21,535 nucleotides of DNA, from contig JACOUH010000213.1 in NCBI GenBank assembly GCA_016177925.1, positions 1 to 21,535 on the forward strand. The letters are read 5' to 3'. The position numbers were made by a program, and so were the translations under genes. Of the stretch, positions 1-21,535 are shown piece after piece (position 1 is the stretch's first letter; every line of letters begins with the position of its first letter). Source of the stretch: Planctomycetota bacterium (lineage in GTDB: Bacteria; Planctomycetota; Planctomycetia; Gemmatales; Gemmataceae). The notes beneath the pieces are model-generated. The model saw only the letters and a list, made by a program, of their open reading frames with translations, made no database searches and was not told where the DNA came from.

Positions 1-153
1 AGTTACGCCGGCTGCTGGATGCCGTCCTGGAGCCCGCGCCCGAACCACCACGCCGACGCCCCAAACCCCCGCTTCCCTCTCCCTTCGACAGCGGCTGACG
101 TACTTGTGTAGATACCCATGCCTGCAAGGAGAGGGGGAGCAATCCCTGTCTTT

Positions 154-180
154 CTCCCCCTCTCCGCTTCGGGGAGGGGG
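154..180. terminator. GC-rich hairpin with 11-bp stem (one G·U wobble) and 3-nt loop, downstream of the minus-strand DUF1501 gene; candidate transcript-end structure
   Basis: Seen directly: ccccctctccg (156-166), loop ctt, cggggaggggg (170-180). It sits about 50 bp beyond the stop of the 230-1498 minus-strand gene. No U-tract follows, which is expected at this GC content. Confidence 0.25.
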
Positions 181-229
181 CAGAGAAGAGGGGTTTCCTT
201 GGGTGTGCCCAGATAGCTCCCCCATGCAA

Positions 230-1498
<1,269 letters not shown>

Positions 1499-1501
1499 GT
1501 C

Positions 1502-2464
1502 TCAAAGCTCCTGCAGAATGGACTGAAGGTGTTCGCGCAGTATCTTCTCGACCTGGGGTTTGCCTCCGATGGAGTCATCATAAAAGATGACACGATAACT
1601 GCGAATATCGAAGGGCAGATCCCTGCCGCGCTGAGCAAGCAGGATCGTTGGCTTGTTGAGCGCATGCGCGTAACCGACCTCGTAATAGACATTCTGATTC
1701 GGCGCCGTGATTTCAGCGATCACCACTTTCGCGTCTTCGATCTTCTTCTGGATGTCCTGGAAGATGATGCCCGGGCCTGGAACTTCGTCGATCCGGGCAA
1801 CTTCAAAGCCCAGCGCTTGAGCTTTGGGCCGGATCACAGTCCGGTAAAGGGTGTCGTAGGGCTCCCCAAATTGCATGGCGACAAAAGCGGTGGGTGCCTT
1901 CCGTTGAACCGCAAAATCCTGAAATAGAACGGGCGATTTGGACATCGAGTAGAGGCCGAGTTGGTTTCCCGACGGGGGGCTAGACAGCAAATGCTCCAGC
2001 ACCGGGACGTCATCCACCACCAGAGAAATTCGCTGACCTTTCTGGGTCACCGTGAGCTGATAGTCCTGGTTGTAGCGGAGATTTTGAACCGAGCCGGCTC
2101 CCCGCCGAGGGACCCAGCCGGTCATCGGCAAGAACTCCCAGATCGCATACGCCAAGTCAGAGGCCCCCAACCCGGCAACCAGGTAGCCGCCCGATTCCGA
2201 CTGGTAACCGAGCACAATCCCCGCCGACTCACCCCTCAAGGGAGAGCTGGTTCCCTCGAATCGAACCTTCGCGCGGATAAGGCCATCTCGGAATCGTTCG
2301 TCACATATCGCAAGCCCATGCGCACCAGGCAAGGGCGTTGCGCCCGGACCTTCATAGTGAACGCTGCGATCCGCGATACCCCAGGAGCCGGCAATCGGCG
2401 CCCAGCGCGTAACAGGAACCCACTTTGGCTCTGCCTGGCTGATCATTCGGGTACTCACGATCAA
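1502..2464 (-). CDS. Two-domain protein of 320 aa (start TTG 2464 or ATG 2446): N-terminal DUF1080-like (3-keto-disaccharide-hydrolase / ConA-like jelly-roll) domain fused to a C-terminal nucleoside 2-deoxyribosyltransferase-like (NDT / TIR-like fold) domain; no signal peptide
   Basis: The N-terminal part (WVPVTRWAPIAGSWGIADRS ... FRDGLIRAKVRFEGTSSPLRGESAGIVLGYQSESGGYL ... GNQLGLYSMSKSPVLFQDFAV) follows the DUF1080 pattern, W..G.W.v.dg...F.l..e.r...NSGi..R ... G.iGLQ.hg..v.F.ni.i. The C-terminal part (FVAMQFGEPYDTLYRTVIRPKAQALGFEVARIDEV ... IEDAKVVIAEITAPNQNVYYEVGYAHALNKPTILLAQ) matches the NDT-like hallmark ...aD.vvA.l.....npGT.fE.GyA.AlgKPvi.l, with a candidate catalytic Glu in YYEVGYA. GC content is visibly lower than in the neighbouring genes. 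Confidence 0.7.
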   Translation of the reverse strand: MIVSTRMISQAEPKWVPVTRWAPIAGSWGIADRSVHYEGPGATPLPGAHGLAICDERFRDGLIRAKVRFEGTSSPLRGESAGIVLGYQSESGGYLVAGLGASDLAYAIWEFLPMTGWVPRRGAGSVQNLRYNQDYQLTVTQKGQRISLVVDDVPVLEHLLSSPPSGNQLGLYSMSKSPVLFQDFAVQRKAPTAFVAMQFGEPYDTLYRTVIRPKAQALGFEVARIDEVPGPGIIFQDIQKKIEDAKVVIAEITAPNQNVYYEVGYAHALNKPTILLAQRGRDLPFDIRSYRVIFYDDSIGGKPQVEKILREHLQSILQEL

Positions 2465-2555
2465 GAGACTTCTGCTGACCTCCCGCTCACCTGGATGAAT
2501 AATATCAAAACAGTAATGCTCGATGAAGGCAATACGCGGGGCAAGCTACTTTTGC
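2465..2555 (-). promoter_or_regulatory. AT-rich spacer between the PSD gene stop and the inserted gene; putative own promoter / insertion scar
   Basis: On the minus strand the stretch cattactgttttgatattattcatcc is about 27% GC in a window of about 68% GC. Candidate sigma70-like hexamers are present but none is convincing. Confidence 0.3.
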
Positions 2556-5732
<3,177 letters not shown>

Positions 5733-5829
5733 CGTTCTCTCGGCGTTCGGCGAGTCATCGCTGGAGGGTCATCTCTTGTTATATCGCAGTCCCCGGGAGT
5801 TTGCGACCAAGGTTTGCAATCGGCTGGCT
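5733..5829 (-). promoter_or_regulatory. Putative promoter / 5' leader of the PSD–inserted gene–DUF1501 operon
   Basis: On the minus strand: tcgcaa, then 17 nt, then tataac, read as -35 and -10-like hexamers about 60 nt upstream of ATG 5732. A weak match only. Confidence 0.2.
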
Positions 5830-6213
5830 TCATCCCGGAGCATCGCGCATGCACCACCAGACCCACAGGATGAGGGGGATTTGCAGTGGCAAGCGCACCA
5901 GGGCGATCACCGTCTTGGCGGTCCAGCCCGTAGCGAGGGCGTCGAGGAACATCTGCACGTTGGCGGGGAAGACCGCCACAAGGAGGGCAATCAGGCCCCA
6001 GCCGGCGGCGCGGCGCAGCGACGGAACCAGGATTCCGAGGCCGCCAGTGATCTCGAAGACCCCGCTCAGGTAGACCAGCTCGCGGTGCCACGGCAAGTAC
6101 GGGGGCATGATCTCCAGGTAGAGCTTCGGCCGAACGAAGTGCAGGACGCCCGCGCCGACGAAGAAGAAGGCGAGGACGATCCGTAGTAGAGCGCGTCCGT
6201 TTTGCCACTTCAT
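5830..6213 (-). CDS. DoxX family membrane protein (127 aa)
   Basis: ATG at 6213 is preceded by aggag with 7 nt spacing. Four predicted TM helices. The motifs LRIVLAFFFVGAGVLHF and LVAVFPANVQMFLDA are typical of DoxX. Confidence 0.75.
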   Translation of the reverse strand: MKWQNGRALLRIVLAFFFVGAGVLHFVRPKLYLEIMPPYLPWHRELVYLSGVFEITGGLGILVPSLRRAAGWGLIALLVAVFPANVQMFLDALATGWTAKTVIALVRLPLQIPLILWVWWCMRDAPG

Positions 6214-6228
6214 GGGCCGTACTCCTCT

Positions 6229-6282
6229 TTAGCCCGACGCGCAAGCGAGGAACACTTCAGCCTCGCTTGCGCGTCGGGCTAA
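6229..6282. terminator. Perfect hairpin (22-bp arms, 10-nt loop) between the serine-hydrolase gene and DoxX; candidate terminator or translational regulator
   Basis: ttagcccgacgcgcaagcgagg aacacttcag cctcgcttgcgcgtcgggctaa. It begins 24 nt after the hydrolase stop and, on the minus strand, ends 2 nt before the DoxX Shine-Dalgarno sequence. Confidence 0.5.
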
Positions 6283-6304
6283 GCAGCGGCGGTCGGCGCT
6301 GGGA

Positions 6305-7432
6305 CTACTTCACCGCCGCGGCGACGACGTTGCAGGCGCGAGCGAGGAAGCGGCCCTCGGGCTCCTGCGGCTGCGTCGTGAACAGGATGCAAAAGGACTC
6401 CGTCTCGGGGTCAAGCCAGCAGACGGTACCGGTGGCGCCCCAGTGGCCGTACGTGCGTCCGCCGAGCAGGTCGCCGAAGTTGGCCGAGTGGCCCGGCCAG
6501 TTCAGCCGCCAGCCCAGGCCCCACGGCCGGCAGCGCCGCTCCTCCTCCGGCACTGCTGGCATCACGGCCAGCTGGTTCGACGTCATCGCCCGCACCGTCG
6601 CCGGGCTCAGGAGCCGCACGTCCCCGAGCGTTCCGCCGTTGAGCATCATGCGACAGAAGCGGGCGAAGTCCGCCGGCGACGTGAGCATTCCGCCCCACGG
6701 CGCTCCGAAGCCCAGCCAGTACGCGCTGTTCCAGCCCCAGTCGGTGCCGGCCATCTCGGCCGGCACGCGCACCCCCGCGATCCGCTCGCGTCCCTTCCGG
6801 TCCGGGGGCCAGCCCAGCCAGGTGTCCTTCATGCCCAGCGGCTCGAAGATTTCCTTGCGGAGGAACTCCTGGATCGACTTGCCGGACACTTGATGGACGA
6901 TCTCGGCCAGCATAGCGGTGCCCATGCTCTGGTAGCTGACGCGTGTTCCAGGGGCGAACTGCAGGGGCAGCTTGCAGATCTCGTCGACGAACGCCGACAG
7001 CGGCTTGTGGGCCTGGCGCATCTTGACATTGTCCGGCAGCATGTCGGGCAGACCGCTGGTGTGCGTCATCAGGTGGCGCACCTGCACGTCCTGCTTGCCG
7101 TTGGCTGCGAACTTGGGCACGAACGCCGAAACCTTGTCCTCCAGCGTGATCTCGCCGCGTTCGACGAGCATCATGACCGCCGTGACCGTCACCGGCTTGG
7201 TGATCGAGGCGATCAGGAAGAGAGCGTCCTTGCCCAGTGGCGGCGCGTCCTTGTCGGGGCGCTGCCGGCCGAAGAACTGCGGCTCGACCACGCTGGTCTT
7301 GCGGCCGACGCAGAGGGCCGCGGCGGGCACCTTGTCGGAGTCGCACCAGCGCTTCAGCAGGTCGTAGGCCCGCTGCAGCTGATCGGGATCGAAACCGGCG
7401 GCCTCGGGTTTGGCGAGGGTCAAGACGGACAT
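6305..7432 (-). CDS. Serine hydrolase, beta-lactamase (class C / PBP-like) family, 375 aa
   Basis: ATG at 7432 has a GGAG Shine-Dalgarno sequence 6 nt upstream; the arginine-rich extension of the ORF track to 7651 is rejected. The SxxK motif is present in FLIASITKPVTVTAVMMLVERG, and the protein length fits the family. Confidence 0.85.
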   Translation of the reverse strand: MSVLTLAKPEAAGFDPDQLQRAYDLLKRWCDSDKVPAAALCVGRKTSVVEPQFFGRQRPDKDAPPLGKDALFLIASITKPVTVTAVMMLVERGEITLEDKVSAFVPKFAANGKQDVQVRHLMTHTSGLPDMLPDNVKMRQAHKPLSAFVDEICKLPLQFAPGTRVSYQSMGTAMLAEIVHQVSGKSIQEFLRKEIFEPLGMKDTWLGWPPDRKGRERIAGVRVPAEMAGTDWGWNSAYWLGFGAPWGGMLTSPADFARFCRMMLNGGTLGDVRLLSPATVRAMTSNQLAVMPAVPEEERRCRPWGLGWRLNWPGHSANFGDLLGGRTYGHWGATGTVCWLDPETESFCILFTTQPQEPEGRFLARACNVVAAAVK

Positions 7433-7890
7433 GGCAGACTCCTGTCTTCGTCGCGCCAGTCCAGCAGGGCGAGCAGCCCGTAAGCGAGGGCGCAGGCCCA
7501 CTGGACCGTGCTGACGTGAAGATACCAGCGATGGGCGGGATAGAACGCATCGGGATCGAGCACCGCAAAGGCGGCCGGGTCGAGGAGGGCATCGAGGTGC
7601 CGGTGCAGCCAGACCAGCAGGGCGAGCGCGACTGCCAGTCCACCCCAGCACAGCCAGCGCAGGGCCCGGCGTCGCGAGGCGGGACGAGCCGCGGCGTCCC
7701 AGGCGAGCAGCGGCAGGGCGACGGCCCCGGCGGCGTTGAGGTAGTTGGTCACGCGCCGCGTGACAAATCCCTGAAGCCGGCGCGAGAGAACTTCATGGCC
7801 GACCTGAACGACGACGGCGGCGTAGAAGGTAAAGCCGCCCTGCCAGAACATCAGGGCGGCCAGCACGAGCGCCCGACGCACCGTCGCCAC
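7420..7890 (-). CDS. Hypothetical 4-TM membrane protein (156 aa), overlapping the hydrolase start by 13 nt
   Basis: The ORF has four hydrophobic helices. It starts at GTG 7890, and its stop overlaps the start of the downstream hydrolase, so the two are probably co-transcribed. No family recognised. Confidence 0.45.
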   Translation of the reverse strand: MATVRRALVLAALMFWQGGFTFYAAVVVQVGHEVLSRRLQGFVTRRVTNYLNAAGAVALPLLAWDAAARPASRRRALRWLCWGGLAVALALLVWLHRHLDALLDPAAFAVLDPDAFYPAHRWYLHVSTVQWACALAYGLLALLDWRDEDRSLPCPS

Positions 7891-7924
7891 AGCCTCGTCT
7901 CCTCTATCATTTACGGCTCCTCCG

Positions 7925-7968
7925 GGCCCAAGGGCAAGCCTGGCCTTTCCTGGGCTTGCCCTTGGGCC
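7925..7968. promoter_or_regulatory. Perfect 16-bp-arm hairpin in the divergent intergenic region (7891-8167)
   Basis: ggcccaagggcaagcc tggcctttcctg ggcttgcccttgggcc, 35 nt upstream of the GTG 7890 gene on the minus-strand leader. Confidence 0.35.
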
Positions 7969-8167
7969 TGCTCTTTCTACCCTTCCTCAAGGGAAGTCTC
8001 CCGGATAACGGTATGGAATCTCTACTGGTCCATCTTGGGGTTGCGGTCGCCGTGCGACAACAGGTACACCACCCACTCGAAGATTTCGTCTTTCCTTGAA
8101 CGCGTCGAACAGGTGTTCCGGCATCTTCGACCCCTTCGATTGTTCAGCTGCCAGGCGAGGTCTCCCG

Positions 8168-8953
8168 ATGTTTGAATGGCTCTTCCGGGCTACTTGTCCC
8201 TGCGACCCCGCAGCGAAGCGCTGGGTGGAAGATCGGCTCCGCTGGCTCGCCCGGCAGTTCGGCCTGCACATCCTGCTGGAGCGGCCGATCATCCTGCCCA
8301 CGGACGAGTTCTTCCCGGACCCCTACGACGGCTCGCCGAAGGCGGTCCGGCGAATGTTCCGCCGGGTCTGCGAGTACATGGAGGTCGACCCGGAGGCGGT
8401 CGAGATCAAGCTGTTCACGGACCGGACGCCGGGGTCGATGGCGGCCCTCAACCCGTTGCGGGGCTTCGCCGCCGGTACGTGGCAGGGAGGCGAGGGGCCC
8501 TGGCAGAAGGGAGTCGTCCGGATCGAGCGCAGTGCCCTCGACCGGCCGGCCGACCTGGTCGGCACCATGGCCCATGAACTGGCCCACCAGCGCCTGCTGG
8601 GCGAGGGTCGGGCTGAACCGGATGCCTTTGACAACGAGTTGTTGACCGACCTGACGGCGGTGTACCACGGCTTCGGGGCGTTCCTCGCCAACAACCCGCG
8701 GAAGTCGACCGGGGAACTGGGCTACTGGCCCGGGACCGAACTCCGCAGGCCGGAGTACATCTCCGAGCCGATGCTTGGCTACGCGATGGCCCACATCGCC
8801 TGGTTCCGGGACGAGGACTGGCCGGCCTGGGCGAAAGCGCTCCGGTGGGCGCCCCGGGCAGTGTTCAAGCAGGGCCTGCGCTACCTGCAAACGACGGCCG
8901 ACTCGACCTTCACGCCGGTACGGTTGCGGGCCGCACGCGCTAACGACACCTGA
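8168..8953 (+). CDS. Hypothetical protein with an HExxH motif (putative zinc metallopeptidase-like), 261 aa
   Basis: ATG at 8168 (MFEWLFRATCPCD...); the ORF-track start at 8096 is probably too far upstream. The conserved block LVGTMAHELAHQRLLGEG carries the HExxH motif. No further family assignment is possible by eye. Confidence 0.55.
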   Translation: MFEWLFRATCPCDPAAKRWVEDRLRWLARQFGLHILLERPIILPTDEFFPDPYDGSPKAVRRMFRRVCEYMEVDPEAVEIKLFTDRTPGSMAALNPLRGFAAGTWQGGEGPWQKGVVRIERSALDRPADLVGTMAHELAHQRLLGEGRAEPDAFDNELLTDLTAVYHGFGAFLANNPRKSTGELGYWPGTELRRPEYISEPMLGYAMAHIAWFRDEDWPAWAKALRWAPRAVFKQGLRYLQTTADSTFTPVRLRAARANDT

Positions 8954-8971
8954 CCAGCCAGGGCATCGAGA

Positions 8972-8995
8972 GCGGGCAAGACGCCTGCCCTTACG
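8972..8995. repeat. Degenerate single copy of the REP-like palindromic unit found at 10483-10540
   Basis: gcgggcaag acgcctgccc ttacg, compared with the unit ggcaggcg aga cgcctgccctacg. It lies in the convergent 3' region between the HExxH gene and the flotillin gene. Confidence 0.3.
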
Positions 8996-10427
8996 CCGGC
9001 GGCGTCGCGCCGTTGGAGGTTTGCGGCTTGTCGAGTGCGCCCTTCGCCAGCTCCAGGACACTGGCGAGGAAGCCGACCAGCGAGCCCGTCGCGCCGCCGG
9101 CGTCGGGACCGATACTGATCGCCCGCAACTCCTCGGGCCGCGGCAGCGAGGCGGCAATCTCCGGCAGGCGAGCGATCAGCTGCGCCTGAACGTGCGGCGG
9201 CGACAGGTCGTTCTCCGCCGCTCGTCGCAGCTTGAACAGCCCCAGGTCGCGCTCCTCGCGACGGGCCCGCGCCTCGTGCGTCACGTCCTCGACCTCGACC
9301 GACGCGGCGGCCCGCAGCCGGTCGCGCTCGGCCCTGGCGCGGTCCAGGTCGATCTTGCGCTTGACCGCCTCCAGTTCCTCGGCGACACGGCGCCGCTCGA
9401 TGTCGAGCTGATGCAGGGCCAGCTCCAGGTCGGCCTCACGACGGGCGCGCTCGGTAGCGGTCCGGCCGGCGATGGCGCGCCGCTCCTCCTCCTGCTCGAC
9501 CTCGTGCCGGCGGGCGCGCTCGACCTGCTCGCGGTCGTAGTGCTCGCGCTGGCCGGTGAAGCGCAGTTCCTCGAGCTGCCGCTGGATGCCCAGCTCATCG
9601 GTCTCGCGCTTCTGGCGGTTGAGCTGTTCCTGCAAGGCAATCTGCTGGGCGGCCTCCAGTTCCGCGAGGCGAGCCAGCTTCTCGCGTTCGGCGCGGAATG
9701 GCTTCTGCAGGTTCTGCCACAGCTGCGTCGAACTGACCACCGCCTCCTTGATCTGCACGGTGACGATCTTCAGACCCAGGCCCGAGGCGGGATCTTCCTC
9801 GCGGTCGCCCTCGGCGACGGTGCGCAGCCTTTGCGTCAGTTCCTTGATGATCGGCTGCTTGTCGCTGAGGACGTCGTCGATCGACATGGTCGCGACCTTG
9901 TCCTTGATGGCGGCCTCGGCCTGCTCGCGAAGCTGGATATTCACGACCCGCATGGGATCTTCAGGATCGGAGAAGTCGAGCTTGCGATAGGCGGTGCGGA
10001 TGTCGTCGACGATCCACTGCACGTACGCCTGGACGAGGATGCCCTGGCGCTCGACGCAGACGCAGCGGGCGTTGATGAGCAGCGTCTGCACGACGGCGGG
10101 GACGACGAGAAAGGCGTCGGTGTAGGGGTTGTACGGGAAGGAGATGCCCATGCCGACATGCAACGGCTCGGGCCGGCCGCGGCGGGTATGGACGACGTAG
10201 ACATTGGGCGGCACGACGACAGTCTTCCAACGCCAGAAGCCGGTAATGCGGTAGTCGACGCCCCGCACAGGCTCGCTCTTCGCGGGCCCTGCCATAGCCA
10301 TAGAGTCGATTCCCTCGATCGCCGCCCCGGGTGCCGGCTTGGCTCGCCGGACGCGCTTCAGCTCGCCCTCGACCGCCGCCTGTTCCTGCATGACCTGGTT
10401 CAGGTAGTCGTTCTGCACTTGCTGCAT
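8991..10427 (-). CDS. SPFH/band-7 (flotillin-like) protein with a long C-terminal coiled coil, 478 aa
   Basis: ATG at 10427 with a gaggg box upstream. The SPFH core is YRITGFWRWKTVVVPPNVYVVHTRRGRPEPLHVGMG ... IVDDIRTAYRKLDF ... LGLKIVTVQIKEAVV. It is followed by a stretch rich in E, R, A, L and Q that is typical of the flotillin coiled coil. Confidence 0.85.
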   Translation of the reverse strand: MQQVQNDYLNQVMQEQAAVEGELKRVRRAKPAPGAAIEGIDSMAMAGPAKSEPVRGVDYRITGFWRWKTVVVPPNVYVVHTRRGRPEPLHVGMGISFPYNPYTDAFLVVPAVVQTLLINARCVCVERQGILVQAYVQWIVDDIRTAYRKLDFSDPEDPMRVVNIQLREQAEAAIKDKVATMSIDDVLSDKQPIIKELTQRLRTVAEGDREEDPASGLGLKIVTVQIKEAVVSSTQLWQNLQKPFRAEREKLARLAELEAAQQIALQEQLNRQKRETDELGIQRQLEELRFTGQREHYDREQVERARRHEVEQEEERRAIAGRTATERARREADLELALHQLDIERRRVAEELEAVKRKIDLDRARAERDRLRAAASVEVEDVTHEARARREERDLGLFKLRRAAENDLSPPHVQAQLIARLPEIAASLPRPEELRAISIGPDAGGATGSLVGFLASVLELAKGALDKPQTSNGATPPA

Positions 10428-10482
10428 GGATGTGCCCTCGTGAGAGATGGTTCATCAGCATTATACGCTCGTCGACCTCTCC

Positions 10483-10540
10483 CGTAGGGCAGGCGACCCG
10501 CCTGCCCTACGCGGGAGGCAGGCGAGACGCCTGCCCTACG
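10483..10540. repeat. Two tandem REP-like palindromic units (13-bp arms, 3-nt loops)
   Basis: Unit 1 is cgtagggcaggcg acc cgcctgccctacg, a perfect palindrome. Unit 2 is cgggaggcaggcg aga cgcctgccctacg, with an 8-bp perfect core. A degenerate copy lies at 8972-8995. The units sit in the divergent intergenic region between the flotillin and RluA genes. Confidence 0.6.
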
Positions 10541-10636
10541 GAAGAGGGGCGGGCGAGCCGGTTGCCGGACGCGGGGGTACAATACGGGGCATCGGGAAGA
10601 GGCCCCTCTCCTCCCCTGGCGCACTGGACACGTGTC

Positions 10637-11344
10637 GTGGATTTGCCTCCTCTGGAAATCCTGTACGAAGACAATCATTGCCTCGCCATCTACAAGCCCA
10701 GCGGCGCCCTGTCGACGCACTACGAGGGCAAGGAAGAAACCCTTGACCGCCAGGTGAAGGCCTACCTCAAGGAGAAGTACAAGAAGCCGGGCGACGTTTT
10801 CCTTGGCGTGGTGCATCGACTCGACCGGCCGGTGTCGGGCGTCTTGCTGTTCGCGCGGACGAGCAAGGCGGCGGAGCGGATCGCGCGGCAGTTCCGCGAG
10901 GGGACCGTCGACAAGGTGTACTGGGCGATCGTCGAGGGTGAACTGGTGTCGTCGGCCGGCTCGCTGGAGGACTGGCTGCTAAAGGACCGCCGCGCCGGCC
11001 GGGTCGGTCGTGTCGAGGTGGTCGAGCCGCGCACGACCGGGGCCCGGCAAGCACTCCTGCACTTCCAGCGCAAGGCGGTCCACGGCGAAGTGACGTGGGT
11101 GGAGGTGCGGCCGCAGACGGGGCGGACGCACCAGCTGCGCGTGCAGCTGGCGCACCACGGACACCCGATCTACGGCGACGCGAAGTACGGCTCGGTCCAC
11201 ACCTTCGGCCGGTCCATCGGCCTGCACGCACGCGCGCTCACCTTCCTGCACCCGGTCCGTTACGAGCCGATCACGCTGACCGCGGAGGTGCCGCGGCAGT
11301 GGCGCGGCCGGTTCGCGTACCTGCTAAGGGAGGGCCAGGTGTGA
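10637..11344 (+). CDS. RluA-family pseudouridine synthase (about 235 aa)
   Basis: The family motif HRLDRPVSGVLLFARTSKAA is present, with a conserved N-terminus ILYEDNHCLAIYKPSGALS and C-terminus GRTHQLRVQLAHHGHPIYGDAKYG. The start is probably GTG 10637; the ORF track begins at 10430 inside the repeat region. Confidence 0.85.
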   Translation: MDLPPLEILYEDNHCLAIYKPSGALSTHYEGKEETLDRQVKAYLKEKYKKPGDVFLGVVHRLDRPVSGVLLFARTSKAAERIARQFREGTVDKVYWAIVEGELVSSAGSLEDWLLKDRRAGRVGRVEVVEPRTTGARQALLHFQRKAVHGEVTWVEVRPQTGRTHQLRVQLAHHGHPIYGDAKYGSVHTFGRSIGLHARALTFLHPVRYEPITLTAEVPRQWRGRFAYLLREGQV

Positions 11345-12360
11345 GCGTCCTGAACGCCATTCGCGATCTGATTCAGCAGGACATCGGCGGCCGCGGCCTG
11401 GCGACGGACCCGGCGGAGAACCTGCTGACGCTGACGGCGGGTGACTTCACCTCGGCCTGTCGCAGCATCGCCGGCTCGCCACGGCAGCCCTCGCTGGCGG
11501 TCGTGACGGGCTTCTGGATTCCGCACGGGACGCCGCCCGCCGGCGAGACGGACGGCCCGCTCGGTGCCCTGTTCCTGGCCCGCGCGCTGGCCCCCCTGGG
11601 TTTCCGCGTGGTGCTGGCGACCGACGCGTTCTGTCTGAAGGCGCTGGAGGCGGGCCTGCGCGCGTGCGGCCTGGAGAAGCAGGTACACCTGGTGGAACTG
11701 CCGCCCGCCGCGGAGGGGACCGACGCGATGGCCTACTGGTCGGCATTCGCCAACGTGGCGGGCACGCCGACTCACCTCGTCGCCCTGGAGCGTGTCGGCC
11801 CGTCCCACTTGCCCGATTCGCTGCGAACACAGCCCGCGACAACCCCGGACGACCTGCTGCAATTCCTGTCCGAGATCCCCGTCGAGCACCACGACCGCTG
11901 TCACACGATGCGCGGGCTCGACATCACGTCGCAGATGCGACCGGCGCATCTCCTGTTCGAGGCGGCACGCCGCGTCCGCCCGTCGCTGCGGACAATCGCC
12001 ATCGGCGACGGCGGCAACGAGATTGGCATGGGCAAGCTGCCGTGGCGAGCCCTGCGGCGGAACATTCCCAACGGCGGGTTGGTGGCCTGCCGGGTGCCGG
12101 CCGACGACCTGATTGTGTGCGGCGTGAGTAACTGGGGAGCGTACGCTTTGGCTGCGGGCGTGCTACACCTGCTTGGCATCGACGACGACCCAACGCTATT
12201 CGCCGTGGAGCACGAGCGGGAGTTGCTGCGCGTGATGGTCGAGGAAGGTCCGCTCGTCGACGGCATGACGGGCCAACCGTCCGTCAGCGTGGACGGCCTC
12301 GACTTCGAGCGCTACGCGGAGCCGCTGCGGCAGTTGCCGGCCATCCTGTCCGGACCCTGA
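11341..12360 (+). CDS. DUF4392-like (D-glutamate-cyclase-like) protein, about 339 aa
   Basis: GTG at 11341 overlaps the RluA stop (GTGA). The protein begins VSVLNAIRDLIQQDIGG... and carries the glycine-rich block TIAIGDGGNEIGMGKLPW that I associate with DUF4392. The family call comes from memory of that motif only. Confidence 0.6.
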   Translation: MSVLNAIRDLIQQDIGGRGLATDPAENLLTLTAGDFTSACRSIAGSPRQPSLAVVTGFWIPHGTPPAGETDGPLGALFLARALAPLGFRVVLATDAFCLKALEAGLRACGLEKQVHLVELPPAAEGTDAMAYWSAFANVAGTPTHLVALERVGPSHLPDSLRTQPATTPDDLLQFLSEIPVEHHDRCHTMRGLDITSQMRPAHLLFEAARRVRPSLRTIAIGDGGNEIGMGKLPWRALRRNIPNGGLVACRVPADDLIVCGVSNWGAYALAAGVLHLLGIDDDPTLFAVEHERELLRVMVEEGPLVDGMTGQPSVSVDGLDFERYAEPLRQLPAILSGP

Positions 12361-12525
12361 GACCGCGTGAGCTGCCCGGCTCCGACAGTGTGCTGCGGAA
12401 GGTCCGCGAACCTTGAACGCGCCCTCCGTCTCTGATAGAGTGACAATCAATCGCAATTGTCGTCTTGACCGTCCTTACGATGGTCCGTGCCGGATCGCTA
12501 TTACCCCGGCAAGAAAGAAGCTCAC

Positions 12526-12584
12526 GTAGGTCAGGCTTTCCAGCCTGACTCGTCTGGGACGTCAGGCTGGAAAGCCTGACCTAC
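12526..12584. repeat. Perfect nested inverted repeat (24-bp arms, each arm itself a small hairpin) in the 283-bp leader upstream of speH
   Basis: gtaggtcaggctttccagcctgac tcgtctgggac gtcaggctggaaagcctgacctac. Each arm contains gtcaggct ttcc agcctgac. Confidence 0.6.
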
Positions 12585-12643
12585 TTCCGTGCCGAGGTAA
12601 TAGATGCCCCCAGGAGACTTACAACCGGGAGGGCTCTCCCATC

Positions 12644-13015
12644 ATGATCGTCGGAACCGAGTGGCTGGTGGACGCCGAGGGTTGTCGCCCGGAACTGCTG
12701 AGCGACCTGCCCGCCGTGCGCGCAACCTGTGAACGGATCCTCAACGACCTCGAGCTGCGGACCGTCGGGGAGGGCCTTGCCCATCAGTTCCCGTCGCCGG
12801 GCGGCATCACGCTGATGTACCTGCTGACCGAGTCGCACCTGACCTGTCACACTTATCCCGAGCACAGGATCGCCCTGTTCAGCCTGTCGTGCTGCCGTCC
12901 TCGCCCGCGCTGGGACTGGGAGACGCAGCTGGCCCGGCTGCTCGGGGCAGCTCGCGTGACGGTCCGCTGCCTGGCGCGCGGTGCGGTCGTCGAGCCCGAG
13001 CCCGCCGCGCTCTAA
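12644..13015 (+). CDS. speH: S-adenosylmethionine decarboxylase proenzyme, small class 1A (pyruvoyl-dependent), 123 aa
   Basis: ATG at 12644 with a gggaggg Shine-Dalgarno sequence. The diagnostic self-cleavage and active-site block is LLTESHLTCHTYPEH (the ES|H motif). The size matches the SpeH/SpeD class 1A enzymes. Confidence 0.9.
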   Translation: MIVGTEWLVDAEGCRPELLSDLPAVRATCERILNDLELRTVGEGLAHQFPSPGGITLMYLLTESHLTCHTYPEHRIALFSLSCCRPRPRWDWETQLARLLGAARVTVRCLARGAVVEPEPAAL

Positions 13016-13029
13016 CGGGGAGAAGCGCC

Positions 13030-15006
13030 ATGAGCCCCACGCATGCGACCTGCCCCTCCTGCGAAACGGTGCTGACCATCAGTCACGACGCCACGGTCAG
13101 CGTCGTCTGCAAGAAGTGTCATGCCGTCCTGGAGCGGCGCGGCGACAGCTTCCGCCAGGTCGGGACCGCTCCCGTCGTCATCCCCACGCGCTCGACCGTC
13201 GCGAATGGCATGGACGGCACCTACAACGGAACTCGCTTTACCGTTACCGGCCACGTCCAGCTCAGCAACGAGGACGGCGCCACCTGGGACGAATATTATC
13301 TCGGTTTCGAGGACGGCGCGTGCGGCTGGCTGGCCCAGGCCCAGGGCCGCCTGCTCCTGCTGTTCCGCGCCGACCTGCCCGAAGACCTGCTCCTGCCCGC
13401 CTTCGAGAGCCTCGACCTCAAAAATTCTCTCGACCTGATGCCGGGCCTGGGGGCCTTGCACGTCGTCGAGAAGGGCCAGGCCCGGGTCGAAGCTGCCAGC
13501 GGTCAGGTCCCCTACCTGCTGCGCCCCGGCGAGACGTACCCTTACGTCGACCTCGCCGCCATGAGCAGCGCCTTTGCCTCGCTCGACTTCAGCACGCAGC
13601 CGGCTACGCTCTTCGTCGGCCGTGAGATTACCTTTGCCGACCTCGGCATGGAGCCGGCCGCTGCCGAGCCCGCCGCTCTGGGCGAGTCGCTGTACTGCAC
13701 CGAGTGCGGCGCCCGCATGGAGGTGCGCAACCCGGGCCGGGCCCAACGTGTTACCTGCCTGCAATGCCGGGCGCTCTTCGATGTCAGCTCGGGCCGGGCA
13801 GCGTTCATCGGCACCCAGGACGAGGCCCCAGTCCAACCTGTCACGCCGCTGGGCTCGGTCGGTCACTTCGCTGCCGGCGACCTGACCCTGATCGGCTTCC
13901 TGCAGCGCAAGACGACCGACGAGGAGGGGACGACCTGGTTCTGGGAAGAGTACCTGCTCAGCGACGGCGAGGGCGGCTATCGCTGGCTGGTCTGCAGCGA
14001 TCGTCACTGGACGCTGTTCGAGCCGATCACCAAGGGCTCGGACATCCGACCGGTTGTCTACCACGCCCACCGCGCCTACAAGCTCTTCCAGCACGGCCAG
14101 GCGCAAGTCACCTATGTCGAGGGCGAGTTCTACTGGAACGTCGCCGCCGGCCAGGCGACCTACACGGCCGACTTTGTCCATCCGCCCTACATGTTGTCCG
14201 CCGAGTATTCCGAGGCCAGCAGCACCAAGGGCGAGTCCAACTGGACGCACGGCTTCTACCTGCCCGTTGCCGAGGTCGAGGCGGCGTTCGGCCTCTCCAG
14301 GTTGCCGCGGCCGAGGACGGTCGGTCCCAATCAGCCCTTCAACGGTTCGCAGATTTATCCGATCTGGTTCATGGCCAGTGCCGTCCTCGTCCTCCTTGGC
14401 GTGTTCTTCCTGATGCTGACCCCGTCGGAGAAGGTCTTCGACGAGACGTTCACCATCAGCACACCGCGCGACCCGGAGGAGCGGAAGAAGCTGGAGGAAC
14501 GCGTCGAGACGGGCAAGGGGATGCAGACGGTGGAGCGGCACACTATTCGGCCCGAGAAAAAGGTGTCGCTGAAGGGCCTGAAGAACATCAAGGTGACGGC
14601 CCACGCGCGCGACATTCCGTCGAACAGCTGGGTGGAGGTGGCCGGCTACCTGATCGACGACGACACGCTGGAAGTGCAGCCGTTCGAGCTTACCCTGGAG
14701 CATTACCAGGGCGTCGAAGACGGCGAAGCGTGGACCGAGGACGACCGCGAGAAAACCACGTACCTATCATCGCTGCCTGGCGGCGACTACGTGCTCCGCG
14801 TCGACCTCTACCGCCAGCCGCGGACGGAGTTCGGCGGCGGACCGCTCAGTGTCCGCCTCGTCATCGAGCAGGGCCATCCGCGCTGGTGGCACCTGCTTGT
14901 GGCGCTGGTGCTGCTGGCCATCATCCCGCTGATTACCTGGCTGGTGCAGAAGTCCTTCGAGACGCGGCGGTGGCAGAACAGTAACGTCAACCCGACCGGC
15001 GCCTGA
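13030..15006 (+). CDS. Uncharacterised membrane protein, 658 aa: two tandem zinc-ribbon plus beta-domain repeats (DUF4178-like?), a TM helix, a charged ~170-aa domain, and a C-terminal TM helix
   Basis: ATG at 13030 with gggaga 8 nt upstream, 14 nt after the speH stop. Repeat 1 is CPSCETVLTI...CKKCHAVL ... WDEYYLGFEDGACGWLA. Repeat 2 is CTECGARMEV...CLQCRALF ... WFWEEYLLSDGEGGYRWLV. The TM helices are IYPIWFMASAVLVLLGVFFLML and WWHLLVALVLLAIIPLITWLV. The DUF4178 assignment is tentative. Confidence 0.75.
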   Translation: MSPTHATCPSCETVLTISHDATVSVVCKKCHAVLERRGDSFRQVGTAPVVIPTRSTVANGMDGTYNGTRFTVTGHVQLSNEDGATWDEYYLGFEDGACGWLAQAQGRLLLLFRADLPEDLLLPAFESLDLKNSLDLMPGLGALHVVEKGQARVEAASGQVPYLLRPGETYPYVDLAAMSSAFASLDFSTQPATLFVGREITFADLGMEPAAAEPAALGESLYCTECGARMEVRNPGRAQRVTCLQCRALFDVSSGRAAFIGTQDEAPVQPVTPLGSVGHFAAGDLTLIGFLQRKTTDEEGTTWFWEEYLLSDGEGGYRWLVCSDRHWTLFEPITKGSDIRPVVYHAHRAYKLFQHGQAQVTYVEGEFYWNVAAGQATYTADFVHPPYMLSAEYSEASSTKGESNWTHGFYLPVAEVEAAFGLSRLPRPRTVGPNQPFNGSQIYPIWFMASAVLVLLGVFFLMLTPSEKVFDETFTISTPRDPEERKKLEERVETGKGMQTVERHTIRPEKKVSLKGLKNIKVTAHARDIPSNSWVEVAGYLIDDDTLEVQPFELTLEHYQGVEDGEAWTEDDREKTTYLSSLPGGDYVLRVDLYRQPRTEFGGGPLSVRLVIEQGHPRWWHLLVALVLLAIIPLITWLVQKSFETRRWQNSNVNPTGA

Positions 15007-15031
15007 GCCGGCCGTTCCGGGGAGAATCCCG

Positions 15032-15217
15032 ATGAGCAGATTCGCGATTTTCTACTCGATCGTGGCGGCCTCCATTGTCCTCTTCTACACCGTTTCGACG
15101 GCGTGCGGCTGGGAGTATTTCCATTCCGAAAAGGAGAAGACCACCGAGGAGGCGAAGCGGGAAGGCTATCGGGGCGGACACTTCATCTTCATCCCCGGTC
15201 CGCGCGGCGGCAAATGA
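15032..15217 (+). CDS. Small single-TM membrane protein (61 aa), translationally coupled to speE
   Basis: ATG at 15032 with ggggagaa 5-6 nt upstream. The TM helix is FAIFYSIVAASIVLFYTV. The stop TGA at 15215-15217 overlaps the speE ATG at 15214 (ATGA). Confidence 0.55.
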   Translation: MSRFAIFYSIVAASIVLFYTVSTACGWEYFHSEKEKTTEEAKREGYRGGHFIFIPGPRGGK

Positions 15218-16779
15218 ACCGGTCGTTCTTCCTGTTCCTGAACGTCCTGATCATCGCCACCTGTGGCCTGGTCTACGAGCTGCTCGCCGGGACCGCGGCC
15301 AGCTACCTGCTGGGCGACACGGTCTTTCAGTTCTCGACCGTCATCGGCGTCTACCTGTTCGCCATGGGCGTCGGCTCCTGGTTGTCGCGCTTTATCGACA
15401 AGCAACTGGCCTGGGTGTTCGTCGAGGTCGAACTGGCCGTCGCCCTGCTGGGCGGGCTGGCGTCGCCGATCTTCTTCCTCGGCCACGCCTATCTGAGTTT
15501 CTTCCAGGTCGTCCTGTATGCGGTGGTCTTTTTGATCGGAACACTGGTCGGCCTCGAGATCCCGCTCCTGATGCGAATCCTCGAGGGCACTATCGAGTTC
15601 AAGGACCTCGTTTCGCGGGTCCTGGCATTCGACTATGTCGGTGCCCTGATCGCGTCGCTGGCCTTTCCGATGCTGCTGTTGCCGAGCCTTGGCATCATGC
15701 GGACGTCGCTGGCGATTGGCATCGTCAACGCGCTGGTGGGCCTGTGGGCGACCTGGCTGCTGCGGCCACAGATCAAGGGGAGCGTGACGGCCCTGCGCGC
15801 CCGGGCGATCCTGGTGATCGTCCTGCTCGGGGTTGGCATCGTCTTCTCGAACCGGCTAATCCTCTTCGCCGAGGAGGGTATCTACGCCGACCCGGTGGTC
15901 TTCACGCGCACGACGCCGTACCAGCGCATTGTCGTGACGCGCGGCACGGGCGGGGTCTTCCGGCTGTACCTCAACGGCCATTTGCAGTTCAACTCGGTGG
16001 ACGAGTATCGCTACCACGAGGCGCTCGTCCACCCGGCAATGGCAGCGGTCGTGAGCCCGAAGCGCGTGCTGGTTCTGGGCGGCGGCGACGGGCTGGCGCT
16101 GCGCGAGGTGCTGCGCCACCCGAACGTCGAATCGGTGACGCTGGTCGATCTCGATCCGGGCATGACGCGGCTGTCGGACCGTTATCCGCCGCTGGGTCAA
16201 CTCAACGAGCAGGCTTACCACGATGCCAAGGTGCGTGTTGTCAACGAGGACGCCTACATCTGGGTGCAGAAGGCCCCACCGGACGGCCGGCCCTTCGATG
16301 TGATCCTCATCGACTTTCCCGATCCGCACAGTTACGCCTTGGGGAAGCTGTACACGACGCACTTCTACCGGCTGCTGAAACGACACCTGACGCGCGACGG
16401 AGCGATCGCGGTGCAGTGTACGTCGCCCTTCATGGCGCCCAAGACATTCTGGTGTATCGTGAAGACGCTGGAGGCGTCCGGCTATCGGGTGAAGCCGTAT
16501 CACGTCGCTGTGCCATCGTTCTTCGGCGTCTGGGGCTTCTCGCTGGCCAAGCGCGAGGAGGACGAACTGAAGGTGCCGGAGCGAGTGCCGCGCGACCTGC
16601 GCCGGCCGGACGGAACGCCAGTGCGGCTGCGGTTCCTCAACGACGACGCTCTCAAGGCGATGTTCGTGTTCCCCGAGGACATGCAATTGCCAGCCGACGA
16701 GAAGGTGGAGGTCAACCGTCTCGACAACCAGGTGGTGGTGCAATATCACGAGGCGGAGTGGAAGCGCTACGTCCGATAG
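15214..16779 (+). CDS. speE: Spermidine synthase (polyamine aminopropyltransferase) with an N-terminal polytopic membrane domain, 521 aa
   Basis: About 200 aa carrying roughly 7 TM helices precede a classical SpeE catalytic core: YQRIVVTRG...LYLNGHLQF, VLVLGGGDGLALREVLRHPNVESVTLVDLDPGM and DVILIDFPDP. Confidence 0.9.
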   Translation: MNRSFFLFLNVLIIATCGLVYELLAGTAASYLLGDTVFQFSTVIGVYLFAMGVGSWLSRFIDKQLAWVFVEVELAVALLGGLASPIFFLGHAYLSFFQVVLYAVVFLIGTLVGLEIPLLMRILEGTIEFKDLVSRVLAFDYVGALIASLAFPMLLLPSLGIMRTSLAIGIVNALVGLWATWLLRPQIKGSVTALRARAILVIVLLGVGIVFSNRLILFAEEGIYADPVVFTRTTPYQRIVVTRGTGGVFRLYLNGHLQFNSVDEYRYHEALVHPAMAAVVSPKRVLVLGGGDGLALREVLRHPNVESVTLVDLDPGMTRLSDRYPPLGQLNEQAYHDAKVRVVNEDAYIWVQKAPPDGRPFDVILIDFPDPHSYALGKLYTTHFYRLLKRHLTRDGAIAVQCTSPFMAPKTFWCIVKTLEASGYRVKPYHVAVPSFFGVWGFSLAKREEDELKVPERVPRDLRRPDGTPVRLRFLNDDALKAMFVFPEDMQLPADEKVEVNRLDNQVVVQYHEAEWKRYVR

Positions 16780-16800
16780 GAGGAGTTCTTCCGCTTGCGG

Positions 16801-16896
16801 CTTAGAAGCGGTTTCAAAACTTTGTGGGGCAGGTCGCTGACCTGCCTGGAGCTGGCAGGTCAGCGACCTGCCCCACGTTTTGAAACCGCTACTTAG
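16801..16896. mobile_element. MITE-like nested-palindrome element (about 86 bp) with terminal inverted repeats, flanked by 5-bp direct repeats CTTAG
   Basis: The left arm aagcggtttcaaaactttgtggggcaggtcgctgacctgcc (16806-16846) and the right arm ggcaggtcagcgacctgccccacgttttgaaaccgct (16854-16890) are inverted copies with one 3-nt bulge. Each arm has an inner hairpin ggcaggtc gc tgacctgcc. CTTAG occurs at 16801-16805 and 16892-16896. The element lies between the speE stop and the oxidase gene. Confidence 0.45.
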
Positions 16897-16918
16897 CACG
16901 CGCTGGGAAGAGGTTGTC

Positions 16919-18595
16919 ATGGCGAAGCGTCCCTCGTGGCAGATCGGGCCGACGCGACGCGACGTGTTGGCCACCCTGCTGGGCGTGCCGGTGGCCCTCG
17001 CCGCGGGGTGTTCGCGCAAGCCGCCGCCGCTGCCGGAGGGCCGGATCGTCGGCGCCTCCGCCGGCATCGGTCATCGGCTGCGTGACGGCTTGCGCCCCCA
17101 GCCGGCCGAGGGTGCCTGGCAGGAACGGGCGGTCGTCATCGTTGGCGGCGGCATCGCCGGGCTGTCGGCAGCATGGCGTCTGCTCCTGGCCGGCTTCGAC
17201 GACTTCGTCCTCCTCGAACTGGAGCCGCGGCCGGGCGGCACGTCGGGCAGCGGTGCCTCGGACGTCTCCGCCTACCCCTGGGGGGCCCATTACCTGCCGG
17301 TGCCGATGAGGGAGAACCGGGCCCTCGTCCGCCTGCTCCGCGAGATGAATGTCATCGAGGGCGAGGACAAAGACGGCGAGCCGGTCGTCGGCGAGCAGTA
17401 CCTGATCCGCGACCAGAAGGAACGCATCTTCCACCGCGACGCGTGGCATCCTTGCGAGGAGCCCTACCTGCACGCCGGCGAGAGCGGCGAGGACATCGCC
17501 CAGCGCAAGCGATTCGACGCCGAGGTCGATTCCTGGGTCAACTTTCGCGACGGTAAAGGACGGCGGGCCTTCGCCATCCCGATCGCCCGCGGCTCGGACG
17601 ACGCGACCGTGACCGCACTGGACCGGCTGTCGATGGCCGACTGGATGCGCCGGAAAGGGCTGACGTCGCCGCGGTTACGCTGGATGGTCGACTACGCTTG
17701 TCGCGACGACTACGGAGCCACCGCGGAGGACGTCAGCGCCTGGGCGGGCCTGTTCTACTTCGCCGCCCGCAAGCGCAAGGCCCACGGCGATTCGCAGCCG
17801 TTCATGGCGTGGCCGGAGGGCAACGGACGTATCGTTCGCCACTTCGCGGAGCGACTCCGCTCGTCCGGGAAGGAGCTACTGCGGCTGGGCCTGGCGGTCA
17901 GCGAGGTGGGGCCCGTGGAGCGCGCCGGCAAGCCGGGCGTGGAGGTCATCGCCTGTGACCATGAGGGCCGCCAGGTGATCGGCTACCGGGCCGAGCGAGT
18001 GATCTTCGCGGCGCCGCAGTTTGTGGCGCCGTACGCGATCCGGTCGCTGCCGCGTGAGCGGATCGCCCTGGCGTCGTCCTTCGACTACAGCGTCTGGATG
18101 GTGGCGAACCTGGAGTTGAAGGATCGTCCAGCGGGCCCATTCCTCGCCTGGGACAATATCCTCTACGAGAGCCCGTCCTTGGGCTATGTCGTGGCGACGC
18201 ACCAGACCGGGACGGACTACGGGCCGACGGTGCTGACCTACTACTATCCGCTGACCGCCGGCAGCGCGCGCGCAGCCCGCACGACGCTGCTGGGGACCGG
18301 CTGGGAGGAATGGGCGGAGGTGGCGCTGGCAGACCTGGGCCGGGCGCATGACGACATCCACTCGCTGGTCGAGCGGCTGGACGTGATGCGCTGGGGCCAC
18401 GCGATGCCGCGGCCGAAACCGGGCACGGTCTGGGGAAGCGAACGGCCCAAGGCGGCCCAGCCCTACCGCAACGTCTCCTTCGCCCACTCCGACCTGAGTG
18501 GTGTTGGCATCATGGAGGAGGCGTTCTACCAGGGCGTGCGGGCGGCCGAGGAAGTCCTGGCCGCTCACGGCGTGAAGTCCGCAACGATTCTTTAA
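16919..18595 (+). CDS. FAD-dependent oxidoreductase, flavin amine-oxidase-like, predicted Tat-exported lipoprotein (558 aa)
   Basis: ATG at 16919 with ggaagagg upstream. The Tat-like and lipobox signal is TRRDVLATLLGVPVALAAGCS. The dinucleotide-binding motif is VVIVGGGIAGLSAAWRLL, and the length and C-terminal region are typical of amine oxidases. Confidence 0.8.
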   Translation: MAKRPSWQIGPTRRDVLATLLGVPVALAAGCSRKPPPLPEGRIVGASAGIGHRLRDGLRPQPAEGAWQERAVVIVGGGIAGLSAAWRLLLAGFDDFVLLELEPRPGGTSGSGASDVSAYPWGAHYLPVPMRENRALVRLLREMNVIEGEDKDGEPVVGEQYLIRDQKERIFHRDAWHPCEEPYLHAGESGEDIAQRKRFDAEVDSWVNFRDGKGRRAFAIPIARGSDDATVTALDRLSMADWMRRKGLTSPRLRWMVDYACRDDYGATAEDVSAWAGLFYFAARKRKAHGDSQPFMAWPEGNGRIVRHFAERLRSSGKELLRLGLAVSEVGPVERAGKPGVEVIACDHEGRQVIGYRAERVIFAAPQFVAPYAIRSLPRERIALASSFDYSVWMVANLELKDRPAGPFLAWDNILYESPSLGYVVATHQTGTDYGPTVLTYYYPLTAGSARAARTTLLGTGWEEWAEVALADLGRAHDDIHSLVERLDVMRWGHAMPRPKPGTVWGSERPKAAQPYRNVSFAHSDLSGVGIMEEAFYQGVRAAEEVLAAHGVKSATIL

Positions 18596-18682
18596 CAAGG
18601 GCAACCACGGAATACACGGAAAAATACCGATGCAGCCTGCTGGCCGGCGCGAACCCCGTTCTCCCTGAAAAGGCGGGGGCTG

Positions 18683-19216
18683 TCAGGTCGGCGAGTCGGG
18701 AAGTACCAGTCCCTCATACTGCACCAGCAGGCCCAACAGCGGGGCCTCGGCGCGGGCGACGATGTCACACCCGTCCTCGCGGCCGACCTCGACGCCGGTC
18801 CCCCGCGGCGCCAGCCAGAGCGGCCAATTCACGCCCAGCACCCATGCCTGGACCGTCTCCAGCCGCAGCGCCGGCCCGTCGACCGTGACGCGGAAGGCCA
18901 GCCGCAGCGGCCCGAGCGCCTCGATCAGCAGCCCGCCCGCGGTCCACTGCACCGACTCCAGCCGGTGTCCGTCGAAGTCACGCACCCAGCGCTCGCGGTT
19001 GCCCTCGGGCACGACGCGCAGGCGCAGCGGCACCTGCTCGCCGGCGGGAGGCAGCCGGCCGAGGCGGCACAGCAGGCCGCGCAGCGGTCCCCTGCCGCGC
19101 GTGATGCGGAAGACAGCGCGGAAGTGTCGTTCCTGCTCGACGTCGTGAAAGTCACGCAGCGTCGGCGGCAGGGAGTCGAAGGCGTCGCCGAGAAGACGAC
19201 GGTAGAGGGCGGGCAT
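18683..19216 (-). CDS. Hypothetical protein (about 177 aa), possibly DUF4166-like, downstream of and overlapping the FGE gene
   Basis: ATG at 19216 (MPALYRRLLGDAFDSLPPTLRDFHD...) lies 40 nt inside the 3' end of the FGE gene. The longer ORF-track start at 19540 is rejected because it runs through the FGE coding region. The family call is very tentative. Confidence 0.45.
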   Translation of the reverse strand: MPALYRRLLGDAFDSLPPTLRDFHDVEQERHFRAVFRITRGRGPLRGLLCRLGRLPPAGEQVPLRLRVVPEGNRERWVRDFDGHRLESVQWTAGGLLIEALGPLRLAFRVTVDGPALRLETVQAWVLGVNWPLWLAPRGTGVEVGREDGCDIVARAEAPLLGLLVQYEGLVLPDSPT

Positions 19217-19254
19217 TGGCAGTGCGTCCTCGTAGTAGACCGGAGAGGAGACGC

Positions 19255-20076
19255 TCAGGTCGCGGCCGTCGCGGTGCGGAAGCCGTTCCACGCCTCCCGC
19301 GCCTGCGGCGGCCAATGCACCTTGCGCGTGCAGCCGAGCACCTCGTGAAAAGCCATCGGCGTCGCAAAACCCCCACCGCGATCGACTTTGTCCGTAATCG
19401 ACCCGGCGCCGAGCTGCTGGCGGAAGGCGTCGTCCAGGCAGGGGTCGCGGAGCAGTCCCGTCTGGATGCAGAGGCGGCCGAACGGAGGCCAGTACCAGTC
19501 GGCGGTCCAGTTGTTGATGTTGCCGGCCATGTCGTGACAACCGTAGGGGCTAGCGCCGGCGGGATAGAGCCCGGTTGGCGTGGTGCGGCCGACGCGGCCA
19601 TCGAAGTTGGCCCGGTCATTGCCCGGCCAGTCGTCGCCCCAGGGATAGCGGCGGCCGTCGCTGCCGCGCGCTGCCTTCTCCCACTCGGCGTCGCTCGGCA
19701 GGCGCCGGCCGGCCCAGCGGGCGTAGGCGTCGGCCTCGTACCAGCTGACGCCGGCGACCGGCTGATCGGGGCCGTCCCAGCCCGGCTCTTCCCAGGTCAG
19801 CGGCCGGCCGGTGCGCGTTCGACAGCGCCACAGCCAGCCCTCCGGCGTCCACCAGCGCGGGTCCTCGTAACCGCCGGCCGCCAGGAAGCGAGCGAAGCGG
19901 ACGTTGGTGACCGGGTAGACGTCGATCCAGAAGGCAGACAACTCGACCGTTCGCTGCGGCTTCTCGTGGTCCTCGGCGAGAAGGTCGCCGTCGGCCAGGC
20001 CCATCAGGAAGGGCCCCGCCGGCACGAGCACCATGAGCGCAGCGTCGACCGGGTCTTCGCGAGTCTCGAGAGTCAT
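19255..20076 (-). CDS. Formylglycine-generating enzyme (FGE/SUMF1) family protein, 273 aa
   Basis: ATG at 20076. The sequence MVLVPAGPFLMG ... PQRTVELSAFWIDVYPVTNVRFARFL ... GVSWYEADAYARWAGRRLPSDAEWEKAARG ... GNINNWTADWY ... RGGGF...GFR is the FGE-sulfatase domain signature. Confidence 0.85.
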   Translation of the reverse strand: MTLETREDPVDAALMVLVPAGPFLMGLADGDLLAEDHEKPQRTVELSAFWIDVYPVTNVRFARFLAAGGYEDPRWWTPEGWLWRCRTRTGRPLTWEEPGWDGPDQPVAGVSWYEADAYARWAGRRLPSDAEWEKAARGSDGRRYPWGDDWPGNDRANFDGRVGRTTPTGLYPAGASPYGCHDMAGNINNWTADWYWPPFGRLCIQTGLLRDPCLDDAFRQQLGAGSITDKVDRGGGFATPMAFHEVLGCTRKVHWPPQAREAWNGFRTATAAT

Positions 20077-20301
20077 GGCCGATTCCGGCAGGCGAAACCT
20101 CTCGGCACAGGCACGAGTCAGCGTCTACCATAGCCATGCACCGGCACGGACGGACACAAAAAACCTCGAAATTCGTCCAGCCGGTCCGCGGCGAGGAAGC
20201 AGGCCGGCGGTGCGCTCCTTCTCCTTTGCAATCGTCTCGCGCATCGGCTATCTTGCAAACAGAGAATTCCCCTGGCGGAGGGCCAGGGGGTGGGAGGGGT
20301 G
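20077..20301. promoter_or_regulatory. Divergent promoter region between the FGE and J-domain-like genes
   Basis: TTGCAA, then 17 nt, then TATCTT at about 20228-20256, upstream of the ATG 20302 gene, which has a strong gggaggg Shine-Dalgarno sequence. This is a weak inference. Confidence 0.25.
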
Positions 20302-21495
20302 ATGAGTCCGAGCCCGAGCCACAAGACCGTCGACACCTTCGCCATCTGCGGCTGGCTGGGCGTCCCGCCCGACCAGTGGCCACCCGACCACTACACCCTG
20401 CTCGGCCTGCGTCCCGGCGAGTCCAGCGTCGAACGCATCGAGCAACAGATCCAGCAGCTCCTGGAGCGAGTGCGCCGCTACCAGCTGACGAACCCAGAAG
20501 CCGCCACCGAGGCAATGAATCGCCTCGCCCAGGCGTTCGTCTGCCTGACCGACGCGCAGGCCAAGCGGGCCTACGATTGCCTCCTGTTCGGCCCGCCTGC
20601 CGCCCCGGAACCGCCCCCCAGGCCGGAGGCTGCGCCGCGTCCCAACGGCCTGCCGGAACCGATCGTGCCGGCTGCTCGGCCGGCAGATACGCAGCCTCTC
20701 TCGCGCCGCGACACCGACACATCCCCCGCTTACCAGCCGACGCTCCTTGACCTCACGCCGCCCGACCCGCCCGAGGTCCCGGACTTGTTGCCGGCGGACG
20801 AGGAGGAAGCGGTCGACCCCGAACTGTTGGCACTGGTCGAGGAGGAGGTCCGCGCCGAGGAGAAGCGGGCCGCTGCGTTGGCAGCGCTGGCGCCACCCAA
20901 CGAACCGCCTGCCCTTCCACTCCCCGCGGTGCTCGACCGCCCGCCCGAGCCCCTCGAGCCGTTCCTGAAGGCGGCGCAGTCCTCGCGGGTGGCCCGCCGC
21001 GGCTTGGGGACCAAACGCGCCCTCTATTATCGGATTAGCCGGACGCGAGCCCTGCTCCGGGTCTGGGATCAGGCCGGCAAGTTCCTCAACGAGCCCTCCC
21101 GCCGGCTGAGGCGCCCCTCCGAGGCTCGCGAGCTGCTCGAACAGCTCGCTTCGATCCGCCGCCTGCTGGAGAGCTTTCCGCCCCTGCTTGGCGAGGCGGG
21201 ACAGCCGGGCTACCTGGTCATGGCGTTGGCCCGCCAGCAAATCGTCGTGCCCACCTTCCAGACGTTGCTGCCCAGCCAGCGCGAGGCCCTTGCCCGCGAT
21301 TGGTCGCAGGCACAGAAGCTGCTCGCCACCCACAAGGACTTCCTCCGCCAGGAACTGCGCGTCCTCCGCCGCAAGACCGCCGTTGGCCGCGCTGTGCGCG
21401 CCCTCAGCGCCTTCCTCGACGAGCATCCCGGCGGGTTCCTCGTGCTGCTGGGACTGCTGGCCCTCGCCGTCGCTCTGTGGCGCGAATACCTCTGA
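20302..21495 (+). CDS. Membrane-anchored protein with a degenerate N-terminal J-domain (HPD replaced), a Pro/acidic-rich linker and a C-terminal TM helix (397 aa)
   Basis: The J-domain-like stretch DHYTLLGLRPGESSVERIEQQIQQLLERVRRYQLTNPEAATEAMNRLAQAFVCLTDAQAKRAYD matches the pattern DYY.iLGv ... Y..HPD ... L..AYEVL.D...R..YD, but has QLT where HPD should be. The linker is rich in P, E and A, and the C-terminal TM helix is GFLVLLGLLALAVALW. Confidence 0.65.
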   Translation: MSPSPSHKTVDTFAICGWLGVPPDQWPPDHYTLLGLRPGESSVERIEQQIQQLLERVRRYQLTNPEAATEAMNRLAQAFVCLTDAQAKRAYDCLLFGPPAAPEPPPRPEAAPRPNGLPEPIVPAARPADTQPLSRRDTDTSPAYQPTLLDLTPPDPPEVPDLLPADEEEAVDPELLALVEEEVRAEEKRAAALAALAPPNEPPALPLPAVLDRPPEPLEPFLKAAQSSRVARRGLGTKRALYYRISRTRALLRVWDQAGKFLNEPSRRLRRPSEARELLEQLASIRRLLESFPPLLGEAGQPGYLVMALARQQIVVPTFQTLLPSQREALARDWSQAQKLLATHKDFLRQELRVLRRKTAVGRAVRALSAFLDEHPGGFLVLLGLLALAVALWREYL

Positions 21496-21535
21496 CCGGC
21501 GCGCTTTTCTCCTTCGCCTTCTGGCGAGCGGGGGG

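Follow-up and report, generated by a model that had tools for sequence, protein, structure and literature searches.

The question raised by this locus is why a gene for a two-domain protein lies between two planctomycete genes, PSD and DUF1501, and what this protein may do. The window, that is, the whole 21,535-nucleotide stretch of DNA that was analyzed (contig JACOUH010000213.1 of a Planctomycetota bacterium of the Gemmataceae), also contains beta-lactamase-family, Band 7, pseudouridine synthase, D-glutamate-cyclase-like, DUF4178, spermidine-synthase-like, amine oxidase and FGE-sulfatase genes. No prophage or defence genes were found in it. The explanation favored here, at middling confidence, is that the two-domain protein is a sensor-effector N-glycosidase of the NADase type, encoded by a single mobile gene that was passively inserted into the PSD-DUF1501 operon.

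The longest open reading frame on the minus strand, 1502..2464, reaches an upstream TTG at position 2464. The original prediction described a gene of 320 amino acids on the same strand as its neighbors; the gene and its strand stand, and the length is corrected to 314 residues because the homologues and the deposited NCBI protein ("hypothetical protein HYS12_16195, Planctomycetes bacterium", beginning MISQAEPKW) start at the ATG at 2446. No hydrophobic N-terminal signal is apparent in the 314-residue sequence, and the protein is predicted to be cytoplasmic. The features of the locus are collected in Table 1.

Table 1 Features of the two-domain gene and its surroundings in the window.
Feature	Position	Strand	Description
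Two-domain protein gene	1502..2446	(-)	314 aa; stop codon 1502-1504
N-terminal beta-sandwich domain (aa ~10-183)	1898..2419	(-)	Concanavalin A-like lectin/glucanase fold, CBM66/DUF1080-like; proposed recognition (sensor) domain
C-terminal alpha/beta domain (aa 186-314)	1505..1891	(-)	TIR / NDT ('DrHyd') class; proposed N-glycosidase effector
Signature motif N250-Q-N252-V-Y-Y-E256	1679..1699	(-)	Glu256 codon 1679-1681, candidate catalytic residue
PSD protein (PSCyt1/PSCyt2/PSD1, 1058 aa, signal peptide)	2556..5732	(-)	PF07587 5.5e-97, PF07583 2.2e-86, PF07635 3.3e-19; upstream half of the interrupted pair
DUF1501 protein (Tat-type RRWFL signal)	230..1498	(-)	PF07394 1.8e-124; downstream half of the interrupted pair
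Leader, PSD stop to ATG, 109 nt	2447..2555	(-)	AT-rich, GC 0.486; only the final ~14 nt common to other copies of the gene
Trailer, stop codon to homologue-aligning part of DUF1501	1396..1501	(-)	Holds an inverted repeat with 28-nt arms, 1402-1457

The arrangement was compared with that of the 80 closest DUF1501 loci, which derive from metagenomes and share 43-76% identity. A co-oriented PSD gene is located upstream of DUF1501 in 66 of them, and in 54 of these 66 the distance from the PSD stop codon to the first DUF1501 residue in the alignment is at most about 250 nt (median about 50 nt). PSD thus normally stands directly before DUF1501, as had been proposed. The corresponding distance in the window is ~1160 nt and none of the 80 loci contains a homologue of the two-domain gene, which bears out the description of the gene as wedged into the pair. 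The GC content of the gene is 0.579, with 0.68 for PSD, 0.664 for DUF1501 and 0.67 for the window, and its GC3 is 0.67 versus 0.85-0.89 in every other credible gene of the window. By both synteny and this foreign GC3, the gene is not a standard member of the operon. In other genomes the same junction accommodates unrelated genes of a selfish type (XisH/XisI, 23S_rRNA_IVP, DUF4058 and Uma2). The PSD|DUF1501 junction is a place where small mobile genes have landed repeatedly, which matters when function is inferred from gene order in the very abundant planctomycete PSD-DUF1501 operons.

Neither a terminator-like site between PSD, the two-domain gene and DUF1501 nor a convincing minus-strand promoter or terminator belonging to the two-domain gene was found, so co-transcription of the three genes is plausible, and the two-domain gene is probably transcribed together with the PSD-DUF1501 operon. 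The gap of 3 nt to DUF1501 that was reported originally holds for the GTG start of the longest DUF1501 reading frame. However, DUF1501 homologues align from about residue 35 and the N-termini of its relatives are short. Translation may therefore begin 45-66 nt downstream, at an in-frame GTG or TTG, and with that start the 3-nt gap does not hold. The inverted repeat of the trailer occurs once in the window, with a fold z-score of -1.2; neither it nor the junction repeats of this locus were found at other loci.

A role for the protein as a third working part of the PSD-DUF1501 system, in which it would be a cytoplasmic, co-evolved partner of the exported pair, could be imagined from the shared strand, the tight spacing and the missing terminator, and from the presence of PSD or DUF1501 within 6 kb of the gene at L001, L003, L005, L006 and L008. 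It is nonetheless a very improbable explanation and effectively already refuted by the absence of the gene from all 80 closest loci, by its foreign codon composition and by the unrelated selfish-type genes at the same junction elsewhere. Moreover, PSD and DUF1501 both carry export signals in their sequences whereas the two-domain protein does not. In a survey of 53 loci, based on all-against-all clustering of the reading frames within +/-6 kb, DUF1501 (6 of 53) and PSD (3 of 53) are the commonest neighbors, yet the gene is positioned between the two in the window only. No evidence was found for a functional tie to PSD and DUF1501.

An AlphaFold2 model of the protein, calculated with a 62-sequence alignment (pLDDT 89.3, pTM 0.85), comprises an all-beta domain, residues 15-183, and an alpha/beta domain, residues 186-313, joined by a junction of about two residues. 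The N-terminal domain of the predicted structure is a concanavalin-like beta-sandwich of the CBM66/DUF1080 type, and Foldseek matched it to CBM66 (E value of 1e-9) and to 3-keto-glycoside enzymes (about 1e-8). The names CBM66 and DUF1080 have been described as overlapping and as denoting a single domain, over-represented in Planctomycetes (PMC5673643). The DUF1080-type jelly-roll originally assigned to this half is therefore correct as to the fold and not as to the sequence profile, for PF06439 has no match at E<=1 in the 314-residue protein and matches weakly in 8 of 62 homologues at E<0.1, the best at 5.8e-3. The residues of this domain that are at least 80% conserved among 75 cluster representatives are glycines and Trp15 only; no polar residue reaches that level. 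A conserved catalytic site in the beta-sandwich is therefore not favored, and neither is the earlier alternative of a route that proceeds through a 3-keto intermediate.

The C-terminal domain adopts a flavodoxin-like alpha/beta fold with a glutamate ending the fourth strand, as in the NDT superfamily, and it also has the TIR-type fold. Its structural matches score 15.2 with the MilB CMP hydrolase, 14.2-14.4 with deoxyribosyltransferases, 13.9-14.3 with the TIR domains of IL-1RAcP, RPS4 and MyD88, 13.4 with Cap12 TIR-STING, 13.3 with SARM1 and 12.3 with Rcl. By these matches the domain is intermediate between two branches of a single Rossmannoid class, NDT ("DrHyd") and TIR (PMC9503650). The sequence profiles are divided. 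PF05014 aligns with residues 234-283 only, at 25.7 bits (E value of 1.4e-5) and below its gathering cut-off of 28.8 bits, and gives a weak match in all 62 homologues (best E value of 1.5e-6). PF10137 yields an E value of 0.21 in the 314-residue protein and 1.2e-3 at best among the 62 homologues, its cut-off of 24.7 bits not being reached, and no other Pfam TIR model was listed for the protein. In contrast, the PADLOC model 'Effector (TIR)' PDLC00733 covers the whole domain with an E value of 7.9e-16 and matches 13 of 13 C-terminal modules tested. The NDT/TIR-like assignment is thus upheld by the structure and by PADLOC, with Pfam scores below the cut-offs.

Among solved structures, the family profile matches DNPH1/Rcl with an E value of 3e-5. 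A profile built from 13 diverse C-terminal modules improves this to 2e-7 and adds a CMP N-glycosidase (0.018) and Cap12 (0.029). In the alignment with Rcl, VVIAEIT-APNQNVYYEVGYAHALNKP lies opposite VVVAEVT-QPSLGVGYELGRAVALGKP, so that Glu256 falls on the Glu of the Rcl/DNPH1 YELG motif, which is taken here to be the catalytic nucleophile. Position 69 of Rcl, the Asp that works together with the Glu and is marked by the deposited D69A and D69N Rcl chains, aligns with Ile232, with Asp231 adjacent. Glu256, the glutamate of the YYEVGYA segment singled out originally, is invariant in 62 of 62 close homologues and in 75 of 75 distant ones, the latter being cluster representatives with 32-66% identity. 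Asn252, Gly258, Pro278-Phe279-Asp280, Arg285, Tyr289 and Phe188 are invariant as well, and N-x-N-V-x-Y-E is invariant in the 13 C-terminal modules from other architectures. Glu256 is thereby a candidate catalytic residue of an N-glycosidase. The main points of the original prediction hold, in that both folds are supported, the gene is not a standard operon member and the glutamate, whose position matches that of the catalytic Glu in DNPH1/Rcl, is conserved.

The similarity to DNPH1 and MilB favors nucleoside monophosphates as substrates. Accordingly, the protein could be an N-glycosidase of the DNPH1/MilB type with a metabolic or house-cleaning function, which takes the base off a (modified) nucleoside monophosphate, with the beta-sandwich serving as a specificity or oligomerization domain; it would then be an accessory enzyme rather than an immune one. 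Among solved structures, those nearest to it in sequence are indeed nucleotide hydrolases, DNPH1 and MilB/BlsM, which, like the sub-threshold scores of the Pfam TIR and NDT models, speaks against an NADase. The very strong conservation of the C-terminal domain, the predicted rigid fusion of the two domains and the housekeeping genes in the neighborhood also suit this possibility. It is considered rather unlikely. The 5'-phosphate-binding loop that follows strand 1 in DNPH1 appears not to be kept, AMQFGEPYD being read there instead, and the NDT acid residues appear not to be kept either, position -6 from Glu256 being Asn rather than Asp or Ser. There is no conserved metabolic neighbor, and the module also occurs in conflict-type fusions and is matched by a PADLOC effector model. 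In addition, the gene is patchily distributed, lower in GC than its flanks and in part prophage-borne, as described below.

One fusion partner of the C-terminal module is a Macro domain, matched above threshold by PF01661; others, identified by eye and with no Pfam match, are long coiled-coil tails in Clostridia, a GxGKT NTPase in an 857-residue Aquamicrobium protein and a DGNHR (ParB-like) domain in Haliotispira. Such fusions are typical conflict-system architectures, and the one with Macro suggests a link to ADP-ribose chemistry. The two domains of the full-length family differ markedly in conservation. Mean pairwise identity is 25% for the N-terminal and 50% for the C-terminal domain over the 75 representatives, and 45% and 77%, respectively, among close homologues, an asymmetry that fits a diversifying recognition domain mounted on a conserved effector. 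A search with the N-terminal domain only, which has limited sensitivity, returned this family and no fusions to other effectors; the domain was thus found with this C-terminal domain alone and would not be a shuffled sensor module, which counts against the sensor-effector explanation.

The domain combination had been implied to be rare, which proved not to be so, as more than 800 sequence clusters share the architecture. A search of 5.8 billion proteins retrieved 815 homologue clusters at E<=1e-3, of which the best 120 are mostly 300-335 residues long with query coverage of 93-100%, along with some shorter fragments; the homologues among the matches listed are unnamed or annotated as "hypothetical protein". 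An exhaustive HMMER search gave 282 clusters (50% identity) at E<=1e-30 and 22,200 at E<=1e-3, most of which probably possess the C-terminal domain only, judging from domain-only matches in other searches. Among the contigs of 185,579 GTDB species genomes, one genome per species, there are at least about 50 full-length loci, a minimum count obtained with two exact peptide patterns. The carriers belong to Planctomycetota, Acidobacteriota (Bryobacterales and others), Verrucomicrobiia, Alpha- and Deltaproteobacteria, Spirochaetia, Dehalococcoidia, Rokuibacteriota, Zixiibacteriota and Binatia. The distribution is rare, patchy and cross-phylum, spanning at least eight phyla.

Copies of the gene occupy unrelated places in these genomes. 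Relatives of 70-80% identity are situated between AtuA and its small AtuA_ferredoxin partner (L081/L082, with matching flanks at L007), between peptidase M50 and histidyl-tRNA synthetase, and after a PQQ-repeat protein. At 48 of 50 loci the flanks are richer in GC than the gene itself, and the mean difference of gene from flanks is -6.4 points. DNA homology between copies detected by blastn extends from 14 nt 5' of the ATG, position 2460 of the window, to the stop codon only, and the start is surrounded by the conserved sequence cgtgagtacYcRaATG. Flank alignments and blastn disclosed no terminal repeats, target-site duplications or shared flanks. No partner gene recurs within +/-6 kb at the 53 loci. 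Of 149 flanking proteins, which match mostly housekeeping enzymes, no more than two share a Pfam family and no more than four a PADLOC family, the PADLOC result referring to the 25 most frequent of 61 families. Based on crude calls of reading frames, the upstream neighbor is co-oriented with the gene in 37 of 47 loci and the downstream neighbor in 34 of 49, a bias judged, with no computed background, not to be unusual.

Full-length homologues with 37-43% identity are also present in predicted viral contigs of IMG/VR, and inspection of two of these, L165 and L166, revealed bona fide phage genes. The gene follows a tape-measure protein and two tail proteins in L165, with which L164 appears syntenic by the layout of its reading frames, and it adjoins major-head, portal and terminase genes in L166. 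Across L164-L167 its GC content is 0.43-0.47 versus 0.53-0.60 for the contigs. Such deviant GC is a moron signature, and some copies are moron-like prophage genes. Plasmid and GenBank phage collections yielded no full-length matches, only the C-terminal module alone. The isolated module occurs in many temperate phages of Streptococcus and Staphylococcus; its gene is oriented as the integrase and repressor genes in prophage 315.2, whereas in phage SA13 it runs opposite to the replication genes around it.

These copies raise the question of whether the protein serves the phage, either in superinfection exclusion or by destroying a host immune signal or an NAD-derived messenger, with the chromosomal copies being remnants of prophage traffic. 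The placement of full-length copies within prophage structural modules, their strongly deviant GC content, the module genes of the Streptococcus and Staphylococcus phages and the resemblance of the N-terminal fold to the ConA-like domains of phage tail fibres are consistent with such a role. However, no phage genes lie among the two genes on either side of most copies (about 50 loci), the window has none at all, and prophage-borne defence genes are already one form of the explanation favored here. A phage-serving role is thus considered quite unlikely; because the two explanations overlap, they differ mainly in who benefits.

In the favored explanation, a self-contained accessory gene was acquired horizontally, landed in the PSD-DUF1501 spacer and would be read passively with the operon, with no functional tie to it. 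The fast-evolving concanavalin-like (CBM66/DUF1080-fold) beta-sandwich would be the recognition domain. The TIR/NDT-class domain, joined to it almost without a linker, would be an N-glycosidase that uses Glu256, with NAD(P)+ as the likeliest substrate and a nucleotide as a less likely one. Recognition of a ligand or target by the beta-sandwich would license the glycosidase, probably by oligomerization as in TIR and NDT enzymes, such that the protein would act as a stand-alone conflict protein of the phage-defence or abortive-infection type. NAD(P)+ is favored because of the affinity to the PADLOC effector model and Cap12, the Macro fusion and the precedent of Retron-Eco1, whose NDT-like N-glycosidase effector hydrolyses NAD(P)+ (PMC12673091). 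Immune members of the TIR-DrHyd-SLOG class likewise work as NADases (PMC9503650). Of the hypotheses put forward originally, that of a sensor-effector of the NADase or nucleotide-depleting type fits best the patchy spread, the prophage copies, the domain asymmetry, the PADLOC match and the fusions, the activity itself being a prediction.

Several observations weigh on the other side. The chromosomal copies lie amid housekeeping genes and not in recognizable defence islands, and an arms-race protein would be expected to share less than the 45-55% identity seen across phyla; both points count against a role in defence. The near-absent linker and the confidently predicted packing of the two domains fit an ordinary enzyme with an accessory domain for substrate binding just as well.

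DNPH1 and MilB act on hydroxymethyl-dUMP and hydroxymethyl-CMP, which suggests a hypermodified nucleotide as a further candidate target. The CBM66-like domain would then be the sugar-recognition module of an N-glycosidase that acts on glycosylated or hypermodified nucleotides, e.g. the sugar-decorated hydroxymethyl-pyrimidine nucleotides of phages; alternatively, it would make the protein an NADase triggered by a phage glycan or capsid surface, similar to SPRY/lectin-fold sensors. This proposal is a long shot. If its hypermodified-nucleotide form were true, the protein would represent a single-protein defence that destroys the phage-specific nucleotide pool and not that of the host.

TIR/NDT-class N-glycosidases are central immune effectors from bacteria to humans. 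To our knowledge, every new sensor domain on such effectors has so far exposed a new mode of infection detection. The compact, single-gene family described here (about 310 residues) is widespread in soil phyla that defence catalogues cover thinly, among them Planctomycetota, Acidobacteriota and Verrucomicrobiota, and its invariant Glu and NxNVxYE motif offer an immediate mutational test. If the protein is active as proposed, a lectin-fold sensor would be added to the TIR/NDT effector repertoire.

Comparison with known systems locates the family more precisely. The N-terminal domain shares the fold of CBM66/DUF1080 (PF06439, the 3-keto-disaccharide hydrolase family), but the two-domain protein is predicted to be cytoplasmic rather than secreted, has no significant PF06439 match and belongs to a family that keeps no conserved polar or catalytic residues in this domain. 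DNPH1/Rcl and MilB/BlsM are single-domain enzymes, to which the present protein adds an N-terminal beta-sandwich; it also differs from them in its sub-cut-off PF05014 score and in its accessory, mobile distribution. For the TIR-like domains of cyclic-nucleotide defence effectors, the PF10137 score of the protein is far below threshold. Unlike CBASS, Pycsar and Thoeris, the family has no recurrent partner gene beside it (53 loci, 149 flanking proteins), its neighbors in the window being PSD and DUF1501. The effector of Retron-Eco1 (Ec86), an immune effector of the NDT superfamily, sets the precedent of a protein that is NDT-like by sequence and an NADase by function (PMC12673091), but it is controlled by a reverse transcriptase and msDNA; this locus has no retron components, and the effector was not among the matches of the family profile to solved structures. 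DUF4062 or 'Swarozyc' proteins, recognized only recently, are TIR/NDT-like NADases that function in phage defence and combine a conserved Glu with accessory domains that vary (10.64898/2026.05.01.722283); the two-domain protein has a different motif and partner domain and no Pfam DUF4062 match at E<=1. No model of the full-length protein or of the domain pair was found in Pfam, NCBIfam or PADLOC and no description of the architecture was found in the literature, in agreement with the original view of the combination as undescribed. Cap12 TIR-STING and PycTIR carry a STING, SAVED or cNMP-binding domain where the present protein has a ConA-like beta-sandwich. The family is undescribed and, rather than being categorically new, would join the known TIR/NDT-like N-glycosidase effectors to which a sensor is attached.

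The junction between the PSD gene and its DUF1501 partner appears to be a place where selfish-type cassettes land repeatedly. On other metagenome contigs the spacer between these two genes is occupied by small genes other than the fusion gene, namely XisH together with XisI, 23S_rRNA_IVP, DUF4058 and Uma2. The 23S_rRNA_IVP inserts encode four-helix-bundle proteins, and the GC content of both the XisH/XisI and the 23S_rRNA_IVP inserts is clearly below that of their locus. AtuA and its small partner AtuA_ferredoxin are, like PSD and DUF1501, a pair normally found side by side, and a copy 75% identical to the gene is wedged between them at L081 and L082 (and L007). Therefore, co-oriented gene pairs repeatedly receive the gene as an insert.

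The sole flanking sequence that travels with the open reading frame is a stretch of ~14 nt (cgtgagtacccga) preceding the ATG, which is common to gene copies residing in unrelated contexts (L006/L080 and L002). The trailer of the window gene contains an inverted repeat built from a tandem pair of 20-nt hairpin units such as TCAACTCGC-GGA-GCGAGTTGA. Its fold z-score is only -1.2, and no second copy was found within the window or at any other locus.

Some homologues are incomplete. Within 5 kb of the Terriglobia contig L042, a full copy is accompanied by two partial or diverged ones, either tandem paralogues or decay products. Only C-terminal fragments are present at L055, L058 and L060, and the copies at L027, L051, L052, L054 and L056 are frameshifted; long-read assembly errors may explain some of these.

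Elsewhere in the window, positions 12889-18595 encode on one strand proteins of 705, 558 and 571 aa, respectively a DUF4178 protein, a protein with a spermidine-synthase domain and a flavin amine oxidase. This run may be a polyamine-related cluster and is unrelated to the gene. The many long antisense open reading frames, including one opposite PSD, show low GC3 or high GC1 and were rejected as genes; a GC content of 67% produces such frames artefactually.

Features and their coordinates
Feature	Location	Remarks
Inverted repeat, 28-nt arms	window 1402-1457	after the stop of the gene, before the conserved DUF1501 start
Conserved ~14 nt	window 2447-2460	5' of ATG
Antisense ORF, 677 aa	window 3840-5873 (+)	rejected
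PSD/DUF1501 junction inserts	L102:899-1692; L107:780-1322; L158:5358-5914; L126:445-1296; L093:3404-5986	metagenome contigs
Copy inside AtuA/AtuA_ferredoxin	L081:6585-9311; L082:3022-5748; L007	
Gene copies	L042:5911-6595, 8287-8478, 10001-10891	one full, two partial or diverged
NxNVxYE-module phage gene	L226:3938-4588	S. aureus phage SA13_16
NxNVxYE-module phage gene	L227:3462-4241	S. pyogenes prophage 315.2, SpyM3_0974
C-module-Macro fusion	L070:2469-3827	Chloroflexota

The C-terminal NxNVxYE module also occurs in a Chloroflexota protein, alongside a fused Macro domain (PF01661 at 28.6 bits), and this fusion hints that the module family handles NAD-derived ADP-ribose. In temperate Gram-positive phages the module is found in proteins of 216-259 aa. 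The early lytic genes of SA13_16 and prophage 315.2 run opposite to the module gene, which in 315.2 shares the orientation of the integrase and repressor; both module genes are candidates for a defence or exclusion function expressed from the prophage.

What the first reader, a model, noticed from the sequence alone, without database searches (positions are those of the whole stretch)
1502..2555. Compositional island: low-GC gene plus AT-rich 90-bp spacer inside a ~68% GC background
The inserted gene, especially its 3' half (e.g. gtcatcataaaagatgacacgataactgcgaatatcgaag), and the spacer 2465-2555 (minus strand cattactgttttgatattattcatcc, about 27% GC) differ from the flanking PSD and DUF1501 genes. 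In those genes nearly every codon ends in G or C. This is the signature of a recent horizontal acquisition that brought its own upstream region, and it independently supports the idea that the gene is an accessory insertion into a core operon.
Basis: seen in the sequence. Interest (0 to 1): 0.6.

Follow-up and report, generated by a model that had tools for sequence, protein, structure and literature searches.

The report
Mobile low-GC gene splitting an operon
A roughly 1.15-kb GC-poor piece of foreign DNA carrying one gene, its own promoter-like leader and a structured tail sits between two normally adjacent planctomycete genes. The gene belongs to an uncharacterised, widely travelling family that joins a lectin-like domain to a nucleotide-cleaving (DNPH1/TIR-like) domain and may be a stand-alone anti-phage protein.

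Summary
The compositional island is real. The gene (minus strand, 1502-2446, 314 aa) has GC 0.579 and GC3 0.670, against GC3 0.864 ± 0.014 in 12 other genes of the contig (z = -13.5). Two details are wrong. The spacer is 48% GC; only a 26-nt core is 27%. The extra AT-richness of the 3' half comes from amino-acid composition (GC2), not from GC3.

The insertion reading is supported. In 53 of 65 related PSD→DUF1501 pairs the two genes abut (median 56 nt); here they are 1166 nt apart.

Homologues (882 clusters, many phyla) lie in unrelated contexts and are GC-poorer than their flanks in 48 of 49 loci. Some sit next to prophage tail genes.

The closest homologue (85% aa) shares about 100 nt upstream (TGATATTAT, extended -10-like) and 79 nt downstream (tandem hairpins). 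These flanks diverge far less than synonymous sites, so the unit includes them. All candidate DUF1501 start codons now lie inside inserted DNA.

The protein has an N-terminal ConA/CBM66-like β-sandwich and a C-terminal DNPH1/TIR-like domain with an invariant catalytic Glu. A defence role is plausible but unproven, and the insertion mechanism is unknown.

The parts
2556..5732 (-). Upstream host gene. It encodes a PSCyt1/PSCyt2/PSD1 (DUF1549/DUF1553) protein of 1058 aa, and its stop codon marks the 5' boundary of the insert.
   Evidence: Pfam PF07635, PF07583 and PF07587 match. GC3 is 0.864. The tail LNLDETITKE* is identical to that of related pairs whose DUF1501 gene follows within a few nt.
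2447..2555 (-). 109-nt leader that travels with the gene (48.6% GC). It holds an AT-rich core at 2493-2518 (26.9% GC) with an extended -10-like TGATATTAT (plus-strand 2499-2507, read on the minus strand), and a GAGTACCC motif about 8 nt before the ATG.
   Evidence: The core is conserved upstream of L162 (44 nt at 86%; about 100 nt alignable) and of L167 (GAGCATTTTGATATCATT) in unrelated contexts. -10-like boxes occur upstream of many homologues, and the GAGWAYYC motif is shared with L005, L002 and L010. Promoter function is inferred, not shown; the two-hexamer scan found nothing on this strand.
1502..2446 (-). Inserted gene of 314 aa (ATG 2446, stop 1502-1504). It is MAG protein HYS12_16195, annotated 'hypothetical protein'.
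   Evidence: The translation is. It is 100% identical to P0001 (314 aa), and 882 homologue clusters share the same length and architecture. dN/dS against relatives is 0.07-0.13, which indicates purifying selection. GC is 0.579 and GC3 0.670.
1892..2446 (-). N-terminal domain (aa 1-185), a ConA-like β-sandwich. No signal peptide is evident. It is the presumed ligand- or target-binding (sensor) module.
   Evidence: The AlphaFold model has pLDDT 88.5 and pTM 0.86 and is all-β over residues 15-182. The best PDB matches are CBM66 (4b1m; E 4e-10, TM 0.78-0.83 on the target) and then DUF1080/3-keto-glycoside enzymes. The window protein has no Pfam hit here; one homologue carries PF06439. This domain is more variable than the C-terminal domain.
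1505..1891 (-). C-terminal domain (aa 186-314), a DNPH1/Rcl-like and TIR-like α/β domain. The invariant Glu256 (codon 1679-1681) lies in the motif NQNVYYEVGYAHALNKP. It is the presumed N-glycosidase effector.
   Evidence: A profile search of the PDB finds Rcl/DNPH1 (E 4e-5) with Y-E-L-G aligned to Y-E-V-G. The domain model (pLDDT 88.4) best matches DNPH1, with TM 0.69-0.77 and 24-27% identity. The PADLOC CBASS 'Effector TIR' model PDLC00733 matches at E 8.6e-17. PF05014 scores 27.9 bits, just below the cut-off of 28.8. Invariant residues are listed.
1402..1501 (-). Conserved 3' element of the insert. It holds tandem hairpin units (1402-1457; CAACTCGCGGAGCGAGTTG at 1408-1426 and a degenerate copy at 1433-1451). 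A GTG at 1498 lies 3 nt after the stop codon.
   Evidence: It is 90% identical over all 79 nt available in L162, whereas 45.5% of synonymous sites in the adjacent CDS differ. The repeats and palindrome are reported, and the motif occurs nowhere else in the window or in 170 other loci. The fold of the 121-nt region is not significant overall (z = -1.25). No T-run terminator was found.
230..1498 (-). Downstream host gene, DUF1501 (ORF as listed). Its native part starts at about 1400 (…RLVARRWFL twin-arginine signal). The candidate start codons (GTG 1498, GTG 1456, TTG 1435) all lie in inserted DNA.
   Evidence: Pfam PF07394 matches at E 1.8e-124. N-termini of related DUF1501 proteins (M-N-C-Q-D-H-x-Y-R…RRWFL) show no similarity to the window's residues 1-33, which are instead shared with L162.

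Best explanation
Window 1400-2555 is a single-gene accessory cassette of about 1.15 kb. It was acquired horizontally, probably from another, lower-GC planctomycete. It lies in the same orientation exactly between the stop codon of a PSD (DUF1549/DUF1553) gene and the twin-arginine signal of its partner DUF1501 gene.

The unit has three parts:
- a 109-nt leader with an AT-rich, extended -10-like promoter element;
- a 314-aa cytoplasmic protein;
- a conserved 3' element of about 100 nt with tandem hairpins, which now also supplies every candidate start codon for DUF1501.

Shown here: the compositional deviation, the derived (inserted) state, the context-promiscuity of the family, its family-wide GC deficit, its presence next to prophage tail modules, and co-conservation of both flanks with the closest homologue.

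Inferred: the protein is a stand-alone conflict (probably anti-phage, abortive-infection-type) protein. Its variable ConA/CBM66-like β-sandwich would bind a trigger or ligand. It would thereby control a highly conserved DNPH1/TIR-like domain that uses Glu256 to cleave the N-glycosidic bond of a nucleotide (NAD+ or a (deoxy)nucleoside monophosphate), depleting an essential pool.

The way the cassette inserts is unknown. No integrase, transposase, tRNA or target-site duplication was found.
For: Composition:
- GC3 is 0.670 against 0.864 ± 0.014, z = -13.5, with codon chi-square 230.

Inserted state:
- 53 of 65 related PSD→DUF1501 pairs abut (median 56 nt), against 1166 nt here.
- The most similar pair, L093, has an 18-nt gap.

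Mobility:
- 31 of 46 homologue loci have unique 3-kb flanks, even among Bryobacterales proteins that are 76-91% identical.
- The same gene splits AtuA from AtuA_ferredoxin in L006 and L009, and sits between Peptidase_M50 and HisRS in L005 and L008.
- 150 neighbour ORFs hit 145 different Pfam families, none more than twice.

Family-wide GC deficit:
- 48 of 49 loci are GC-poorer than their flanks, mean -6.1 points.
- The regression slope of gene GC on host GC is only 0.37.
- Low GC3 is not intrinsic to the family: L163 (79% aa identity) has GC3 0.81.

Cassette limits:
- L162 (85% aa identity) shares about 100 nt upstream and 79 of 79 nt downstream (90% identity) while synonymous sites differ by 45.5%. 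Homology ends where the window's PSD gene begins.

A possible vector:
- Full-length homologues (41-43% identity) lie directly after tape-measure and tail genes on viral contigs L172 and L173, with GC 0.47 against 0.59-0.60 for the contig.
- The C-terminal domain alone occurs in 45 temperate Streptococcus/Staphylococcus phage records and 121 plasmids. In phage SM1 it lies in the lysogeny/early region.

Protein:
- The C-terminal domain is fused to other partners, such as a macro domain and coiled coils, and has 23,107 representative relatives.

Precedents for mechanism:
- The retron Ec86 NDT-like effector depletes adenine derivatives and has catalytic E106 (bioRxiv 10.1101/2023.08.16.553469).
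- Single-protein TIR-like NADases carrying an auxiliary sensor domain have been described (Swarozyc; bioRxiv 10.64898/2026.05.01.722283).
Against: - No strict positional orthologue with an empty site was found. The comparison loci share only the PSD-DUF1501 pair.
- L162 is only 1178 nt long. Its conserved downstream flank could mean it is the same DUF1501-linked locus rather than a second insertion.
- No recombinase, repeats or tRNA explain the mobility.
- Against a defence role: homologues are embedded singly among housekeeping genes, not in defence islands, and PADLOC families are not enriched among 150 neighbours.
- Several viral-contig copies lie within 1-2.5 kb of predicted provirus edges, so some may be host flank.
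- The C-terminal domain is unusually conserved across phyla, which would also fit a housekeeping enzyme.
- PF05014 and PF10137 both score below their curated cut-offs.
- The substrate, and any activity at all, are untested.
Confidence: 0.72

Rival explanations
1. The gene is native and vertically inherited. Its low GC would reflect amino-acid composition, weak expression or selection for rare codons (for example to keep a toxic protein at a low level), not horizontal transfer. The PSD-gene-DUF1501 order would be ancestral and lost elsewhere.
For: - The family is GC-poor relative to its host almost everywhere (48 of 49 loci). A family-specific selective constraint could produce this.
- Part of the deficit (GC2 of the C-terminal domain, 0.338) is indeed amino-acid composition.
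- Protein similarity roughly tracks taxonomy: Planctomycetota 72-85%, Bryobacterales 50-55%.
Against: - GC3 is equally low in both domains and lies 13 sd below the contig's genes.
- A homologue with 79% aa identity reaches GC3 0.81 in L163, so low GC3 is not required by the protein.
- 53 of 65 PSD→DUF1501 pairs abut, and none of the 65 carries this gene.
- Flanks are unrelated even between proteins that are 91% identical.
- The gene's own flanks move with it.
Confidence: 0.1
2. The gene is horizontally mobile but not an immune gene. It would be a nucleotide-salvage or nucleotide-sanitising enzyme (DNPH1-like hydrolysis of damaged or modified (d)NMPs, or a LOG-like activity). Its β-sandwich would bind a sugar or nucleotide-sugar substrate.
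For: - The closest solved relatives are DNPH1/Rcl, housekeeping dNMP / 5-hydroxymethyl-dUMP hydrolases.
- The N-terminal domain resembles carbohydrate-binding and 3-keto-sugar enzymes.
- Neighbours are housekeeping genes with no defence enrichment.
- The C-terminal domain shows very strong purifying selection.
Against: - A housekeeping enzyme is not expected to be context-promiscuous, patchy across more than 10 phyla and persistently GC-poor, nor to sit as a low-GC moron after prophage tail genes.
- The best HMM match is a CBASS effector model (E 8.6e-17).
- The domain is shuffled among many fusion partners and occurs in temperate-phage lysogeny regions and on plasmids.
Confidence: 0.22
3. The gene is a selfish 'hitch-hiker' or addiction gene of the same behavioural class as the small genes found at other PSD|DUF1501 junctions. 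It would persist because it inserts harmlessly between operon genes or is costly to lose, with no benefit to the host.
For: - 12 of 65 related junctions carry other small same-strand inserts: 23S_rRNA_IVP, Uma2, XisH/XisI, DUF4058 and a D12 methyltransferase.
- The cassette keeps the operon's orientation and offers a start codon 3 nt after its stop for the downstream gene.
- There is no conserved partner gene.
Against: - dN/dS of 0.07-0.13 and an invariant catalytic motif show selection on the protein's activity.
- No antitoxin-like partner and no mobility enzyme was found.
- Selfishness and a defence role are not mutually exclusive.
Confidence: 0.12
4. The island is an artefact: a chimeric assembly or mis-binned fragment joined into a planctomycete contig.
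For: - The window is an entire 21.5-kb MAG contig assembled from short reads.
- MAG collections do contain inconsistencies. For example, identical loci L032 and L034 are assigned to different phyla.
Against: - The foreign segment is bounded on both sides by the two halves of one conserved gene pair, in the same orientation. The PSD gene has an intact stop and the DUF1501 frame is intact. A random chimera would not restore this.
- The closest homologues of the gene are themselves from Planctomycetota.
Confidence: 0.03

Closest known systems
DNPH1 / Rcl (2'-deoxynucleoside 5'-phosphate N-hydrolase; NDT superfamily, Pfam PF05014 clan)
   Same: It is the best sequence and structural match of the C-terminal domain: profile E 4e-5, TM 0.69-0.77, 24-27% identity. 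The motif A-E-[IV]-T-x-P-x(3)-V-x-Y-E-[LV]-G is shared, and the catalytic Glu aligns with Glu256.
   Different: - The Pfam score is just below the gathering threshold (27.9 vs 28.8 bits).
- DNPH1 is a single-domain housekeeping enzyme, whereas this protein carries a 185-aa β-sandwich at its N-terminus.
- By my reading of the β1 region, the position of the catalytic Tyr of DNPH1 appears to be a Met here; this was not tested structurally.
- The substrate is unknown.
TIR-type effectors of CBASS/Pycsar (PADLOC PDLC00733 'Effector TIR'; Pfam PF10137 CAP12/PCTIR_TIR)
   Same: This is the strongest HMM hit of the C-terminal domain (E 8.6e-17 over profile positions 260-374 of 388). The logic is the same: a sensor module fused to a Glu-dependent N-glycosidase module.
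   Different: - No CD-NTase or cyclase lies nearby, either in the window or among 150 neighbours of homologues.
- PF10137 scores only 14.6 bits against a cut-off of 24.7.
- The partner domain is a ConA-like β-sandwich, not SAVED or STING.
Single-protein TIR-like NADase defence systems (DUF4062: Swarozyc, Evangelion)
   Same: These are one-gene systems in which an auxiliary domain senses a phage protein and activates a TIR-like NADase with a catalytic Glu, causing abortive infection (bioRxiv 10.64898/2026.05.01.722283). The proposed working principle is the same.
   Different: - There is no DUF4062 Pfam hit at E ≤ 0.1.
- The domain order differs (effector at the C-terminus) and the auxiliary fold differs.
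- No defence phenotype is known for this family.
Retron Ec86/Eco1 NDT-like effector
   Same: It is an NDT-superfamily domain used as an anti-phage effector that depletes nucleotide derivatives through a catalytic Glu (bioRxiv 10.1101/2023.08.16.553469).
   Different: - It requires a reverse transcriptase and msDNA, and nothing of that kind is found near this family.
- No sequence match to it was detected in the PDB profile search.
CBM66 / DUF1080 (3-keto-disaccharide hydrolase-like) ConA-like β-sandwiches
   Same: The fold of residues 1-185 matches (Foldseek E 4e-10 to 4b1m; DUF1080 structures follow). One homologue carries PF06439.
   Different: - The window protein has no Pfam hit in this region, and identity to the structural matches is 9-15%.
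- Those proteins are secreted or periplasmic sugar binders and enzymes. This domain has no evident signal peptide and is fused to a nucleotide-processing domain.
Small same-strand inserts in operons (23S_rRNA_IVP, Uma2, XisH/XisI, DUF4058) and prophage 'morons'
   Same: The behaviour is the same: solitary, often GC-poor genes wedged between co-oriented host genes. They are seen at 12 of 65 related PSD|DUF1501 junctions. The family also sits after tail genes in prophages.
   Different: The proteins are unrelated. This unit carries recognisable conserved flanks: a promoter-like leader and 3' hairpins.

Membership tests
NDT / DNPH1 superfamily (PF05014 clan) | Sequence score above the Pfam gathering threshold | tested here: not met
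   The whole protein scores 25.7 bits and the isolated C-terminal domain 27.9 bits, against a cut-off of 28.8. A profile search still finds DNPH1/Rcl at E 4e-5.
NDT / DNPH1 superfamily (PF05014 clan) | Three-layer α/β fold superposable on DNPH1/NDT | tested here: met
   The domain model has pLDDT 88.4. The top 50 PDB hits are all DNPH1/Rcl, with TM 0.68-0.77 on the query.
NDT / DNPH1 superfamily (PF05014 clan) | Catalytic glutamate nucleophile in the Y-E-x-G motif after β4 | tested here: met
   Glu256 is invariant in 60 sequences and aligns with the YELG of Rcl. That this residue is the nucleophile in Rcl/DNPH1 comes from established knowledge.
NDT / DNPH1 superfamily (PF05014 clan) | N-glycosidase or transferase activity on (deoxy)nucleotides | not testable with these tools
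   This needs an enzyme assay.
CBASS / Pycsar TIR effectors | Match to an effector TIR model | tested here: inconclusive
   PADLOC PDLC00733 matches at E 8.6e-17, but only its C-terminal 115 positions. Pfam PF10137 scores 14.6 bits against a cut-off of 24.7.
CBASS / Pycsar TIR effectors | Encoded next to a CD-NTase or pyrimidine cyclase | tested here: not met
   No such gene is in the window. Among 150 neighbours of homologues no family recurs more than twice, and no PADLOC cyclase is among the listed families.
DUF4062 TIR-like NADases (Swarozyc/Evangelion) | DUF4062 domain | tested here: not met
   No DUF4062 hit at E ≤ 0.1 in the Pfam scans of the protein or of its C-terminal domain.
Anti-phage defence genes in general | Enrichment next to known defence genes (defence islands) | tested here: not met
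   In the PADLOC scan of 150 neighbours, only one methyltransferase-like protein and three mad2-like hits appear. Neighbours are housekeeping genes.
Anti-phage defence genes in general | Carriage on prophages or plasmids as cargo | tested here: met
   Full-length homologues follow tail genes on viral contigs L172 and L173. The C-terminal domain occurs in 45 phage and 121 plasmid records. Some viral-contig copies lie near provirus edges, so some caution is needed.
Classical genomic island / IS / integrative element | Integrase or transposase, tRNA target, flanking direct repeats | tested here: not met
   There are no tRNAs, no flanking direct or terminal inverted repeats bracketing 1400-2555, and no recombinase among the window's genes or the homologues' neighbours.
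Integron gene cassette | Promoterless ORF followed by an attC site (R''/L''…L'/R' with GTTRRRY core), in arrays near intI | tested here: inconclusive
   An imperfect 3' palindrome exists at 1402-1457. By inspection the core sites do not fit RYYYAAC/GTTRRRY. The unit has its own promoter-like leader, and homologues are solitary among housekeeping genes rather than in arrays. No attC model was run.
ConA-like CBM66 / DUF1080 | β-sandwich fold and family HMM match | tested here: inconclusive
   The fold requirement is met. The window protein has no Pfam hit, and one homologue has PF06439. Ligand-binding residues were not examined.

The most novel reading that the evidence does not exclude
The family would be a previously unrecognised one-gene immune system spread by temperate phages and by an unknown operon-compatible insertion route. 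A cytoplasmic lectin-like β-sandwich would recognise a phage-derived glycan, glycosylated or modified nucleotide, or protein. It would switch on a DNPH1-like hydrolase that destroys NAD+ or (modified) deoxynucleotide pools. In addition, the cassette's conserved 3' hairpin element and the GTG 3 nt after its stop would form an adaptation that re-couples translation of the downstream host gene, so that insertion inside operons is tolerated.
Probability: 0.2. Interest if true: 0.72.

Novelty: new variant of a known kind. Interest (0 to 1): 0.48.

Why it matters
As a compositional island this is an ordinary, well-documented case of horizontal acquisition. The interest lies in what was acquired.

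- The family is large: 882 clusters at 90% identity, and about 160 representatives at E ≤ 1e-30.
- It is entirely uncharacterised and joins a lectin-like domain to a DNPH1/TIR-like nucleotide N-glycosidase.
- It is found in soil Planctomycetota, Acidobacteriota and at least eight other phyla. It is always GC-poor, is context-promiscuous and is present in prophage cargo positions.
- If it is an immune protein, it adds a new sensor-effector combination to the growing set of single-gene systems that deplete NAD+ or nucleotides. It would do so in phyla where almost nothing is known about phage defence.

The locus also shows that tightly coupled operon junctions in these bacteria are often colonised by small same-strand genes (12 of 65 PSD|DUF1501 junctions). 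Here the insert replaces the start region of the downstream gene, which raises a testable question about how such inserts avoid polar effects.

Tried and rejected
- Strict empty-site orthologue. A metagenome scan with the DUF1501 protein gave 80 loci, with at most 76% identity. None shares synteny beyond the PSD-DUF1501 pair, so the 'empty site' argument rests on the gene-pair family, not on a positional orthologue.
- Conserved partner or mobility gene. tblastx of 3-kb flanks and Pfam/PADLOC scans of 150 neighbour ORFs found nothing recurrent.
- Flanking direct or inverted repeats, tRNA and Rfam families. No flanking repeats, no tRNA and no Rfam match were found.
- Sigma-70 two-hexamer and intrinsic-terminator scans. 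No minus-strand promoter hit was found in the spacer and no terminator. The extended -10 reading comes from my inspection plus conservation.
- RNA folding. Neither the leader (z = 0.04) nor the 3' region (z = -1.25) folds significantly better than shuffles.
- The hairpin as a genome-wide REP element. It is not repeated elsewhere in the contig or in 170 other loci.
- PSD/DUF1501 as a conserved functional partner of the gene. L003 and L001 have such genes within 1-6 kb, but adjacency is not conserved, and these gene pairs are very numerous in such genomes.
- Cross-phylum transfer from L032 and L034. The gene and flanks are 100% identical in MAGs labelled Acidobacteria and Verrucomicrobiia. This more likely reflects binning than transfer, so it was not used as evidence.
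- AlphaFold-database fold search. The library was unavailable.
- Literature on PSD/DUF1501 operons. Nothing useful was found.
Full report
**Observation**

The window is a complete 21,535-nt contig of a Planctomycetes MAG with 67.0% GC. On the minus strand, ORF 1502-2446 (ATG; an in-frame TTG lies at 2464) encodes a 314-aa protein identical to the deposited HYS12_16195.

- The gene has GC 0.579 and GC3 0.670. The flanking DUF1501 gene (230-1498) has GC3 0.863 and the PSD gene (2556-5732) has 0.864.
- Twelve confident genes of the contig have GC3 0.864 ± 0.014, which puts the target at z = -13.5.
- No 314-codon chunk of those genes falls below GC3 0.815.
- Codon-usage chi-square is 230 (df 40), against 23-119 for the other genes tested the same way.
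- The lowest-GC 300-nt windows of the contig all lie in 1351-2400.

Two details of the finding fail.
- The spacer 2465-2555 is 48% GC. Only the quoted 26-mer (2493-2518) is 27%.
- The 3' half is not compositionally more foreign than the 5' half. GC3 is 0.662 against 0.676. The difference lies in GC2 (0.338 against 0.497), which reflects the amino-acid composition of the C-terminal domain.

**Is it an insertion?**

I fetched 80 metagenomic loci that encode relatives of the DUF1501 protein.

- In 65 of them a PSD gene lies upstream on the same strand. The distance from the PSD stop to the DUF1501 twin-arginine motif has a median of 56 nt and is under 210 nt in 53 loci. In the window it is 1166 nt.
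- The PSD tail LNLDETITKE* is the same in the window and in these loci. In the most similar pair (L093; PSD 70%, DUF1501 76% identity) only 18 nt separate the two genes.
- None of the 65 carries the target gene.
- Caveat: none of these loci shares synteny with the window beyond the pair. They therefore show the canonical arrangement of this gene-pair family, not a strict empty site.
- Twelve junctions carry other small same-strand inserts: 23S_rRNA_IVP, Uma2, XisH/XisI, DUF4058, a D12 methyltransferase and some unknowns. Such junctions are therefore colonised repeatedly.

**The family moves and is GC-poor everywhere**

- The protein has 882 homologue clusters with the same length and architecture.
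- A scan of species-representative genomes found it in Planctomycetota, many Acidobacteriota (especially Bryobacterales), Verrucomicrobiia, Alpha- and Deltaproteobacteria, Spirochaetia, Dehalococcoidia, Rokubacteria, Zixibacteria and Binatia. All are MAGs.
- Contexts differ from locus to locus. The gene lies between AtuA and AtuA_ferredoxin in L006/L007/L009, between Peptidase_M50 and HisRS in L005/L008, next to a NiFe hydrogenase in L167, and after a threonine-dehydrogenase-like gene in L166 (my reading of the sequence; not scanned against Pfam), with 1 nt between them.
- By tblastx of 3-kb flanks, 31 of 46 loci are singletons. This holds even among Bryobacterales proteins that are 76-91% identical.
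- 150 neighbouring ORFs hit 145 different Pfam families, none more than twice. There are no transposases or integrases, and no defence families are enriched.
- In 48 of 49 full-length loci the gene is GC-poorer than its flanks, by 6.1 points on average. Gene GC follows host GC only weakly (r = 0.44, slope 0.37).
- Low GC3 is not forced by the protein. The homologue in L163 (79% aa identity) has GC3 0.81.
- I read this as a short residence time in any one genome, with incomplete amelioration. The nearest relatives of the window's copy are other Planctomycetota (72-85% aa identity), so the donor was probably a lower-GC member of the same phylum.
- 'Recent' cannot be quantified with the data available.

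**Extent of the unit**

The closest homologue, L162 (85% aa identity, 81.7% nt identity in the CDS), lies on a 1178-nt forest-soil contig.

- Its 79 nt downstream of the stop, all that the contig holds, are 90% identical to window 1423-1501 (the 79 nt immediately downstream of the stop).
- About 100 nt upstream of its ATG align with the window, with a 44-nt core at 86% identity that includes TTTTGATATTMTTCAT.
- Further upstream, where the window has the PSD tail, similarity ends. L162 has a divergently oriented ORF there.
- Synonymous sites of the two CDS differ at 45.5% of positions (dS 0.70, dN/dS 0.13). Both flanks are therefore under constraint and belong to the unit.
- L167 (77% aa identity, unrelated context) keeps GAGCATTTTGATATCATT upstream. 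Many more distant homologues have -10-like boxes at a similar distance.
- I read TGATATTAT (plus-strand 2499-2507) as an extended -10 promoter element. This is an inference; the two-hexamer scan found nothing on that strand.
- The 3' element contains two tandem copies of a hairpin unit (perfect copy at 1408-1426, degenerate copy at 1433-1451) inside a 28-nt-arm palindrome. It occurs nowhere else in the data held. It has no T-run, and its fold energy is not exceptional.
- The native DUF1501 N-terminus seen in relatives (MNCQDH-Y-R…) is absent. The window's first 33 codons upstream of RLVARRWFL are shared with L162 instead. All candidate DUF1501 start codons (GTG 1498, 3 nt after the cassette's stop; GTG 1456; TTG 1435) therefore lie in inserted DNA.
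- L162 is too short to tell whether its downstream flank leads into a DUF1501 gene. This leaves open whether the 3' element is a cassette end or a shared locus.

**The protein**

- AlphaFold (60-sequence alignment; pLDDT 88.5, pTM 0.86) gives an all-β domain over residues 15-182 and an α/β domain over residues 186-314.
- The N-terminal domain matches CBM66 (E 4e-10) and DUF1080/3-keto-glycoside enzymes. It has no Pfam hit.
- The C-terminal domain, modelled alone (pLDDT 88.4), matches only DNPH1/Rcl among the top 50 PDB hits (TM about 0.7-0.77).
- A profile search aligns A-K-V-V-I-A-E-I-T-A-P-N-Q-N-V-Y-Y-E-V-G with the Rcl catalytic segment. This places invariant Glu256 on the catalytic Glu.
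- The best HMM hit is the PADLOC CBASS 'Effector TIR' model (E 8.6e-17). PF05014 (27.9 bits against a cut-off of 28.8) and PF10137 (14.6 against 24.7) fall below their cut-offs. The domain therefore sits between the NDT and TIR-like families.
- The C-terminal domain is far more conserved than the N-terminal domain.
- The C-terminal domain has 23,107 representative relatives, including tandem-domain proteins. It is fused to other partners such as a macro domain and coiled coils, nearly always in GC-poor genes.
- The C-terminal domain also occurs in 45 temperate Streptococcus/Staphylococcus phage records and 121 plasmids. In phage SM1 it lies in the lysogeny/early region.
- Full-length homologues (37-43% identity) occur on IMG/VR contigs. 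In L172 and L173 they directly follow the tape-measure and tail genes and have GC 0.47, against 0.59-0.60 for the contig.

**Mechanism proposed**

The proposed mechanism is a stand-alone sensor-effector protein.
- The variable β-sandwich would bind a trigger.
- The conserved DNPH1/TIR-like domain would then hydrolyse the N-glycosidic bond of NAD+ or a (deoxy)nucleotide through Glu256.
- Precedents are the retron Ec86 NDT-like effector and the single-protein TIR-like NADases with auxiliary sensor domains.

This function is inferred. The absence of defence-island association and the DNPH1 affinity keep a metabolic or sanitising role alive; I put that rival at about 0.2. How the cassette inserts is unknown: there are no repeats, tRNA or recombinase.

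**Verdict**

As an island the finding is ordinary. The cargo is an uncharacterised, mobile two-domain family worth experimental testing. Novelty: a new variant of a known kind (a sensor fused to a TIR/NDT-type N-glycosidase). Interest: about 0.5.

Noticed in passing
L082-L161 (junction between the PSD and DUF1501 genes), e.g. L114:758-1225, L128:5319-5948, L107:900-1643, L129:446-1252, L099:3477-5895, L087:4950-5864: 12 of 65 related PSD→DUF1501 junctions carry other small same-strand inserts: 23S_rRNA_IVP, Uma2, XisH/XisI, DUF4058, a D12 adenine methyltransferase and unknowns. Several are GC-poor. This tightly coupled junction is repeatedly colonised.
   Followed up: partly
window 1402-1457 (and L162:1140-1178): A tandem hairpin / 28-nt-arm palindrome lies just downstream of the inserted gene. 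It is conserved at 90% identity with the closest homologue although synonymous sites differ by 45%. Its function is unknown (terminator, RNA element or recombination site).
   Followed up: partly
window 1435-1498: All candidate start codons of the DUF1501 gene lie in inserted DNA, and GTG 1498 is 3 nt after the inserted gene's stop. The insert may supply a new N-terminal extension and translational coupling to the host gene.
   Followed up: partly
L172:6031-6996 and L173:5992-6957 (IMG/VR contigs): Full-length homologues sit directly after tape-measure and tail-protein genes, with GC 0.47 against 0.59-0.60 for the contig. This is a prophage 'moron' position.
   Followed up: partly
L032 and L034: The gene is 100% identical and both flanks are homologous in MAGs labelled Sulfotelmatobacter (Acidobacteriota) and Verrucomicrobiia. 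This is probably a binning inconsistency, or otherwise a very recent transfer.
   Followed up: no
L044 and L050: One Terriglobia MAG (MFD00032.bin.1.110) carries two copies of the gene (94% identical) on different contigs. The upstream flank of one is homologous to the downstream flank of the other.
   Followed up: no
L094:4573-4721: A 149-nt PSD|DUF1501 spacer contains a long inverted repeat (gtagggtggacttcagtccaccc … ggggtgactgaagtcccccctac) and resembles a MITE/REP-like element.
   Followed up: no
L163:1-87: A tandem octamer repeat (ggtgacaa, 4 copies) lies immediately upstream of the homologue with the highest GC3 (0.81).
   Followed up: no
P0133, P0156, P0166, P0181, P0214, P0223, P0234, P0256: These proteins of 381-538 aa carry two tandem copies of the C-terminal DNPH1/TIR-like domain.
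   Followed up: no
window 120-230: A G/C-rich palindromic stretch (gagagggggagc…ctccccctctccgcttcggggagggggcagagaagagggg) lies just downstream of the DUF1501 stop and may be a terminator-like structure. Further low-GC intergenic dips occur at about 7850-8000 and about 12350-12450.
   Followed up: no
window 10430-12360: The ORFs for the RluA-type pseudouridine synthase (10430-11344) and the D-glutamate cyclase-like protein (listed from 11095) overlap by 250 nt. The true start of the latter is probably further downstream.
   Followed up: no

Follow-up and report, generated by a model that had tools for sequence, protein, structure and literature searches.

A Variant of a Conserved Membrane Aminopropyltransferase Cassette with a Lysine-Tailed Microprotein in a Planctomycetal Genome

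The analysis of a 21,535-nucleotide stretch of DNA from a member of the Gemmataceae (contig JACOUH010000213.1, assembly GCA_016177925.1; hereafter, the window) disclosed a variant of a conserved gene cassette, putatively a membrane-spanning system for aminopropyl transfer, and there is about an even chance, in our judgement, that the locus serves a non-canonical acceptor rather than being a housekeeping spermidine operon. Cassettes of this type had been recorded before, by Ravi, Anantharaman et al. (2024, mSystems, PMC11237479), and the window harbors a variant lacking DUF350. What is new here is a microprotein that invariably ends in lysine, mostly as GGK, a Tat signal, usually with a lipobox, on the flavin amine oxidase of the cassette, and the predicted periplasmic placement, by charge bias, of the catalytic domain of its aminopropyltransferase. 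The universal co-encoding of the microprotein, the export of the oxidase and this predicted placement provide three handles on the acceptor of membrane-fused aminopropyltransferases, which has reportedly been in question since Li et al. 2019, related fusions being said not to produce spermidine.

Organization of the Locus

Four genes, all on the + strand, are present in the ORF listing exactly as delimited in the first-pass annotation: speH (12644-13015, 123 aa), coding for a class 1b AdoMetDC-like protein; the gene of a DUF4178 protein (13030-15006, 658 aa); the gene of a microprotein (15032-15217, 61 aa); and speE (15214-16779, 521 aa), coding for a 7TM-SpeE. Ending the block at 16779, however, leaves out a conserved downstream member of the cassette, i.e., the gene of a flavin amine oxidoreductase (16919-18595, + strand, 558 aa), located outside the coordinates of that annotation. 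The tight spacing described there is visible in the sequence, with 14 nt between speH and the 658-aa gene, 25 nt between the latter and the 61-aa gene, and an ATGA stop/start overlap of the 61-aa gene into speE at 15214-15217. A ggggaga Shine-Dalgarno motif had been attributed to all three downstream genes; it does precede 13030 (acggggagaagcgccATG) and 15032 (ccggggagaatcccgATG), but not speE, whose start context is ggcggcaaATG, and speH has gggaggg. The start codons chosen for the ORFs are backed by the alignment of homologues and, since all four proteins have homologues in the same order across phyla, the four-gene pattern is not one of chance ORFs.

Two perfect inverted repeats, neither assigned to a strand, are associated with the block. 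One (12526-12584; 24 nt, 11-nt loop, 100% complementary) lies 60 nt upstream of speH, at the left edge of the four genes; the other (16824-16876; 23 nt, 7-nt loop) is embedded between speE and the oxidase gene, has no T-tract and was not scored by the intrinsic terminator scan. The matches returned by the intrinsic terminator and sigma-70 promoter scans were no commoner than in shuffled sequence.

Conservation of the Cassette

Related loci were found via the SpeE alignment, and the sample consisted of 62 genomes in which a close 7TM-SpeE is accompanied by sufficient upstream sequence. The DUF4178 protein is encoded at 55/62 informative loci, DUF350 at 54/62 and AdoMetDC at 50/62, and a flavin amine oxidase follows SpeE at 56/65 loci. 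The relative order (AdoMetDC, DUF4178 protein, microprotein, DUF350, 7TM-SpeE, amine oxidase) is the same in Acidobacteriota, Planctomycetota, Myxococcota, Gemmatimonadota and Obscuribacterales. The possibility had been raised that the two middle genes might not be conserved next to membrane-type speE in other genomes; the occurrence of DUF4178 at 55 of these loci shows that they are conserved partners of membrane-type SpeE and AdoMetDC. A tblastn search with two DUF350 proteins gave no match in the window at E ≤ 1; DUF350 is also absent from the closest relative (L001), while being present at 54 of the 55 other cassette loci.

The passages of Ravi et al. on this class (PMC11237479) define an operon made up of a 7TM-spermidine-synthase, DUF350 (YjfL) and DUF4178, with variants containing a CesT/Tir-PspA dyad, DUF4247+DUF2617 (M. 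tuberculosis Rv2597-Rv2601), or Band-7-2TM-SHOCT plus AdoMetDC and polyamine oxidase; the same passages predict a beta-rich, intracellular DUF4178, its function being drawn from context only. The window shares with this class the 7TM-SpdSyn, the DUF4178 protein, the AdoMetDC and the flavin amine oxidase in one co-directional cluster. It differs in being devoid of DUF350, PspA/CesT and an adjoining Band-7-SHOCT, none of the Band-7-2TM-SHOCT, CesT/Tir-PspA dyad or DUF4247+DUF2617 being found at the operon head, and in the DUF4178 module, which is doubled, each copy having a zinc ribbon, and fused to a 2TM module with a beta-sandwich domain. The passages in question make no mention of a Lys-terminated microprotein, of Tat/lipobox signals or of a periplasmic orientation. 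In other lineages, the cassette is tied to Band-7/SHOCT, PspA and flotillin-type membrane-stress genes, as also described in PMC11237479.

Membrane-fused aminopropyltransferases paired with AdoMetDC are spread over well more than a thousand sequence clusters (1,280 at 50% identity, E ≤ 1e-30), with representatives in Acidobacteriota, Myxococcota and Planctomycetota of soil. Rv2601 (speE) of M. tuberculosis is presumably of the same membrane-fused type.

The Membrane-Fused Aminopropyltransferase and the AdoMetDC

SpeE consists of an N-terminal domain (15214-15855, + strand) of ~215 aa with seven TM helices, in keeping with the ~200-aa, 7-TM extension first described, and of a linker helix followed by the aminopropyltransferase catalytic domain (15856-16779, + strand; PF01564, NF002956). 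The protein matches NF002956/PRK03612 with 660.2 bits (cutoff 472; residues 4-519 on positions 19-521 of the 522 of the profile) and Spermine_synth (PF01564) with E = 4.9e-36, the match with NF037959, the family of MFS-type fusions, being weak (34 bits, cutoff 40). It retains GGGDG (D292), D312/D314, D346, D367/D370 and Q401; in an alignment of 78 sequences, G289, G291, D314, D346, D367, D370 and Q401 are invariant, and G290, D292 and G293 nearly so. According to a published criterion, the acidic residue in GxG(D/E)G selects decarboxylated SAM (PMC10349129). The best structural matches of the catalytic domain in the PDB are the T. thermophilus triamine/agmatine APT, thermospermine synthase and P. 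calidifontis SpeE, and it is closest to the enzymes with a large acceptor pocket, that is, agmatine/triamine APT and thermospermine synthase. Since the PDB search matched the catalytic domain only, the 7TM domain is without a known structural relative.

In the AF2 model, the seven TM helices are predicted at pLDDT 96 and the packing of the catalytic domain on the TM bundle is also modelled confidently (pTM 0.90); the 7TM domain carries the conserved in-membrane acidic residues E22, E115 and D140. Across 84 SpeE homologues, K+R totals are 9.1 in the N-terminus plus loops 2-3, 4-5 and 6-7, and 0.98 in loops 1-2, 3-4 and 5-6, whereas the 15 residues after TM7 contain 0.1 K+R and 3.65 D+E. On this roughly nine-fold positive-inside bias, the N-terminus is predicted to be inside, so that the catalytic domain, being placed after seven TM helices, would lie on the periplasmic side, a placement comparable to that in fungal NHMT (see below).

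The product of speH matches AdoMet_dc (PF02675; 71 bits, cutoff 25, E = 1.3e-19, profile 3-107 of 107), scoring 48.3 bits against the equivalog-level TIGR03330, under the 75.65 cutoff. The self-processing motif ESHLTCHTYPE is retained, as are the catalytic His and Cys: TESHLTCHTYPE aligns with SESHLTIHTWPE of T. maritima and LSCC with FTCG, and the protein aligns over the ES/His/Cys motifs to the structures 1tlu (T. maritima) and 2iii (Aquifex). Having no signal peptide, it is taken to be cytoplasmic. The "class 1A" label that it had been given was a misnomer, since the forms of ~125-160 aa are class 1b and the E. coli type, of 264 aa, is class 1a (PMC11107197, PMC10407285). Class 1b homologues have sometimes been neofunctionalised into arginine or ornithine decarboxylases (PMC10407285).

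The DUF4178 Protein, the Microprotein and the Oxidase

The Pfam scan bore out the guess of DUF4178 for 13030-15006: the 658-aa protein matches PF13785 over two stretches (83.7 bits, cutoff 25, E = 1.7e-23), and the same family was found in 60/60 of its homologues. Starting from the N-terminus, it comprises a first zinc ribbon (aa 6-33), DUF4178 module 1, a second zinc ribbon (aa 220-249) and DUF4178 module 2 (aa 274-411), the two ribbons being of the CxxC...CxxC type (C8/C11/C27/C30 and C223/C226/C243/C246). These are followed by one TM helix (aa 438-463), a beta-sandwich domain of ~150 aa (aa 467-614) with the motif IEYYxGVxxGExWxEG, the second and last TM helix (aa 619-649) and a tail with FExxRWxxS. 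The protein is bitopic and likely scaffold- or sensor-like. No experimental study of DUF4178 or of the mycobacterial Rv2597-Rv2601 cluster came up in the literature search, in line with the first-pass annotation, which gave the two middle genes no established role.

The microprotein (15032-15217), correctly described as a mini membrane protein, has a single TM segment, an N-terminal helix, followed by a GWE motif and a Gly/aromatic/basic tail with an invariant C-terminal Lys, here RGGK-stop. It has no Pfam match even at E ≤ 1 and no NCBIfam match; its proposed assignment to DUF350 (PF03994, YjfL) was discarded on the blank Pfam scan and on the single TM segment, at least two TM helices per unit being typical of DUF350. 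The protein belongs to an unannotated family with 638 database relatives sharing conserved features. Among the relatives listed, the C-terminal K is found in 125/125, in 114 of them as GGK, the background rate of K-ending ORFs being 3.6%. An HMM scan, supplemented by inspecting the loci left over and by an automated filter, detected a Lys-tailed small ORF at every examined cassette locus, and wherever its position was checked (~75 loci, six-plus lineages), it is located after the DUF4178 gene. It accompanies AdoMetDC and DUF4178 even at loci without an adjoining SpeE, and is absent from SpeE loci without DUF4178. Its charges (N-flank +0.82, C-flank +0.08, whole tail +3.5) leave its orientation ambiguous, so that the terminal lysine may sit in a compartment other than that of the SpeE catalytic domain.

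The oxidase (16919-18595) is a divergent flavin amine oxidoreductase (PF01593, E = 4.7e-17), whose solved structural matches cover the FAD-binding N-terminus only. It carries a twin-arginine signal (TRRDVLA) and a lipobox (LAAGC), and would therefore be a Tat-exported lipoprotein; among its orthologues, the RR motif is found in 68/70 and a lipobox-like Cys in 51/70. It is too divergent to be called a polyamine oxidase. At 27/49 loci, the oxidase is followed by a multi-TM protein ("Mem390"), which has no Pfam family and is absent from the window.

Relation to Known Systems

The P. aeruginosa PA4773-PA4774(-PA4775) locus (speD2-speE2), to which the cluster had been likened, contains, as in the window, a class 1b AdoMetDC homologue directly upstream of the aminopropyltransferase, and is linked to envelope protection. 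The analogy is nevertheless weak, and the locus was dropped as a model on architecture: PA4774 is a soluble thermospermine synthase of 349 aa without a membrane domain (PMC11107197), whereas the window SpeE is a 521-aa 7TM fusion; the P. aeruginosa locus is, in addition, PmrAB-regulated and lacks a DUF4178 protein, a microprotein and a Tat oxidase. The class of Ravi et al. is the closer published description (PMC11237479).

The MFS-SpdSyn fusions (NF037959) are similar to the window SpeE in joining a membrane part to a SpdSyn-like domain and in being clustered with AdoMetDC (class 1b/2), often with DUF350, but possess ~12 TM helices instead of seven. Li, Kurihara, Kim, Liang and Michael (2019, Biochem J) reportedly concluded that the acceptor of MFS-spermidine-synthase fusions is not putrescine, a study cited in both PMC11237479 and PMC12803844. 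According to a passage in PMC12803844 (citing Li et al. 2019), the other bacterial membrane-APT fusions tested made no spermidine or spermine.

[quoted passage not shown] 2023, PMC10349129), which in layout and size is near-identical to SpeE, with seven TM helices to about residue 215 followed by a spermidine-synthase-like Rossmann domain (558 vs. 521 aa). NHMT acts within the secretory pathway, where it modifies secreted proteins at their N-terminus, and needs its TM domain for activity; its 7TM sequence was found by its authors in fungi only (PMC10349129). Having Ile in GxG(D/E)G, NHMT uses SAM and transfers a methyl group; SpeE keeps the Asp (GGGDG) and its gene is clustered with that of an AdoMetDC, so that aminopropyl transfer is expected.

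A sibling class of Ravi operons, E. coli yjfIJKLMC/ygiBC, shares with the cassette type DUF350 (YjfL) and the PspA context, has no proteins in common with the window, and joins a polyamine to a peptide. A passage in PMC11762307 (citing Pederick et al. 2023) describes YjfC and YgiC as ATP-grasp peptide-spermidine ligases; these act on a peptide carboxylate with preformed spermidine, while the window encodes an aminopropyltransferase dependent on decarboxylated SAM.

Possible Function and Alternative Explanations

If the acceptor is indeed non-canonical, the cytoplasmic class 1b AdoMetDC homologue, on the basis of its motifs, would make decarboxylated SAM, with which SpeE, whose catalytic residues are intact, would aminopropylate an amine acceptor at the membrane. 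Were the catalytic domain periplasmic, as the TM count and charge bias suggest, the 7TM domain, with its buried E22, E115 and D140, would have to bring the cationic donor across the membrane. The oxidase lipoprotein, by its export signals, would act on the product or the acceptor in the same compartment. The 658-aa protein might be a non-catalytic trans-membrane scaffold or amine sensor, because of its all-beta binding-module fold and its conserved acidic and aromatic residues, and the microprotein would be an obligatory partner; foremost among its candidate roles is that of acceptor or primer in the aminopropylation, those of pseudo-substrate and tether being the alternatives. The most likely output would be a cationic modification of the cell envelope linked to membrane stress. 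The periplasmic orientation counts against this proposal, since it is predicted from the positive-inside rule only and, to our knowledge, no bacterial enzyme using decarboxylated SAM in the periplasm has been described; moreover, the published negative results on spermidine concern MFS-type fusions, which SpeE matches weakly. Further points against it are the score of the speH product under the TIGR03330 cutoff, in a class with neofunctionalised members, the ambiguous orientation of the microprotein, the divergence of the oxidase, and the NCBIfam name of SpeE together with its complete set of residues for ordinary diamine aminopropylation. The link with membrane stress was proposed by Ravi et al. 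for the wider operon class, in the passages that deal with it (PMC11237479). An acceptor that is a protein or an envelope component would represent a new kind of cationic envelope modification, with a bearing on how cells respond to membrane stress and resist cationic antimicrobials, whereas spermidine synthesis alone would make the locus an ordinary pathway with unusual accessories.

As for the acceptor itself, the microprotein might be a ribosomally made, membrane-tethered acceptor or primer, SpeE extending the epsilon-amine of the invariant C-terminal lysine of the microprotein, at the outer face of the cytoplasmic membrane, by at least one aminopropyl group from decarboxylated SAM, and the oxidase then trimming, releasing or oxidising the chain. 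We consider this scheme speculative and improbable as it stands; chemical parallels are offered by hypusine and by the lysine-linked long-chain polyamines of diatom silaffins. If true, bacteria would for the first time be seen to aminopropylate a protein or to build polyamines on a peptide primer; the system would find in fungal NHMT a parallel architecture, and would supply the missing substrate of the membrane-fused aminopropyltransferases.

In line with the first-pass annotation, the cassette might produce free polyamine of an ordinary kind (spermidine, norspermidine or thermospermine) at the membrane, for export or for retention on the surface, with the middle proteins as export or regulatory accessories and the oxidase devoted to catabolism or homeostasis. 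This is possible, though we regard it as rather unlikely. The aminopropyltransferase and AdoMetDC motifs are intact, the NCBIfam equivalog name is "polyamine aminopropyltransferase" and all the residues for diamine aminopropylation are present, which keeps free polyamine synthesis by SpeE under consideration; the conserved acidic residues of the 7TM domain would suit a polyamine channel, and surface polyamines protect P. aeruginosa, as stated in a passage in PMC11107197 citing Johnson et al. 2012. Export or surface decoration would nonetheless ignore the Tat-exported oxidase, the predicted periplasmic catalytic domain and the Lys-terminated microprotein, whose co-conserved, invariant lysine is given no role; the architecture of PA4774 and the fusions that yielded no spermidine or spermine (PMC12803844, in the passage mentioned above) also count against it, and diamine substrates are not known to accumulate outside the cytoplasm, where the catalytic domain is predicted. 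Alternatively, the acceptor could be an amine of the envelope, on a lipid (phosphatidylethanolamine, an ornithine lipid, a lysine lipid) or a polymer such as peptidoglycan, presented to the catalytic site by the 7TM domain; the cassette would then be a charge-modifying system with a purpose like that of MprF, EptA or ArnT, the microprotein and the DUF4178 protein being regulatory subunits. The enzyme integral to the membrane, with its catalytic domain packed on the TM bundle, the oxidase lipoprotein at the same membrane face, and the Band-7/SHOCT, PspA and flotillin-type genes linked to the cassette elsewhere (PMC11237479) are consistent with such an acceptor. No lipid-binding feature was identified in the cassette, however, and the invariant terminal residue of the microprotein is left unexplained. 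We know, moreover, of no aminopropylated lipids or peptidoglycan in these phyla, and the likelihood of an acceptor of this kind is low. That the locus has no joint function, being an ordinary speH-speE pair with inserted unrelated membrane genes, or that the small ORF is an annotation artefact of GC-rich DNA, is exceedingly improbable: spurious ORFs are common in high-GC DNA and the strong palindromes flanking the block could be mobile repeats, but the same order at 55/62 informative loci of at least five phyla and the 638 relatives of the small ORF effectively refute this explanation, and translational coupling (the ATGA overlap and the 14-nt and 25-nt gaps) also speaks against it.

Genes Upstream of the Block

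The only Band-7 gene of the window (8991-10427) was considered as the Band-7-SHOCT member of the cassette and rejected: it lies on the opposite strand, 2.2 kb upstream, with two unrelated genes between, has no SHOCT match and shows no similarity to the Band7-SHOCT protein of another locus (L004). It is not kept in the closest relative, L001. No two-component genes adjoin the cassette in the window, and the genes upstream of the block are a D-Glu-cyclase-like gene and an RluA gene.

Organization and conservation of the locus

The four ORFs that the first-pass annotation had recognized on this 21.5-kb contig from a Planctomycetes MAG are all present as described, i.e., the speH-like AdoMetDC homologue (12644-13015), the gene of the 658-aa DUF4178 protein (13030-15006), that of a 61-aa microprotein (15032-15217; hypothetical protein HYS12_16250 in the contig annotation) and speE (15214-16779). 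They are tightly spaced, as had been proposed, with gaps of 14 nt and 25 nt and an ATGA overlap between the small gene and speE. The ggggaga Shine-Dalgarno sequence attributed to all three downstream genes was found only for the 658-aa and 61-aa genes and not for speE (ggcggcaaATG); that of speH is gggaggg. The right-hand boundary, placed at 16779, leaves out a conserved amine oxidase gene (16919-18595), which must be added to the locus.

Related loci were retrieved with an alignment of four SpeE orthologues, searched against a set in which each GTDB species is represented by a single genome. The scan gave at least 597 matches, the best 80 of which were retained for component counts, with the cassette components placed on them by purpose-built HMMs. 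Within these best 80 loci, 62 have at least 3.5 kb of DNA upstream of speE; 55 of these encode both DUF4178 modules as well as the 2TM module, 54 DUF350, 50 AdoMetDC and 11 Band-7-SHOCT. A flavin amine oxidase is present in 56 of the 65 loci with sufficient downstream DNA, and an unannotated multi-TM protein, referred to as Mem390, in 27 of the 49 with at least 4 kb downstream. The relative order is constant, (Band-7-SHOCT)-AdoMetDC-DUF4178 protein-small ORF-DUF350-SpeE-oxidase-(Mem390), in Acidobacteriota, Planctomycetota, Myxococcota, Gemmatimonadota and Competibacteraceae, as well as in Obscuribacterales from metagenomes. Cultivable carriers include Corallococcus coralloides and Archangium (loci L076 and L058). 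On the basis of this order and these counts, the middle genes are conserved beside membrane-type speE; thus, the first-pass observation was largely correct and its claim of conservation is strongly supported.

The passages of Ravi et al. 2024 (PMC11237479) dealing with such operons describe the association of a 7TM-spermidine-synthase fusion with DUF350 and DUF4178, and variants containing a CesT/Tir-PspA dyad, DUF4247 and DUF2617 (the M. tuberculosis cluster), or Band-7-2TM-SHOCT plus AdoMetDC and polyamine oxidase. The cassette type is therefore already catalogued, though uncharacterised, and the window carries a variant without DUF350; this domain is also missing from the closest relative (L001, whose DUF4178 protein shares 59% identity with that of the window), which is unusual among cassette loci. 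A literature search retrieved no functional studies of DUF4178 or Rv2597-Rv2600.

Some components vary among relatives. Mem390, absent from the window, follows the oxidase in L001 (14467-15642) and in another related locus, L004 (13155-14306); this multi-TM protein of ~385 aa, which matches no Pfam family, has His-rich conserved motifs (LAYLAVFHFxRQ, HGxPY and HYxLDGFIWR) and may represent an additional catalytic component of the cassette. L001 also harbors, between speE and the oxidase gene (12032-12749), two additional small genes missing in the window, one coding for a 118-aa protein without family assignment and the other for a coiled-coil protein of 119 aa that has a TM segment at its C-terminus.

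The membrane-bound SpeE and the DUF4178 protein

SpeE belongs, over its full length, to NF002956/PRK03612 (660 bits against a cutoff of 472), and the GGGDG motif, selective for decarboxylated SAM, is kept together with the catalytic aspartates across 78 diverse homologues. The AlphaFold2 model built on the alignment of these 78 sequences is very confident (pLDDT 96.1, pTM 0.90) and shows seven TM helices followed by a linker helix and then by a spermidine-synthase fold. The solved structures nearest to the catalytic domain are the T. thermophilus triamine/agmatine aminopropyltransferase, plant thermospermine synthase and P. calidifontis SpeE; no structure resembling the 7TM part was found in the PDB. 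In the 84 homologues compared, mean Lys+Arg is 9.1 for the N-terminus taken together with loops 2-3, 4-5 and 6-7, and 0.98 for loops 1-2, 3-4 and 5-6; the 15 residues following TM7 have 0.1 Lys+Arg and 3.65 Asp+Glu. Since there are seven helices, the positive-inside rule predicts that the catalytic domain lies in the periplasm. Three buried and conserved acidic residues, E22, E115 and D140, would suit the passage of a cationic donor or acceptor.

In the DUF4178 protein, the best-conserved residues of module 2 (W305, E307, Y308, W319, E366, Y368, W369, D381, E392 and E402) and of the predicted periplasmic domain, which has a conserved motif at about residues 560-590, are acidic and aromatic. 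Such a mix is typical of polyamine- or amine-binding pockets.

The AdoMetDC homologue and the exported oxidase

The AdoMetDC homologue matches PF02675 (E=1.3e-19) and, when aligned with its T. maritima and Aquifex counterparts, shares the Glu-Ser site of self-processing, the His and the Cys; its score is under the TIGR03330 equivalog cutoff (48 vs 75.65 bits). It had been labeled class 1A, but in the nomenclature of the Michael laboratory this short form is class 1b (PMC11107197, PMC10407285). Since some proteins of class 1b have evolved into decarboxylases of arginine or ornithine (PMC10407285), the window protein is better regarded as a putative AdoMetDC.

The oxidase of the window begins with ...TRRDVLATLLGVPVALAAGC. 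An RR motif is found in 68/70 orthologues and a lipobox-like Cys in 51/70; judging by these signals, the cassette oxidase is a Tat-exported protein. Its resemblance to solved oxidase structures is confined to the FAD-binding N-terminus, so that "polyamine oxidase" is a family-level label only.

A microprotein ending in lysine

The 61-aa protein, for which DUF350 had wrongly been suggested, matches no Pfam or NCBIfam family and contains one N-terminal TM segment. A three-sequence HMM detected it in 45 loci, and inspection of the loci missed by the HMM disclosed a matching ORF in each; an automated filter recovered it in 60/74 loci, the other 14 having already been seen by the HMM or by inspection. 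Hence, the microprotein is a universal component among the cassette loci examined. These proteins share the N-terminal TM helix, usually followed by GW(E) and then by a Gly/aromatic/basic tail, and their last residue is always lysine, mostly as GGK-stop (variants: RGK, AGK, FGK, IGK, MGK, HHK, YHK and SHK). The terminal K is the sole invariant column of a 30-sequence cross-phylum alignment, with which a database search returned 638 clusters, every one annotated as "hypothetical" and devoid of Pfam domains; it is present in 125/125 of the relatives inspected, the background of K-terminal ORFs at cassette loci being 3.6%.

The microprotein is missing from all eight SpeE loci that lack DUF4178. 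In a planctomycete relative (L086, 3588-5976), it accompanies AdoMetDC and the DUF4178 protein without an adjacent SpeE or oxidase, which suggests that these three genes form a separable sub-module.

Possible function of the cassette

The reading that we favour, with about an even chance of being correct, builds on the gene content and its conservation, the catalytic motifs, the export signals, the helix count and the invariant terminal lysine, and sees in the cassette a trans-membrane aminopropylation machine. The cytoplasmic AdoMetDC would provide decarboxylated SAM, from which 7TM-SpeE would move the aminopropyl group onto a non-canonical amine on the outer side of the membrane, and the Tat-exported oxidase would then act on the product. 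The DUF4178 protein might be a scaffold or sensor linking cytoplasm and periplasm, and the microprotein an obligatory partner and the leading candidate acceptor. Given that its orientation in the membrane is ambiguous, it is doubtful that its terminal lysine is the aminopropylation site.

The main rival, ordinary synthesis of free polyamines plus export, is somewhat unlikely; MFS-SpdSyn fusions whose genes lie in clusters with AdoMetDC and DUF350 reportedly make no spermidine (Li et al. 2019, cited in PMC11237479 and PMC12803844), but the window SpeE belongs to another membrane-fusion family. According to a 2025 study, homologues of a fungal membrane-APT-like fusion are limited, outside the fungi, to bacterial proteins shown not to make spermidine/spermine (PMC12803844). 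The PA4773-PA4774 analogy, put forward previously, fits this locus poorly, because PA4774, a thermospermine synthase of 349 aa, is soluble (PMC11107197). That the acceptor is a lipid or part of the cell wall is quite improbable.

The window SpeE has the same layout as the fungal NHMT (AN4663), i.e., seven TM helices (to residue ~215 in NHMT) and then a spermidine-synthase-like domain; NHMT resides in the ER, needs its TM domain and methylates the N-terminal histidine of secreted LPMOs, its use of SAM being explained by an Ile in place of the acidic residue of GxG(D/E)G (PMC10349129). The window SpeE, instead, retains the Asp and adjoins an AdoMetDC gene. In a sibling DUF350 operon, the E. coli ATP-grasp proteins YjfC and YgiC are presented as peptide-spermidine ligases in two articles citing Pederick et al. 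2023 (PMC11762307, PMC10948618). Together with NHMT and the 2025 study, they indicate that peptide- or protein-linked amine chemistry recurs around these genes. The locus owes its interest not to uniqueness but to its Lys-terminated microprotein, its exported oxidase and a catalytic domain predicted to be periplasmic, through which the acceptor question becomes directly testable.

Flanking repeats and neighboring genes

Perfect inverted repeats of 24 nt (12526-12584) and 23 nt (16824-16876) flank the speH-speE block, one per side, the latter standing between speE and the conserved oxidase gene. A cluster of imperfect palindromes of 28-31 nt lies at 10468-10547, and in L001 a different GC-rich palindrome occupies the 174 nt that separate the microprotein gene from speE. 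No T-tract was found at any of them; they may be REP-like elements or RNA-stability hairpins.

A Band-7/SPFH (flotillin-like) gene of 478 aa (8991-10427) lies 2.2 kb upstream of the cassette on the opposite (minus) strand, and a Band-7-SHOCT gene is found at the cassette head in other lineages. The window protein has no SHOCT domain, shows no similarity to the cassette Band-7-SHOCT protein and is not conserved in L001, so its proximity may be coincidental. Directly upstream of the cassette, on the plus strand, is a D-glutamate-cyclase-like gene (11341-12360; PF14336, E=1.8e-64), not seen beside the cassette in L001, L004 and a third related locus (L003). On the minus strand, ORFs of the DUF4166 (18683-19540) and FGE-sulfatase (19255-20076) types overlap by about 285 nt as listed; since the DUF4166 domain begins at residue 124, the real start codon is probably further downstream. 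The typical planctomycete pair of a PSCyt1/PSCyt2/PSD1 protein (1058 aa) and a DUF1501 protein (422 aa), encoded on the minus strand within 230-5732, together with a 320-aa protein weakly matching nucleoside 2-deoxyribosyltransferase, confirms the phylum assignment.
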